A DNA stretch of 64,000 nt from Alphaproteobacteria bacterium. Its GTDB lineage: Bacteria > Pseudomonadota > Alphaproteobacteria > Rs-D84 > SZUA-605. Of this stretch, positions 1 through 64,000 are shown in pieces; the first letter of the stretch is position 1, and each line of letters starts with the position of its first letter. The notes below the pieces were generated by a model, which ran no database searches, had not been told where the DNA came from, and saw nothing but the letters and a program-made list of their open reading frames with translations. Position numbers and translations under genes: made by a program. The DNA lies in contig JAVBPW010000001.1 in NCBI GenBank assembly GCA_031549385.1, forward strand, positions 192,001 to 256,000, given 5' to 3'.

Positions 1-700
1 AGACAACAATACTTATACTCCTTATGAAGATTATACATATAAAGCTGAAGGTATGGCTTCTTGGTATGGAAATGAATTTGCAGGACAAAAAACTGCTAAT
101 GGTGAAACATTCAACAATTCATACTTTACTGCTGCACACAAAACTTTACCTATGCCATCTGTTGCAAAAGTAACTAATTTGGAAAATGGAAAATCTACTT
201 ATGTTAGAATCAATGATAGAGGTCCTTTTACAAAAAGCAGATTAATCGACGTATCTGAAGCTGCTGCACAAGAACTTGGTTTTAAAGAAAAAGGTTCCGC
301 ACAAGTTAGAGTTGAAATATTACCTGCTGAAAGTGTAATTTTGAAAAATAAAGCTTTAGCTAATGCTCCAGTTGAACCTGCAACTAACTTAGTTGACGCT
401 GCTCCAGTTGCAGCTGCACCTGTTGCAACCACTGCTGCTGTTGAAACAATTAAACAAACACCAACTGGAACATTTGAAGTTCAAGCCGGTGCACTTGGAT
501 CAAAAGAAAATGCTGAAGCATTGGGAACAAGATTATCTACTATAGGAGACGTAAGAATTATTTCTGATGGTGATTTCTTCAAAGTTAGATTTGGACCATA
601 TGCTTCAAAAGAAGAAGCTTTGAAAGTTAGATCTCAATTGATAAATATGGGAGTTAATCCAGGACTTATTAATAATGGTAAATGGGCATCATGGGATTAG
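1..700 (+). CDS. rlpA: Septal ring lytic transglycosylase RlpA family protein (5' partial), DPBB + SPOR domains
   Basis: ASWYG...TANGE...TAAHKTLP...VRINDRGPF...RLIDVSEAAA motif and a C-terminal SPOR domain (VQAGA...KVRFGPY). Frame stays open back to position 2 (DNNTYTPYED...), so the start lies upstream of the window. Confidence 0.92.
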   Translation, partial: DNNTYTPYEDYTYKAEGMASWYGNEFAGQKTANGETFNNSYFTAAHKTLPMPSVAKVTNLENGKSTYVRINDRGPFTKSRLIDVSEAAAQELGFKEKGSAQVRVEILPAESVILKNKALANAPVEPATNLVDAAPVAAAPVATTAAVETIKQTPTGTFEVQAGALGSKENAEALGTRLSTIGDVRIISDGDFFKVRFGPYASKEEALKVRSQLINMGVNPGLINNGKWASWD

Positions 701-725
701 GAACCTGACGTTCCATCGCTTTATT

Positions 726-753
726 AGGGTTTGATTTATTCAAGCCCTTTTTT
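726..753 (+). terminator. Intrinsic terminator after rlpA
   Basis: AGGGTTTGA-tttat-TCAAGCCCT stem followed by a T run. Confidence 0.7.
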
Positions 754-909
754 ATTTCTAAATTAATTTATTAAAATATGAATTTGAATAATTTAACAAG
801 TTTAATAATTAAAACTAATTTATAATTTTTTTACTTTGAACTATTGAAATGTTTTAAACTGACACTATATATAAAACAAATATTCATGATCTCCGAATAT
901 CCTTAAAAT

Positions 910-945
910 AAAAAGATGGAAATTACTTTCCATCTTTTTAAAAAA
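910..945. terminator. Bidirectional-type hairpin terminator in the rlpA-tgt intergenic region
   Basis: AAAAAGATGGAAA-ttac-TTTCCATCTTTTT perfect inverted repeat. Confidence 0.6.
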
Positions 946-1042
946 GGGCATTCCTTTTTCTCCTTCTTATAATTTTAGAAATATAAAAACTAAAAGCAAG
1001 AGTTAATTTGAAAAATTTTAATTTTTTTGATATAATGATTAG

Positions 1043-2203
<1,161 letters not shown>

Positions 2204-2214
2204 TTGGAGGAGCT

Positions 2215-3294
2215 ATGAGAATTGGAATTATTACTGCTGGGGGAGATTGTCCTGGATTAAATGCTTTTATAAAAAAAGTAGTCGATAAAGCCTCTCAACT
2301 TGGAGCTGAAGTTATAGGTTTTAAAAATGGTAAAACTGGAATGTGTAAATCTGTTCCTGATACTGTTTTATTAACTGCAAAAGATTTTGAAAATGGAATC
2401 GATATGATTGGTGGAACTATGCTTGGTTCTTGTATTCGAGATACTCAAAAAATAAAGGATGCTATAAAGAAAGGAATACAACTTCCTGCTATTAATGAAA
2501 ACGGAGTTGCAGTTGCATTCTTTCCTTTTTTTAAAAATGCTGTTGAAAAAATGAAGATAGATGTCTTGATTATGAGCGGCGGAGATTCGTCTATTGATAT
2601 ATTTGCAAAATGTGCAAATCAAATAGATTTACCTTTAATTGCTATTCCAAAGACTATCGATAATAACGTTGCTCTTACAGAATTTTGCCTTGGTTATAGC
2701 AGTGCTGTTGAGATTTCTAAAAATTTGATTGAAGGAATTAGAAACACTGCAAGAAGTCATAGCCAATGGATTATATTTCAAACTATGGGTGGAGGTACTG
2801 GAGAACTTGCTATGAATACAGGAATTTCCAGTGGAGCTGATGTTATACTTGTTCCTGAAGTTAAATTTAATTATTTGAAAATTTTACAAAAAATAGAAGA
2901 TGATAACAGACGAGGAAAAAAGTTTGGAGTTATTATAGTTGCTGAAGGAGTACCACCTTCTAATAAAAAATATAAATATGCAACTGATGAATTATTTGAT
3001 CTTTTAAGTAAAAATAATGTGTCTGCGCGAATCACTATTGCTGGCCATTATATAAGAGGATGTAATCCAAATGCATTTGATTATATGATTGGGTCACTTG
3101 GTGGAGCTTATGCTGTTGAACTTATTCAAAATAGAACATTTAATAAAATGATTACTTTTGGAGAAAGTAATGTAGGTATGGTTAATCTTGGTGATGTTAT
3201 TAGTTCTGAAGCTGATAAATTAAAGAAAGATGATAATTTAACTGAATTTGCTAGAGCATTGGATATTTACATTGGAGATGAATTTATTGATTAA
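2215..3294 (+). CDS. 6-phosphofructokinase (PfkA) family protein, divergent active-site motifs
   Basis: GIITAGGDCPGLNA, GGTMLGS, PKTIDN, VAEG and GHxxRG motifs, but MGR reads MGG and TIDND reads TIDNN. Confidence 0.85.
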   Translation: MRIGIITAGGDCPGLNAFIKKVVDKASQLGAEVIGFKNGKTGMCKSVPDTVLLTAKDFENGIDMIGGTMLGSCIRDTQKIKDAIKKGIQLPAINENGVAVAFFPFFKNAVEKMKIDVLIMSGGDSSIDIFAKCANQIDLPLIAIPKTIDNNVALTEFCLGYSSAVEISKNLIEGIRNTARSHSQWIIFQTMGGGTGELAMNTGISSGADVILVPEVKFNYLKILQKIEDDNRRGKKFGVIIVAEGVPPSNKKYKYATDELFDLLSKNNVSARITIAGHYIRGCNPNAFDYMIGSLGGAYAVELIQNRTFNKMITFGESNVGMVNLGDVISSEADKLKKDDNLTEFARALDIYIGDEFID

Positions 3295-4420
3295 GAAAGC
3301 TTTTAATCAATAATTTTTTAGCTTGGCTTTCTTTTATTCCCTTTGAGCAAAGATATTGAATCTCAGATTCATTTAATTGAGTTATTGCTGATCCATGATT
3401 TACATTAACATCTTCACTGTCTATGTGAAGGTTAGGAATAAATGAAACTTTTGCATTTTCTCCTAGTAATAAACTTGTAAACTTTTCATATCCAAATACA
3501 TCTTTTTGATTTTTTGGAATTATTAAATCACCATTAATTTTTAAAATCTCAGACGAATCACATAAAGACTTTAAAATAATATTTGAATGTGATCCTGATT
3601 TTTGACTTATTTCAAAATTATAGGTGTAATTCTTAAAATTATAAAATAAAGAAGAATTATCTAATTTTGATTCAGTATCCATATTTATAATTTCATCATG
3701 ATAAATAGTAGATGATTTTTTAATTTCATTTTTTATATTTAATACAGAATTTTTACCTAAATTAATTTCATTAAAAAGGCAAAGAGTTGATTTGTTTGTT
3801 TTTAAAATCTGATTATAGTTAACTATTGATTTTGAATCAGAATTTATTACTAAAACCCGGCAATTAAGGGAGTTTGCTTCTTTAATTGAAAGAAATGTTT
3901 CCTGTAAGTTTACAGATGTATTCTTTGAAATATTTATAAAAATAGTAGAAAAAAACATATCCTTTTGAGTAACTGTATTTATATGAATTACATTAACTGG
4001 TAATGATGGAGTTGCTTTTATATTTATTGATATAGGACTTTTTAGATATGAAGCACTCAAAGAAGCAAATATTGATTTAGAATAATTGAATTCTTGAAAT
4101 TCTTCTTTTACTTCTATTACCTTTTGGTCATAAAGAGAAAGATTTTCATTAAATACTCCATTTAAAAAGACTATTGTATTTGACTTTTTAAACTTAAGAT
4201 TAAGATCTTTTAATGAAAGAAGTTTTAAATCTGGATTGATATTTACTTTATATTTTAGACTTTTCATTAATGATAAAAAATTTTTATCTTCCATGTATTT
4301 TAAATAAGAGTTTGCTGCATTTCGACGGAAAGTTATAAACTTATCATCTGCATTTTTTGATAAAAGCCTGAAATCTTCAAAATGGGGGATTTTCGGAGGA
4401 TTTATTATCTTTAAACTCAT
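3284..4420 (-). CDS. sufD: Fe-S cluster assembly protein SufD family
   Basis: N-terminal EDFR and VFLNG; C-terminal PNLHIDSEDVNVNHG...YLCSKGI matches SufB/SufD (P.LEI..DDV...HG...YL.SRG). Confidence 0.8.
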   Translation of the reverse strand: MSLKIINPPKIPHFEDFRLLSKNADDKFITFRRNAANSYLKYMEDKNFLSLMKSLKYKVNINPDLKLLSLKDLNLKFKKSNTIVFLNGVFNENLSLYDQKVIEVKEEFQEFNYSKSIFASLSASYLKSPISINIKATPSLPVNVIHINTVTQKDMFFSTIFINISKNTSVNLQETFLSIKEANSLNCRVLVINSDSKSIVNYNQILKTNKSTLCLFNEINLGKNSVLNIKNEIKKSSTIYHDEIINMDTESKLDNSSLFYNFKNYTYNFEISQKSGSHSNIILKSLCDSSEILKINGDLIIPKNQKDVFGYEKFTSLLLGENAKVSFIPNLHIDSEDVNVNHGSAITQLNESEIQYLCSKGIKESQAKKLLIKSFLNQ

Positions 4421-4492
4421 TATTGTTAATTTTCCTTGTTAAAAATAAATATAGCCTTTATTATATAGCAAAAATTACAGGAGTCAAAAGAA

Positions 4493-5593
4493 ATGGGTTT
4501 TAATTGTGGAATAGTTGGATTGCCAAATGTTGGAAAGTCTACTTTATTTAATGCGTTAATAAAAACTGCTTGTGCACAAGCTGCTAACTATCCTTTTTGT
4601 ACTATTGAACCTAATGTTGGTAAAGTTAGCGTACCTGATGAGAGATTATTAAATTTAGCAACTCTTGCAAACAGCCAAAAAATTATTCCTACTCAACTTG
4701 AGTTTGTTGATATAGCTGGTCTTGTTAAAGGAGCGTCTCGTGGTGAAGGATTAGGAAATAAATTCTTATCTCATATTCGTGAAGTTGATGCTATTTGTCA
4801 TCTTATAAGATGTTTTGAAAATACTGACATCACTCATACTGAACAAACTATTGATCCTATACGTGATAAAGAAATTATTGATACAGAACTTTTGTTGGCT
4901 GATTTAGAATCGTTGACTAAGCAAGCTCAAAATTTAGAAAAGAAAGCAAGAGGAAATGACAAAGATGCAAAAGAGGCTTTTGTTATTGCTAAACGAATCA
5001 TTGAAAGCTTAGAAAAAGGTGTTGGAGCAAGAGCTCTTAGTTTTAGTGATAATGAATTGTTTCATGTTAAACAATTTAATCTTCTTACTATTAAACCTGT
5101 TTTATATATTTGCAATGTAGAAGAAGATAGTGCAGCTCAGGGAAATAAATATTCTGATTTAGTAAAAAATGCTGCTGAAGCAGAAGGTAATAAAGCTGTT
5201 ATTATTTCTGCAGAAATTGAAAAAGATATTGCTTTGCTTGAAAGCAGAGAAGAACAAATTGAATTTTTACAAACTATTGGATTAAGCGAAACTGGGTTAG
5301 ACAGAGTTATCAAAGCTGGATATGAATTATTGAATTTAATAACTTATTTTACAATTGGTCCAAAAGAAGCTCATGCTTGGACTATTATAAAAGGAACTAA
5401 AGCACCTGAAGCTGCTGGAGTTATTCATACCGATTTTGAAAAAGGATTTATTAGAGCTGAAACTATTTCTTATAAAGACTATGTTGAATATAAAACTGAA
5501 GTTGCTGTTAAGGCTGCTGGTAAAATGCGAATCGAAGGAAAAGATTATATTGTTAATGATGGCGATATAATGCATTTTCTGTTTAATAACTAA
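4493..5593 (+). CDS. ychF: Ribosome-binding ATPase YchF
   Basis: GIVGLPNVGKSTLFN, NYPFCTIEPN, DIAGLVKGAS.GEGLGN, IHTDFEKGFIRAE. Confidence 0.98.
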   Translation: MGFNCGIVGLPNVGKSTLFNALIKTACAQAANYPFCTIEPNVGKVSVPDERLLNLATLANSQKIIPTQLEFVDIAGLVKGASRGEGLGNKFLSHIREVDAICHLIRCFENTDITHTEQTIDPIRDKEIIDTELLLADLESLTKQAQNLEKKARGNDKDAKEAFVIAKRIIESLEKGVGARALSFSDNELFHVKQFNLLTIKPVLYICNVEEDSAAQGNKYSDLVKNAAEAEGNKAVIISAEIEKDIALLESREEQIEFLQTIGLSETGLDRVIKAGYELLNLITYFTIGPKEAHAWTIIKGTKAPEAAGVIHTDFEKGFIRAETISYKDYVEYKTEVAVKAAGKMRIEGKDYIVNDGDIMHFLFNN

Positions 5594-7839
5594 AATATAC
5601 TTTGAATTATATTTTCATTAAACCAACTAATTGGTTTAGTTATTACTTCTTCTGTTACTTTTGAAACTACACTTTTATTCTTTTTTACATTTAAATTTGG
5701 ATCAAGTTTTGGGATTTCAAGTTTTCCAAGATCATGCAATAATTGTTTTTTATCTTCTTCAAATGAAATTGTGTTTTCTGCATATTGTCTGTTAATTGCT
5801 GTCTTACATGGAGTTTTATCAGAACCAATTGCCTTTATCCAATTGTTTGCTAAATAACCTACTCCCAATACTGGAAGAGTTAATGTTCCACCTGATACTA
5901 TTGTAACAAATGTTGTTGTTATTGCTAATTTGGTTATTGATTTAAATAATTGATCCCCTGACACCATTAATGATGGTTTTGCTATTGGACCTTTTACTTC
6001 AAGCATAGATATAAATTCTGATGTATCTATACCTAAACTACTTACAGGAACTGGAACAATAGAAACGTCTAATCTTTCTTTTTTGAAATCAATTTTTCCG
6101 TTTGCAACTATATTTACCTTGTCTGTTTGAATTGCAATTTCTCGGTATGATTCAGCTTGTCCATCTTGGAGTTGTAAATTAGCAGCAAAACAATAAATTT
6201 TAACATCCTCACTTTGACTTTTGAAAATTCTGTCAAATGTAGTTTTTAATACATCTTTTCCTAATGTAAAATCTGATAAGTCGTATCCTTTTAACTCTGT
6301 TGTTGAATTTAATATTCCTTCACCTGTTGCTGATCCAACGAGTTCTGACAAATTTGCACCTTGGGCTTTTACATAAATTTCTACATTCCCGAATCCATCA
6401 TCGTCTATTACTTGTCCGCCACCTGAATATCGAATCACTTTTCCTGGGGATATATGTTGAGCTTTGAAAATTGCAGCTAATGTTATATGTTTTTTTGAAC
6501 TTGCATCTGCTCTTAATAAGACTTCTCCTGAACCATCTGCATAATTTGCAGTTAATGGATTTAGAGTTCCTACACCATCTTTTAGAGCTAATTTAAATTT
6601 AATATTTTCAATTGGCATTGTTGACATTGGATAAAGTTTGTTAACAGTTACATTCAATTTTGCATCAAATTTATTTACTAAATCAATTGGAAATGGAACA
6701 TTAATAAATACTTTTGGATCGCGCTTTTCAAGCACATAAGCCGGGGTTTCCTTGTTTTTATTTTGTCCATACACATGACCTTCATAAGCAAATATTCGTG
6801 GAAGATTAAGTGTTTTTCCTGTTAATGTTAGATCTATATTTGGACGACCTTGGATTAAATTGTTTATGTTTCCTTTTATTGTAAAACTGCTGTCTAATAT
6901 ATCTATATCAAGTTTTTTTATTGCTATTTTATTTAATGAACCTGAAGCAGTTATATCTATTTCAGTTTTTGGAATATCAACAAATTCTATATCAAAATTT
7001 TTTAATTCACTTTGAATGTCTTCAACTGTACCTTTTGCTGTTAAGTTAATTCCTTGAAACTTATCCAAGTCTTTTATTGAAGCATAAACTATTAAATCTG
7101 ATTTATCCCAAACAATATCAGCATTAATTTTTATAACATCACTTTTATTTAATATCTCGTGCAACGGAGACATTAAAATATTTAAACGATAGGTTTTCCC
7201 ACCTGTATAAATATTAGAAGTAACTTTTGTTTTTACATCATCTATTTCAAATGAAAACATGGAAGATGATAATTTATATTTTTCTTTAACATCTTTTGTT
7301 TTTACATTAAGAGTTAAATTTCTAACTATGATATTTGAAAAAGCTAAATGAATTGGAGCAATTTTTTTACTATCTTTTTTTACTTTTACTGATTTATCTT
7401 CAACTGGTTGTTTATGTAGGAAAGCAAAATCTGTTATATTAGATTTATTATTTATTTCTTCATAATTTATTATTGGATCTTCTATAGACACTCTTCTTGC
7501 TTTTAATTTACCTGTAAGCAATTTAAAAACAGAAACAGAAAATCTTATTTTTTTTGCTGTAAATAATTCTTTATAAGTTCCATTAGGGGAATTTTGAATT
7601 GATATTTCATTTAATTCAATTACTGGAGAGAGTCTTTTGAAACCCAGCGATATATCACCTTTTATTTCAAACTTATGACCTAAGAAAACTGATACCTTTT
7701 CTTCGATACTACCTTTTGTTTCATTTATATCTAAATTAGATAATGCAAAATAGATTGATACTGCTGCTGCTGCAAGAACAACGAATACTATTTTAAAAAA
7801 TCCCCAAAATGTTTTGCGTATCATTTTATATTTATCCAA
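5590..7839 (-). CDS. AsmA family protein
   Basis: N-terminal TM anchor, long beta-rich body, AsmA-like C-terminus (GKIDFKKE.LD...VKGPIAKP). Confidence 0.75.
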   Translation of the reverse strand: MDKYKMIRKTFWGFFKIVFVVLAAAAVSIYFALSNLDINETKGSIEEKVSVFLGHKFEIKGDISLGFKRLSPVIELNEISIQNSPNGTYKELFTAKKIRFSVSVFKLLTGKLKARRVSIEDPIINYEEINNKSNITDFAFLHKQPVEDKSVKVKKDSKKIAPIHLAFSNIIVRNLTLNVKTKDVKEKYKLSSSMFSFEIDDVKTKVTSNIYTGGKTYRLNILMSPLHEILNKSDVIKINADIVWDKSDLIVYASIKDLDKFQGINLTAKGTVEDIQSELKNFDIEFVDIPKTEIDITASGSLNKIAIKKLDIDILDSSFTIKGNINNLIQGRPNIDLTLTGKTLNLPRIFAYEGHVYGQNKNKETPAYVLEKRDPKVFINVPFPIDLVNKFDAKLNVTVNKLYPMSTMPIENIKFKLALKDGVGTLNPLTANYADGSGEVLLRADASSKKHITLAAIFKAQHISPGKVIRYSGGGQVIDDDGFGNVEIYVKAQGANLSELVGSATGEGILNSTTELKGYDLSDFTLGKDVLKTTFDRIFKSQSEDVKIYCFAANLQLQDGQAESYREIAIQTDKVNIVANGKIDFKKERLDVSIVPVPVSSLGIDTSEFISMLEVKGPIAKPSLMVSGDQLFKSITKLAITTTFVTIVSGGTLTLPVLGVGYLANNWIKAIGSDKTPCKTAINRQYAENTISFEEDKKQLLHDLGKLEIPKLDPNLNVKKNKSVVSKVTEEVITKPISWFNENIIQSIF

Positions 7840-8708
7840 TAGGGATATGGAGCCCTGAAATCTCCGTATCCAGGTAAAGTTAACTCATATGCAAACAAGT
7901 GTAAGAAATTTTTGTCTTTCTCGCAAGATAAATCTTTTGCATAAAGTCTGTCACCTATTATTGGACAATTAAGACCATAGGAAAGATGAGCTCTGATTTG
8001 ATGCTTTCTTCCCGTTAGTGGAGAGCATTGTACTAATGCTGTATAGTTTTTGTATCTTTTTAATAATTGATAATCTGTTCTTGATTGTTTTCCATGAACT
8101 TTGTCGACTATCATTTTTTCTTTATTATCTGTTATTAATGGGAGATCTATAAAACCTTTTGGTGGTCTTGGATATCCACATGTTAATGCTATATATGTTT
8201 TTTTTACTTTTTGAAACTTGAATGCTTCAGATAAATTTCTTGCAGTCTTTGTATTTAATGCAACTACCATTACACCTGATGTGTCTTGGTCAAGACGGTG
8301 GACTAAATATACTTCTTTCTTTAATGCAGCTTTTAATATTTTATCAATGGAATTTCTTATATTAATTCCACCTTGAGAAGATATACCTTGAGGTTTGTTA
8401 AATACAACTATGTCATTGTCTTGATAAATAATTGAATCAAGTAACTTAGTTTGAAGTTCTTTTGGAACTCCTATCTTTTCAACCATGTCTTCTGTTAAAT
8501 TAGTTAAAAATGGAGGTATTCTTATTTTATCCCCAGAATATAGAGTTTCATTAAATTTTACTCTTTTGGAATTTACCCTTATTTGACCTGTACGACAAAG
8601 CTTTTGTAAATGAGATAAAGATAATAACGGATACTTTTTATAAAAAAACTTATTAAGTTTTATAGTATCTATATCTTTATCAACAATAAGTTCTTTTTGT
8701 TTTTCCAT
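7821..8708 (-). CDS. rluC: RluA/RluC family pseudouridine synthase with S4 domain
   Basis: S4 domain (RTGQIRVN), NKPQG, VHRLDQDTSG, TGRKHQIRAH. Confidence 0.88.
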   Translation of the reverse strand: MEKQKELIVDKDIDTIKLNKFFYKKYPLLSLSHLQKLCRTGQIRVNSKRVKFNETLYSGDKIRIPPFLTNLTEDMVEKIGVPKELQTKLLDSIIYQDNDIVVFNKPQGISSQGGINIRNSIDKILKAALKKEVYLVHRLDQDTSGVMVVALNTKTARNLSEAFKFQKVKKTYIALTCGYPRPPKGFIDLPLITDNKEKMIVDKVHGKQSRTDYQLLKRYKNYTALVQCSPLTGRKHQIRAHLSYGLNCPIIGDRLYAKDLSCEKDKNFLHLFAYELTLPGYGDFRAPYPYWINIK

Positions 8709-8716
8709 TTTGTAAT

Positions 8717-8748
8717 AAAAAAAGTCATTTAAAAATTAATGACTTTTT
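8717..8748 (-). terminator. Terminator after rpmJ
   Basis: AAAAAGTCATT...AATGACTTTTT inverted repeat with an A run on the + strand. Confidence 0.55.
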
Positions 8749-8771
8749 CCTATTTTATTTGTTAAAAGCCT

Positions 8772-8897
8772 TTAATTGCCTTGCTTTGCTTTGAACTTTG
8801 GGTTCTTTTTGTCGATTGCAACAACTTTCTTCCCACGGCGTATCAATTGTACGTTGCCTCTGGTTCTCCAAGCTTTTAGTGATCTTAATACTTTCAT
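8772..8897 (-). CDS. rpmJ: 50S ribosomal protein L36, zinc-free type B (41 aa, not in ORF track)
   Basis: Hand translation MKVLRSLKAWRTRGNVQLIRRGKKVVAIDKKNPKFKAKQGN; GAGGA RBS upstream. Confidence 0.93.
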   Translation of the reverse strand: MKVLRSLKAWRTRGNVQLIRRGKKVVAIDKKNPKFKAKQGN

Positions 8898-8965
8898 TGT
8901 ATCCTCGTGTTTTTAAAATTCTTTGGTTGAGAGTAGACTAAATAGCTGTAAAAGTCAATAAAAAA

Positions 8966-9850
8966 CTACCTCATGCCCCAAGTTTGGTAAAATTCATCAT
9001 CTGTGAATATATTTTCTTTAACTTTCACAAATAAGAATAGTCTTACTTTTACATCCAACTCTTTTTGAAGTTCTACTCTTGCAGCTGAACCTATTTTTTT
9101 AAGCATTTCTCCATTTTTTCCAATAATAATCTTTTTTTGCGAATCGCGAGATACATAAATAATTAAATTAAAATCATAACCATATTCTGTTTGTTCAACT
9201 TTTTCTGGCTCTACTGTTGCTGAGTATGGAAGCTCTTGATGTAGAAATCTGTAAATTTGCTCTCTTACCATTTCACATGCAAAAAGTTTTAATGGAAAAT
9301 CACTGACTTCATCTTTTGAATATACCCAAGGATGTTCTGGCATTGCTGAGGCTAATTCTTTTTTCATAGCATCAAGCCCTGTTCCTTTATTTGCTGAAAT
9401 CATAAAGACTTCTTTAAATGGATATTTGCTCATTAAATCTTGAGCTATCTTTAATAGTTTTACTTTTTCAATGGTGTCTACTTTATTAATAGCAACATAA
9501 ACTGGAATATTTATATCTGAAATTCTTTTTATTATGTTATCTATTTCTTTTTTGTTTGGCGCTTTAGCGTCTATTAATATCAATAAAGCATTTGCATTTT
9601 GCAAAGAAGAAAAAGCTGTTGATATCATTGAGCGTTCTAACCTTGACTTAGCACTGAATATTCCAGGAGTATCTATTAAAATTATTTGGGAGTTTTCATA
9701 ATTAAAAATCCCATTGACTGTAGTTCTTGTTGTTTGAACCTTTGATGATACTATTGATACTTTAGCACCTACTAATTTATTTATTAAAGTAGATTTGCCT
9801 GCATTTGTTGGTCCAATTACTGCTACAAAACCCATTCTTTGTTTCTTCAT
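8966..9850 (-). CDS. era: GTPase Era
   Basis: GPTNAGKSTL, VSSKVQTTR, DTPG, NKVD, LHQELPY and KH domain IIIGKNG. Confidence 0.97.
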   Translation of the reverse strand: MKKQRMGFVAVIGPTNAGKSTLINKLVGAKVSIVSSKVQTTRTTVNGIFNYENSQIILIDTPGIFSAKSRLERSMISTAFSSLQNANALLILIDAKAPNKKEIDNIIKRISDINIPVYVAINKVDTIEKVKLLKIAQDLMSKYPFKEVFMISANKGTGLDAMKKELASAMPEHPWVYSKDEVSDFPLKLFACEMVREQIYRFLHQELPYSATVEPEKVEQTEYGYDFNLIIYVSRDSQKKIIIGKNGEMLKKIGSAARVELQKELDVKVRLFLFVKVKENIFTDDEFYQTWGMR

Positions 9851-9964
9851 GTTTTTGATTTTATAAGAAATTTTTAATAAATACTATAAATTTTTTAAAT
9901 TATTGCATTTTTCGATTTTTTTGATTATATTCTTAATATTGTTAACAAAAAACAGGGTTTTATT

Positions 9965-10255
9965 TTGAATAATCATTTTTTGAATTTCTTTATTGGGGCT
10001 ACTTTTTCTATAATAGTACTTATCTTGAAATGGTGGGCTATCAAATATAAAGAACGCGTAAAAGATGCAGGAAGATTTCTTTTAGCTAATGCTATTTTTA
10101 GATTTTTAATGATTGTTGTTACTTTTTTTATTGTTGGCTTTAATGTTACTTGGTTGGACGCATTTATATTCTTAGCTGGATATTTAATTTTTCAACTTTT
10201 ATTAAACAGACTTATGAATTCTATCAAAAATGTTAGCTCAAATACAAAGCTTTAG
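9965..10255 (+). CDS. Small membrane protein resembling ATP synthase protein I / N-ATPase AtpR
   Basis: Three hydrophobic segments; LKWWAIK...FLLANAIFRF...W...FLAGYLI pattern similar to AtpR; TTG start. Confidence 0.5.
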   Translation: MNNHFLNFFIGATFSIIVLILKWWAIKYKERVKDAGRFLLANAIFRFLMIVVTFFIVGFNVTWLDAFIFLAGYLIFQLLLNRLMNSIKNVSSNTKL

Positions 10256-10343
10256 TTTTAAGTTTTGTTTCCAGCTATAATAAATTGACAAATCGTTAAA
10301 ATTTTAGTATATTTTAGATATAAATTAAAAAAGGAGATTTTAT

Positions 10344-11360
10344 ATGAAAAAACTTATTTTCGGTCTTGCAGTTTTAGCTTCATTTGGAGCAAACGCAGCA
10401 CCTTTTAACATGACTTACAATTCTGAAAACCCTTTCTATCAACCAAGGGAAAATGAATTCTATTCTAAAACACAAGTGGAAATGGCTTGGACTTCTATTG
10501 ATTTAAGAGGCGCACAAGCTGTTAATGGAACTCAAGCTAATCTTGAAAGAGATATCACAGATAACAATATCTTTGTAAATGAAAGAATCGGTTACGGTAT
10601 TAATAGACAATGGGAAATCTGGGGTGAATTTGGATTTGTAAAATCTGATTTAGAATGGAAAGATTTAAATACTGGATATGATAAACTTTCTTCAGATGAA
10701 ACAAAAATGAACTATATCACACTTGGTACATCTTTCTTTATTACAAGAACAAAAGATTTTACTGCTAAAGTTTCTGTTGATTACTCACTTGCTCCTGATA
10801 ATGATGTTGTTGGTTATGGTGATAAAATCCACGCTAATGTTGTTCTTGGTAAAGAATGGGAAAATATGGTTCTTGCTTTACATGGTGGAGTTATCTTTAA
10901 CTTAGGAACTACTGAAGATATTGATTACTATGGTTTTTCAACTCCATTAGATATTGATAGCACAATTGATTACTTTGTTGCTGGAGAATTCATGTATGGA
11001 TTTAACGAAAAGATTTCTGCTCAACTTATGTTGAAATATGAAATCTTTGATCCAAGCAGTGAACAAAATATTAATTTCTTAAATAATCAAGATGCTGTTG
11101 ACTTCTTCGGAAATGACGATTCTGATAATGTATTTACTATTGCTGGTCAATTAAACTACTCATTTACAAAATCAATACTTGCATCTTTATATGTTGGAAT
11201 GTCATTCCATTCTGTTGATAAATATACTACAGTTGATCCTTTCTTAGTACAATCAGCTGTTATTAACGATTGGTCAGATTTCCAAACTGTTTTATATAAT
11301 TATAATATTGACAATTTTACAACAACATATGTTGGCTTAAAATTCAATATAGTATTTTAA
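10344..11360 (+). CDS. Outer-membrane beta-barrel protein (porin-like)
   Basis: Signal peptide (ANA), alternating hydrophobic strands, C-terminal Phe, strong RBS AGGAG. Confidence 0.75.
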   Translation: MKKLIFGLAVLASFGANAAPFNMTYNSENPFYQPRENEFYSKTQVEMAWTSIDLRGAQAVNGTQANLERDITDNNIFVNERIGYGINRQWEIWGEFGFVKSDLEWKDLNTGYDKLSSDETKMNYITLGTSFFITRTKDFTAKVSVDYSLAPDNDVVGYGDKIHANVVLGKEWENMVLALHGGVIFNLGTTEDIDYYGFSTPLDIDSTIDYFVAGEFMYGFNEKISAQLMLKYEIFDPSSEQNINFLNNQDAVDFFGNDDSDNVFTIAGQLNYSFTKSILASLYVGMSFHSVDKYTTVDPFLVQSAVINDWSDFQTVLYNYNIDNFTTTYVGLKFNIVF

Positions 11361-11390
11361 TTTAGTTGATTTTTTGAAACTAATCAGATA

Positions 11391-11419
11391 AAAAGGGTGT
11401 ATGAAAATACACTCTTTTT
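11391..11419 (+). terminator. Intrinsic terminator after porin-like gene
   Basis: AAAAGGGTGTAT-gaaa-ATACACTCTTTTT. Confidence 0.7.
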
Positions 11420-11446
11420 GATTAAGAGATTTTAGGGAAGTAGATT

Positions 11447-12883
11447 TTGGAAAATAAGACAGTTGATTTTTTGAAAGAAGTGCCTAAGCACTATGAAGCC
11501 GAACAAGCTTTGCTTGGAGCTATTCTTGTTAATAACAGAGCTTTTGAAAAAGTATCTGACTTCTTGCTCGAATCACATTTTTCCGATGATACTCACAGAA
11601 AAATATACAAAGAATGTTTTAGATTAATTTCTGAAGGAAAACTTGCCGATCCTTTAACACTAAAAATTCGTTTTGAACAATTAAACCAACTTGGTGATAT
11701 TGGTGGATTTGATTATTTAGTTAAACTTGCAGGTGTTGGTATTAGTGCCGTTAATGCAGGCGATTATGGAAGATTGATTTTTGATGCTGCTATTAGACGT
11801 AATTTGATTGATATTGGACAAGAGATAACTAAAGATGCTTTTGACCATGTTAACGGAGTTCCTGGAACTGAACAAATTGAAGTGGCTGAACAAAGACTTT
11901 TTGATTTAGCAACAACTGGAGAATCACAAGGAGATTTAGTTCAACTTAAATCACCTTTAAATGTTGCTTTGGAAAAAATTGAATATGCCTATAAGAAAGA
12001 TGGAAGTACTACTGGTATTTCTACTGGTATTACTGCTGTTGATAATGCAACTGGTGGTATGCACCCTTCTGACTTAGTTATTGTTGCTGCTCGTCCTGGT
12101 ATGGGTAAAACTAATTTAGCTCTTTCATTTGCTATTAATGCTGCAAATGAAGTTCTTAATAAAAGAGCTCCTCACTTTTTAACTGGTCCTGTTGCTTTCT
12201 TTTCTCTTGAAATGAGCCAAGACCAATTAGCTATGCGTCTTTTGTCGTCTCAAGCTGAAATTTCTGGAGATAAAATGAGAAAAGGTAATGTGAACGAAGA
12301 TGAAATTTCTAAACTTTCACAGTATGCAATTGCTATGGCTAATTTACCTATTTATATAGATGATACTCCTGGTATTTCTGTTCCTGCTATTCGAACACGT
12401 GCAAGAAGATTAAAAAGTCGACAAGGGCTTTCTATGATTATTATTGATTATATACAATTACTTTCATCACCTGGTGGAGCAAAAGATAATCGTGTACAAG
12501 AAGTTTCTGAAATTACTCGAGGTTTGAAATTGCTTGCAAAAGATTTGCAAGTTCCTGTGATTGCTTTATCTCAGCTTAATAGATCCGTTGAACAACGTAC
12601 AGATAAGCGACCTTTACTTGCTGACCTTCGTGAATCTGGATCTATTGAACAAGACGCCGATATGGTTATGTTCGTTTATCGTGAAGTTTATTATTTAAAG
12701 AACAATCCACCTTCAACTGATGATCCTGAAAAATTTGCTAAATGGCATGAAAGAGTTCAAAAGTTAGAAAATAAAGCTGAACTTATTATTGGAAAGCAAC
12801 GTCATGGACCTACTGGTACTGTTGATATGGCCTTCATAGGAGAGTATTCTAAATTCTCTGATTGGTACGAAGGTGAAAAATAA
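11447..12883 (+). CDS. dnaB: Replicative DNA helicase DnaB
   Basis: EAEQALLGA, AARPGMGKT, FFSLEMS, IIDYIQL, ALSQLNR, DLRESGSIEQDAD, KQRHGPTG. Confidence 0.98.
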   Translation: MENKTVDFLKEVPKHYEAEQALLGAILVNNRAFEKVSDFLLESHFSDDTHRKIYKECFRLISEGKLADPLTLKIRFEQLNQLGDIGGFDYLVKLAGVGISAVNAGDYGRLIFDAAIRRNLIDIGQEITKDAFDHVNGVPGTEQIEVAEQRLFDLATTGESQGDLVQLKSPLNVALEKIEYAYKKDGSTTGISTGITAVDNATGGMHPSDLVIVAARPGMGKTNLALSFAINAANEVLNKRAPHFLTGPVAFFSLEMSQDQLAMRLLSSQAEISGDKMRKGNVNEDEISKLSQYAIAMANLPIYIDDTPGISVPAIRTRARRLKSRQGLSMIIIDYIQLLSSPGGAKDNRVQEVSEITRGLKLLAKDLQVPVIALSQLNRSVEQRTDKRPLLADLRESGSIEQDADMVMFVYREVYYLKNNPPSTDDPEKFAKWHERVQKLENKAELIIGKQRHGPTGTVDMAFIGEYSKFSDWYEGEK

Positions 12884-13002
12884 TCTATTTTGGCTGCGAA
12901 GCAAAAGGATTATAAAATCGCTTCACAATCACATAGCGTCAGTATGCTCATGCGAATCAATTTTATAATACTTCCGTTCTCTCTCAAAATAAATTATTTT
13001 TC
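12875..13002. repeat. ~130 bp imperfect palindromic element (RPE/MITE-like or structured RNA)
   Basis: Nested inverted repeats: GAAAAATAATCTATTTTG/CAAAATAAATTATTTTTC (17/18), ATTATAAAAT/ATTTTATAAT (10/10), TTCACA/TGCGAA, CATA/TATG. Confidence 0.7.
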
Positions 13003-13073
13003 CTATTTTATTAAATAGCAAATATTGTAACTGGAGCGTTGACGTTTGAAATCGATTTTGCTATCTTAATTGC

Positions 13074-15245
13074 ATGGATAATATTTATAAAGTATCTTTA
13101 AATTTGGCTATAAATGAACCCTATGATTATAAGATTATGGGCGAATTAAAAATTGGTCAAGTAGTGCTTGTTCCACTTCGTGGAAAAAAGGAATTTGGAA
13201 TTGTTTTAGAAAAAGATAATCCATCAGTTGATATAAAAAAAATTAAACCTATTACATCTTCATATGAATATATTCTTTCTCCAAAACAAATTGAGTTTTT
13301 AAAATGGGTTGCTAATTATACTATGTCTCCTATTGGCATGATTGTTAATATGAGCATTCCTGAAAAAGATGTTTTTGAAGTAGTAAAAAAAGAAAAACTT
13401 TATAACCTTAAAGAAAACTTTGTATTAGCACGAGAAAATGAAACAAGAATAAAACTTATTAATTTTTTAAAAAATTATCGTCAAAATTTATCTATACACG
13501 AAATGAGCTTAAAAGCTAAAGTTCCTGTATCGACTATAAAAAACCTTATAACTTTCGGTGTTTTAGAAGAAAAAGAAGAGAAAGATCAAGATGAAATAAT
13601 TGATCATGATATAAAAACAACAGATTTTTCATATCTTAATGAAGAACAAAGAAAAGCTTATGACGCTGTTAAACATACTAAAGATTTTAAAACTTTTTTA
13701 ATTAATGGGGTAACTGGAAGTGGAAAAACAGAAGTTTATTTTGCTGCTATTGCTGATCAATTAAATTCAGGTAAGCAAGCTTTAATTATGCTTCCTGAAA
13801 TTTCACTGACTGCTCAATTTTTAGAAAGATTTAAAAAAGTATTTGGAATTTATCCTACTCTTTGGCATTCTGGACTTCGTAAAAAAGAGAGAAGAGTTAA
13901 TTGGAAAAATATTTATAACGGTAATGCAAAAATAATTGTTGGAACCCGTTCTTCTTTGTTTTTACCTTTTAAAGATTTAGGACTAATTGTTGTTGATGAA
14001 GAACATGATGGTTCATATAAACAAGAAGATATAGTTTTATATAATGCTCGTGATATGGCTGTTATGAAAGCTAAGATAGAAAATGTGCCTATTATTCTTG
14101 CATCTGCTACACCTTCTCTTGAAACATTAGTTAATTGCGAATCAGGAAAAATGACTGAATTGCATTTGCTTAAAAGACATAATGAAGCTGTTATGCCTGA
14201 TGTGTTTTTAATTGATATGAAACAAAATAAACCTCAGAAGATATTAAATAAAAAATCATGGCTTTCAGATATGTTTGTTGGTGAACTTGCCCAAACACTA
14301 TCAAGAGGGGAACAAGGAATAGTTTTTTTAAATCGCAGAGGTTATGCTCCTCTTGTTATTTGTGAAAAATGTGGTCATAAAGAAAAATGTGATGACTGCG
14401 ATAGCAATATGGTGTTACATAGCAATCAATATGGTGAAAAAATGATTTGTCACCATTGTGGTAAAAGCAGACAAATTCCTCATGTGTGCTCTTTTTGTAA
14501 TGAAGAAAATTCATTTAACTTGTCAGGGCCTGGAATCGAGCGAATTGCTGAAGAACTTAAATTTAGATTTCCTAAAAATAATATACTTATTCTTTCCACT
14601 GATACATCATCTGGATTTTCAGATATACAAGAAGCTGTGGCAAAAATAGAAAATAAAGAAGTAGATATTATTATTGGAACTCAAATATTAACCAAAGGCC
14701 ATAACTTTCCTTTAATTACTTTTGTTGGAATAGTCGATGGAGATATGAGCCTTATGGGAAATGACTTTCGAGGAGCAGAGAAAACTTTTTGTTTGCTTGA
14801 ACAAACTAGTGGACGTGCGGGACGATATGAAAAACCAGGAAAAGTTTTTATTCAAACTTATCAACCTGATAATATAGTTATGCAAGCGCTTTTGAAAAAA
14901 GATAAGCATATGTTCCTTGAATTTGAAAAAGATGCCAGAAGAGCATTAGAAATGCCACCATATGGAAAATTAGCTTCCATTATTATTTCTGGAACTGATA
15001 AAAATATTTTAAATCAATTTTGTAATGAATGTGCGAGGATTATTCCTAATAACCCTAATGTTAAAATATATGGTCCTATGATTGCACCTATATCTTATTT
15101 GCGAGGAAAATATAGAATGAGATTTTTGGTTCAAACTACTAAAAATACTAATATGCAAAATCTTATTTCATCGTGGCTTGGAGGTAAAAAAACACCTTCT
15201 TCAATCTCATTAAAAGTAGATATTGACCCATATTCTTTTACATAA
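13074..15245 (+). CDS. priA: Primosomal protein N'
   Basis: GVTGSGKTEVY, PEISLT, VDEEHD.SYKQ, SATPSLE, FLNRRGY, four CxxC pairs, GRAGR, DIDP terminus. Confidence 0.97.
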   Translation: MDNIYKVSLNLAINEPYDYKIMGELKIGQVVLVPLRGKKEFGIVLEKDNPSVDIKKIKPITSSYEYILSPKQIEFLKWVANYTMSPIGMIVNMSIPEKDVFEVVKKEKLYNLKENFVLARENETRIKLINFLKNYRQNLSIHEMSLKAKVPVSTIKNLITFGVLEEKEEKDQDEIIDHDIKTTDFSYLNEEQRKAYDAVKHTKDFKTFLINGVTGSGKTEVYFAAIADQLNSGKQALIMLPEISLTAQFLERFKKVFGIYPTLWHSGLRKKERRVNWKNIYNGNAKIIVGTRSSLFLPFKDLGLIVVDEEHDGSYKQEDIVLYNARDMAVMKAKIENVPIILASATPSLETLVNCESGKMTELHLLKRHNEAVMPDVFLIDMKQNKPQKILNKKSWLSDMFVGELAQTLSRGEQGIVFLNRRGYAPLVICEKCGHKEKCDDCDSNMVLHSNQYGEKMICHHCGKSRQIPHVCSFCNEENSFNLSGPGIERIAEELKFRFPKNNILILSTDTSSGFSDIQEAVAKIENKEVDIIIGTQILTKGHNFPLITFVGIVDGDMSLMGNDFRGAEKTFCLLEQTSGRAGRYEKPGKVFIQTYQPDNIVMQALLKKDKHMFLEFEKDARRALEMPPYGKLASIIISGTDKNILNQFCNECARIIPNNPNVKIYGPMIAPISYLRGKYRMRFLVQTTKNTNMQNLISSWLGGKKTPSSISLKVDIDPYSFT

Positions 15246-15270
15246 AAAACCGGCATTATGCCGGCTTTTT
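15244..15270. terminator. Bidirectional terminator between priA and OMP gene
   Basis: AAAAAA-CCGGCA-tta-TGCCGG-CTTTTT. Confidence 0.75.
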
Positions 15271-15284
15271 AGTTAATTTTATAA

Positions 15285-16055
15285 TTAGAATTCAACCCCA
15301 ACTCTCATACCAAAAGTTGTTTCATCTTCTTCTGCTTCTGCATCATATGCAATATAGCCTGATAACATGATATTTGATTTTATAGAATAATTTAACTTTG
15401 TGCCAAAAATTGTTTTATCAAGCACATTTTCTTGAGATTCATAACGATCTAATGAGAAGTTTAATGATACTAAATCTTCTACTAATTGAAATGCAACTTC
15501 TGCTCCAATATTTAATGCTGATAAATCATCCCCATCAAGATAGTGTCCATTTAATCTTGGATCAGAAAAGTAATAATTATATCCAAATCTTGCCGCAATC
15601 AAAATTGACTTTCTGATTTTTTCTCCTAATCGTACTCCTAAATAAAGTGAGTTATCACTTTTTCCATAGCTTGTTGGATTCTGCTCAAACACTTGTCCAT
15701 GAGCATATTTTTTTGAAATATTTGTGCTGAATCTTGTTTCAATATCAAATTTGAATTTTTCATCTATTACACGGAAATTAGCTCCAACTAATAAATCTGA
15801 TAATGATTGATCTTCACCCATTATTTTGTCACCAAATGATAGACCTAATTTTTGATAAACCATTATATTTTTTGTTATTCCATATCCAAATTCTTCACCA
15901 AATACTACATCTGTGTGATTGTGTGTTGGAATTTCTATTATACCTTTAGCATAGAACTTTCCTTTTGTTGTCATATATAATGGATTTTCTAAATTAACAG
16001 CGAAAGCAGGTGTTATGAAAGATCCAGCGATCGCTAATAGTAAATATTTTTTCAT
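15285..16055 (-). CDS. Outer-membrane beta-barrel protein, paralogue of 10344..11360
   Basis: Signal peptide (AFA), C-terminal Phe, shared ENP[FL]Y...FY[SA]K and E..GYGI motifs. Confidence 0.7.
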   Translation of the reverse strand: MKKYLLLAIAGSFITPAFAVNLENPLYMTTKGKFYAKGIIEIPTHNHTDVVFGEEFGYGITKNIMVYQKLGLSFGDKIMGEDQSLSDLLVGANFRVIDEKFKFDIETRFSTNISKKYAHGQVFEQNPTSYGKSDNSLYLGVRLGEKIRKSILIAARFGYNYYFSDPRLNGHYLDGDDLSALNIGAEVAFQLVEDLVSLNFSLDRYESQENVLDKTIFGTKLNYSIKSNIMLSGYIAYDAEAEEDETTFGMRVGVEF

Positions 16056-16071
16056 CGTATTCCCCTTTTAT

Positions 16072-17406
16072 TTATTCGTAACTTAATAAGTGCACGAACT
16101 TAATGAACTTTTGATTTAAAAGAGCAAATTGAGTATCTATATCATTTTTCTTTGCAAGAAAACGATCAAGCTCTGCGTCTTTCAAATTGCTTATAGATGG
16201 CATCTTTACAGTAATTGGATTTACATGAACACCATTTTTAATTATTTCATAATGTAAATGAGGGCCTGTTGAAATTCCAGTTGAACCTACATATCCTACT
16301 ATTTGACCTTGCTTTACACGAGTTCCTGAAACTACTCCACTTTTAAAGCTACTCATATGAGCATAAGCAGTTGCATATGAACCATTGTGGCGAATCTTTA
16401 TATAATTACCATATCCACCTTTTGTGCCTCTGAATTCTACTACACCATCACCTGCTGCTGGAATTGGAGTTCCTGAAGGTGCTGCAAAGTCTACACCTTT
16501 ATGTTGTCTTGTAAATCCAAGAACTGGGTGACGACGTGATCCGTATGATGATGAAATTCTTGCTCCGTTAATAGGTGTTTTCTTTAAAGCTTTTTGTGCT
16601 CCATTTCCTTTAGAATCATAATAACCTACTTTACCATCTTCTGTTGTATGTCGATAGATTTCTATTGGTTTAAAATAACTTTTGTAGTTTCCATAAATTA
16701 ACGCACCTTCACCAATATATGTTCCATTTGGTGAATATTTTTCTTCATATAAAATTGAAAAAGTGTCCCCATCTCTTACATCACGAGCAAAGTCTAAATC
16801 GAAAGCAAAGATATCATAAAATGCTGCAATAATGTTATATGGGATATTTTGAGCTGATGCTACTTCAATAAAACTTTGACCTTGGCCAATAGTTCCTTCT
16901 TTTCTTACTAATTTTGTTGTTGCTGTTTGAGTTTTCTTTGATGATACAAAAACATCACCTGATTTTGATGTTTGGATTTTTTCAAGTTGAGAACGAATTA
17001 TTTCTAATTTTACTACATTGATAGTATTTTGTTCACCATCTTGATAATAGATTACTATCTTATCACCAATTTTATTTTTCTCACTTGGTTGCAATGTTCT
17101 TATGTCAAATACACCTTTAAATGATTCCAAAATTTCTTTTGTCTGTTCTTGTTGAACACCTGCTTTTAACATAAGGGAAGAAAATGTATCACCTGATACA
17201 ACTGTTAATTCAATTTTTTTTGATTGAACAAGAGTTGAAAGAGATGAAAAGAATTTTTTACTGCTTTCTTTTTCCTCGTTAGTTGGTGTAGTTGGAGTTG
17301 ATATAGACTCCTTTGATGGAGATACTATAAAAATTAATACGCTAACAATCCCTATTAAAATACTGAGGGAAATATATTTGATGTACTTTTGGACAAACTT
17401 TTTCAT
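16072..17406 (-). CDS. M23 family peptidoglycan DD-endopeptidase (MepM-like)
   Basis: N-terminal TM, RISSSYG.RRHPVLG, HKGVDFAAP.GTP, YAHMS, STGPHLHYE. Confidence 0.93.
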   Translation of the reverse strand: MKKFVQKYIKYISLSILIGIVSVLIFIVSPSKESISTPTTPTNEEKESSKKFFSSLSTLVQSKKIELTVVSGDTFSSLMLKAGVQQEQTKEILESFKGVFDIRTLQPSEKNKIGDKIVIYYQDGEQNTINVVKLEIIRSQLEKIQTSKSGDVFVSSKKTQTATTKLVRKEGTIGQGQSFIEVASAQNIPYNIIAAFYDIFAFDLDFARDVRDGDTFSILYEEKYSPNGTYIGEGALIYGNYKSYFKPIEIYRHTTEDGKVGYYDSKGNGAQKALKKTPINGARISSSYGSRRHPVLGFTRQHKGVDFAAPSGTPIPAAGDGVVEFRGTKGGYGNYIKIRHNGSYATAYAHMSSFKSGVVSGTRVKQGQIVGYVGSTGISTGPHLHYEIIKNGVHVNPITVKMPSISNLKDAELDRFLAKKNDIDTQFALLNQKFIKFVHLLSYE

Positions 17407-17447
17407 GAGATTTATTATACCACTTTATTTTGAAAAATTCAACAATT

Positions 17448-17858
17448 CTATGCAGATTCCATTAATTTTTTTGCACTTTCTTGTATGTTTTTGATTAATG
17501 AGATAATTCCATTTTGGCGAGCACTGGTAAGGAGTTCGTTTAAGCCTAGTTCTTTTAAAAGATTCATAAAATCAAATTCTAAAATTGTTTCTGGAGTCTT
17601 GCCTTCAACTGTTATATGAAAAATATATAACACTCCATTTAAAATTTGCGAATCTGAATAAAAATAGCTTTTTATTTTATCGTTATCTTTTATTAAAATA
17701 GAATAAACTTTTGATGAACATCCTTGAACTAAACATTCATCTTTTTTACATTCTGTTGGAATTACTGGAAGTAATTTTGCTAAATCTAGTAAATAATTAT
17801 ATTTATCTTCTGTTGTTTCCAGATATGAGAAATTTTGTTTTAATTCTTGTAGTGTCAT
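17448..17858 (-). CDS. sufE: Cysteine desulfuration protein SufE
   Basis: DKYNYLLDLAK.L, VQGCSSKVY, SDSQI, L.SARQNG. Confidence 0.88.
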   Translation of the reverse strand: MTLQELKQNFSYLETTEDKYNYLLDLAKLLPVIPTECKKDECLVQGCSSKVYSILIKDNDKIKSYFYSDSQILNGVLYIFHITVEGKTPETILEFDFMNLLKELGLNELLTSARQNGIISLIKNIQESAKKLMESA

Positions 17859-18220
17859 ATTAAATCCAAATCAAATTTTGCGCTCTCAGACATCATAGAA
17901 ATATCCCAAGCTGGTTCATAAGTTAATTTTACAGATACAGTTCCTACATTTTTTAAATCTGAAACTGCTAATGCTACTAATTGTGGCATTATATCTGCAT
18001 ATGGGCAAGTTGGAGAAGTTAGAGTCATTAAAATATCTACATCACCATTTTTCTTTAGGTCTATATTGTAAATTAAACCAAGTGAATATAGGTCTATGCC
18101 AACATCTGGATCTTGAACTGTTTTTATAGCATTAATTATTTGTTCCTTGTCAGAAATTGGTTTTATATCTGGAGGAATTTTTTTTTCTATAAAAGCTGAC
18201 GGAAGCGGTTTATTTGTCAT
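17855..18220 (-). CDS. Fe-S cluster assembly protein, DUF59/SufT family
   Basis: VQDPDVGIDLYSLGLIY, MTLTSPTCP, LTYEPAW...MSE.AK. Confidence 0.9.
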   Translation of the reverse strand: MTNKPLPSAFIEKKIPPDIKPISDKEQIINAIKTVQDPDVGIDLYSLGLIYNIDLKKNGDVDILMTLTSPTCPYADIMPQLVALAVSDLKNVGTVSVKLTYEPAWDISMMSESAKFDLDLI

Positions 18221-19361
18221 AACCTAAGACCTTTAAAGCTTGTTTTAATTTTTCTGTTGCTTTTTTTATATCATCTTCATCATTATATACACCAAAAGAA
18301 ATTCTTAAAGTCGATGGGATTTTTAAATAATGATGCAATGGAGCACAACAATGAGTTCCACTTCTTATATATACTCCCATATTTCCTAATAAAAGAGAAA
18401 TATCATAGGAAGCTATTTTATCAAAATAAAAACATATACAACCAGCTTCTGGCTCGCCTACTATTTTGGCGCCTAATGACAAAAGTTCTTTTTTTGCTTT
18501 TGATACTAATTTTTTTGAATAGGACAAATCTTGCTTGTTTAAAAATTCTATTGCTGATTTTAATGATATGATTTCTGGTATAGCTAATGTACCTGCTTCA
18601 TAAACTTGTGGCGATGATACAAAATTTGGAATATTGTCTTTTACATCACTTACTGTTCCACCACCTGTACGGTAATTGTTTTCAAAAGGTTCTTTAGAAT
18701 ATAAAATTCCTACCCCAAATGGACCATATATTTTATGAGCAGAAAAAACTAAGAAATCACAATCCAAATCTTTTACATTGATTTTTTCATTAGCGATTAA
18801 TTGGGTTGCGTCTATTAAAATTTTAGCACCGTAAGTGTGTGATAAACGAATCATTTCTTTTATTGGCTGAATTCGACCTATACAATTAGAAAAACCGGTT
18901 ATTGATACAAATTTTACCTTGTTTTTTGATAAAAGTTCTTTGAAATTTTTTAAATCTATATCACCATTTTCATCCAATTTACAAACTAATAAATTATTTT
19001 TGAATTTTGTTACAAATGGAAGATAGTTTGAATGATGTTCCAAATAACTTACTAATATTTTTTCATCTTTTTTTAGATTTATTGATAAAGATACAAAATT
19101 AATTCCATCTGTTGCTGATTGAGTAAATATTATATTTTCATCTTTACATGATAAATAATTTGCAACAGCATTTCTTGTTTCATTTATGGCAGATTGATTT
19201 TTTGAAGCTAATAGGTATGATGACCTTGAAACATTACTTGTATTTATATAGGCATTATTTAAAGCTTTTAATACAATTTCCGGCTTTTGAGTGGTTGCTG
19301 CTGAATCTAAATAAACCAAATCGTTGTTTTTAAAAAATGGAAACAATTCTTTTTGGGTCAT
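18210..19361 (-). CDS. sufS: Cysteine desulfurase SufS family
   Basis: YLDSAATTQKP, EHHSN, FSAHKIYGP, EAGT, RSGTHCCAP. Confidence 0.93.
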   Translation of the reverse strand: MTQKELFPFFKNNDLVYLDSAATTQKPEIVLKALNNAYINTSNVSRSSYLLASKNQSAINETRNAVANYLSCKDENIIFTQSATDGINFVSLSINLKKDEKILVSYLEHHSNYLPFVTKFKNNLLVCKLDENGDIDLKNFKELLSKNKVKFVSITGFSNCIGRIQPIKEMIRLSHTYGAKILIDATQLIANEKINVKDLDCDFLVFSAHKIYGPFGVGILYSKEPFENNYRTGGGTVSDVKDNIPNFVSSPQVYEAGTLAIPEIISLKSAIEFLNKQDLSYSKKLVSKAKKELLSLGAKIVGEPEAGCICFYFDKIASYDISLLLGNMGVYIRSGTHCCAPLHHYLKIPSTLRISFGVYNDEDDIKKATEKLKQALKVLGYDK

Positions 19362-19453
19362 TTTTCCGAGTCCTTTTATTTTGTATTGACATCTGGTTCT
19401 ATTTAGAATAATGTAGTGAGAAATTATTAAAAATCAATAAAAAAGAGAGGTTT

Positions 19454-19765
19454 ATGATGGTACACACAACTAATGCTAATACTTTTGAAAATGATACAAA
19501 AAGTGGTATAGTCCTTGTTGACTTTTGGGCTGAGTGGTGTGGACCTTGCAGAATGATGCATCCAGTGCTTGAAGAAATTTCTGAAGAACTTCCTAATGTA
19601 GTGATTTTTAAGCTTAATATTGAAGAAAACAAAGAATTAACTTCTGCTTTTAAAATTATGTCTATTCCTGCTTTCCTTTTGTTCAAAGATGGCAAACACA
19701 TTGATACCCTTATTGGTGGACATGATAAAGAAGAAATGATTGATTGGATCAATCAGAACGTTTAA
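19454..19765 (+). CDS. trxA: Thioredoxin
   Basis: VDFWAEWCGPC and SIP motifs. Confidence 0.96.
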   Translation: MMVHTTNANTFENDTKSGIVLVDFWAEWCGPCRMMHPVLEEISEELPNVVIFKLNIEENKELTSAFKIMSIPAFLLFKDGKHIDTLIGGHDKEEMIDWINQNV

Positions 19766-19789
19766 GCAGATTTAAAAAGGGGAATTACC

Positions 19790-20224
19790 ATGATGAACGA
19801 TAAATTAACAGAATTGCCTAACGGATATATACCTTCTGAAAAAGAAGAATATATGAATGTTAACCAACTTGAATATTTCAGACGTAAATTATTTTCTTGG
19901 AAAGAAGAAGTTTTAAATAATTCAAAAGAATCTTTTGAAGAATTAAAAGATAATAATGAAGCTGGTGGAGATTCTAAAGATGAAGGCGATAGTGCTGACA
20001 GTGAAACAAATCGTCAATTGAGTTTAAGAAAAATTGATAGAGATAATAAGCTTATTAAACAAATTGATTCTGCATTAGATAGAATTAAAAATGGTACTTT
20101 TGGATATTGTATCGTAACTGGTGATAAAATCGGTATTGCACGTTTAGAAGTTAGACCTATTGCAAAAATGACAATAGAAGCTCAAGAAGAACACGAAGAA
20201 CAAGAAAAGTTTAGAGAAGATTAA
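19790..20224 (+). CDS. dksA: RNA polymerase-binding factor DksA (single-Cys type)
   Basis: EEYMN..QLEYFR.KL, DEGDSA coiled-coil tip, GTFGYC.VTG..IG..RLE.RP. Confidence 0.93.
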   Translation: MMNDKLTELPNGYIPSEKEEYMNVNQLEYFRRKLFSWKEEVLNNSKESFEELKDNNEAGGDSKDEGDSADSETNRQLSLRKIDRDNKLIKQIDSALDRIKNGTFGYCIVTGDKIGIARLEVRPIAKMTIEAQEEHEEQEKFRED

Positions 20225-20610
20225 TATTCTATTATAACAAAAGAAACTACTGTTTCTTTTTCATCAGATAATGAAAGGTGTATTTTTGCACCTTTTATTT
20301 TTTTTGATACATATTTTTTAGTATTTCCTAATAACTCAATTGATGGAGCTCCTAAATCATCATGAATGATTTGAATTTCTTTAAAACAAATATCACCTCT
20401 TATCCCTGTTCTAAGCGCTTTTGAAAAAGCTTCTTTTACACAGAATAATTTTGCTATTTGTCGGGTTTTGGCATCATTTGTTTTTAATTCACTTATTTGT
20501 TTTACTTCTTTTTGGGATAATATTCTTGATGGAAAAAAATCTTTATGTTTCTTAAAAACTTTTTCAATTCTTTCTATTTCAACTATGTCAGTTCCAATCC
20601 CATATATCAT
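20221..20610 (-). CDS. acpS: Holo-ACP synthase
   Basis: GIGTDIVEIERI, KEAFSKAL.TG, HLSLSDE. Confidence 0.95.
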   Translation of the reverse strand: MIYGIGTDIVEIERIEKVFKKHKDFFPSRILSQKEVKQISELKTNDAKTRQIAKLFCVKEAFSKALRTGIRGDICFKEIQIIHDDLGAPSIELLGNTKKYVSKKIKGAKIHLSLSDEKETVVSFVIIEY

Positions 20611-21194
20611 TTCTTTTTACCTTGCTTGTTTTTTAAATAGCTTTTTCTAAGTTCTTGATATTTTTTTATATTAAAGCATGAAATTTTATAACTTACTATA
20701 TATGTTATTATAACCAATGGAATACATCCAATCAACATAGGAAACCAAATTTTAAATACTTCTGTTTTAAATAATATATAATCAAGATTTAATATAGACT
20801 TTATGAATGAACCAAATAATTCTATAAATATTAAAGGTGTTGGAAATTGTTCCAATCTGTATGATGGCATGATTAATATTCCTGTCATGTATATTAAATA
20901 CCATATAAATGGAAATGTTATTGGATTTCCTATTAGGGAACTTATATAAGCTGCAATTATATTTCCTCTGAATATTAAACAAAGAATCGAAATTATACCC
21001 ATATGAAGACCTATAAATGGGGTAAATGATACCGCTATACCAAAAGCTATTCCTTTTGCTATTGTAGATTCTTTATCTGATATTCTTGCTATTGTTAAGG
21101 CGTGATATTTTGTCGTACGAAAAAAACCCATTTTGGGATATATATAATTTCTTACTCTTTCCCAAAAATGAAGTGGTTCTTTTCGTTTAAACAA
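20607..21194 (-). CDS. DUF2062 family membrane protein
   Basis: IAKGIAFG...FTPFIGLH...IGNPITFP. Confidence 0.85.
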   Translation of the reverse strand: MFKRKEPLHFWERVRNYIYPKMGFFRTTKYHALTIARISDKESTIAKGIAFGIAVSFTPFIGLHMGIISILCLIFRGNIIAAYISSLIGNPITFPFIWYLIYMTGILIMPSYRLEQFPTPLIFIELFGSFIKSILNLDYILFKTEVFKIWFPMLIGCIPLVIITYIVSYKISCFNIKKYQELRKSYLKNKQGKKK

Positions 21195-21653
21195 CTATTC
21201 TTCCTTTGGTTCAATATGGATAGCACTTACAATTGCTTGAGCTGCTACTCTATCACCTACTTTTGCAACAGCGCTATATTTCCATATATTTCTTCTTTTT
21301 TGAATTTTTTCAACATATATTTCTACTGTATCACCTGGTAAAACTTGGCTTCTGAATTTTGCGCTTTCAATTGATGTAAATAACATCAAAGCACCTTTGC
21401 TTTTTACTGCATGACAACCAACAATTCCTGCTGATTGAGCCATAGCTTCAATTACTAATACTCCTGGGCAAATTGGATTGCCTGGGAAGTGTCCTTTAAA
21501 GAAGTATTCATCACCTGTTAGTTTCCATATACCAACACCTCTTTCTTCACCTTCAACATCGCGCATTTCTGTGATAAATAAAAAGGGATCTCTGTGAGGG
21601 AGATAATTTTTTATTTGTTCTAGCCCTATGTTTTCTTTTATAACTTCAGTCAT
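21195..21653 (-). CDS. fabZ: 3-hydroxyacyl-ACP dehydratase
   Basis: LPHRDPFL, FFKGHFP.NP..PGVL.IEAMAQ, AKFR..V.PGD. Confidence 0.96.
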   Translation of the reverse strand: MTEVIKENIGLEQIKNYLPHRDPFLFITEMRDVEGEERGVGIWKLTGDEYFFKGHFPGNPICPGVLVIEAMAQSAGIVGCHAVKSKGALMLFTSIESAKFRSQVLPGDTVEIYVEKIQKRRNIWKYSAVAKVGDRVAAQAIVSAIHIEPKEE

Positions 21654-21657
21654 TGTT

Positions 21658-22701
21658 TTACTTTCCTTGTTTAATAAATTGACGTGTTAATGCTGTTAAT
21701 TTGAAAAAATCTCTTACATTTATTCCTGGTGAACCCATTATTTTTGAATGAGGAGCTACATCTGCCATTATACCTGATTGTGCTCCTATTTGAGCAAATG
21801 AACCTACTGTTAAATGTCCACCCAAGCCAGCTTGGCCTCCACATATCACAAAATCACCAAGAATTGTATTTCCTGCTAATCCTACTTGCCCACATAGTAA
21901 ACAATGTTTTCCTATTACACAACCATGACCTACCATTACAAGGTCGTCTATTTTTGTACCTTGGCCTACAAATGTATCGTCTAATGCACCTCTGTCAACA
22001 CATGAACCTGCACCAACTTCTACATCATCTTCTAATATTACTCTTCCAATTTGAGGCACATATTTATGCCCTTGTTCATTTGATTCATAACCAAAGCCTG
22101 CTGCACCTATTTGACATAATCTGCTAAATACACAATTATTTCCAATAATTGCATGAGAAATTACTACAAGTGATTCTATTTTAACATTATCGCCAATTAT
22201 GCAATCTGATTTAATTACAGAATTTGCTTGAATTATTGTATTTGAACCAATTTCTACATTATCTTCAATGACTACATTCTCACCAATAAATACTTTTGAT
22301 TTATCTTTAAATTTTACTGATGGTGATATTTTTGCAGATGAAGCAATTGAGTATTCTGTTTCTTCTTTATACATTACTTCCAATGCTTTTAAAAATGCTT
22401 GTTTAGGATGTGAAGTTATTAATCCTGTTACATTCTTTGGTAAGTATTCTAAATCACTTTCTTTTACAAAAACAGCTAATGCTTTTGTGTTGTCTAAATC
22501 AACTTTTATTGTTGATATGAATTTTTGAACGAATCTTCCAACTTCAAAAAAACTTATATCGCTTTTTGTGGCACTTTTTAATGATGCGCAACCTGTTACA
22601 ATTTGAGAACCTGATTTATTATCTGTTAAATTAGCATTACAGAGCTTTGAAAGCTCTGTTAATGTAATTGTCTCAATTGTAAAGAATCTTTTGTCAGACA
22701 T
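21658..22701 (-). CDS. lpxD: UDP-3-O-acylglucosamine N-acyltransferase
   Basis: Hexapeptide repeats, [33 protein letters not shown]. Confidence 0.95.
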
Positions 22702-23960
22702 TATTTAGAACAACTTTGTAACTTGTTTGATAAATTATTAATATCATCACTTATATTACGGTATGAAGTTTTTCCAAATTCATCCTTCATAGTATATGTG
22801 ATTGATTTCTTTTCGAGATTTTTATGATCAAGAACAGTTCTTAAAATCTTCGCATCTCTTTTAATTCCATATGAGTTTTGACATGCACATTGATTTCTTG
22901 CTTCTTTTACTATATCCCAAGATTTTGATGCTCCGAATATATCTGCTATATCTTGGTCTGAATAAAACATACATAGTTCGCCAGCTTTATAGAAATTATA
23001 ATCATCAATTAAGAATTTATATGTATTATCTTTTCCATATTTTTCTTTCATGATATTTGTTATATATGTTCTGCAACAACTTTCAGATGTTTCTAATATT
23101 CTTTTGTAAGCATTCTTTGCATATGATAAATTTGGATCTGATAAACATACTGGAGATGGCACTGATGATAGATATGCTAATCCATCTACAATAGCTCCAT
23201 CAACTAATTGACCTTCTCTTTTTGGATTTACTTCGTATGTTACTGGTTTTGTTTCCCATACTTTTTCAAATTTTTCTTTTTCTTGTCTTCTTATTTTAGC
23301 TATAGCTGCATTTTGTTGTTCTTGTTCTGGAGATAAAACAACAACAACTGGTTGTTTTTTTTCTTCAATTTGTTTTAATGGAGACTTAGTTGGTCTTTTT
23401 GTTGCACAACATTTATCTTTTTTATTTTCACAGCAACAATCTTTTGCTTTTGCCTTTGGTTTAGCAGCTGGTTTTGGTTGTGGCTTTGGTTTAGGTTTTG
23501 CTTTATTGCAACAGTCTGGTTTTTTAGGACATGTTGTTTTGCATTCTGTTTTACATTCACAAGCAACAGCTTTTTTTGCAACTGGCTTCTTTTTTGCTGG
23601 AGGTGTTGCTTTTTTCTTTGCAATATCGCAACATGATTTTTTATCAGCACATTTCTTTTGGCATGGTTTTTTATTTCTGTTATCCAAAATTATATATGTG
23701 TCAGCTTTGTTATTACTTTTTAACTTAGGTTCTTCCTTTGTTGTTGTAATAACTTCTGTTGTTTCAATTTCTTTCTTACCACTGTTATCATACTCTTTAG
23801 TTTCTTTTATATCTTCATATGTTTCAACTTTCCCATTTTCAACAGTTCTAATTTCTGTTGCTTCAATATAATGTGAAGAATGACCATATAAATCATATTC
23901 TGGCGGCAAGTCGCAGCCAGATATGATTAGTAAAGAAACTAAAGGTAGATACTTTTTCAT
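22701..23960 (-). CDS. Hypothetical lipoprotein with Lys/Cys/Pro-rich central region
   Basis: Lipobox IISGC at residue 16; CC/CxC clusters among KK-rich repeats; stop codon overlaps the lpxD start. Confidence 0.75.
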
Positions 23961-23965
23961 TTAGA

Positions 23966-24574
23966 TTACATTCCTTTTGGAGTTTTCATTGAAACCTTTT
24001 TTACTTTTTGGTTTAATACTTTGATAACATCATCTGTGATATCAAGAGCTGGATTTAAGCTGATGATTTGTGCAGAATTCAAAATTACTGTAATTTCTTT
24101 TTTCTTTGCAATTGTTTCAATGATATCATTTAAGTATGTTTCTTGAACGTTTTGTAAAGCTTCACGGTAATTGTTTTCAATTGATTGAGCTTTTTCTTGA
24201 ATATCTTTTTGGAAATTCATTACTGATTGTTGGTATTCATTAACTTTCTTTTCAAGAACGTCTTTTGCCAATACAGCTTGTTTTTGTTCAATTTCTTTTT
24301 TTGCTTTGATTAATTCTTCTTCTTTCTTTTTTGCTTCTTTATTCAATTGTTCTGAATATTTTACACGTTGATCTGCAAGAGCTTTCAAAGCATCTGCTGT
24401 TTCATTGATTTTAATCATATTAATTGTTCCAAAATAGATTTGACCAACTGAAGTTACTGATGTTGTATCAATATCTTTGTATGGATCAGCTTTTGGTTTT
24501 AAGATTAAGTATGCACCGGCTACTACAACAGCAACTGCAATTATACCTGCGATTATTTTTGCATTTTTAGACAT
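23966..24574 (-). CDS. skp: OmpH/Skp family periplasmic chaperone
   Basis: N-terminal anchor, long helical hairpin, C-terminal DITDDVIKVLN; upstream of lpxD. Confidence 0.85.
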   Translation of the reverse strand: MSKNAKIIAGIIAVAVVVAGAYLILKPKADPYKDIDTTSVTSVGQIYFGTINMIKINETADALKALADQRVKYSEQLNKEAKKKEEELIKAKKEIEQKQAVLAKDVLEKKVNEYQQSVMNFQKDIQEKAQSIENNYREALQNVQETYLNDIIETIAKKKEITVILNSAQIISLNPALDITDDVIKVLNQKVKKVSMKTPKGM

Positions 24575-24743
24575 TTAGTTCTCCTTTTAATTTTGTTTTT
24601 TTTATTATCAGATTCTATTCTACAATCTTGTTAAATTAAAATCAATATTTTATTTTTTAACAAAATAAGTTTGATTTTTCTTAACTTTATATAATATAAT
24701 GAATTTATTAATATACAAGAAAAATCTTTTTAAAGGATAATCT

Positions 24744-25157
24744 ATGACAATAAGAAAAATCACAATTGAAGAAAAAAAAGAAATCTTTTTGAAAATCTTA
24801 GAATCGACAGGTACTATTGTTTCTGGTTATGTTGCTAAAAACCAGTTAAACAAAAAAGAGTTAACAGATATTATAAATAGTGTTTATGATACATTAGAAA
24901 ACATATCTTTTAAAACTGTTAGATTGCATACTACTAATGTTGCTCCTGATAAAACTATTACTCCTGATTATATTGTTTGTTTAGAAGATGGAAAAAAGCT
25001 TAAAATGTTAAAAAGATATTTAGCTCGTAAATATGGCATGACACCTGAACAATATAGAAAGAAATGGAACTTAGATGACGATTATCCTATGACTGCTCCA
25101 AATTATACTAAAAAAAGATCTAAACTTGCTAAAAAAACTGGGTTGGGTAAAAAATAA
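24744..25157 (+). CDS. mucR: MucR/Ros family transcriptional regulator
   Basis: IVSGYV..N, ITPDYIVCLEDGKKLKMLKRYL...MTPEQYR.KW.L..DYPM.APNY...RS.LAK..GLG. Confidence 0.96.
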   Translation: MTIRKITIEEKKEIFLKILESTGTIVSGYVAKNQLNKKELTDIINSVYDTLENISFKTVRLHTTNVAPDKTITPDYIVCLEDGKKLKMLKRYLARKYGMTPEQYRKKWNLDDDYPMTAPNYTKKRSKLAKKTGLGKK

Positions 25158-25954
25158 TGATTTTTAATGCTAGTAATTTTAATTCTACTGCTTTTGAAAT
25201 TTTTGGATTTTCTATAAAATGGTATGGACTTGCATATATGCTTGCTTTTATAGGAGCATTGTATCTTATTACATACATAACAAAAAAAGAAAATAATAAA
25301 AAATTTAACAAAAAATTTTGGGATGAATTTTTATTTTATGTTGTTGCTGGAATTGTTATTGGTGGGCGATTAGGATATGTACTCTTTTATAATTTACCAC
25401 ATTATATATATAACCCATTAGATATTCTTGCTGTTTGGAATGGAGGAATGTCTTTTCATGGTGGTGGACTTGGTATGCTTGGAGCAGCTTTATTATTTTC
25501 TAAAAAACAAAAAGTTAGTTTCTGGCAGCTTTCTGATTACTTAATGATTGTTGCTCCTATCGGTCTTTTTTTAGGACGAATTGCAAATTTTGTCAATCAA
25601 GAACTTTATGGAAAATTTACTAATGGAAAATGGGGAGTGATTTTTAATAACGAAGAATTTCCAAGACACCCAACTCAACTTTATGAAGCTTTTTTAGAAG
25701 GTATTGTTTTATTTATAGCTATGCTTTTTTTATATAAGAAAACTAATGTTATGAAAAAACATGGAATGCTAACTGGAATTTTCTTTATATTATATGGTGT
25801 ATTAAGAACTGTTGTAGAATTATTTAGATTACCTGACACTCAACTTGGATATTTATTTGGAACTAATTGGCTTACTATGGGAATGGTTTTATGTTTTGCT
25901 ATGGTATTTGTTGGTTCTGGAATTATTTATTACTCAAATAAAAAACCAGCTTAA
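25157..25954 (+). CDS. lgt: Prolipoprotein diacylglyceryl transferase
   Basis: WYGLAY, GGRLGYVLFY, GGMSFHGG, GRIANF.NQELYG, RHPTQLYE. Confidence 0.97.
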   Translation: MIFNASNFNSTAFEIFGFSIKWYGLAYMLAFIGALYLITYITKKENNKKFNKKFWDEFLFYVVAGIVIGGRLGYVLFYNLPHYIYNPLDILAVWNGGMSFHGGGLGMLGAALLFSKKQKVSFWQLSDYLMIVAPIGLFLGRIANFVNQELYGKFTNGKWGVIFNNEEFPRHPTQLYEAFLEGIVLFIAMLFLYKKTNVMKKHGMLTGIFFILYGVLRTVVELFRLPDTQLGYLFGTNWLTMGMVLCFAMVFVGSGIIYYSNKKPA

Positions 25955-25985
25955 TGCTGGTCTTTAAATTTTAAACTAAATTATA

Positions 25986-27032
25986 TTAGAAATTTCTTCT
26001 GTATCCAACAAATATAGATGTATTAAACATATTATTTGTTCCAATTAAATCTTCTGAAATTTCATTGTTTCCAATACCCCATGTTACTAATCCTAAATTA
26101 GTAAACTTAACACCCATTTCAATTGAAGATGTTTGACCTAATACATAACTTGTTCCTGCAATGATATTCCATGCAAATGATGTTTCAATTTTTGTATATT
26201 CTGGATAGTAACAACTTGAATTCCATTCACCAGTGGAAGCACAACTTGAATACTTAAAGAATGACCCACCTGATGGATCAGACATTTCACCTTCTGGATC
26301 AAGTAGCGTTGTCTTTGTTTGGTTAATAGCAATACCAACTCCTACTCCAACAAAAGGAATAAAATCACCCTTTTTTGCTGTTTCACCTTTTTTATTAAAA
26401 TCATAAATAACATTAAACATAAATGTAGATGAATTAATATCACTTTCTACAGCTGTTGTAAGATTATTATCTATATTTGCTTCATAAGCACCATCTGATG
26501 CGTCTTGCATATAACCTTTTAAGAAAGGTGATGATTTATATTTTAAATTAAGATATTGAGCAGCTTCAACTTCAATTCTTATATTTGAATCTTGTTTTAC
26601 ACGTCCTCCAAATGCAAAAGAAAAATATCCCACATAAGTTTTTAAATCTTCACCTATTTCCCAATCATGGAAATTAGCAATTGAAGGATTAAGACTTATC
26701 AATTCACCTTCTGCAGGAGCATTATCATCAGTTCCTGGAGGGTTTTGGTATCTTGGACCATAGAACACTCTTTGAGCACCTGGAGTTGTTGCACAATCTA
26801 GAGCACTTGATGTACCTTCTCCACAACGCCATACTTCATCATAATAAACTTGCATACGATTAATTTCATTACTTGGAGAATTCATAAAATATGCAAAACC
26901 ACCTCGGATAGCTATATAAATAAATCCACCTTCACCCTTATTTGGTGTACCAAATGTACGAAGACCAGCTTGAGCAAATGCCCCACTGGTTGCAAAAAAA
27001 GCAAGCAAAGCTATTGATAATGATTTCTTCAT
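25986..27032 (-). CDS. Outer-membrane beta-barrel protein (opacity/OmpA-barrel-like) with long loops
   Basis: Signal peptide, RIEVE, MFNVIYDF, PFVGVGVG, FAWNI.AG, terminal GYRRNF. Confidence 0.75.
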   Translation of the reverse strand: MKKSLSIALLAFFATSGAFAQAGLRTFGTPNKGEGGFIYIAIRGGFAYFMNSPSNEINRMQVYYDEVWRCGEGTSSALDCATTPGAQRVFYGPRYQNPPGTDDNAPAEGELISLNPSIANFHDWEIGEDLKTYVGYFSFAFGGRVKQDSNIRIEVEAAQYLNLKYKSSPFLKGYMQDASDGAYEANIDNNLTTAVESDINSSTFMFNVIYDFNKKGETAKKGDFIPFVGVGVGIAINQTKTTLLDPEGEMSDPSGGSFFKYSSCASTGEWNSSCYYPEYTKIETSFAWNIIAGTSYVLGQTSSIEMGVKFTNLGLVTWGIGNNEISEDLIGTNNMFNTSIFVGYRRNF

Positions 27033-27139
27033 TCTTCCCCTTAAAGATACTTCGACTATTATTTTACATCATTTGAAAATTCATTTCAAGATATAATTTT
27101 TATTGCTAATAGTTATTATAATTGCTATAACAACTTCTT

Positions 27140-27826
27140 ATGGAAAAGTATTTAGAAATTTTAAAAAATTATAAATCTGATAGCGTTTTTAATCCTTGGG
27201 GACAAAGCGATAAAGAACATGATATAGGTAATGAAGCTCCAAAAATCAGATTTAATAATCTAACTCAATATTTAAAGCAACGTGAGAATGCTAAATATCT
27301 TTTAATTGCAGAAGCTTTAGGATACCAAGGAGGACATTTTTCTGGAATCGCTATGACTTCTGAGAGACAATTATTAAGCGATAACGAAACTATGTTTGAA
27401 AAGATATTTAAAGGTCCTAAACAACGTACTAGTTGTTCTTTGAAGTTATCAAATAAGGGATTAAATAATTTATCTCAAAATGGGTTTGCTGAACCAACTG
27501 GAACTATTGTTTGGAATACACTGTCTTCTCTTATGGGAGATACTTATAATTGGATTAATTGGAACACCTATCCTTTTCACCCATATAAATCTGAAGGTAT
27601 TCTTACAAACAGAACTCCATCAAAAAAAGAAGTTGAAGAAGCTGAATATTTTTTATCAGAATTCTTAAAAGCATTTGGAGAAGGTAAAGAAATAATTGCC
27701 ATTGGAAACTATAGCGAATTAGTTTTAACTAAATTAAATAAAAAATTTATCAAAGTTCGCCACCCAGCAAATGGAGGTGCTGGCAAGTTCAAAAACCAAG
27801 TATCAGATTTTTTAAAAAACAAATAA
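27140..27826 (+). CDS. Uracil-DNA glycosylase superfamily protein
   Basis: AEALGYQGGHFSGI.MTSE, EPT.TIVW, WN..PFHP, NRTP, RHPANGG. Confidence 0.85.
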   Translation: MEKYLEILKNYKSDSVFNPWGQSDKEHDIGNEAPKIRFNNLTQYLKQRENAKYLLIAEALGYQGGHFSGIAMTSERQLLSDNETMFEKIFKGPKQRTSCSLKLSNKGLNNLSQNGFAEPTGTIVWNTLSSLMGDTYNWINWNTYPFHPYKSEGILTNRTPSKKEVEEAEYFLSEFLKAFGEGKEIIAIGNYSELVLTKLNKKFIKVRHPANGGAGKFKNQVSDFLKNK

Positions 27827-27856
27827 AAAACCGGCATTTAAGCCGGTTTTATTTTT
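27825..27856. terminator. Bidirectional terminator
   Basis: AAAACCGGC-atttaa-GCCGGTTTT. Confidence 0.78.
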
Positions 27857-27857
27857 A

Positions 27858-30800
27858 TTATTTGTTAGGTAAATCTGGTATTGCCATTGTAGCACCTTCG
27901 TTTACTTTTGTTTGGCTTCCAGCTTTATTTGTCCACCAGCATCCGTAAGAATTTGTCGGCCATCCCATTGTAGCTTCATCACAAGTTAATGTATTGCTTG
28001 ATGTTACTACTTTAGATCTTGATTCATAGTTTTTACCAAAAAGTTTCTTCTTTTTGTATCCACGTGAGTTAACTGTAAAGTTACATGTGTTATTACTCCA
28101 CACTTGTCCTTGTTCAGCACACCATGTTTTATTTGCCTCAATTTTTCTTGCAGCTTCTGCAGCTTGAGCAGCAGCAGCGTCTGCGGCAGCAGCAGCAGCG
28201 TTAGCAGCTGAGTCTTCAGCACTTCCTACTGCTTCTACTAATACTATTCCTGCAACTGATCCTGGAACTGCTTTTTCTGCATCGTATTCTGCTTTTGTTA
28301 AACATGTTTCAACACCTGTTAATGATACACCAGAGAAACGACATCCACAATTTTGTTTTGCTGTGTCAAACATATATCTGTCTGTTCCTTTTGCTAAACA
28401 TTGTGCTTCTGCTGCAGTATCTCCTAATTTTGCTATTCTGTTTCTAATTGGTAACCAAACAGTATCTAGCTTTGGAGTTGATGCTGAAACTGATGATGGA
28501 TATGTTCTTTCTATTGTATAAATAGGAGCTTTTGTTCTTGAGTATGTTCCTACTTCAACTTGCTTTTCAATAACATCCCATTCGCACATTTCAGCAGCAT
28601 CAGCTGTTGCTGAGAATTTAAGTTTATCGATTGTTAAAGTTGTACATCCTACATAACCTTCACCGCAATTTTGCTTCATGTAATCTTCTACTTTCTTCAT
28701 ACATTCTGCATCTGTGTATCCGTATTTTTTAATAATAGAATCTGAGAATGTTTGCCAGATTGCATCAGGATTTGCCGAACGATTTAATTGAGTTACACAT
28801 GAAAGTTTTGCGCTGTCAATTTCTGTTCTGTTTCTGCATTCTGCATAATCAGATCCACAGATTTTATCCATACATGTTGTTAATCCATTATATACTTCTG
28901 AGTCTGATACGTCTGTTAGATTATCATTAATCATAGAGTTGATAATATCATCCCAGATTGCATTTGTGATTTCTGTTGGAGATGATGCCCATGTGTTTGC
29001 ATCTGCATTTTCACCACTGTATGTGCTTGCACATTTATTGATAATATCTCCACAAGCGGTCTTTGCACGATTTTGAACATCTGCTAAGAACTTAGCTTCG
29101 CCTTTTACTGCTACTGTTCCTGCTGTTAAACATTTTCCAAAGTCTGCACCACATTCTTCAGCTACACAAGATCTTGATTGCTTAAAGCATTCTGAACCTG
29201 ATAATTGTGAACGTGATAGAGCTAGTCTTGTAAATGTTGCCCAGAATTCGTCTTTTTGAGTTTGTGTTTTTAATTCTGTACATCTTTCCATTGAGCTTTC
29301 ACAGAATTTTCTTCTGTCGTTTAATGTAGATTGATTGTAACATTGAGCATATCCTTCACCACATACTGCTTCGTTTTGCATACATGAAGCCATATCTGTT
29401 AAACATTGTGAATTGCTTCTTCCTGCACGTGCTATTGCATTGCCTTTGAAAGCTTTCCAAATAACATCTGTTTGTGCGTCTGTTCTTAAACTTTCACTTG
29501 CAACTGCTGGCATGTTTGCACCTTTACATTGAGCAAGTACTGATGAACAATTAATCTTTCTTGCTTCCATAAGTTCATCTGTATAACATTTTTCAAAATT
29601 CTTTCCACATAAAGAATCTTTTTCCATACAGTTATAAAGTTCTGTAGCACATTGTTCTGCATTGTATTTGTTTGAACTTTCTAAATCATATTTAGATGCT
29701 GCCATTTGATATTTGTTATATGCATTTTGTTGAACCACTGTTAATTCTTTTATCTTTGTATCAATTTCTTTTGAATATGCACGGCAATCATTTCCCACTG
29801 ATGTACCATAAGAAGATTCAACTCGTTTACGTGATTCAGTTGGACATAATTCTAATACTGTTGCACAATTTTTGTTTGCATCTTTTAATAATGCATCACC
29901 TTCTTTTCTTACTGTCTTATTTGATACTTCACCAAGATAAAGATCATAGATATCAATACTGTCTAAATCGAATCCATCTTTTTGTGCTACACCTAAACCT
30001 TGTTTGCTTAATTCTTCAACTGTCACTTCTTTTAAAGCTGTTGCAAAATCTTTACCTTCTAAATCAGCTTTCTTTTTTGCAAGTGGTAAATATTCTGTTT
30101 GAGCTGTTAATTGGTTTATTGTTGCAACTATACCTTCTCTTTTTGTTTCTTTTTCATTAAATCCTGACATTGACCCTGAACATAAACATCTTCCCATGAT
30201 AGAATCTTCTGCTGTATCTTTACAGAATGTATCCATACATGTGTAGTATTCTTCACGACATGCTTTTTCATCAGCTAATTGAGCTGCTACTTGTTCTTTT
30301 GTTTTTGTTACTTCTGTTTTTGTTCCATCAATTCCAGCTGCTTTTAACGCATCAGCTACTGATGTTGTTGAAGTAGTAGTTGTAGTTGCTGCTGTTCCTG
30401 CTGTTGCTGCTTTAACTGTTAAATTTGAAACACCTGCACGGCGTGATACTGCTGATCGTGCTTCACTTGTTGTTGCTACAGTTCTTCCAGTTCTTGCGGA
30501 TCTTGCACCTGCTGCTGTTGTACGAGTACCTGTTGCTACTCCTCTTGCTGAACGTGCACCTGCTGCTGATGTTGTTCCTCTTGCTGAACGTGCTGCACCA
30601 GTTGCTGCGGCTGGAGCTGCACCTCTTGCACTTCTTGCACCGGATGTTGTTGCGGCTGGGGCTGCACCTCTTGCACTTCTTGCACCAGATGTTGCTGTTG
30701 GAGTTGCTACTCCTCTTGCACTTCTTGCGCCGGATGTTGCTGTTGGAGTTGCTACTCCTCTTGCTGGAGCTGCTGATCTTGCCTGTCTTGTAGTTGTTAC

Positions 30801-30902
30801 AGTAACTTCTTCTTCAATTATCTCTTCAACTTGGGCGAAAGATAGCGTTGAAATAGGCATTATTGCTAATGAAATTAGGAATATTTTTAATAATTTGTTC
30901 AT
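27858..30902 (-). CDS. Secreted Cys-rich protein with ARSAR repeats (paralogue C, 1014 aa)
   Basis: Signal peptide ending SFA, acidic patch, six RSAR motifs, CREEYYTCMDTFC...GRCLC core, about five Cys modules, C-terminal cap. Confidence 0.9.
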   Translation of the reverse strand: MNKLLKIFLISLAIMPISTLSFAQVEEIIEEEVTVTTTRQARSAAPARGVATPTATSGARSARGVATPTATSGARSARGAAPAATTSGARSARGAAPAAATGAARSARGTTSAAGARSARGVATGTRTTAAGARSARTGRTVATTSEARSAVSRRAGVSNLTVKAATAGTAATTTTTSTTSVADALKAAGIDGTKTEVTKTKEQVAAQLADEKACREEYYTCMDTFCKDTAEDSIMGRCLCSGSMSGFNEKETKREGIVATINQLTAQTEYLPLAKKKADLEGKDFATALKEVTVEELSKQGLGVAQKDGFDLDSIDIYDLYLGEVSNKTVRKEGDALLKDANKNCATVLELCPTESRKRVESSYGTSVGNDCRAYSKEIDTKIKELTVVQQNAYNKYQMAASKYDLESSNKYNAEQCATELYNCMEKDSLCGKNFEKCYTDELMEARKINCSSVLAQCKGANMPAVASESLRTDAQTDVIWKAFKGNAIARAGRSNSQCLTDMASCMQNEAVCGEGYAQCYNQSTLNDRRKFCESSMERCTELKTQTQKDEFWATFTRLALSRSQLSGSECFKQSRSCVAEECGADFGKCLTAGTVAVKGEAKFLADVQNRAKTACGDIINKCASTYSGENADANTWASSPTEITNAIWDDIINSMINDNLTDVSDSEVYNGLTTCMDKICGSDYAECRNRTEIDSAKLSCVTQLNRSANPDAIWQTFSDSIIKKYGYTDAECMKKVEDYMKQNCGEGYVGCTTLTIDKLKFSATADAAEMCEWDVIEKQVEVGTYSRTKAPIYTIERTYPSSVSASTPKLDTVWLPIRNRIAKLGDTAAEAQCLAKGTDRYMFDTAKQNCGCRFSGVSLTGVETCLTKAEYDAEKAVPGSVAGIVLVEAVGSAEDSAANAAAAAADAAAAQAAEAARKIEANKTWCAEQGQVWSNNTCNFTVNSRGYKKKKLFGKNYESRSKVVTSSNTLTCDEATMGWPTNSYGCWWTNKAGSQTKVNEGATMAIPDLPNK
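30600..30765 (-). repeat. 45-bp tandem repeat encoding ARSARG-x9 units
   Basis: CCTCTTGCACTTCTTGC recurs at 30622, 30667 and 30712. Confidence 0.85.
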
Positions 30903-30984
30903 CTCCAGATCCTTTAAAATTTTGTATACTTGGTTATTATATCATAATTTTCATATGTTTAAAAGTGCTTTTTGAAAAATAATA

Positions 30985-31025
30985 AAAAAAATAACCAGAA
31001 TTTCTTCTGGCTATTTTTATTTTTT
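30985..31025 (-). terminator. Terminator after paralogue B
   Basis: AAAAATAACCAGAA-tttc-TTCTGGCTATTTTT. Confidence 0.6.
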
Positions 31026-31031
31026 CATACT

Positions 31032-34000
31032 TTATCTGTATGGTAGAGCTGGGATTGATAAGTATTGTCCTTCTCTTACTGTTACACCATTTGGTAACCA
31101 ACATCCATATGCATTTGTTGAGAATCCCATGTAACTTTTGTTACAATACATTGTTGATCCTGCTGAGTAAACTCTTGTTCTTGTTTCATAACATGATTTT
31201 AAGTTCAAGAACCCACAACGTTCATATCCACGTGATGTTACTGTGAAGTTACATGTTGTACCTGTCCATGATCCACCATTTAGTGCACACCATGCTCTGT
31301 TGTTTGACACAACTTGAGCAGCACGAGCAATAGCAGCAGCGGCATCAGCAGCAGCTTTTGCAGCAGCAGCACTCATAGCTAGTTCAGCTTCAAGTTTTGC
31401 TCTTTCTGCAGCTACTTCAGCAGATGTTTTACATGATCCGTCAGATTTCATACCATTAACACAAGTACATGCTTCATTAGCCCATGTTCCTGATGAACCT
31501 GTACATTTTGTATATGCTTCTTTTGCTACACATGATCCATTTGATGCTAGTGAGTGACCAACTGGACATGAACAAGTTCTGTTTGTATCGTTCCATGTTC
31601 CTTTTGTTCCTGTACAATTTGTATATTCAGATAATTTTGTACATGATCCTTCTGCATTTGTTGTGTGTCCTACTGGGCAAGCACATTTATCACCTGACCA
31701 TGTTCCACCACTTGCATTACAGTTTGTTAAATTACCTGTTGCTTTACAGAAACTTAGAGAGTCTGTTGCATAGCCACTTGGACATGAACATGATGATCCG
31801 TTCCAATTTCCACTTGATGACTTACAATTGTCTTCTTTTGATACTACACAAGATGTTCCTTGTAATGTGTATCCTGTTGGACATGAACATGTTCTTGCAC
31901 TGTTATTCCATGAACCATTTGAACCTACACATTGTTGGTATTGAGGTAAGATTTCACATCTTGTTCCTGATAATGCATACCCTGTGTTCAAACAGCTACA
32001 TACTTTTGCAGAGTCATTCCATGATCCACTTGTTGCTATACAATCTGTGAATGCTGGCATAGCTCCACATTTTGTTCCAACCGCTTGTTGACCTGTTCCA
32101 TTACATAGGCATTGTTTCAATGTATTATTCCATTCTCCACCTGTTGACTTACAATCTGTGTATGTTGGCATGATTGTACATCTTCCAGATACTAGGTTAT
32201 ATCCATCTCTGTTGTCACAAGAACAAGTTCTGATTGCGTTATCCCACTTTCCGCCACTGTCACGGCATAATACATAGTTAGGATCTTGTGTACAATTTCC
32301 ATTTGAATAGTATGAACCTTCTGTTGTACATCTCTTTTGTCCTTCAGAGTCTCCTTGTGATACTACAAGTGATTTCAAGCTATCCCAAATTTGATCTGGA
32401 ACGTTTGTGTTGCTTTCTTCACCATTTTGTGAGTATACCATATTTTCGAAGTCACACTTTGATACAGCTTCTGCCATAGCAGCTGTTTTCTTTCCTTCAA
32501 TTTGACCTGTTCGACAATCATAGTAATTTGTTCCACAATTTGATTTCAAGTAACCATTTACCATTTCCATACATTCTTCAACTGTGTAACCCCAATCTGA
32601 TAAAGTTTTTTGTTTAAACTTAGCCCAGATTTCATCAGATCTTGCTGCACGCATTAAGTCTTCTGAACAGTTTGGTTTTTGTGATTCAAGTAATTTTGAA
32701 TTTCGGCAATCTTGGAAGAGCTTTAATTCATAGTTTCCTGTTGGATCAATATTATCTGGCAATTCTTGACCTGCTGCAATCGCTGTTTGTGCTGCTGCTT
32801 TTGCTTCAGCTGATAATTCAGTTTGTGTCTGTCTTCCACATTGCTTTACCATACATTGATATAGTTGTTCATAACTTGTTTTATCTGATGCGTCTGTAAA
32901 TGTATCTTTGAATAAAATTCCATTGATAATTCTTTCCCATACATTGTTTTCATCACTTGCATCAAGATATGTTCCTGCACAACGTTTGATTGTGTCTCCA
33001 CATTGTGTTTGAGCCATTTTTTTAACATCAGCTACAAATCCGTCTTTTGTCTTTGTTTCAGCTGTACCACTTGCACATTTTAATAAATCTTCACCACATG
33101 CTGTTTTTACACAAGACATAGATTGTTCAAAACATTGTTGTGTTGATAATTGTGATCTTGCTAATGTATTTTTCTTAAATGCTTTCCATAATACATCTGT
33201 ATTTGTTTCATCTCTTACTTGACCTTTTGCAAGAGTTGGCATATTAACACCTTGGCATTGATTCAATACTGATTTACATAATGGTTTCTTTGCTTCTAAT
33301 TCTGCGTCTGAGTAACAGTATTCTAAATTAATTCCACATACTGCTTCGTCTTTCATACATCTGTTCAAATCAGTTGAACATTGTTCTGCATTGAATTTGT
33401 TTTTAGTTTTCAAGCTGTATTCTGTATCTTTCATTTGATATTGGTTATATGCATTTTGTTGCACTACTTTCTTTTCAAAAATCTTTGCATCTAAATCTCT
33501 TGAATATGTACGGCAATCATTTCCTGCTAATGTAGAATAAGATTCAACTACTCTTGATTTTGATTCTGGACATAATTCTAATGCTGTTTCGCAATTCTTT
33601 TGAGCTTGCTTAAATAATGCATCACCTTCTTTTCTTACTGAATTCTTTGATACATCACCCATAAATACTTCAAAAATGTCTTGTTCACTTGCAAGACTTT
33701 CATTTGTTACACCTAGTTCTTCTAATTCTTTTGCTGTAACTTCTTTTAAAACTGTAGCAAAATCTTTTCCTTCAGCGTCAGCTTGTGCTTTTGCTGTATC
33801 AAGATTTTTTGTTTGCCATTGTAGTTGGTTTATATTTGCTACTACTTTATTTAATTCTTTTTCTTTTGCTGATTGATTTACTATTGAGCCTGAACACAAA
33901 CATCTTCCTATAACAGAATCATCTGCTGTATCTTGACAGTATGTATCCATACATTTTGTAAATTGTGTTTTACAAGCATCTTCATTAGCCATTTGAGTTG

Positions 34001-34742
34001 CTACTTCTTCTTTTGTTTTTGCAGTAACTGTTTCTGTCGATGAAACTAAATCAGAATAATTTGTTGTGGTTGATGTAGTTGTTGTAGTTGTTCCTACTCC
34101 AACTGCTGCAGCTGTTGCTGCACCCATTCTGCTAACTCCACTTCTTGCAGCTGATGTTCCACCAACTGTAGTTCCTGTTCTTGCTGATCTTGCTGTTGAG
34201 GCTCCTGTTGTGCCTCTTGCTGATCTTGCGCTTCTTGCACTTGATGTTCCGCCTGCAACTAATGCTCCGGCCGCACTTCGTGCTGAACGTGCTGTTGAGG
34301 CTCCTGTTGTGCCTCTTGCTGATCTTGCGCTTCTTGCACTTGATGCCCCGCCTTCAACTACTGTTGCTCCGGCCGCACTTCGTGCTGAACGTGCTGTTGC
34401 TCCAGATGCGCCTCTTGCACTTCGTGCAGATCTTGCTCCTGCTGTTGCTCCTGTTGCTGCTCCTCTTGCTGATCGAGCTCCGGCTGTTGTACCTGATGCG
34501 CCTCTAGCACTTCGTGCAGATCTTGCTCCTGCTGTTGCTCCTGTTGCTGCACCTCTGGCACTTCTTGCTCCACTTGCTGCGGCACCTCTTGCGCTTCTTG
34601 CACCTGCTGCTGAACCTTCTGTTCTTACGGTTCTTACAACTCGAACATCCTCTTCTATAATTTCTTCTTCCTGTGCGAAAGATACAGAATTAAACATAAA
34701 AGTAATTGATACTAATGATAATAATGCAAATAATTTCTTCAT
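31032..34742 (-). CDS. Secreted Cys-rich protein with ARSAR repeats and eight EGF-like 4-Cys repeats (paralogue B, 1236 aa)
   Basis: Signal peptide ending SFA, EEEIIEED, about ten ARSAR blocks, CKTQFTKCMDTYC...GRCLC core, Cys modules, C-x4-G-x-W...CxC...C repeats, C-terminal cap. Confidence 0.9.
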   Translation of the reverse strand: MKKLFALLSLVSITFMFNSVSFAQEEEIIEEDVRVVRTVRTEGSAAGARSARGAAASGARSARGAATGATAGARSARSARGASGTTAGARSARGAATGATAGARSARSARGASGATARSARSAAGATVVEGGASSARSARSARGTTGASTARSARSAAGALVAGGTSSARSARSARGTTGASTARSARTGTTVGGTSAARSGVSRMGAATAAAVGVGTTTTTTSTTTNYSDLVSSTETVTAKTKEEVATQMANEDACKTQFTKCMDTYCQDTADDSVIGRCLCSGSIVNQSAKEKELNKVVANINQLQWQTKNLDTAKAQADAEGKDFATVLKEVTAKELEELGVTNESLASEQDIFEVFMGDVSKNSVRKEGDALFKQAQKNCETALELCPESKSRVVESYSTLAGNDCRTYSRDLDAKIFEKKVVQQNAYNQYQMKDTEYSLKTKNKFNAEQCSTDLNRCMKDEAVCGINLEYCYSDAELEAKKPLCKSVLNQCQGVNMPTLAKGQVRDETNTDVLWKAFKKNTLARSQLSTQQCFEQSMSCVKTACGEDLLKCASGTAETKTKDGFVADVKKMAQTQCGDTIKRCAGTYLDASDENNVWERIINGILFKDTFTDASDKTSYEQLYQCMVKQCGRQTQTELSAEAKAAAQTAIAAGQELPDNIDPTGNYELKLFQDCRNSKLLESQKPNCSEDLMRAARSDEIWAKFKQKTLSDWGYTVEECMEMVNGYLKSNCGTNYYDCRTGQIEGKKTAAMAEAVSKCDFENMVYSQNGEESNTNVPDQIWDSLKSLVVSQGDSEGQKRCTTEGSYYSNGNCTQDPNYVLCRDSGGKWDNAIRTCSCDNRDGYNLVSGRCTIMPTYTDCKSTGGEWNNTLKQCLCNGTGQQAVGTKCGAMPAFTDCIATSGSWNDSAKVCSCLNTGYALSGTRCEILPQYQQCVGSNGSWNNSARTCSCPTGYTLQGTSCVVSKEDNCKSSSGNWNGSSCSCPSGYATDSLSFCKATGNLTNCNASGGTWSGDKCACPVGHTTNAEGSCTKLSEYTNCTGTKGTWNDTNRTCSCPVGHSLASNGSCVAKEAYTKCTGSSGTWANEACTCVNGMKSDGSCKTSAEVAAERAKLEAELAMSAAAAKAAADAAAAIARAAQVVSNNRAWCALNGGSWTGTTCNFTVTSRGYERCGFLNLKSCYETRTRVYSAGSTMYCNKSYMGFSTNAYGCWLPNGVTVREGQYLSIPALPYR
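34191..34550 (-). repeat. Nested 90-102 bp direct repeats in the ARSAR region of paralogue B
   Basis: Near-identical ~55-bp blocks at 34191/34290 and 34405/34495; 34-bp block at 34264/34366. Confidence 0.8.
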
Positions 34743-34817
34743 AAAAAAGCCCCTTCTCTTTTATCCTTTGCAAATAGTGTATCATATTTTGTAGTTGATT
34801 TAAAGTATAAACTGTTT

Positions 34818-36449
34818 TTATTTTACTTTATTTAGGACTTGAGTCTTAAAGCTTGACCAAACTGTTGCTTCTACATTCTTACAGTTTGAAAATACTGAAG
34901 AACAATTAATTTTGTGTGATTCAAGTTTTGCTTCTGTTTCACAATGTTGGAAAGTTGCTCCACAAAAATCATCGCTTTGCATACATGTACTTAAAGCATC
35001 AAAACATGCAGCAGCATCATACTTGTTGTCGCTTGCTGCAAGTTTTCTTTCTTTTTCTTGATATTGATTGTAAAGCTTTTGAATCTTTAAAGAATATTCT
35101 TTTTTCTTTACGCCTAATTCTTTTTCATACACACGACAGCTTTTTGCAACTTCGTTTGCATATATACCTGTTATGTATCCTCCAGTTACTCCGCTTGTTG
35201 GGCATAATTCTAAATATCTTGTACAATTATTATGAGCGTCTTTGTAAAGAGCTGCACCTTCTTTGATTTTGTCTTCTGGTGATGAAGTTCCATAATCTAC
35301 ATCATCATAATCTGTGACTTCTGCCAATTCGTTAAAACCTAATTCTGCTGCTATTTCTTCTGTGTATGCTTTATAAACATTACTTCCCAGTTTTCCACTT
35401 TGTCTTTTTACTTCTAACCCTGCAATAGATGATATCATCTGATTTATTCTTGATATCATTGTATCAAGTTCTTTTTTACTGTCTGCATAATCTTCATATG
35501 TTTTTGCACATAAACATCTTCCTATGATAGAATCTTCATCAACTAATTTATCATCACAATAATCATCCATACATTTGAAATATTGTTCCTGACATAATTT
35601 TGCATCTTTAACATCTATATTTTGAGATGCTGTTTCTGGTTCATGATCATAGTAATTTGAAACATAAGCTGTTCTTGAAGAAGTTGATCCAGATGAAGTT
35701 GATGCACTTCTTCTTGAAGAAGATGTAGGTGCAGTTGTACCATCTGTTCTTGCTGTTGCTGACCTTGCAGTAGATCCACCACTTGATGCACTTCTTGCCC
35801 CTGATGCAGTTGATTGTGGAACTGAAACTGTTATAGGCTCTGAACCCATTCCTGAACGAGCTACCGAACTGCCACCTGAAGAACCTCTTGATGACCTTGC
35901 TGAACGTGCACTGCTTTGAGTTGATTGTGTGGCAGTTGCCCCAGCAGATGAGTTTCTTGCACTTCTTCTTGCTGATGCTGATGAGCCACCTGTTTGAGTT
36001 GCTGGTTGCGCTCCACTTCCTCTTGCTGATCTTGCACTTGATCCTGTTGAACCTCTGGCACTTCGCGCTGATGATTGTCCTGTTGATGCACCAGCTGATG
36101 AACGAGCTGATCTTGCTGATGAGCCTGATGAACTCCTTGCTGAATTTTGAGCAGGTGCTGCGGCTTGAGACTGTCCAGTGCTTCCTCTTGCTGAACGAGC
36201 AGATGAACCTGCTCCACCTCTAGCACTTCGCGCAGATGAACTTCTTGTGCTTTTTCTTGCGTTTGGATCTTGTTCATCTTCGTCATCATCCTGGTTTGCT
36301 GTTTGAGATGGAGCAGAAGCGGTGCCTCTTGCTGACCTTGCTGATGACGAACTTGATCTGCTTGAAGTTCTGGAATATTGAGATAGAGCCGAATTTGTGA
36401 ATCCTGCTAGCACGACAAACAATATCAAAAATTTCAAACAACTTTTCAT
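34818..36449 (-). CDS. Secreted Ser-rich/Cys-rich protein with SARSAR repeats (paralogue A, 543 aa)
   Basis: Signal peptide, DDDEDE patch, eight RSAR motifs, CQEQYFKCMDDYC...GRCLC core, one Cys module, no C-terminal cap. Confidence 0.88.
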   Translation of the reverse strand: MKSCLKFLILFVVLAGFTNSALSQYSRTSSRSSSSSARSARGTASAPSQTANQDDDEDEQDPNARKSTRSSSARSARGGAGSSARSARGSTGQSQAAAPAQNSARSSSGSSARSARSSAGASTGQSSARSARGSTGSSARSARGSGAQPATQTGGSSASARRSARNSSAGATATQSTQSSARSARSSRGSSGGSSVARSGMGSEPITVSVPQSTASGARSASSGGSTARSATARTDGTTAPTSSSRRSASTSSGSTSSRTAYVSNYYDHEPETASQNIDVKDAKLCQEQYFKCMDDYCDDKLVDEDSIIGRCLCAKTYEDYADSKKELDTMISRINQMISSIAGLEVKRQSGKLGSNVYKAYTEEIAAELGFNELAEVTDYDDVDYGTSSPEDKIKEGAALYKDAHNNCTRYLELCPTSGVTGGYITGIYANEVAKSCRVYEKELGVKKKEYSLKIQKLYNQYQEKERKLAASDNKYDAAACFDALSTCMQSDDFCGATFQHCETEAKLESHKINCSSVFSNCKNVEATVWSSFKTQVLNKVK

Positions 36450-36525
36450 ATACTTTTAAAGTATATCATAGAAGCAGGTGCAAAAAAAGGTTTTTTTTGG
36501 GATTTATTGTGCTATGATTGAGGTT

Positions 36526-37218
36526 ATGACATTTATTCGAGTTTACATTGAGAGCAAAATTATTCCTAATACAAATATTGTAATTACAGGAGATGACTTT
36601 TTTTATCTTAAAAATGTTATGAGAATTAAACTCGGCAAAATTATAAAAATCTTCAATCAAAATGATGGGGAATTTTTTGCTACAATTATTGATATTACAA
36701 AAAAAGAAATCGTGTTAGAGGTTGATAAAAAATTCAGAAATATAGAAGATGAAAAATTAGACAATATTCATCTTTTTATTTCTCCACTTCGACATACTAA
36801 GATGTCTATATTAGTTGAAAAATGTGTTGAACTTGGAGTTGCTCAAATTACACCAGTTATAATGAAAAATACGGCTTTTGATATGGATTATCAAAAATAT
36901 AATACTATTATCAAAGAAGCATCTGAACAATCTGAGAGATTGTCTTTTATGAAATTGAATCCTGAAATAAAATTTGAAGAGTTTTTAAAAATAAAACAAG
37001 ATTTTATTTATCTTAAAGAAAGAGATGAAAAAGCTTTAAGCTTAATAGATGCAAAGGCTAAAAACATTAAAAATATCTTAGTTGGTCCAGAAGGTGGTTT
37101 TGACGAAAGTGAATTTAAACTTTTAGAAAAAACAAAAGGCATTCCTGTTTATCTTGGTGAATTGATTTTAAGAGCTGAGACTGCTGCTATAAAAGCAATA
37201 TCTGTTTTATCCGATTAA
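36526..37218 (+). CDS. rsmE: 16S rRNA m3U1498 methyltransferase
   Basis: NVMR, EKCVELGV, EASEQSER, VGPEGGF, LG..ILRAETA. ATG at 36526 after GAGG preferred as start. Confidence 0.93.
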   Translation: MTFIRVYIESKIIPNTNIVITGDDFFYLKNVMRIKLGKIIKIFNQNDGEFFATIIDITKKEIVLEVDKKFRNIEDEKLDNIHLFISPLRHTKMSILVEKCVELGVAQITPVIMKNTAFDMDYQKYNTIIKEASEQSERLSFMKLNPEIKFEEFLKIKQDFIYLKERDEKALSLIDAKAKNIKNILVGPEGGFDESEFKLLEKTKGIPVYLGELILRAETAAIKAISVLSD

Positions 37219-38085
37219 TTCTTTTCTTATTGTATTTTCTGGTAGTTGATGTTTATACCAAGTTCTTTGACGTTTAGCATAATGCTTGCTTTTAAAAATC
37301 ATTTCTTGAATTGCTTCTTGTTTTGTTATTAAACCATCAAAATATTTCTTAAATGATTGCACTCCATCTGCTTTACTTATTGTTCTTTGTTCTGGAATAT
37401 TTAATGATAGAAAGTTTTTTATTTCTTGCTCCATTCCATCATCTAACATTTGGTAAATTCTTTGTTCTATTCTTTCATTAATTTCGTCTTTTGGGCGGGA
37501 TACACAAATTATTTCAAAGTCATAAGGAAGTGCACCTAATCTTTTATTTTCTTTTGCTGATAAAAATGATTTTCCTTCTTGTAGGAAATATTCATATGCT
37601 CGAGATAATCTTTGTCTGTCATTTATATTTATTTTTTGTAAAACTTCTGGAGTATTTTTTTCTAGTTCTTTTGCTATTTCTTCATTAGTCATTTTTGAAA
37701 CTTTATTTCTTATTTTTATATCTGCTTCTGGAAGTTCATGTAGACCATTTAAAACTGCTGAAATATAAAAACCTGAACCTCCTACAAAAACTGGAAGTTT
37801 TCCTCGTGATATAATTTCATCAGCTGTTTCTTTTGCAAGAGATAAATATTTTCCAACTGAAAATTCATCTTTGCCGTCTATAAAATTAAATAGATGATGT
37901 GGAACTTTTTTTAAATCTTCTTTTGTAGGGGATGCTGTTACTATAGGAAGCTCTTTATAAATTTGAAGAGAGTCTATATTTATTATTTCGCCGTTGTTCT
38001 TTAGCGCATAGTCAATTGCAAAACTTGATTTGCCTGATGCTGTTGTGCCACAAATAATTACTGCCTTACTTCTTAGCTCTTGCAT
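37207..38085 (-). CDS. miaA: tRNA dimethylallyltransferase
   Basis: GTTASGKS, DSLQIY, PHHL, VGGSGFY, YAKRQRTW. Confidence 0.96.
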   Translation of the reverse strand: MQELRSKAVIICGTTASGKSSFAIDYALKNNGEIINIDSLQIYKELPIVTASPTKEDLKKVPHHLFNFIDGKDEFSVGKYLSLAKETADEIISRGKLPVFVGGSGFYISAVLNGLHELPEADIKIRNKVSKMTNEEIAKELEKNTPEVLQKININDRQRLSRAYEYFLQEGKSFLSAKENKRLGALPYDFEIICVSRPKDEINERIEQRIYQMLDDGMEQEIKNFLSLNIPEQRTISKADGVQSFKKYFDGLITKQEAIQEMIFKSKHYAKRQRTWYKHQLPENTIRKELIG

Positions 38086-38554
38086 TTTTCATAATCCTTT
38101 GTTTGGCTATGTCCCATTCTCTTCTTTTAATAGTTTCTCTTTTATCAAAAATGTTTTTACCTTTACCAATTGATATATTAAATTTTGCTAACCCTTTTTC
38201 ATCAAAATACAATTTTGTAGGTATTACAGCAAAACTTTTTTCATGTAAAGCTGGTAATATTTTTCTTATTTCTCTTTTTTTAAGAAGAAGTTTTTTAGGT
38301 CTTTTAGGATCTATTTCATCTGTAGAATTATCGTATGGAAGAATTGAAAAATTAGAAATATATAACTCACCATTCTTATCTGTTACATATGCGTCTTTTA
38401 TATTTACTCTGCCAAGTCTTAATGATTTTACTTCTGGACCAAGTAATGCAATACCTGCTTCAAATCCTTCTGTTAAAATATAATTGAAGTGTGCTTTGCG
38501 GTTGTCCGCAATTAATCCTGTTGTCAAAAAAGAGTGTTTCTTTTGTTTTCTCAT
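38066..38554 (-). CDS. smpB: SsrA-binding protein
   Basis: NRKAHFNY, EAGIAL.G.EVKSLR, R.KKLLL.KREI, GK..FDKR. Confidence 0.96.
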   Translation of the reverse strand: MRKQKKHSFLTTGLIADNRKAHFNYILTEGFEAGIALLGPEVKSLRLGRVNIKDAYVTDKNGELYISNFSILPYDNSTDEIDPKRPKKLLLKKREIRKILPALHEKSFAVIPTKLYFDEKGLAKFNISIGKGKNIFDKRETIKRREWDIAKQRIMKNARAKK

Positions 38555-38555
38555 T

Positions 38556-39848
38556 TTATTTACCTATACAAAACGATGAGAAGATATTATCTAATAAATC
38601 GTTTAATGATACTATACCTATTATCTCAGAAAGAGACACGGATGCAAGTTTTAAATTTTCTGCTTTTAAATCAACTTGATTTTCTTTGTCTGCAATTTGT
38701 AAATAATCATAAGCTTGTTTCAATAATCTTTTATGATGATTTGTTGTTGAATAAATATTAGATGATGATAGATTTTCTGTTATATAATCTTTTATGAATT
38801 CTTTTAATTTATCCATTCCTGTATTGTTCTTTATAGAAACTATAAATTGAGGATTTTTAAAATCTTTATTTATTTCATGTTTTATTGAATCAGATTTGTT
38901 GTAAACTATTATAGTTTTATCATCTATTAAATTTTCATCAAATTTATCTGTTACCATATAGATTTTTAAATCTGCTCGATTTGATAAATCAAGAGCTCTT
39001 TTTATTCCTTCTTTTTCTATTTCATCTTTTGCATCTCTTATACCTGCGGTATCTGAAAGAATAACTTTATAACCATTTATATCCAAAACACTTTCTAATA
39101 TATCACGGGTTGTTCCTGGAATATCTGATACAATTGCTTTGTTACTTCCTAGTAAAAAATTAAATAAAGATGACTTTCCACTGTTTGGTTCTCCAATTAC
39201 AGAAACTATAAAACCTTGAGTTATTTTTGAACCTATATCATTGCTCAAAATGGCAGAAATCTGACTCTTTGCGTCAATTATACGGCTTTTGATACGATTT
39301 TCTAAATCAATAGGTAATTCGTCCTCTGAAAAATCTATTGAAGATTCTATTAATGATTGAGCCTGGATTATTAAGTTTCTTAAATCCATATATTTTTGTG
39401 ATACATCACCATTTTGAAAATGTAGAGCTAATTTTCTTTGTGCATCAGTTTGTGAATTAATTAAATCTAATAACCCTTGAGCTTGCAATAAATCAAGTTT
39501 TCCATTTTCATAAGATAGTCTAGTAAATTCACCACATTTTGCTAAACGAGCACCTTGAGACTCAATTACTTCAAACATTTTATTTATTACCGCCTTACTT
39601 CCATGGACTTGGAATTCTACTGTGTCTTGACCAGTGAATGAATTTGGTCCTTTAAAATATAGTGTTAGACCAGAATCTATTTCTTGTCCTTTGTATGAAT
39701 ATTTATCAAAATATGCATAGCGAGGTTTGAATTCTTTTCGACCTGTTAATGCTTTTGCAATTGATAATGACAAATCGCCAGATATTCTTATTATAGAAAC
39801 TCCGGCTGTACCTGCAGCTGATGATAAAGCATATATCGTGTCTTTCAT
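38556..39848 (-). CDS. mnmE: tRNA modification GTPase MnmE
   Basis: DTIYALSS, PNSFTG.D.VE...HG, GEPNSGKSS, GTTRD, DTAG, terminal FCIGK; start taken at MKDTI. Confidence 0.96.
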   Translation of the reverse strand: MKDTIYALSSAAGTAGVSIIRISGDLSLSIAKALTGRKEFKPRYAYFDKYSYKGQEIDSGLTLYFKGPNSFTGQDTVEFQVHGSKAVINKMFEVIESQGARLAKCGEFTRLSYENGKLDLLQAQGLLDLINSQTDAQRKLALHFQNGDVSQKYMDLRNLIIQAQSLIESSIDFSEDELPIDLENRIKSRIIDAKSQISAILSNDIGSKITQGFIVSVIGEPNSGKSSLFNFLLGSNKAIVSDIPGTTRDILESVLDINGYKVILSDTAGIRDAKDEIEKEGIKRALDLSNRADLKIYMVTDKFDENLIDDKTIIVYNKSDSIKHEINKDFKNPQFIVSIKNNTGMDKLKEFIKDYITENLSSSNIYSTTNHHKRLLKQAYDYLQIADKENQVDLKAENLKLASVSLSEIIGIVSLNDLLDNIFSSFCIGK

Positions 39849-39937
39849 GAGGCAATATGTAGCACAACATTTTGAAAAATCAAACATTTTTATAAAAAAA
39901 GAGCCTTAAAAGGCCCTTTTTCTTAGTTTTTTATAGA

Positions 39938-40940
39938 TTAAAAGTTATATCTTAATCCTAAATTGATAGAAACAGCATCAATTACATTGCTGCTTTCAAA
40001 TGTCACATCTGAATATATATTAAATGCTTTTGGAAGTTTAACATTTAACCCAGCGCTAACTTCAAATGTAGTTCCACTTAGGTCACTTGTGTAATCTTCT
40101 CCAGCATATGTTATATCTGTTTTTCCATCAAGTTCTTGAGCAACTGCTAATTCAACAAATGGTTCGTAAATAGTTTTTCCTATTTTTGTTCCATAGCCAA
40201 ATAATACTCCCGCTCTTGTTACAAGACTTGTTGTTGTGCCATATTCGATTTCATCACCAAATGATGTTGTGAAATCTTTTGCTGCTGCAAATGCATATGA
40301 TAATTCAACTTTTGGTTCTAATAAGAAAGCTGATGACTTTCCTGTTTTGAACTTTAATTGACGTCCAAATTCAGCACTGAATACTGTAAATTGACGAGAT
40401 GGTGAATAATCTATTGCTTGATTTGCGGCACTGTAGGTTGTCATATCCATATTTGAGAAAAAGCTTCTTAAAGTTGCATCCGCAAACCAGCCTTCTTTAT
40501 TTAACCATGTCATATAAGCACCTATACTTGGAGTACTTGCTGAACCTTCTGAATAAATTCCATTGACTATGTTTTGATCTAAATCAATTGACATATTTTC
40601 AAAACTTATTGTACTTGATACTAATTGAAAACAATTTAATGTATTTTGTGATGCAGTAAGCTTTATATTACTACCTTCACCTTTAATTGTTGAAGTAGTT
40701 GATAATTGTTGAAGACCATGAGCATCATTTTCATTAATTAACTGTTACATCATTTTTTATAGTTACAGTAGCAGATCCTGTTATATTTATACCAACATAC
40801 GGATTGTTGCTGAAATCTGTTTGGCCAGCAGTGTCGTCTGGTATTATAATGTCTCCTGTTACATCTAATTGTGTAGCTAATGAACTACTTGATGTGCCAA
40901 AAATGACTAGCATAAGACATATTATGCTTAGTTTTTTCAT
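39938..40940 (-). pseudogene. Autotransporter pseudogene (frameshift plus internal deletion)
   Basis: Signal-peptide ORF stops at GTT AAT TAA (40734). Removing a duplicated TAAT restores one frame through a short passenger into a partial autotransporter barrel (GAYMTW...GWFAD, LEP..EL, R.G...G, terminal GLRYNF). Confidence 0.75.
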
Positions 40941-41096
40941 GAAAATCTCCTTGTTTATCCTTTTATTCTAATAATTTTAACATATTTTTGATTTTGAAAC
41001 AAGGCTTTTTATGATAAAAATTCTTGCTGAAACTGAATTTCACTGTGGCTTTGAGAAGTTTGATGATTGATAATTTAAAAAATTTCATTTCTTACC

Positions 41097-41121
41097 GAAT
41101 ACTTTTTATTTACCTCACGTA
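41097..41121 (+). promoter_or_regulatory. Possible ECF sigma-type promoter
   Basis: GAATAC-N15-CGTA upstream of the first gene of the ECF cluster; spacing slightly short of typical. Confidence 0.3.
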
Positions 41122-41155
41122 TATATGGATGTAACCACAAAAAAAGGAGATTAAA

Positions 41156-41554
41156 ATGGTTAAGAAAATATTATTAGTACCCGCATTATCAATTGCTTTA
41201 TTAACAGGATTATCTGGGGAAGCTCAAGCTAATGCTCAAGGAAGAATTTATAACTTGAAAGGACAACAAAAAAATCAACCTACTCAAGTAAATAAAAATA
41301 ACAAACACAATAATCATAATAACAATAAAAATTATGCACATAATAATCATAATGTAAGACATGTGCCACCTAAACAAGTCGTTGTTGTTAAACCACAACC
41401 TGTTAGGCCAGTTGTAATACACCAAACAGCTCACAGACATGTTTATAACACACCTTGTTATAACGGATGTAACAATAATAAACAAAATGATACTATTGCT
41501 TTAATATCATTAGGAGTACTTAGTGTAGGTATGTTACTTGCAGCTGCTAAATAG
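41156..41554 (+). CDS. Hypothetical secreted/membrane protein, Asn/His-rich
   Basis: Signal peptide (AQA), N/H low-complexity stretch, C-terminal hydrophobic helix, RBS AGGAG. Confidence 0.75.
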   Translation: MVKKILLVPALSIALLTGLSGEAQANAQGRIYNLKGQQKNQPTQVNKNNKHNNHNNNKNYAHNNHNVRHVPPKQVVVVKPQPVRPVVIHQTAHRHVYNTPCYNGCNNNKQNDTIALISLGVLSVGMLLAAAK

Positions 41555-41619
41555 TTGCGATTTGAATTTGGTAATGCTAATAAGGAATATATTTATATAA
41601 AAAGAAGGTTGTAGTCTGA

Positions 41620-42171
41620 ATGTACGAAAATGATGATGCTGAATTAATGAAACAAATAAGTGATGGTAACCATAGTGCTTTTACTACACTTGTAAGAAAA
41701 TATACTAAATATTTTTATGCCATCGCTTATAGACATGTTTCAAACAAGGGCATTTCTGAAGATATAATTCAGCAGTCATTTTTAAAAGTATGGGAATGTC
41801 CATATAAATTTGACTCCTCAAAAGCTCAATTTAAAACTTGGTTTGCTAGAATCGTTATAAACCTATGTTTAGATTACAACCGAAAAAATGAATACAATGT
41901 TGAATATAATGACGAAAAAGAAGCAGATGATGGTTCTTGCTGTATAAGCGTTACTATTGAACAAAAACAAAAACAGGAATTACTTGAAAAAAGTATTCAC
42001 AAATTACCTGCATCTCAGCAGATGGCTATTAATCTTGGGTTTTATCAAGGGTTGCCATATGCTGAGGTAGCAAAGATAATAAAAGTATCCGAGCCAGCGG
42101 TTAAATCTTTAATCATGCGAGCAAAAGACAATATAAGAAAATATATGCAAGGAGAAGGCTATGTTGAATAG
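41620..42171 (+). CDS. ECF-type RNA polymerase sigma factor
   Basis: D.ELM.....G...AF..L, EDIIQ..FLKVW, F.TW..RI..N.CLD, region 4 (LP..Q...GL.Y.EVA....S...VKS.I.RA). Confidence 0.92.
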   Translation: MYENDDAELMKQISDGNHSAFTTLVRKYTKYFYAIAYRHVSNKGISEDIIQQSFLKVWECPYKFDSSKAQFKTWFARIVINLCLDYNRKNEYNVEYNDEKEADDGSCCISVTIEQKQKQELLEKSIHKLPASQQMAINLGFYQGLPYAEVAKIIKVSEPAVKSLIMRAKDNIRKYMQGEGYVE

Positions 42172-42415
42172 AAAATTTGAAGAATCATCAATTGATTTAT
42201 CTGATAAAATTATCAGTAAATCATACACAATAAAACAGCGTAAACCAGCTGGTTTATATGTTAAAGAATATTTTTTTGGATATATGAATATATCTAAAGC
42301 AAACTTTGCATATCTTTCTGTGGCTATGTTTGTTTGTGGGATAATAATGGAATTATCTATTAGTCAAAGCGTTAATGTGTTTGACCTAATGGATAACGTA
42401 TACATTGGAATGTAA
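42161..42415 (+). CDS. Putative anti-sigma factor (single TM)
   Basis: Overlaps the sigma gene end; one hydrophobic helix. Confidence 0.55.
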   Translation: MLNRKFEESSIDLSDKIISKSYTIKQRKPAGLYVKEYFFGYMNISKANFAYLSVAMFVCGIIMELSISQSVNVFDLMDNVYIGM

Positions 42416-42440
42416 CTAAAAAGAAAGGAGTAAAAAAACA

Positions 42441-42890
42441 ATGTCAAAAACAACAAAAATAATATTTATAATATCAGTATTGGTTAATGTACTGTTTATC
42501 GGATCAATCGTTGGTGGAGCTATTAAGCATTGCAACCACAGAAGAGAATTTAAATTTACAAAACAATTCTCAAATTTTGATAAAGAACAAAAAGCTAAAG
42601 TAAATGAAGAAAGAGCTAAACTTTTTGAAATATTAAAAGCTGATAATTTTAATAAACAAGAATTTGATGCTCAATTAGATAAAGTGTCTAAGCTTCAAGA
42701 AAATATGTATGTTAAATTTATGAATGATATGGCTACTAATTTGTCAGCTATGCCTAAGGAAGAAAGATTAAAGACTATTGAAGATATCAATAATCGTTTT
42801 GATAAACCTTTCTATAAAAAACCTGGACATAAACGCAGGTTTGATAAAAGACATGAACCAGAAGGTAAACATAGACCAGATAGACCATAA
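42441..42890 (+). CDS. Periplasmic heavy-metal-sensor / Spy-CpxP-like protein
   Basis: S..VNVLFIG..VG anchor; helical L...L.A..F...and M..EER pattern; His-rich tail. Confidence 0.7.
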   Translation: MSKTTKIIFIISVLVNVLFIGSIVGGAIKHCNHRREFKFTKQFSNFDKEQKAKVNEERAKLFEILKADNFNKQEFDAQLDKVSKLQENMYVKFMNDMATNLSAMPKEERLKTIEDINNRFDKPFYKKPGHKRRFDKRHEPEGKHRPDRP

Positions 42891-42891
42891 G

Positions 42892-42914
42892 AAAATGCCG
42901 AAAGGCATTTTTTT
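42892..42914 (+). terminator. Terminator of ECF cluster
   Basis: AAAATGCC-gaaa-GGCATTTTTTT. Confidence 0.8.
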
Positions 42915-43064
42915 AAAATTAAAAATAATTATAATTTATAATGACTTTTAAAATAACCTATTCTATAATTATTATTATCTTTAAATAGGAATTTGTTCTC
43001 ATTGACAAATAATGGTTTTAAAACTGTAATTAAGATTAAATAATATATTTTAAAATTTTATGTT

Positions 43065-43316
43065 ATGAGTAAAAGAAACCATGACAACCAGGGATCAATC
43101 TCACCATCAGAGGCAGCTCAAAAAGCATATGAACATTTGGGTTCAAATGCAAGTTGTGAACTTGATATTGAACATGACAGAGTTAGAAGTGTTTCAGCAG
43201 ATGGGCATCGAAGTGTTTTATTTCATGATCATGATGATGACACAAAAGGTGGTCCTCACATACATTTGAAAACTGAAGGTGAAACAAAAGACACCGTTTA
43301 TCAAATTAACGATTAA
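43065..43316 (+). CDS. Hypothetical 83-aa protein resembling a polymorphic-toxin C-terminal tip
   Basis: A...LG...SADGHR.V...GGPHIHL pattern; TTGACA upstream and own terminator. Confidence 0.55.
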   Translation: MSKRNHDNQGSISPSEAAQKAYEHLGSNASCELDIEHDRVRSVSADGHRSVLFHDHDDDTKGGPHIHLKTEGETKDTVYQIND

Positions 43317-43322
43317 CTATTT

Positions 43323-43350
43323 AAAGGTGGATTTTTTTATCCACCTTTAT
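43323..43350 (+). terminator. Terminator after 83-aa ORF
   Basis: AAAGGTGGAT-tttttt-ATCCACCTTT. Confidence 0.72.
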
Positions 43351-43378
43351 TAATATTGATATATAGAGGAGAAATTAA

Positions 43379-43717
43379 ATGAAAGACTTTCCAAATGGTA
43401 AATTTTTATACAATTCGACAATAGGTGAAACTTCTGGCCTTTATCTATATCTAGATAAAGTGCAAAATTATCGTGACGAAGTGGTATCTGAATATTCCTT
43501 ACAATGGTATAGCAAAGATTATAAGTTGTCTTATGATGAGTATTATATAGCTTATGGTAAGATTGAAAATGGAAAAAAAGTTTACAGAAAAGCTAATAAC
43601 AGAAATATCATTTATAATACAAAACAAGAATTAGTCGAGGATATAATAAAGGCTATAAAAGAATTTGCCCATATAAATATAAAGAAAGAAGTCATAGAAG
43701 CTTTTGTAGAGTTTTAG
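43379..43717 (+). CDS. Hypothetical protein (Tyr-rich, 112 aa)
   Basis: RBS GAGGAG, ATG start, no recognised motif. Confidence 0.65.
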   Translation: MKDFPNGKFLYNSTIGETSGLYLYLDKVQNYRDEVVSEYSLQWYSKDYKLSYDEYYIAYGKIENGKKVYRKANNRNIIYNTKQELVEDIIKAIKEFAHINIKKEVIEAFVEF

Positions 43718-43873
43718 ATTTTAAAGAGGATACAAAGTTATCTTACCTTAGCAGACAAGGACAATATTAATTGTTACAGTTATACTATAGCAACATACAA
43801 TTTTAACTTGTTAGATGAACTTGTTCCTTGTGAAAGCTTCCAATATAAATCTTATAACCCTCAAGGAATTATT

Positions 43874-43900
43874 AAAAAAAGCGCCTTCTGGCGTTTTTTT
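43874..43900. terminator. Bidirectional terminator at tRNA-Lys 3' end
   Basis: AAAAAAAGCGCC-ttct-GGCGTTTTTTT. Confidence 0.8.
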
Positions 43901-43905
43901 AAAAG

Positions 43906-43981
43906 TGGTGGGTGTTACAGGAATCGAACCTGTGACCCAATGATTAAAAGTCATTTGCTCTACCGGCTGAGCTAAACACCC
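43906..43981 (-). tRNA. tRNA-Lys (TTT)
   Basis: GGGTGTTTAGCTCAGCCGGTAGAGCA-AATGA-CTTTTAA-TCATT-GGGTCACAGGTTCGATTCCTGTAACACCCACCA; 76 nt with encoded CCA. Confidence 0.97.
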
Positions 43982-44092
43982 ACATTGACGATTTATGCAG
44001 GGTATAATAAAAAAAGCTCCGCGTCAAGTAAAAATGTAAAAATAAAAAAAGCTCATAATATTTCATGAGCTTTCTTTTTTAATAAGTAACGA

Positions 44093-44392
44093 TTACCACT
44101 TTTTAGCAGCTTTCTTTACAACTTTTTTAGCAACTGGTTTTTTTGTAGCTACTTTTTTAGGTGCAGCTTTTTTTACAGTTGGTTTTTTTGCAGCTACTTT
44201 TTTAGGTGCAGCTTTTTTTACAACTGGTTTTTTTGCAACTACTTTTTTAGGTGCAGCTTTTTTTACAGTTGGTTTTTTTGCAGCTACTTTTTTAGGTGCA
44301 GCTTTTTTTGCAGTTGCTTTTTTTACAACTGGTTTTTTTGCAGCAGCTGGTTTAGCAGCTGGTGTTACTTTTTTTAAACATTTTCCAAACAT
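44093..44392 (-). CDS. Histone H1-like Lys/Ala/Pro/Val-rich protein
   Basis: KKxxx pentapeptide periodicity, four KKAAPKKV..KKP.. units, RBS GAGGAGG, downstream terminator at 44045-44080. Confidence 0.82.
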   Translation of the reverse strand: MFGKCLKKVTPAAKPAAAKKPVVKKATAKKAAPKKVAAKKPTVKKAAPKKVVAKKPVVKKAAPKKVAAKKPTVKKAAPKKVATKKPVAKKVVKKAAKKW

Positions 44393-44497
44393 TTCGTTTT
44401 CCTCCTCTTAAATATTTGTCAGGATCCTCTCCTTAATTTCAATTATATAATTTTTCTTTACGTAATTCAATACCTTTTATTACATTGGTCAAAAAAA

Positions 44498-44998
44498 TTA
44501 TTTAGTAGAAATTATTGATGGCGTAAATTTATCAAAAGTTATTTTTGAAATTTCTTTTGGTAAATCTTTTTTTTCTATCCATATCCATTTTTGTGTTCTT
44601 CCAAATGGTCCAATTTTTCCACGAACATTTAAATCTCTATTAGGCTCTGACCACATAACACAAGTGTATGTCTTTCCTTTTTTTGGATCAGTAATTTTTC
44701 CACCCTTATATTCGTTACCATCTTTTTTCATATCGTAAATTATATCCAATCCACACATAGATGGATCACCTTTAAATTTATCTGCTACTAATTTTTTTTC
44801 ATTGATTGTGTCTTTAACTTTTCCATCTTCATCATAAATTAAAATTATTCTTCCATAAACTTTTGAATTATTTTCATAAACTGCAACAATAGATTTTGGT
44901 TTTCCTGTTTCATCGTCTATTGTTTTATAAAATCCTGTTATCGCATATGCGTTAACTGATATTAAAAGTGTTAAAATTACCATTATTAGTTTTTTCAT
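44498..44998 (-). CDS. DUF2147 family secreted protein
   Basis: Signal peptide, G.YKTIDDETG..KS.V, GGKI.DP..GK.Y, L.VRG.IG.FGRTQ.W. Confidence 0.88.
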   Translation of the reverse strand: MKKLIMVILTLLISVNAYAITGFYKTIDDETGKPKSIVAVYENNSKVYGRIILIYDEDGKVKDTINEKKLVADKFKGDPSMCGLDIIYDMKKDGNEYKGGKITDPKKGKTYTCVMWSEPNRDLNVRGKIGPFGRTQKWIWIEKKDLPKEISKITFDKFTPSIISTK

Positions 44999-45098
44999 GC
45001 CTGCTCCTTTAGGTTAAAATGACATAAACCAAAATTAACTTGACTTTTTACAAAAAACAAGATATTTTTTGCCAGATAGAAACTAAAAAGGTGAAACT

Positions 45099-45521
45099 AT
45101 GTCAAGACAATGCGAAATTACTGGTAAAAAGAGACAAATAGGTTGTAATGTATCTCACTCTAAGAGACATACAAAGAAAACTTTCTTACCAAATACTAAA
45201 AAAGTTAAATTAACTAGTGATGTTTTAAAGAAAACTTTTGAACTTACTCTTTCTTCTCACGGACTACGTACTGTTGAAAAGAATGGTGGGTTAGATGGGT
45301 ATCTTTTAAAATCAAAGAATGGTAACTTAAACGAAACTTTGAAAAAAATCAAAAATGATATTTTAAAAGTACAACCTTTCGAAAAGAAAGAAACTACTAA
45401 AAAAGCTGTTGCTAAAAAAGAAGTTAAGAAAAGAATTGCTAAGAAAGCTGCTGCGCCTAAAAAGGAAACAGCTAATAAAAAGACTGTTGCTAAAAAGGCT
45501 ACAGTTAAAAAAGAAGCTTAA
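45099..45521 (+). CDS. rpmB: 50S ribosomal protein L28 with Lys/Ala-rich C-terminal extension
   Basis: MSRQCEITGK...NVSHS.RHTK..FLPN, LRTVEK.GGLD.YL. Confidence 0.95.
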   Translation: MSRQCEITGKKRQIGCNVSHSKRHTKKTFLPNTKKVKLTSDVLKKTFELTLSSHGLRTVEKNGGLDGYLLKSKNGNLNETLKKIKNDILKVQPFEKKETTKKAVAKKEVKKRIAKKAAAPKKETANKKTVAKKATVKKEA

Positions 45522-45540
45522 AATATTAGCAAAACAGTTA

Positions 45541-45568
45541 AAACTCCTTGTAATCAAGGAGTTTTTTT
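45541..45568 (+). terminator. Terminator after rpmB
   Basis: AAACTCCTTG-taat-CAAGGAGTTTTTTT. Confidence 0.8.
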
Positions 45569-45627
45569 ATTTGCCTTTTTTCAATTTAGCATTTAAACTT
45601 GTTTACAAATATTAGTAGAGGGTAAAT

Positions 45628-46113
45628 ATGAAGTGTCCATTTTGTTCTTTTGAAGATACACAAGTTAAAGATTCCAGAGTTTCTGAAGACGGCTCTTATA
45701 TAAGACGACGTAGAATATGTTCTGAATGTGGCTCTAGGTTTACTACATTTGAGAGAATTCAACTTAGAGATATTACTGTTGTTAAGCGTGATGGACGAGA
45801 AATGCCTTTTGATAGAGAAAAGATTTTAAGATCTATTACACTGTCATGCAGAAAACGCCCTATTGATGGTGAACAAATAGAAAAAATAGTTAATGGAATT
45901 CAAAGAAGCTTAGAAACAAGTGGAGAGTCTACTGTTACTTCTGAATATATAGGACAATTAGTGTTAGATGCATTAGAAGTGTTAGATTTTGTTGCATATA
46001 TTAGATTTTCATCAGTTTATAAAGATTTTGGCTCAAAAGAAGACTTCTTAAAGCTTATAAAAGATTTACCTGAACTGCCTGTGATTAAAAAAGAGAAAAC
46101 TCAATTATTTTAA
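45628..46113 (+). CDS. nrdR: Transcriptional repressor NrdR
   Basis: MKCPFC...VKDSR...RRRR.C..C..RFTTFE, ATP cone, VAYIRF.SVY. Confidence 0.97.
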   Translation: MKCPFCSFEDTQVKDSRVSEDGSYIRRRRICSECGSRFTTFERIQLRDITVVKRDGREMPFDREKILRSITLSCRKRPIDGEQIEKIVNGIQRSLETSGESTVTSEYIGQLVLDALEVLDFVAYIRFSSVYKDFGSKEDFLKLIKDLPELPVIKKEKTQLF

Positions 46114-46518
46114 TTAGTATTTAAGTAAGAGGTATGAATTAAGACGTGAAAGAATGTCTTGATTATCTGTTTTAATGCTTTTTGGTAAAGTAGATAATGT
46201 TAGTATTATATTAGTGTTTGGATTGTCCAAAAATTCAAAAAAGTTTAAAAGTATCTTATTATCTAAATTTGGAAGCTGAGTATCTATATCATTAATTATT
46301 ATCAATTTATCTTCTTGATTTATGTTCTTTAAAAAGTTTAAATCTGTAATTGTTGAAGCATTTAAATTGGTTTTTAACCAATCTAATATCTTATTTCTTT
46401 CCTGCATATCATTTCCATAAAGTAAGATATTTTTTGTTGGAAAAGCCGGAAAAGACTTAAGTACTTGAAGTATTTCTTGATTTGGATTAGCATCAAAAAA
46501 TAAATCTGAATTCATCAT
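46114..46518 (-). CDS. Truncated/degenerate DnaA-Hda-like protein
   Basis: LLYG with eroded Walker A, IIINDID Walker-B-like, DILSRL (cf. DLxSRL). Start taken at the ATGA overlap with the upstream gene. Confidence 0.55.
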   Translation of the reverse strand: MMNSDLFFDANPNQEILQVLKSFPAFPTKNILLYGNDMQERNKILDWLKTNLNASTITDLNFLKNINQEDKLIIINDIDTQLPNLDNKILLNFFEFLDNPNTNIILTLSTLPKSIKTDNQDILSRLNSYLLLKY

Positions 46519-47108
46519 TGGCTTATCCATCCTATTAAAAAAACTAATGCAAATATTACTATACATATAAAGATTAGTATGTATTCTAACTTCTTTTCTA
46601 TAAATTCTTTTGCTTGTTCACCATATTTCTTTAATAAAAATGCTATTAGGTAAAATCTTGCAAACCTTGATAATGCGCACATAAAGATAAACATAACTAT
46701 GTCACATTTTACAAAACCTGAAAATAGTGTTACTAGCTTATATGGGATTGGAGTTATTCCACCAAGGAATACTATAAAGGCGTCATATTTATCATAAAGA
46801 GCTGAAAAACTTGCTAATTGATCTTGAAGAGAAAAATATTGAATTAAATGCACACCAATACTATCAAAAAACATATAACCTATTAAATACATTGCTATAC
46901 CACCAAGAACAGAGAACAATGAAACTAAGAAAGCAGCTTTATATATCTTCTTTGGAGCATATATACAAAATGGAATAAGTAATACCTCATTTGGAATTGG
47001 AAAAAATATTGCTTCTGTAAATGAATATATTGCTAATATTAGTAATGCATATGGAGATTTTGCCATATTTGTAAAGTAATTATAAAGCGGACGCAGATAT
47101 TTTTTCAT
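46515..47108 (-). CDS. YqaA/DedA (VTT) family membrane protein
   Basis: SFTEAIFFPIP.EVLLIP, SVLGG..Y.IG, TPIPYKL.T..SG, SR..RFY. Confidence 0.9.
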   Translation of the reverse strand: MKKYLRPLYNYFTNMAKSPYALLILAIYSFTEAIFFPIPNEVLLIPFCIYAPKKIYKAAFLVSLFSVLGGIAMYLIGYMFFDSIGVHLIQYFSLQDQLASFSALYDKYDAFIVFLGGITPIPYKLVTLFSGFVKCDIVMFIFMCALSRFARFYLIAFLLKKYGEQAKEFIEKKLEYILIFICIVIFALVFLIGWISQ

Positions 47109-47198
47109 GATTTTTTCATTATAGATACACTACAAAAAAATATCAATAAATTAAATCTTGATTTTTATATTTTTTTTCGTATACTAGTTCTTCGTTGT

Positions 47199-47275
47199 GG
47201 GTGATTAGCTCAGTTGGTTAGAGCATCTCGTTTACACCGAGAGGGTCTGCGGTTCGAGTCCGTAATCACCCACCA
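47199..47275 (+). tRNA. tRNA-Val (TAC)
   Basis: GGGTGATTAGCTCAGTTGGTTAGAGCA-TCTCG-TTTACAC-CGAGA-GGGTCTGCGGTTCGAGTCCGTAATCACCCACCA; 77 nt with CCA. Confidence 0.97.
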
Positions 47276-47306
47276 TCTTTTTAATCAGAGTACATAGGAG
47301 CTTGCT

Positions 47307-47531
47307 TTGATAAAACCAGGTCAGAAATATTTCCATTATAAAAATAAAGATAAATTTTACCGAATAGTTGCTGTTGGTAAATATAAATCAAATTTAGAAG
47401 ATGTTGTTGTGTATGAAACATTATACCAGAATCCTTTAAGCAATATATGGGTGAGAACTGTTGAAGACTTTTCTTCATTAGTTGACATTGATGGAAAAAA
47501 ATTTCCAAGATTTACTTTAGTCGAAGAATAA
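47307..47531 (+). CDS. DUF1653 family protein
   Basis: Y.HYK...Y......E..VVY..LY....WVR....F...V...PRF. Confidence 0.85.
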   Translation: MIKPGQKYFHYKNKDKFYRIVAVGKYKSNLEDVVVYETLYQNPLSNIWVRTVEDFSSLVDIDGKKFPRFTLVEE

Positions 47532-47595
47532 GGGAATGATTTCTTATTGAACTTTATCTTTCTTAATGGTAAATTATTTTTTTAGAGGATGAACC

Positions 47596-48789
47596 ATGAG
47601 AATAAAATCTATTTTATTGTTTTTTGCTATTTCTTTGTTAATTATCCCAGCGATAGCTCAAGAAAAATTGTCTATTGATAATTCTAAACCTGAAGGAAAA
47701 GAAGAAAAGAAAAAACTATCTTTTATCGATCCTGTGGATGGATATTTTGACGTTAGTCAATTTGTTTTACAAATGCATGGTTTTATTCCTGTTCCTATTA
47801 TTATTACTGAACCTGCTGTTGGAGGATTTGGACTTGGGGTTGTTCCTGTATTTATTCAACGAAATGATCCTATTGTAAAAGATGGAAAAACTTATCCTGT
47901 ATCACCGACTATGACTATGCTTGGTGGTGCTTATACTGCTAATGGAACCTGGTTGCTGGCAGGGGGGCGAGTTGGGCATATTAAAAGATATGGTATAGAT
48001 TATAAAGCAGCTATTGCTTATGCTGATGCTAATTTAGACTTTTACCAATATTTTCCTAAACTTAATCAAACTGCAAAATTTGGATTTAATATGGAAGTAA
48101 TACCTGTTTATTTATATTTAGGAAAAAAACTTTGGGACCCAAGATTTTCTGTTGGGGTGGATTATGTTTTTGCTGATATAAAATTAAAACCTGATTTTGG
48201 ATTAGATGTTCCTGAAGAATGGGTTAAGACTTTTGAATCTAAATTGTCGACTATTGGGTTAGTTGGAGAGTTTGATAGCAGAGATAATACTTTTACTCCT
48301 AATAGTGGAATTAAGGCTAGCATTAAGGCTAAGTTTAGCTCTGAATATATTGGAAGTGATCATGATGTGCAACAATTGGAAGAAGCTATTTATTGGTATG
48401 TACCTTTTACAAAAAAATGGGTGAGTGGATTTAGAGTAGATTTTCAACAAATTTATGGAGACTATCCTTTTTATATGAAACCTTATGTTGATATGAGAGG
48501 TATTCCTGCACTTAGATACCAAGGAGAGAATACTGCTTTGGTTGAAGTGGAAGAAAGATATGATATAGGGTCTGCTGGCAGATGGAGTGTAGTTGGATTT
48601 GGTGGCCTTGGAAAAGGTTTTGATAAATTTAGTGAATTTAATGATATGCCTCTTGCTTGGAGTTATGGCGTTGGTGGACGATATTTAATTTCTCGAATCT
48701 TAAAACTTAGAGTTGGAGTTGACGTTGCTATGGGACCTGAAGGTCCAACATATTACATCATCTTTGGAAGCGGATGGATGAGGCAGTAA
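47596..48789 (+). CDS. BamA/TamA (Omp85)-like outer-membrane barrel without POTRA domains
   Basis: Signal peptide, PVPIIITEPAVG, FDSRDNTFTP..G, MRG....RYQG, G.G.RY, GVDVA. Confidence 0.75.
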   Translation: MRIKSILLFFAISLLIIPAIAQEKLSIDNSKPEGKEEKKKLSFIDPVDGYFDVSQFVLQMHGFIPVPIIITEPAVGGFGLGVVPVFIQRNDPIVKDGKTYPVSPTMTMLGGAYTANGTWLLAGGRVGHIKRYGIDYKAAIAYADANLDFYQYFPKLNQTAKFGFNMEVIPVYLYLGKKLWDPRFSVGVDYVFADIKLKPDFGLDVPEEWVKTFESKLSTIGLVGEFDSRDNTFTPNSGIKASIKAKFSSEYIGSDHDVQQLEEAIYWYVPFTKKWVSGFRVDFQQIYGDYPFYMKPYVDMRGIPALRYQGENTALVEVEERYDIGSAGRWSVVGFGGLGKGFDKFSEFNDMPLAWSYGVGGRYLISRILKLRVGVDVAMGPEGPTYYIIFGSGWMRQ

Positions 48790-49680
48790 ATGTTCTTTGT
48801 TGATATAGGCTCTTCTACTATTAAAGTTTATCGTTTATTAAACGAAGCACTTGAACATATTCATGAAAGAACTATTCCTTTTAAAAGTGAATTTGATAAA
48901 GATTCCGGTATTTCACCAGAAAACTATAATGCTATAATTAATTATTTTAATGAACTAAAAGTTAAATATGGAGTTAACTCTGAAAATACTTCTTTGTATG
49001 CTACTGGAATATGGAGAGAGTTTAGCATTAATGCTTTAGAAGAATTTAAAAAAAATTTCAAAAAAGATACTGGATTAAATTTTAATATTATAACACATCA
49101 ACAAGAAGCTGATTATTTAAAGAAAGCTAATGAAGGTGATTATAATGGTAAAAAAGTTTTAATTATTAATACTGGTGGAAAGACTACTGAATTTGTTACT
49201 ATTGAAAATGGAAAAACTATTGAGATAAAAATTTCAAATATTGGTATTGCTGATATGCTTAATAAATTTCCTAATGTTGATGATGGATATGCTCCAGCTT
49301 CTTTAAAAGACATGATGGAATTTGCTGATGGACTTATAAAAGATATTGAATTCGAAAAAGATTATAACACTGCTATATTTCGTGAATTAGACTTTCAAAG
49401 AAATGCAGGATATTTATTAGAAGAAAATAAACTGTTTGAAGATTCTAACCATCCTTTAATGATTAGCATGGATAATTTAGAAAAAAGTGTAGAGAGAATT
49501 TTTACAGGTTTTACATTAGCAGAATTATATACCCAGCGACCTCATAATCCTTCATGGATGGATGGCGCAAGACATTTTGCAGCATTATCACTTGCTTTAC
49601 TTAAAAAAATTGGAGTTGAATTTGCAGTACCGTCTAATTTAAATCTTATTAATGGGGTTGTGAAAACTCTTGATAATTAA
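48790..49680 (+). CDS. Divergent Ppx/GppA-like (ASKHA fold) phosphatase
   Basis: VDIGSSTIK, YATG.WR, II...QEA.YL and INTGGKTTE match the Ppx/GppA motif order. Confidence 0.7.
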   Translation: MFFVDIGSSTIKVYRLLNEALEHIHERTIPFKSEFDKDSGISPENYNAIINYFNELKVKYGVNSENTSLYATGIWREFSINALEEFKKNFKKDTGLNFNIITHQQEADYLKKANEGDYNGKKVLIINTGGKTTEFVTIENGKTIEIKISNIGIADMLNKFPNVDDGYAPASLKDMMEFADGLIKDIEFEKDYNTAIFRELDFQRNAGYLLEENKLFEDSNHPLMISMDNLEKSVERIFTGFTLAELYTQRPHNPSWMDGARHFAALSLALLKKIGVEFAVPSNLNLINGVVKTLDN

Positions 49681-49704
49681 AAATTAAAATTTATAGTTAA
49701 GATT

Positions 49705-50325
49705 ATGAATGAAATAGATTTTTTAATTAATAACTATCAACCATTTGATGAGCTTGAAAAAGAGCATCTTGATGAATTACGTAATTTTGTAAAGTCTTCA
49801 AAAGATATTTATAAAAGATCATTTAATGGAGAGCCTAACATTACCGCATCATGTATAGTTGTTAATGAAGATTTTAGTAAAGTTCTTGTTATGCATCATA
49901 TTTTTCATAACTTTTATAAACAATTTGGCGGGCATCTTGAAGGAAATTCTAATTTAGCAGAAGTTGCTAAACAAGAATTGGAAGAAGAAGCTGGCGTTAA
50001 GGGAAAATTACTTAGTGAAAGGCCGTTAGATTTTGTTTTATGGAATTGTCCTGAAAGAATAAAGGGAGATATTAAAATTCCTCCTCATAAGATTTATGAT
50101 GTTGCATTTTTATTTCAAATAGATGAAAAGCAAAAAACACAAGTAGCTATAGGAGAAGGTTTTGATATTAAGTGGATTGATATTAATCAATGGAGAGATA
50201 TGGAATTTGATCCAAAATCTCCTGTAATTAAAAATAATCCTCATAATTCTCATTATAATAAGAGAATTTTTAATAAGGTTTCTATGATTAAAGGACTGCT
50301 TGAAAAACAAAAAGAACGTGAATAA
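49705..50325 (+). CDS. Nudix hydrolase
   Basis: ITAS.IVVN...KVL..HH and Nudix box GGHLE...A.QELEEEAG. Confidence 0.85.
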   Translation: MNEIDFLINNYQPFDELEKEHLDELRNFVKSSKDIYKRSFNGEPNITASCIVVNEDFSKVLVMHHIFHNFYKQFGGHLEGNSNLAEVAKQELEEEAGVKGKLLSERPLDFVLWNCPERIKGDIKIPPHKIYDVAFLFQIDEKQKTQVAIGEGFDIKWIDINQWRDMEFDPKSPVIKNNPHNSHYNKRIFNKVSMIKGLLEKQKERE

Positions 50326-50402
50326 TCTAAAATTCTTGTTTTTCTAGATTATTATATTATATAATATCCTATATGGGGATAATAAATTAAAAAAGGAGAT
50401 TT

Positions 50403-50588
50403 TTGATGTACAATTTATTTTTGTTTATATTATTTTTAATTATATGGATATTTCAAGGAATTAATATGGCACTTATGGTGCTTGGTTCAATCACATTAGT
50501 TTGGTTGATAATTACTGTGTCTATTACTCTTTATGGACTATTTGCATTATATATATTGAAGAAAAATATGGATAAGTTTAACAAATAG
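50403..50588 (+). CDS. Small hypothetical membrane protein
   Basis: RBS AGGAG, two hydrophobic segments, terminator at 50609-50634. Confidence 0.6.
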   Translation: MMYNLFLFILFLIIWIFQGINMALMVLGSITLVWLIITVSITLYGLFALYILKKNMDKFNK

Positions 50589-50678
50589 TTAAAAATAAGA
50601 AAAAATTTAAAAGGAGCTTGAAAAAGTTCCTTTTATTATTTTATTGAAAATTTCAGCTTTAAAACATATATTGAGGCA

Positions 50679-52520
50679 ATGATAAAAAAATATGATTGCA
50701 TTGTTGTTGGTGGTGGACACGCTGGAATTGAAGCAGCGTGTGCTTGCTCACGAACTGGTGCAAAGACCCTTCTTATTACCTATAAAATAGATGATATTGG
50801 TGTTATGTCTTGTAATCCTTCTATTGGTGGACTTGGAAAGGGGCATATAGTTCGTGAAATTGATGCTTTGGGTGGAATTATGGGACGAGCTATTGATGCT
50901 GCTGGAATTCACTTTAGAATGCTTAATGCATCAAAAGGAAAAGCTGTTGAAGGAAATAGAGCTCAAGCAGATAGAGATTTATACAAGCAAAATGCTTTAA
51001 AATTTTTAAAAGAAAATAATAATTTAGATTTAATGGAAGATGAAGTAATTGATATTTTAAATGAAAATAATCAAATTACCGGTGTTTTAACAAAGAATAA
51101 TGGGCAAATAGATGCTAATTCAGTAGTTATGACTACAGGAACATTCTTAAATGGAATTATGCACTGTGGAGATATAAAAACAGAAGGTGGAAGAATTGGT
51201 GACGCTGCTTGTACTACATTAAGTTTAGTTCTTAAAAGATTAGGCTTTGAATTAAAGAGATTGAAAACTGGAACACCTGCTCGACTTTCTTTAAAATCGT
51301 TAGATTTATCTAAAACAGAAATTCAAGAATCTGATAATCCTGCTGTTCCTTTTTCTTATCTTAATAAAGAAATTGGGAAAAGAGAGTTTATTAATTGCTA
51401 CATAACTCATACAAATCAATGTACTCATGACATTATAAAATGTAATGTAGATCGTTCACCATTGTTTAATGGACAGATTGAAGGTATTGGACCTCGATAT
51501 TGTCCTTCTATTGAAGATAAGATTGTTAAGTTTCCTCATCATGAAACTCATCATGTGTTCTTAGAACCAGAAGGAGTTAATAGCGATGTTGTTTATCCTA
51601 ATGGGATTTCTACATCATTACCTCAAGATGTGCAGGAAAAACTAATCAGAAGCATTAAAGGTTGTGAAAACGCAAAAATATTACAATGGGGATATGCTAT
51701 TGAATATGATTGTATTGATGCAAGAGTTTTAAAACATACATTGGAATCTAAAGATATTAATGGACTTTTCTTTGCTGGACAAATTAATGGAAGCTCTGGA
51801 TATGAAGAAGCTGCAGGACAAGGAATTGTTGCTGGAATTAATGCTGGATTAAAAGCTCAAGGATGTAAAGAAGAATTTATATTATCACGAGCTGAATCTA
51901 TGATTGGTGTTTTAATTGATGATATTACTTTAAATGGTGTTGATGAACCTTATAGAATATTTACAGCAAGGGCTGAATTTAGATTGTTAATTAGATCTGA
52001 TAATGCTGATTTGAGATTAACTCCTTATGCTATTAAACTTGATATTGTTGATGAAAAACGAAAAAAAATATTTGAAGAAAAGTTTAAAAACTTAACAGAA
52101 TACCGTAAATTATTTGATAATACTTATTTTACTAAAAAAGATTTTATTCGTATTGGTATTGAAAATAGCTGGGAAAGAAAAAGTGTTTCTGAAATATTAA
52201 AAGATGAAAATTACAATAGTATTCTTTCTCAACTTTATGATAGATGGAATAATCTTGATAAAGATATTATTGAAACTTTGCGAATCGAAAATATTTACTC
52301 TGGATATATTGAAAGAGCAAAGAAAGATATTGATACTATGAAGAAAGATGAAGATTTGAAAATTCGTGATGATATTAATTATGACGAGATTCAATCTTTA
52401 ACAAATGAATTACGTCAAAAACTAAAAAAAGTTAGACCTGCAAATATTTTACAGGCTAGCAAAATTAATGGTATGACACCTGCTGGAATTATTGCATTAC
52501 TTCGTTATATTAAAAAGTAG
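50679..52520 (+). CDS. mnmG: tRNA uridine 5-carboxymethylaminomethyl modification enzyme
   Basis: VGGGHAG.EAA, MSCNPSIGG.GKG, RLKTGTP, GPRYCPSIEDK, GYAIEYD, AGQING..GYEEAA. Confidence 0.98.
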   Translation: MIKKYDCIVVGGGHAGIEAACACSRTGAKTLLITYKIDDIGVMSCNPSIGGLGKGHIVREIDALGGIMGRAIDAAGIHFRMLNASKGKAVEGNRAQADRDLYKQNALKFLKENNNLDLMEDEVIDILNENNQITGVLTKNNGQIDANSVVMTTGTFLNGIMHCGDIKTEGGRIGDAACTTLSLVLKRLGFELKRLKTGTPARLSLKSLDLSKTEIQESDNPAVPFSYLNKEIGKREFINCYITHTNQCTHDIIKCNVDRSPLFNGQIEGIGPRYCPSIEDKIVKFPHHETHHVFLEPEGVNSDVVYPNGISTSLPQDVQEKLIRSIKGCENAKILQWGYAIEYDCIDARVLKHTLESKDINGLFFAGQINGSSGYEEAAGQGIVAGINAGLKAQGCKEEFILSRAESMIGVLIDDITLNGVDEPYRIFTARAEFRLLIRSDNADLRLTPYAIKLDIVDEKRKKIFEEKFKNLTEYRKLFDNTYFTKKDFIRIGIENSWERKSVSEILKDENYNSILSQLYDRWNNLDKDIIETLRIENIYSGYIERAKKDIDTMKKDEDLKIRDDINYDEIQSLTNELRQKLKKVRPANILQASKINGMTPAGIIALLRYIKK

Positions 52521-54177
52521 AAATTTGGCATAAAGAAATTCTGAATTCTGATAAATTATCAGGACATCTTAATGGAGTTCTTGATATTATTCTTTTTGTA
52601 TTTGATTTTGCTATTGGAAAATAAATATAGTTAAACATTACTTCTTTGTCTATTAATTGCACTCTTATTTTATAATCATTAAAGGTTGTTGATAAATCTA
52701 AATCGTCTATTAATGCTTGAATTTCTGTTAAATTAAATCTTGCATAGTTCTTATTTGCATATGGTGCAAAATAGTTTGTAAAATCTTGTTTGCTGTATGG
52801 GGAAAATTCAAAATCTGCAAAGGTCATTTCATAATCATAACTTGATAACTTTCTTTGAAAATCTTGTGCATCAACTGATACTAATTTTAATGTTACTCCA
52901 AGTGATTTTAAATTTTCTTGTAAAACTGTTGCATAATTTACTTGATCTTCATCGTCTTTGTTTACTAATAAACTAATTGTAAATGTAGAATCATTTCTTT
53001 TCAAAACGCCATCTTTAAATGTATACCCATTATCTTTTAAAATAGAAATTCCTTTATGTATTTGAACAAGTTGATCTTTGGAACTTTTGGCTTCAAATAA
53101 AGCTCTTCTGCTTAAATACATATTTTTATCTGCAAATCTTTTGTAAAATAAAAAGTCTTGTTTTTCAAAAATATTAAAATTAAAACCTTGATATTTTGCT
53201 TCTTCAAAAAGGCTTGATTGAGTTACTGGAATTATCCCTGAAAATATAAGCAAGAACCCTTGTCTTATGTCTTTATTTTTAAATGTATCTTTTGTTGTGT
53301 TTAAAAAGATTCCAAATATATCTTCTTTATTAATTTTTATAGTTTTACTTTCTGGAGCTTTATTAGTTACTATATGGTCTAGCGATACGTCTATTTGATT
53401 TGTTTCAAAGGCATTTCTTAATTCATTTTTATTGTTGTATGAATTAATATGTATTTCAGTAAAGTTATTATAACCTGTATTGCTTGGCAATGTTGCATTA
53501 AAATAATATCCATTTTTTTGTAATACTGCTGATTTTAAATTACCATTAGATAATACATATGGACCTGAAAAGGCTATATCTTTTGTTCTTGAAATACCAG
53601 CACTGCCCCAAGTCTTTTTTGATAATACCGGCAATTGAGTCAAAAATAGTATTGTATCTATACCTTTTTTACTCAATTCAAAACGTATTGTTTTTGGACT
53701 CTTAACTCTAACACTGGAAATAGTTTGAAGAATCTTTCTTATTTGTTGGCTGCCATTTTTTAAAAAATAGTTAAATGAAAATTCTATATCTTCTGCTGTA
53801 ATTTTTGAATTGTCAGAAAAACGAGCGTAATCGTTTAAATCAAATTCTACCCAATTTCTTATATTATCGAATCTTGCAGAGGTGGCTATTAATGGTTTAT
53901 ACTCAACTGAATTTGATAAGTCTTTTTTAAACAAAGTATCATGTAATAAATATGGTTCATAAATACTTTGATAATCTGTTAGAGGTAATAAAGTTTCTGG
54001 CTTTGAAATTAAACCTATACTTATTGTTGAAAGCTTTTGTGTTGAAGATGAAATTACATAATTAAATGATTTTGCCTTACCAGATGTATTTTCAAATTTT
54101 CCAAGTTGATTGTATTCTTGGCCAAAAGCAGAATAACAAAATAAAAAACTGAATAAAAATACTTTAAATAAGTTCAT
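52510..54177 (-). CDS. ABC transporter substrate-binding protein, family 5 (YejA-like), orphan
   Basis: Signal peptide, ARFSD...ITAED..FSF, SGPY, FLNT...F....IRQ. Confidence 0.75.
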   Translation of the reverse strand: MNLFKVFLFSFLFCYSAFGQEYNQLGKFENTSGKAKSFNYVISSSTQKLSTISIGLISKPETLLPLTDYQSIYEPYLLHDTLFKKDLSNSVEYKPLIATSARFDNIRNWVEFDLNDYARFSDNSKITAEDIEFSFNYFLKNGSQQIRKILQTISSVRVKSPKTIRFELSKKGIDTILFLTQLPVLSKKTWGSAGISRTKDIAFSGPYVLSNGNLKSAVLQKNGYYFNATLPSNTGYNNFTEIHINSYNNKNELRNAFETNQIDVSLDHIVTNKAPESKTIKINKEDIFGIFLNTTKDTFKNKDIRQGFLLIFSGIIPVTQSSLFEEAKYQGFNFNIFEKQDFLFYKRFADKNMYLSRRALFEAKSSKDQLVQIHKGISILKDNGYTFKDGVLKRNDSTFTISLLVNKDDEDQVNYATVLQENLKSLGVTLKLVSVDAQDFQRKLSSYDYEMTFADFEFSPYSKQDFTNYFAPYANKNYARFNLTEIQALIDDLDLSTTFNDYKIRVQLIDKEVMFNYIYFPIAKSNTKRIISRTPLRCPDNLSEFRISLCQISTF

Positions 54178-55066
54178 CCATTATATCCTGATATCTTGGG
54201 TTAAGTATTTCAATGTAAAATTCATTTATTGAATCTTTTAAATATTTATCACCTAATGCTTCAGCTTTTTGTTGTATTAAATTTGTTTCTAATTGTTCTT
54301 TTAGCTTTTCATCTTCTGACTTTGAAGGATATGTTCTTGAACATATAAAGAATATTGCTTGGCCTACTTCAGTTTTATGTGGAGGTAATACCTTTCCAGT
54401 TGGAGTGTTTTTTAACATTGTTGCTACATCTTTATCCATTTGGTTCAAATTTACTTTTCCAATATTTCCGCTTCCTGGATGACCCATTTCTTCAGCTGCT
54501 TTATTAAACTCAGCGCAACTTTTAGTGTCTTTTATTGTATCATAAATTTGTAAAGCATGTTCTTCTGTATCTGTTACTATTTGGCTTAAATTAATAGATG
54601 ATCCTGGATGAGCTCCGCTCTTTTTTAATTGTTCTAAGAAATCATTTACTTCTGAATCTGTAATGTTTGCTTTTGGTCCAAATCTTCCATTAACAAATCT
54701 TGCCCACATGATTTGTGTTTTTAAATTTCTATCGTATACTTTTTCATTGAATGGAAGGTCTACTTTTTTTCCTTGGAAAATTCTGTTTTTTGTTTCTTTT
54801 AAATCTGCTTGAGAAACTGCTACTCCATTTTTTGAAGCCATTTGATCTTTCATAGACATAATCATTAATTCATATAAAGCCATTTTTCTTACCTCAGCAT
54901 CTGATTTGCCTTGGGTTGCTGGATTGATGTATCTTAACATACTTGCATATTGCCTTACATCAACGTCTGAAATAATTTCTTTATTAACTTTTGCTAAAAT
55001 TTCTACTGAATATGCAGAATAGCTATATAATGTTACCATCAAAAATAATATAATTCTTTTTACCAT
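54164..55066 (-). CDS. surA: SurA-like chaperone/PPIase
   Basis: ILAKVN..IIS..DV, parvulin-like G.IG...G.V..P; follows lptD. Confidence 0.75.
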   Translation of the reverse strand: MVKRIILFLMVTLYSYSAYSVEILAKVNKEIISDVDVRQYASMLRYINPATQGKSDAEVRKMALYELMIMSMKDQMASKNGVAVSQADLKETKNRIFQGKKVDLPFNEKVYDRNLKTQIMWARFVNGRFGPKANITDSEVNDFLEQLKKSGAHPGSSINLSQIVTDTEEHALQIYDTIKDTKSCAEFNKAAEEMGHPGSGNIGKVNLNQMDKDVATMLKNTPTGKVLPPHKTEVGQAIFFICSRTYPSKSEDEKLKEQLETNLIQQKAEALGDKYLKDSINEFYIEILNPRYQDIMDELI

Positions 55067-57198
55067 GCGTTCTTCTTCTCTAAGTTTTCAAATCCCTCAC
55101 CGATACCAAATGTTCCAAGTGTCTTTAGTGATATATGTACTGCTATACTTTCTTGTCCTTGGTAGTCTCTATCAGAAACATATTCTCTTTTTGCTCCAAT
55201 GTCAATTTTAAAACAATCTACCTCAAATATAAAGCCGCCACCTATTTCACGTTGTTCGCCTGCTGCTATATCATATCGGTCTAATAAATAGAATGCAACC
55301 TTTCTGAAAGGACGAACATAAATTCGTCCGTAAATTTCTTGTCGCTTTTCTTCTAATGAATTTGGCTCTTTGTCATATATATAATCAGCACGGAAATTTA
55401 TGTCATCATTTCCTGCAACCATATTGAATTCATTACGAGAAAATGAAAAATCTTTATTGTCTGCTAAAAACTTATAATTAAATCGGATATATTCTGATGG
55501 ATAAAAGAATATAGATCCTACATAGTCTGATTGGTGATCGTATGAGGCTACATCTGTATATGCTGTAGAATTATCTGAAAGATTATATGTTTGACCTAAG
55601 AAGGTGTTAATCTTTCCAAAAGTTTTACCAAAAATATTCCACCAAACACCGTAATTAAGTCTGTTTCCTGCTTCTACTCGGTCATATCCTTCAAATCTGT
55701 TTAATGAGAACACATTTGATGAATCAAAAACAAATGAATTAGAATCCCAATTTGGAATTCCTGTGTAATCTCTATTAGGAGAGGATACAAGTTGAACCAT
55801 TGGGTCTATGATTTGATAGAAATTTTGGGAGTGTTTATAAAATGGCATGTGTACTTTTACAGATGTTATAGGAGTTGTTCTTGAAGAAAACGCATCCTTA
55901 ACTCGACCATCGTCTGTTACAACATTTGAAAGGTAATATAAGTCTTCTCTTAACTTAACTTCAAAATCTAACATAAGACCAAAACGTGTTATGTATGGAT
56001 ATAAAAAAGATAATTCTCCTGAAAATCTTTGTGATGATTGATCATCTTGAAAGTATAATGAAGCTGTGTCTACTGCTATTGTAAAATATGCTCCATTAGA
56101 AAATGGTTCAAACTTTCTTAAATAATTTACAGCTGGAAGAACAAGAGGAATTTGATCCCCTGTTGTTGTTAGTTCATCATTTCTCATGTCATGAAATTGA
56201 TACATATAAATAGAAAAATAATTTCTATTAGATAATCCTTCTAACTTTATGGTTGATCTTAAATAAGCTTCATTTGATATGTCATACTTTCTTAAGAATG
56301 TATCATCTGATGCGTATTGGATATCAATTAATCCACGCCAAATATCATCTATATAAACATCATTTTTTGAAAACAAGTATCCTCTGTCATCATAATTAGA
56401 ATCTGTTGCGGTGTAGGCTCCTTTAGATTGACTTTTTATATGTGACGTATTTTGTTTATAAGATGCTGCATATAATACTCCCTCTTTTGATGTTATTTTT
56501 GGAGAAAGAATTAATTCAGAATATGGGGACCATGTTATGTAATATGGAATATCTAAAGTAGCGCCTAAATCTTTACTTGTTCCAAACGTTGGAACTAAAA
56601 ATCCTGACTCTCTTTTTGAAACTATATCAGGGTGTGAAAAAACTGGAATATAAAAAACTGGAATATCATAAAACCAAAATACTGCATTTTGATATTTTAA
56701 TTTTGTGTCAGTTCGTATTACTTTATTGGCTGTTATTTCCCATGTTGTTGGACACTTACTTCTGTCACAAGCGGTATATGAAATATTTCTTAATACCATA
56801 TTACCATCTTCTTTGTATGAAGATTCTGCTATTAATGACGCTTCTGAGATGTCTATTTGAATTTGGTTAACTCTCATAGAGTCTATTTTTTCATCAAATA
56901 TTACTGAGTCTATATTTAACTTTTCACCTGATGCTTTGTTTATTGTTACACCTTTATCTGCATAAAACTCTTGGCGTTTTGTATTGTATTCAAATTCTGG
57001 AGCTGACAAAGTTGATTTACCTTGGTTTGCTTTTACACCACCTACAGCTGTTATTACTCCGGTGTTTGAGTCATAAATTGCTTCATCTGCTGAAAAATTA
57101 ATTGGCAAAGCATCATTTGCTTTAGTTTGGGCATCACTGCTTTGTGCAAAACTTTGAAAACAAGAAAAGATTACAAATAAAGAAACTAGATATTTCAT
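55060..57198 (-). CDS. lptD: LPS assembly protein LptD
   Basis: SAD...YD, YTAC...TW.I.A, PVFY.P...P...RESGFLVP, PYY, FSLNRF.GYDRVE.G.RLNYG, C-terminal LKTLG. Confidence 0.93.
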   Translation of the reverse strand: MKYLVSLFVIFSCFQSFAQSSDAQTKANDALPINFSADEAIYDSNTGVITAVGGVKANQGKSTLSAPEFEYNTKRQEFYADKGVTINKASGEKLNIDSVIFDEKIDSMRVNQIQIDISEASLIAESSYKEDGNMVLRNISYTACDRSKCPTTWEITANKVIRTDTKLKYQNAVFWFYDIPVFYIPVFSHPDIVSKRESGFLVPTFGTSKDLGATLDIPYYITWSPYSELILSPKITSKEGVLYAASYKQNTSHIKSQSKGAYTATDSNYDDRGYLFSKNDVYIDDIWRGLIDIQYASDDTFLRKYDISNEAYLRSTIKLEGLSNRNYFSIYMYQFHDMRNDELTTTGDQIPLVLPAVNYLRKFEPFSNGAYFTIAVDTASLYFQDDQSSQRFSGELSFLYPYITRFGLMLDFEVKLREDLYYLSNVVTDDGRVKDAFSSRTTPITSVKVHMPFYKHSQNFYQIIDPMVQLVSSPNRDYTGIPNWDSNSFVFDSSNVFSLNRFEGYDRVEAGNRLNYGVWWNIFGKTFGKINTFLGQTYNLSDNSTAYTDVASYDHQSDYVGSIFFYPSEYIRFNYKFLADNKDFSFSRNEFNMVAGNDDINFRADYIYDKEPNSLEEKRQEIYGRIYVRPFRKVAFYLLDRYDIAAGEQREIGGGFIFEVDCFKIDIGAKREYVSDRDYQGQESIAVHISLKTLGTFGIGEGFENLEKKNAW

Positions 57199-58346
57199 TT
57201 CTTTTTTTCCTTGATTGGTTTTGCTTTAGAATTGTCAAAGAAGAAAGTAAATACCAAAATTGAAATAATAACAAAATACATTAAATACAAAGCCCAAATA
57301 TATCTTATATTCGTCTCAAAAAAATTAAATGAGAAAATTAATAATGCTTCCATTGCTACAAACACAGATACTGCAATAAGAAGGGTTTTATTTTTTCCAC
57401 GGCCTGTTAAAGATGATGCAAAAATTCCTATTAAAGCAATAAATGCAAAAATCACATGAAATAGTGGTGATAATAATCTTTTATGAGCTTCTATTCTAAA
57501 TGAGGCTTCTTTCTTTTTATTTCCATCAGCTTCTTTGTGAGTGAAATTTTCTATCAGACCTAATTCTTTTGGATTTACTTTTCTTGAAAGTTGCTGTTCC
57601 ATTAAACCTAAATTAACACTATATTCTTCAAAATATCCAAATGTATATTTTCCTTCTTGACTCTTTTCTTGAATGCTTCCCATTGTTAGAGCTATAGTCA
57701 AACCATTGTTAGTTTGAACTAACATTCCTTTTCTTGCAAATACTGCAAGCTGATGTTTTTTATTTCTGTTATCAAAAATAATTATATTGTAGAGAGCATT
57801 GTCTGAACTACGTTCTACATAGATTGTTAAATTTTCTTGTATTTGAGTAAACTTATCTTCTTGAATTACTAAGTTAGATAAATCGTTTCTTATGTTCCAT
57901 TGGAAATTTTTAAATTTAACAGCCGATACTGGCTCCAAATACAAAGTTGAAAAGTATGAAAATATAGTAAGTATAGTCATGCAAATTAAAACAGGTTTTG
58001 CAAGTGTATAACGAGATGCACCTGAAGCTGTCATTACTACAAATTCTCTGTCTTGAATTAACTTGTTATACATGAAGATTAAAATTGCAAAAAAAGCTAT
58101 TGGAAGAACAAGGTTTATAATCTGCGGAAGAAGCAAAGATGTGAAGACCATAAATGATGAAAATGAAAGACCTCTTTCAAGAACATATTTTAAGAGTTTT
58201 AATATCTGGGTTAACCAAGCAATTGCTGCCAGAACTGTTGTTACAACAAAAACACCCAGTAATAGTTGTTTCAACACATAACTGGTTAAGATTTTCATCT
58301 CAAAAAACTTCTGTATCCATAATCGGATTTGGTTTATTTTATCCAT
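57195..58346 (-). CDS. lptF: LptF/LptG family LPS export permease (LptF-like)
   Basis: Y...Q.L, WL.Q.L, LP....LPIA, L..DRE.VVM.ASG.S...L.KP, E.HKR. Confidence 0.85.
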   Translation of the reverse strand: MDKINQIRLWIQKFFEMKILTSYVLKQLLLGVFVVTTVLAAIAWLTQILKLLKYVLERGLSFSSFMVFTSLLLPQIINLVLPIAFFAILIFMYNKLIQDREFVVMTASGASRYTLAKPVLICMTILTIFSYFSTLYLEPVSAVKFKNFQWNIRNDLSNLVIQEDKFTQIQENLTIYVERSSDNALYNIIIFDNRNKKHQLAVFARKGMLVQTNNGLTIALTMGSIQEKSQEGKYTFGYFEEYSVNLGLMEQQLSRKVNPKELGLIENFTHKEADGNKKKEASFRIEAHKRLLSPLFHVIFAFIALIGIFASSLTGRGKNKTLLIAVSVFVAMEALLIFSFNFFETNIRYIWALYLMYFVIISILVFTFFFDNSKAKPIKEKKK

Positions 58347-58442
58347 ATTTTCTTCTGTAACTTTTCTAATATAATTATTTTATAGACTTTAATTCAAAAT
58401 GTCTATATATTAAATTCCAATTAATGAAAATTTGAGGATAAA

Positions 58443-59210
58443 ATGGAACCTATAGTTTTAGGAAAACTAACCGTTAAACTTGCTGATACGCCAGAGGAGC
58501 AAATGCAAGCTTATGAACTAATGAAAAGTGTCTTTGAAGAAGATAATAATACACCAAAAAATTCTGTGCAACTTGCTACTGACATAAAATCCTATAGTAT
58601 ATGTGATATATTAGTAGCAATTGATAATGATACAAAAAAAGTTGTTGCTACTTATAGATTGACTACACCAAAACATGTTAAAAAATTAGGAAAATTTTTT
58701 ACAGAAATTGAATATGAAATTGAGAATATCAAAAATTATAAAGATGGAAAAATATTAGAATTTTCTAGAGCATGTACTCATAAGGATTATAGAGATAATG
58801 TTACTATGATGACTTTGTGGAAAGGACTTGCTACTTATATTTTTGAAAATGATATTAAATTAATGTTTGGACTTCCATCACTTCATGGACTTAATCCAGA
58901 TGATTATAAAATGGCTTTATCTTATTTACACCATTATCATTTGGCGCCAAAAAATTTAGATGGAAAATGTTTACAAAATAATAAATATGATTATTTACCA
59001 AAAGAGAAGCTTGATAAAAAACAAGCTTATGAAGAAATGCCACCTCTTTTAAAGAGCTATGTTAGAATGGGGGCTTATATTGGTTCTGGACTTTTTATTG
59101 ATCCTGATTTTAATTCTATTGATTTATTATTAATTGTAGATTTTAATCATATAAACCCAGCTTATATGAAACACTTTTCAAGAGGACTTACAGATGATGA
59201 GAATGCTTAA
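58443..59210 (+). CDS. olsB: Ornithine N-acyltransferase OlsB-like GNAT
   Basis: VVATYRL, F..E.EY, LE.SR.C.H..YR, LWKG...Y, MFG..S, PPL.K.Y.R.GA.I......D.DFN..D. Confidence 0.8.
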   Translation: MEPIVLGKLTVKLADTPEEQMQAYELMKSVFEEDNNTPKNSVQLATDIKSYSICDILVAIDNDTKKVVATYRLTTPKHVKKLGKFFTEIEYEIENIKNYKDGKILEFSRACTHKDYRDNVTMMTLWKGLATYIFENDIKLMFGLPSLHGLNPDDYKMALSYLHHYHLAPKNLDGKCLQNNKYDYLPKEKLDKKQAYEEMPPLLKSYVRMGAYIGSGLFIDPDFNSIDLLLIVDFNHINPAYMKHFSRGLTDDENA

Positions 59211-59991
59211 AACAATTTTTGGAATTTTATTAGCTACTATTAGAATTTCTCTTTTTGTTTTATGGTCGTCTTTATGTGTGGTTTTTGGATATGTTTTCTT
59301 ATTTTTACATTTAAAAACTAATGCTTTTTTACATATATGGTGGAAACTTTCAAATAGAATATTTGGATTAAAGCTTAAAGTTGTTGGTCAAATAGATAAA
59401 TCAAAAAAAATTATTTATGTTTCTAATCATATTTCTTATTGGGATATTTTTGCATATGGAGAAGCTTTAAATCCTACATTCATATCAAAAACAGAAGTTA
59501 GAAAATGGCCTGTAATTGGATATTTGTCTGATAAATTTGCAAGACTTTATTTTATGGATAGAAGGCCTTCTGCTGTTAAAACTGAAAAAGAAAATATAAA
59601 TAATTTTTTGAAAACAATAACAAGAAGCATGATGTTCTTTCCTGAGGGAACTACTACTGATGGAAGCTGCATTTTACCATTTAGAGGTGCTTTATTTGAA
59701 AATTTTTTAGAAAAAGATGTTGATATTTGTCTATGCTTTATAGAATACAAAAAAATAAGTGGAATCCCGGTAAAAACTAAAGCTCAAAGAAGAGTTCATG
59801 CTTGGTATAATGACCCTGATCTTAGACTTGAAGATATATCTTTGTTTAAATCTATGTTTAAGGCTGCAATGTATAAGAATTTTGAAGTTCAAGTTAAACA
59901 GATTGGTCTTTTTAATATGAAAAAGATTACTGATAGGAAGGAAATCACAAAACTTTGTGAAAAAGCCATTTTAAAAGAATTTAAAGACTAG
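59194..59991 (+). CDS. PlsC/OlsA family acyltransferase
   Basis: SNHISYWD, FISK.EV..WP..G, FFPEGTT.DG...PF; overlaps the olsB-like gene. Confidence 0.9.
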   Translation: MMRMLKTIFGILLATIRISLFVLWSSLCVVFGYVFLFLHLKTNAFLHIWWKLSNRIFGLKLKVVGQIDKSKKIIYVSNHISYWDIFAYGEALNPTFISKTEVRKWPVIGYLSDKFARLYFMDRRPSAVKTEKENINNFLKTITRSMMFFPEGTTTDGSCILPFRGALFENFLEKDVDICLCFIEYKKISGIPVKTKAQRRVHAWYNDPDLRLEDISLFKSMFKAAMYKNFEVQVKQIGLFNMKKITDRKEITKLCEKAILKEFKD

Positions 59992-60161
59992 CCAGATTAT
60001 AGAATTTTGTTGACTCCTAATTTTTTTTGAATTACACTCAAATTATGAGTTTCGATATCTTTTGCCAAATGTTTCTTATAATATTTGAGAAAGGCTTTAA
60101 AAACTCGCTCTTAAGAGAAGTCTTAGGAAAAATAACAACAATAATATAAGGAAAAACGACT

Positions 60162-60368
60162 ATGGCAAATGGTACTGTAAAATGGTTTAATGGTAAAAAA
60201 GGTTTTGGATTTATCCAACCTGAAGCTGGCGGAAATGATGTATTTGTACATTTTTCAGCTGTAAAAGACGCAGGACTTAGAACTCTTGATGAAGGTCAAA
60301 AAGTATCTTACGAATTGACTACAGAAAAGGGTAAAACTTCTGCTACTGGCTTAAAACTAGTTAAATAA
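60162..60368 (+). CDS. cspA: Cold-shock protein
   Basis: [28 protein letters not shown]. Confidence 0.97.
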
Positions 60369-60383
60369 GTTTACAAAAAAGAT

Positions 60384-60412
60384 AAAAATACCGCTTTTAA
60401 GCGGTATTTTTT
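60384..60412. terminator. Bidirectional terminator after csp gene
   Basis: AAAAATACCGCTT-tt-AAGCGGTATTTTT. Confidence 0.8.
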
Positions 60413-60413
60413 A

Positions 60414-61052
60414 TTACCAATTTTTACATGGAGCCAGCTGATCAGCATAGCTTTCTTTAGAATCTAGTTTTGTGTTTTGAGATAATCTTTCTTTTTCAAA
60501 ATTTTCTCTTAATGTTGTTACAGATGGATCTTCATCAACCTGTTTTATAAATCGGTCTGTTACTTTTTCTACATTATCATAACTATCTATTTGAATTGGT
60601 TTTATATCTTGAATTAGTTCTCTTGTTGCTTGTTCTATTAATGGAGAATATTGTAATAGCAATTTTTGATGCACTTTAACATGCTCGTTTTCATGATTTA
60701 TAATTTGAGTAAATTCACAGGTGTTTTGTTTGTATTTATTATCTACATAAACAAACATATCTGGATAACCATATTCTAATACCAATGTATCAAGGTATAC
60801 ACAAATTGAACCATTTTTTTCTATTGTCATAGCTTTAAGTCGGTAATTGATAACAAATTTAGCTTCTGTTAGTCCTATTACATTGTTTTGTCGAGCAAGA
60901 GATTTAAGTTTTTCTGATGAAATTTCAAAGACCCTTGGTTGACCTGTGTTTACATGAAATTCTAATTTAGGTTTAGTTTTGTTTATTTGTTCACAAACAT
61001 TCCCATAAGCCGTGGTTGATACTAATAATAAAGCAATAAAGATTTTTCTCAT
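60414..61052 (-). CDS. Secreted hypothetical protein with HExxH motif (DUF922-like putative Zn peptidase)
   Basis: Signal peptide, GLT, C.F..I..HENEHV, LDS..SY; four Cys. Confidence 0.6.
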   Translation of the reverse strand: MRKIFIALLLVSTTAYGNVCEQINKTKPKLEFHVNTGQPRVFEISSEKLKSLARQNNVIGLTEAKFVINYRLKAMTIEKNGSICVYLDTLVLEYGYPDMFVYVDNKYKQNTCEFTQIINHENEHVKVHQKLLLQYSPLIEQATRELIQDIKPIQIDSYDNVEKVTDRFIKQVDEDPSVTTLRENFEKERLSQNTKLDSKESYADQLAPCKNW

Positions 61053-62131
61053 TAATATCTTGTTCCTTTTGGAAGAAGAATATAATAGCTTCCTTGGCTC
61101 TTTTGAATACCTGCTACTTTTAATGCTTTATCACCTGTGCCAAAATATATATCGCCTCTTACTGCACCTTTGATTTTTACTCCTGCATCTTGGGTTACTA
61201 ATAATTTATTATATGGAGCTCCTGATACTGTTGTTGTTAAGAAAATAGGCAAACCTAATGGAATTAATTCTGTATCTATTGCTAAACTTCTTTGTGGTGT
61301 TAATGGCACTCCTTGAGCTCCTAGTGGATGAGATTCTGGAGCTTCTTGGAAAAATATATATCTGTCATTTTCTTTTAAATACTTTCTTGATAACTCTTTA
61401 TTTTCTTTACACCAAGTCTTTACACTTTCTGCTGTATAGCCATCTGCTGGTCTTATCCCTTTTTCCATTAAAATTGTTCCTGCACCTTTAAATGGATGAC
61501 CATTGTTTGCTGCATAATTTAATGATGTTTTTTTACCATCTGGAAGGACTAAAATACCTGAACCCTGTACTTGAAGATGAAATAATTCTTCATGCTCAGT
61601 ATAATATAAAATTGGAGCTTTGCCTGTTACACAGCCTGCTTCAATTTCTTTACGAGTATTATATTTACTTCCTGAAGTTAAATCTGATGGTTTACCATAA
61701 ATTGGAGTATCAAATTTTGCTGTCTTTGTTTTTGAACCTTGCAAATATGGTTGGTAATATCCTGTAAATGTTCCTTTTGAATTACCTTCTGAATTAGACA
61801 CTAAATAAGCATCAAAATGTTGTTCAAAAAATTTACGTGCTTGGCCTTGGTCTACTTTTGCTATATCCTTTGGTAAATCATCACATATTTCTTTTAATTC
61901 TTTTGTTGATACATATATATCAGCTCCATTAACATATTTACCAGCTTTTACTTGCTTACATGATAAAGAAAATGCATATAAAGCATTTGTTGCATTATCT
62001 GTCTTCCATGAAGGAAGTGATGAGTAACTTGTCTTTTTCAAATTTACTTTTTTTGAGCTTACACTTGATAATGTATCGCAACCTGTTAAAAACAAAATTA
62101 TTGAATAAATAGCCGCTTTTTTTAATGTCAT
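61052..62131 (-). CDS. mltA: Membrane-bound lytic murein transglycosylase A
   Basis: Lipobox LTGC, FTGYY.P, LQVQGSG, YAANNG, YIFF, GAQGVPLT..RSLA.D, QDAG..IKG.VR.D..FG. Confidence 0.94.
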   Translation of the reverse strand: MTLKKAAIYSIILFLTGCDTLSSVSSKKVNLKKTSYSSLPSWKTDNATNALYAFSLSCKQVKAGKYVNGADIYVSTKELKEICDDLPKDIAKVDQGQARKFFEQHFDAYLVSNSEGNSKGTFTGYYQPYLQGSKTKTAKFDTPIYGKPSDLTSGSKYNTRKEIEAGCVTGKAPILYYTEHEELFHLQVQGSGILVLPDGKKTSLNYAANNGHPFKGAGTILMEKGIRPADGYTAESVKTWCKENKELSRKYLKENDRYIFFQEAPESHPLGAQGVPLTPQRSLAIDTELIPLGLPIFLTTTVSGAPYNKLLVTQDAGVKIKGAVRGDIYFGTGDKALKVAGIQKSQGSYYILLPKGTRY

Positions 62132-62141
62132 TTTTTTCCTT

Positions 62142-62681
62142 TTATAATATTTCTTTTAATTGCCAAGAAGTATCTTTAATTTGTCTTTGTAATATCCAAT
62201 TTTCTTCTAACTGCAATTGATCTTTCTTATTTCTTTTTATTATTTTATTTTGCGAATTTAAAGTAAATCTTATCTGATTACTTATTATTTTTACATTGAT
62301 TTTTGCCGTGTCTGGCGTAAAATTTGTTTTAGTAATTTCTACTTTTTTATATGATTCAATTTCTATATGATTTGCTATTTTTTGTTTTTGATTTTCTTTT
62401 ACTTCATCATAAAAAATATTATACATCTTTGTTGATAATAATGGAGATAAACCTTGAATATCATTTTTTGAAAATAGTTCCCAAATTTTTCCATGAAAAG
62501 ATTTTACTTGATCAATTATTTCTTTTTTTATCTTTTGTTCTTGTTTTTTAATTTCTATTTTTGTTGGTATAGAAATTGTTGCTTTTTTATCAACTTTTGA
62601 TGAGCGATGTAATATATAGTAAAACACACCAAAAATGATGATAGTTAAGGCTAATAATATTATTAAATCTATATATTGCAC
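62142..62681 (-). CDS. Tim44/TimA-like protein
   Basis: N-terminal TM, V.I.S.QI...E.W.L.R......W.L; sits between secB and mltA as in Alphaproteobacteria. Confidence 0.72.
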   Translation of the reverse strand: MQYIDLIILLALTIIIFGVFYYILHRSSKVDKKATISIPTKIEIKKQEQKIKKEIIDQVKSFHGKIWELFSKNDIQGLSPLLSTKMYNIFYDEVKENQKQKIANHIEIESYKKVEITKTNFTPDTAKINVKIISNQIRFTLNSQNKIIKRNKKDQLQLEENWILQRQIKDTSWQLKEIL

Positions 62682-62751
62682 TTTAAATTTCCTCTTGGTA
62701 TTATTATATTAATAGTGATTGATAAAATCAATAAAATAAAGGAAAAATGAT

Positions 62752-63219
62752 ATGGAAAATAAACAACAAGAAAAACCAGAAATAGCTATTTTAACACAAT
62801 ATGTTAAAGACTTTTCTTTTGAAGCACCTAATTCACCAGAAATATTTTTTAATAAAGAAAATATTTCTGCAAATATCAATTTGAATATCGATATTAAAGT
62901 TAAAACATTAAAAGAAGATCTTTATAATGTTGATCTTATTTTTAAGATAAATAATACTTATGGAGAAGAAAATAAAAACATATTCTTGATTGAATTAGTT
63001 TATGGTGGGATTGTTACTTTAAATATGCCTGAGGAAAAAAGAGAAAAAACATTACTTACTACTGTTCCTTCTTATTTGTTTCCACATGTTAGAGCTTTAA
63101 TTACACGAGTAACTTCTGAATCTGGATTTCCTCCATTTACACTTGCTCCTATTGATTGGGAAGTAATGTATACAAATAATAAAAATAACGTAAATTCTGT
63201 AAATACTAAAGTTCATTAA
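62752..63219 (+). CDS. secB: Protein-export chaperone SecB
   Basis: QYVKDFSFEAPNSP, EL.YGG, P..LFP..R......GFPP..L.PIDW. Confidence 0.95.
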   Translation: MENKQQEKPEIAILTQYVKDFSFEAPNSPEIFFNKENISANINLNIDIKVKTLKEDLYNVDLIFKINNTYGEENKNIFLIELVYGGIVTLNMPEEKREKTLLTTVPSYLFPHVRALITRVTSESGFPPFTLAPIDWEVMYTNNKNNVNSVNTKVH

Positions 63220-63237
63220 AAAATAGAACTTAAAAAT

Positions 63238-63270
63238 AAAAAAACCGGCTTTTAGTCGGTTTTTTATTTT
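63238..63270. terminator. Bidirectional terminator between secB and mreB
   Basis: AAAAAACCGGCT-ttt-AGTCGGTTTTTT. Confidence 0.78.
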
Positions 63271-63296
63271 TATAAGTCTTTGTTTTATGAGTCTTA

Positions 63297-64000
<704 letters not shown>

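Follow-up and report, generated by a model that had tools for sequence, protein, structure and literature searches.

Three tandem cysteine-rich paralogues from an order-specific, putatively exported protein family of alphaproteobacteria

Organization of the locus

The window analysed here is the whole stretch of 64,000 nucleotides taken from contig JAVBPW010000001.1 (assembly GCA_031549385.1), and all positions refer to it. On its minus strand lie three adjacent, co-oriented genes, which we call S543, M1236 and L1014 after the lengths of their products. The features of the locus are as follows.

36460..36470, minus strand: TATGATATACT, extended -10-like site, 11 nt 5' of the S543 start
34818..36449, minus strand: S543, 543-aa paralogue (open reading frame; AlphaFold model of aa 276-543)
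36381-36449, minus strand: S543 predicted signal peptide, aa 1-23
35625-36380, minus strand: S543 Ser/Ala/Arg-rich low-complexity region, aa 24-275
34821-35624, minus strand: S543 helical Cys core and first 6-Cys module, aa 276-543; cap absent
34776..34786, minus strand: TATGATACACT, extended -10-like site, 34 nt 5' of the M1236 start
31032..34742, minus strand: M1236, 1236-aa paralogue (open reading frame and alignment); predicted signal peptide aa 1-23, then acidic patch, ARSAR region and Thr run up to aa 246
34178..34617, minus strand: M1236 ARSAR-encoding tandem DNA repeats of 33/90/99 bp, 76-93% matches
33195-34004, minus strand: M1236 core, aa 247-516; more helical Cys modules downstream
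31431-32267, minus strand: M1236 array of eight 4-Cys repeats, each about 37 aa long, aa 826-1104
31038-31307, minus strand: M1236 cap, aa 1146-1235, preceded by an Ala-rich helix
30987..31018, minus strand: terminator-like hairpin with 14 pairs and a T run, separating the M1236 stop from the promoter of L1014
30936..30946, minus strand: TATGATATAAT, extended -10-like site, 34 nt 5' of the L1014 start
27858..30902, minus strand: L1014, 1014-aa paralogue (open reading frame, alignment and model of aa 405-1014); predicted signal peptide aa 1-23, then acidic patch, ARSAR region and Thr run up to aa 204
30588..30764, minus strand: L1014 ARSAR-encoding tandem DNA repeats of 45/90 bp
29481-30290, minus strand: L1014 core, aa 205-474; helical Cys modules until about aa 781
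27861-28142, minus strand: L1014 beta-rich cap, aa 921-1014, preceded by a low-confidence linker and a long helix
27827..27850, no strand assigned: bidirectional terminator-like hairpin directly past the L1014 stop

The original prediction, made by a model from the sequence alone, had described three collinear paralogues, and the open reading frames lie exactly at the coordinates listed above. The proteins share 34-54% identity, their three-way alignment is collinear, and a search within the own genome with S543 retrieved the two neighbours at E values of 3e-62 and 1.9e-54. All the motifs that it listed were found (CxxxYxxCMDxxC, GRCLC, KEGxAL..NC...LELCP, [DS]CRxY and NK[YF]xAxxC), apart from one residue in M1236, which reads VIGRCLC. 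The proposed number of Cys modules, from 1 to about 5, is roughly right, with the correction that the eight 4-Cys repeats of M1236 had not been set apart. As it also stated, the shortest protein stops past the first 6-Cys module and the two longer ones share a C-terminal cap, which measures about 80-90 aa (42% identity).

The ARSAR motif occurs 7, 10 and 6 times in the three proteins. The G+C content of the genes is 0.34-0.40, against about 0.29, and is probably raised by coding rich in Ala, Arg, Gly and Thr; horizontal transfer was considered as its source and rejected, because the family is inherited within its order.

Promoter-like sites and RNA contigs

The three extended -10-like sites share the sequence TATGATAYAMT, which occurs 19 times genome-wide. 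A special regulon defined by this site was rejected, given this number of copies and its resemblance to a consensus extended -10 element; the sites probably mark separate, strong promoters. Given a separate promoter-like site before each gene and a terminator-like hairpin within the group, we read the trio as independently expressed paralogues. The same study's RNA library yielded exact contigs, 175-502 nt long, over parts of all three genes, at a depth of 3-5 that may reflect carried-over DNA. The RNA run X3 was uninformative, as it contained only fragments of 19-24 nt matching contigs of other organisms.

Cysteine pattern and predicted fold

Cysteine makes up 5.5% and 4.1% of the two long proteins, compared with a median of 0.9% in open reading frames above 150 aa. 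The mature proteins contain 14 (S543), 68 (M1236) and 42 (L1014) cysteines, and these even counts suggest that the disulfides are intramolecular rather than cross-linking. The pattern is built largely from CX6C pairs, a spacing that recurs throughout (e.g. C286/C293, C409/C416 and C482/489/496/503). Among 151 sequences, 12 of the 14 core Cys columns are conserved at 98% or more, while the remaining two are lost together (54 of 54-56); all the conserved columns are present in the three proteins. The patterned cysteines emphasised in the original prediction are thus borne out. The genome encodes a DsbA-like protein with a transmembrane anchor and a CSAC site, and neither DsbB nor VKOR was found in this 97%-complete assembly. 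When the 4-Cys repeats of M1236 (aa 826-1104) were compared with Pfam, the best match was cEGF at E 0.063, with 13.6 bits against a cut-off of 26.6, so the repeats were not assigned to EGF-like or ephrin-receptor-like domains.

AlphaFold modelled the S543 core (aa 276-543) as an all-helical closed bundle of nine helices, in monomeric form, with a pLDDT of 84.3 and a pTM of 0.66, and the core cysteines fall in the predicted helices. In the model of L1014 aa 405-1014 (overall pLDDT 66) the C-terminal modules come out as helical, followed by a beta-rich cap whose blocks reach 86-93. Foldseek returned no row at E<=1e-3 for the S543 core. The best VIA row for the core was a designed coiled coil (Z 9.8, rmsd 11.5, 134 aligned), where the chance level for helical models is about 13. 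Searches with both models gave generic helical rows only, none of which spanned the cap, a part modelled solely within the 610-aa stretch; a specific structural neighbour of the helical core was found neither by Foldseek nor by VIA.

Family searches and distribution

No family match for the trio was obtained in Pfam, NCBIfam or PHROGs, the last of these giving no sign of a relation to phage tail fibres; by sequence, the PDB contained no significant match. The ESM Atlas returned no usable match for core or cap, and word-indexed protein searches with L1014 aa 200-1014 and with the cap found only the query itself. The blanks of the word-indexed searches reflect the limits of the index, because an exhaustive profile search (E<=1e-3) yielded 860 cluster representatives. 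Members of the family, as defined by profile A2, have a signal peptide, a low-complexity region of basic character and 12 near-invariant cysteines in the core; the three proteins match the profile at E values of 1e-68 to 1e-76 and have all of these traits. A scan of genome contigs with a five-sequence alignment gave 3 loci.

The family is present in 148 of 151 genomes of an alphaproteobacterial order, probably Rs-D84, whose genomes measure about 1 Mb, and in none of 298 genomes of the class outside it. It is order-specific among the genomes sampled and, in line with the original prediction, belongs to no described family. The number of profile matches varies within the order: one sister family has 1-3 profile matches per genome in 19 of 19 genomes, another family 7-16. 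Six homologues from one genus have a median identity of 65% in the core and 25% in the C-terminal rest, three of them being cut at the locus end and their orthology unproven. Of 26 relatives scanned, 2 carry domains of extracellular type (Flg_new and/or Ephrin_rec_like). The proteins have a conserved N-terminal base and variable distal parts, as the original prediction suggested.

Origin of the trio and gene neighbourhood

In the phylogenetic tree S543, M1236 and L1014 form one clade (bootstrap 100 for M1236 with L1014, 81 for the trio against the rest), whose closest relative is a single gene adjacent to rsmE in a sister genus, on a contig that ends soon beyond. This topology shows that a single ancestral gene next to rsmE was tandemly triplicated in situ, an event specific to this lineage. 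Orthologues of the family are syntenic across genera and families, and the neighbours of the trio include the envelope housekeeping genes skp, lpxD, fabZ and lgt. No assembly, usher or secretion genes flank it.

These data bear on the claim that the three paralogues join in one filament or host-contact apparatus, supplying its base, stalk and tip. Tandem groups of three family genes are also present in two further families of the order, and adjacent, co-oriented, collinear genes of graded length, whose products have in common a long helical region suited to lateral packing, would fit such an assembly. Nevertheless the trio is a recent local duplication, only one gene occupies the rsmE position in the sister genus, one main copy suffices in other lineages, each gene seems to have its own promoter with a terminator-like hairpin within the group, assembly genes are absent nearby, and the modelled monomer is already a closed bundle. 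We therefore set this part of the original prediction aside, and regard a hetero-oligomeric appendage as very improbable.

Export signals and the basic tail

All three N-termini fit the rules for Sec export and signal peptidase I (basic n-region, hydrophobic core, small residues at -3/-1), in agreement with the proposed export, according to a crude rule check rather than SignalP. No lipobox was found at any of them. The same rule was passed by 121 of 135 family representatives, and most of those failing it look like truncated gene calls. The Arg-rich N-terminal segment that follows has a net charge of +18 to +23 in the trio; across the family this basic tail carries a net positive charge in 131 of 132 representatives, with a median of +10, and contains 8.5% Arg, whereas the own proteome has 3.3% Arg and 9.3% Lys. 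In Pfam and NCBIfam the three proteins matched no beta-barrel anchor, transmembrane segment, cell-wall anchor or known sorting domain, and at E<=1 no Type IX secretion C-terminal domain or other C-terminal sorting tag.

A signal peptide combined with no anchor would also be expected of soluble effectors that are released, for instance through a secretin system, and bind or act on the membranes of a partner cell or host. The genome encodes a type IVb-pilus-like cluster with a secretin, which is possibly one route through the outer membrane; related systems are known to secrete colonisation factors in soluble form. Membrane-active toxins often have long helical hairpins, and ClyA was among the weak Foldseek rows, at a non-significant E of 0.85. 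Against this, Pfam, NCBIfam, the PDB and the structure searches revealed no similarity to toxin families, and a basic disordered tail with vertical, syntenic inheritance is more typical of a cell-bound component. Release of the proteins as effectors seems to us highly unlikely.

The proteins could instead form a scaffold in the periplasm or at the inner leaflet, as rigid disulfide-pinned rods supporting or spacing the envelope of these tiny cells, with the basic tail bound to peptidoglycan or phospholipid, a function likened to that of the chlamydial Cys-rich envelope proteins or of a Braun-lipoprotein-like spacer. This agrees with the near-universal presence of the family in the order, its synteny from genera to families, the essentially single main copy kept in one sister family, the position of the trio among skp, lpxD, fabZ and lgt, and the lack of a recognised outer-membrane anchor or secretion signal in Pfam and NCBIfam. 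It does not readily account for the modular and highly variable C-terminal regions, for the 7-16 matches per genome in one family or for the extracellular-type domains of some relatives. Even Cys counts point to intramolecular disulfides, and rod-shape and peptidoglycan genes are reported in the published account of the probable order, which makes a wall substitute unnecessary (PMC12306168). We consider the scaffold, in both of its versions, rather unlikely, and the leading alternative. It should be noted that no recognised feature shows outer-membrane crossing, which counts against a surface location, and that order-wide conservation, synteny and the well-conserved core fit a housekeeping periplasmic role equally well.

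Comparison with known systems

The chlamydial envelope proteins OmcB and OmcA, from a diderm with a small genome, are likewise very rich in Cys and Sec-exported, and their disulfides are believed to stiffen the envelope. OmcB, however, is beta-rich, while the trio core is modelled as all-helical; the Cys counts of the trio are even and its disulfides probably intramolecular. The probable order keeps its peptidoglycan genes (PMC12306168). None of the three proteins matched the Pfam families Chlam_OMP6 or DUF11 at E<=1.

A design that the trio may share is seen in the twin-CX9C and twin-CX3C proteins of the mitochondrial intermembrane space (CHCH proteins and small Tims): their Cys pairs are spaced to fall on one helix face, and opposing pairs staple two antiparallel helices under oxidising conditions. 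No homology to them was found, and the trio differs in that it is bacterial, Sec-exported and ten times larger, and in that its spacing is CX6C, not twin CX9C or CX3C; CHCH gave no Pfam match for the three proteins.

As paralogous surface families of helical-bundle rods, the trypanosome haptoglobin-haemoglobin receptor and VSG and the Borrelia outer surface proteins are also comparable. They are lipid- or GPI-anchored and have no sequence relation to the trio, and the weak VIA rows for the T. congolense receptor (4e40_A; Z 5.4, rmsd 8.2, 143 aligned) and Borrelia BBA14 (7zjc_A; Z 6.2, rmsd 4.8, 70 aligned) are far under the meaningful level for helical bundles. Fibrillar or stalk-tip adhesins, such as trimeric autotransporters and Flg_new-repeat adhesins, share with the trio a modular design, a variable distal end and paralogue expansion; the trio has neither a beta-barrel anchor nor a known stalk repeat, and its predicted stalk is a disulfide-pinned helical bundle.

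A model for the family

Weighing these data, we favour by a modest margin of belief the view that the trio consists of independently transcribed paralogues, produced by local triplication, whose family, so far undescribed and specific to the order, comprises helical proteins that are exported by Sec, stapled by disulfides and active at the envelope or the cell surface. After export, the membrane-anchored DsbA-like oxidoreductase would make the intramolecular disulfides, and these would fix antiparallel helices to one another as a rigid rod; the failure to find DsbB or VKOR counts against this step. The disordered, Arg-rich segment at the N-terminus, we purely infer, might hold the protein on an anionic envelope polymer, e.g. 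LPS or phospholipid. The conserved core would then act as stalk, and the variable C-terminal modules (6-Cys helical modules, 4-Cys repeats and beta-rich cap) would point outward, serving as a coat or in contact with the host gut or a partner cell, while S543 would represent the version with the stalk alone.

A bolder proposal is that the family forms the main block of a previously unseen kind of surface layer or attachment organelle, in which rigid rods held on the outer membrane by Arg-rich tails would carry twin-CX6C staples made in the periplasm without DsbB. It would be the defining structure of an entire order of uncultured, partner-dependent bacteria of the gut and would mediate contact with the cells on which they live. 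This we think unlikely.

The family combines a confidently modelled helical fold without a recognised relative with a repeating CX6C disulfide design. The probable order, Rs-D84, which includes Candidatus Enterousia, is uncultured, with genomes below about 1 Mb, and has been proposed to depend on other cells (PMC12306168). Near-universal in the order, absent elsewhere in the sampled class and expanded to many copies in genomes of 0.9 Mb, the family is a strong candidate for a structure that serves this dependent lifestyle.

Architecture of the three proteins

The three open reading frames of the original prediction were confirmed exactly:

34818-36449, minus strand, S543 (543 aa)
31032-34742, minus strand, M1236 (1236 aa)
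27858-30902, minus strand, L1014 (1014 aa)

They are paralogues, as had been proposed: S543 matches the other two at E 3e-62 and 1.9e-54 in a search of its own genome, and a collinear three-way alignment contains all the proposed motifs with a single trivial deviation. Each protein begins with a predicted Sec-type signal peptide without lipobox, followed by a low-complexity stretch of 189-260 aa, rich in Arg, Ser, Ala, Thr and Gly, that contains a run of Thr residues and 6-10 ARSAR units; the DNA behind these units consists of tandem repeats of 33 to 99 bp with 76-93% matches. The Cys-patterned region, namely the core and its C-terminal modules, comes next, and the mature Cys counts are all even (14 in S543, 68 in M1236, 42 in L1014). 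It was also correctly anticipated that S543 finishes at the first module and that M1236 and L1014 add further modules and a common C-terminal cap; this first module has 6 Cys, and the cap is about 90 aa long. Residues 826-1104 of M1236 are eight 4-Cys repeats.

The expectation that no known family would be recognized held as well, since the trio gave no match above noise in Pfam and NCBIfam; searches of PHROGs, PDB sequences and the ESM Atlas gave no match. Among 26 relatives scanned against Pfam, 24 carried no domain and two carried Ephrin_rec_like, one of them with Flg_new in addition. Only one of ten cluster look-ups returned a name, "hypothetical protein", and a full-text literature search by keyword and organism, which is blind to unnamed mentions, returned no paper on such proteins.

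Distribution of the family

A profile built from 12 cores was searched among 1.84 billion proteins and matched 860 cluster representatives (337-2338 aa) at E<=1e-3, 429 of them at E<=1e-30. At E<=1e-5 the family is present in 148 of the 151 genomes of the window's order.

Genomes with a profile match in each family of the order
f1: 1 of 1
f2: 1 of 4
f3: 19 of 19, 1-3 matches each
f4: 1 of 1
f5: 122 of 122, 7-16 matches each
f6: 3 of 3

The use of a profile matters, because a single-protein query missed family f3 entirely (0/16). Across a sample of the whole class, matches came from the window's genome and from two others of its order, and from none of the 298 remaining genomes. All sampled members of the order have genomes of 0.5-1.1 Mb, and the window derives from the gut metagenome of an invertebrate; this size and source fit the published description of Rs-D84 as gut bacteria below 1 Mb, with most biosynthesis missing and a suggested dependence on a partner (PMC12306168).

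Structure and cysteines

The S543 core (aa 276-543), modelled from a 60-sequence alignment, has nine helices, including two long ones of about 36 and 51 residues, plus one disordered loop (pLDDT 84.3, pTM 0.66). A Foldseek search of the PDB gave nothing at E<=1e-3, and the best hit of an independent structure search, a designed coiled coil (Z 9.8), is under the background for helical models. The model of L1014 aa 405-1014, built on 13 sequences only (pLDDT 66), passes from one small helical bundle to the next and then, by way of a low-confidence linker and a long helix, to a beta-rich cap (block pLDDT 86-93); its structure searches gave only weak helical rows, none covering the cap.

Across 151 sequences, 12 of the 14 core Cys columns are conserved at >=98%, and the remaining two disappear jointly (54 of 54-56). 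CX6C pairs within predicted helices account for most Cys, which we infer to be disulfide-paired. The genome, 97% complete, encodes a DsbA-like thioredoxin-fold protein (G000:C7:117175-118017) that is membrane-anchored and has a CSAC site; neither DsbB nor VKOR was found in it.

Origin of the trio and other members

A maximum-likelihood tree (LG+G4, 247 columns) of 25 cores selected among the retrieved ones pairs M1236 with L1014 (support 100) and splits the trio from all other cores (support 81). The closest outside sequence is a 975-aa gene of the sister genus that adjoins an rsmE homologue in divergent orientation, the same arrangement as that of the trio, on a contig that ends soon after. 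Because the trio groups together and this nearest outside gene shares the rsmE-side position, it follows that the trio is a local triplication. Two further families of the order also have tandem threesomes, at other sites. The original prediction took base/stalk/tip modularity to fit a hetero-oligomeric filament, adhesin or host-contact apparatus; we conclude that the trio is a lineage-specific expansion and not a three-part machine.

The complete core is encoded five times in the genome: by the trio, by a 719-aa gene with a syntenic orthologue in the sister genus (support 100) and by a 408-aa gene. Two relatives of 492 and 731 aa (G000:C7:35568-37046 and C7:413089-415284) lack the core and consist only of modules and a cap-like beta domain, after which comes a hydrophobic segment rich in Gly; this glycine-zipper-like segment is possibly the mark of a membrane-inserted form of the family. 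A recognisable cap is limited to L1014, M1236 and the 719-aa protein; judged by eye, sister-family proteins carry at its position a looser C..G..C.[FY].V.Y beta-type domain.

The same 0.93-Mb genome holds an unrelated second set of Cys-rich surface proteins (G000:C5:47516-55008 and C5:14711-22102): a tandem of four genes for exported proteins of 586-674 aa, with 7-9.5% Cys, composed of CxxCPxGxYS-type repeats with Thr/Pro/Lys-rich tails, and a 2463-aa Cys-rich gene nearby.

Expression signals

An extended -10-like site, TATGATAYAMT, lies 11 to 34 nt upstream of each trio gene start:

36460-36470, upstream of S543
34776-34786, upstream of M1236
30936-30946, upstream of L1014

The motif occurs 19 times in the genome, 13 times at 7-39 nt upstream of an ORF; in ten of these 13 cases the encoded protein has a signal peptide (four belong to this family, four are autotransporter-like, two are others). 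Terminator-like hairpins lie 3' of M1236 and, bidirectional, 3' of L1014. Exact contigs of 175-502 nt (depth 3-5) from an RNA library of the same study cover parts of all three genes and, short of proof, are compatible with their transcription. About 2.7 kb from the trio lies a MucR/Ros-type regulator gene (24744-25157, plus strand); such regulators control envelope and surface genes in other Alphaproteobacteria.

Envelope context and probable site of action

Concerning the neighbourhood, three further minus-strand loci of the window were noted:

39938-40967, minus strand, small autotransporter apparently split between frames (signal-peptide N-terminal piece 40734-40967; beta-barrel 39938-40744, Pfam Autotransporter, E 1.7e-23), pointing to a frameshift or to decay of the gene
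25986-27032, minus strand, 348-aa signal-peptide protein ending in GYRRNF, outer-membrane-barrel-like, no Pfam match
22701-23960, minus strand, 419-aa lipoprotein (lipobox LIISGC, Lys/Pro/Cys-rich middle, 5.5% Cys, no Pfam match), between skp (OmpH) and lpxD, where insertions are unusual

Elsewhere the genome has two TolC-like genes and a type IVb-pilus-like cluster (TcpQ, secretin, PilO-like, T2SSE ATPase, T2SSF platform; G000:C4:25331-37381); no link was found from either to the trio family. ComEC and a coupling protein of the VirD4 type are encoded next to the pilus-like cluster.

Of 132 representatives, 131 have an N-terminal tail with a net positive charge (median +10; for the trio, +18 to +23). 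The tail uses Arg, against the strong Lys preference of the proteome. In six homologues of one genus, which may not be orthologues and three of which are cut at locus ends, median identity is 65% in the core and 25% in the C-terminal rest. A periplasmic scaffold, instead of a surface role, is a serious rival; the most likely site of action is the envelope or surface. We conclude that these are exported, disulfide-pinned helical proteins of an undescribed, order-specific family, in which the base is conserved and the distal end varies.
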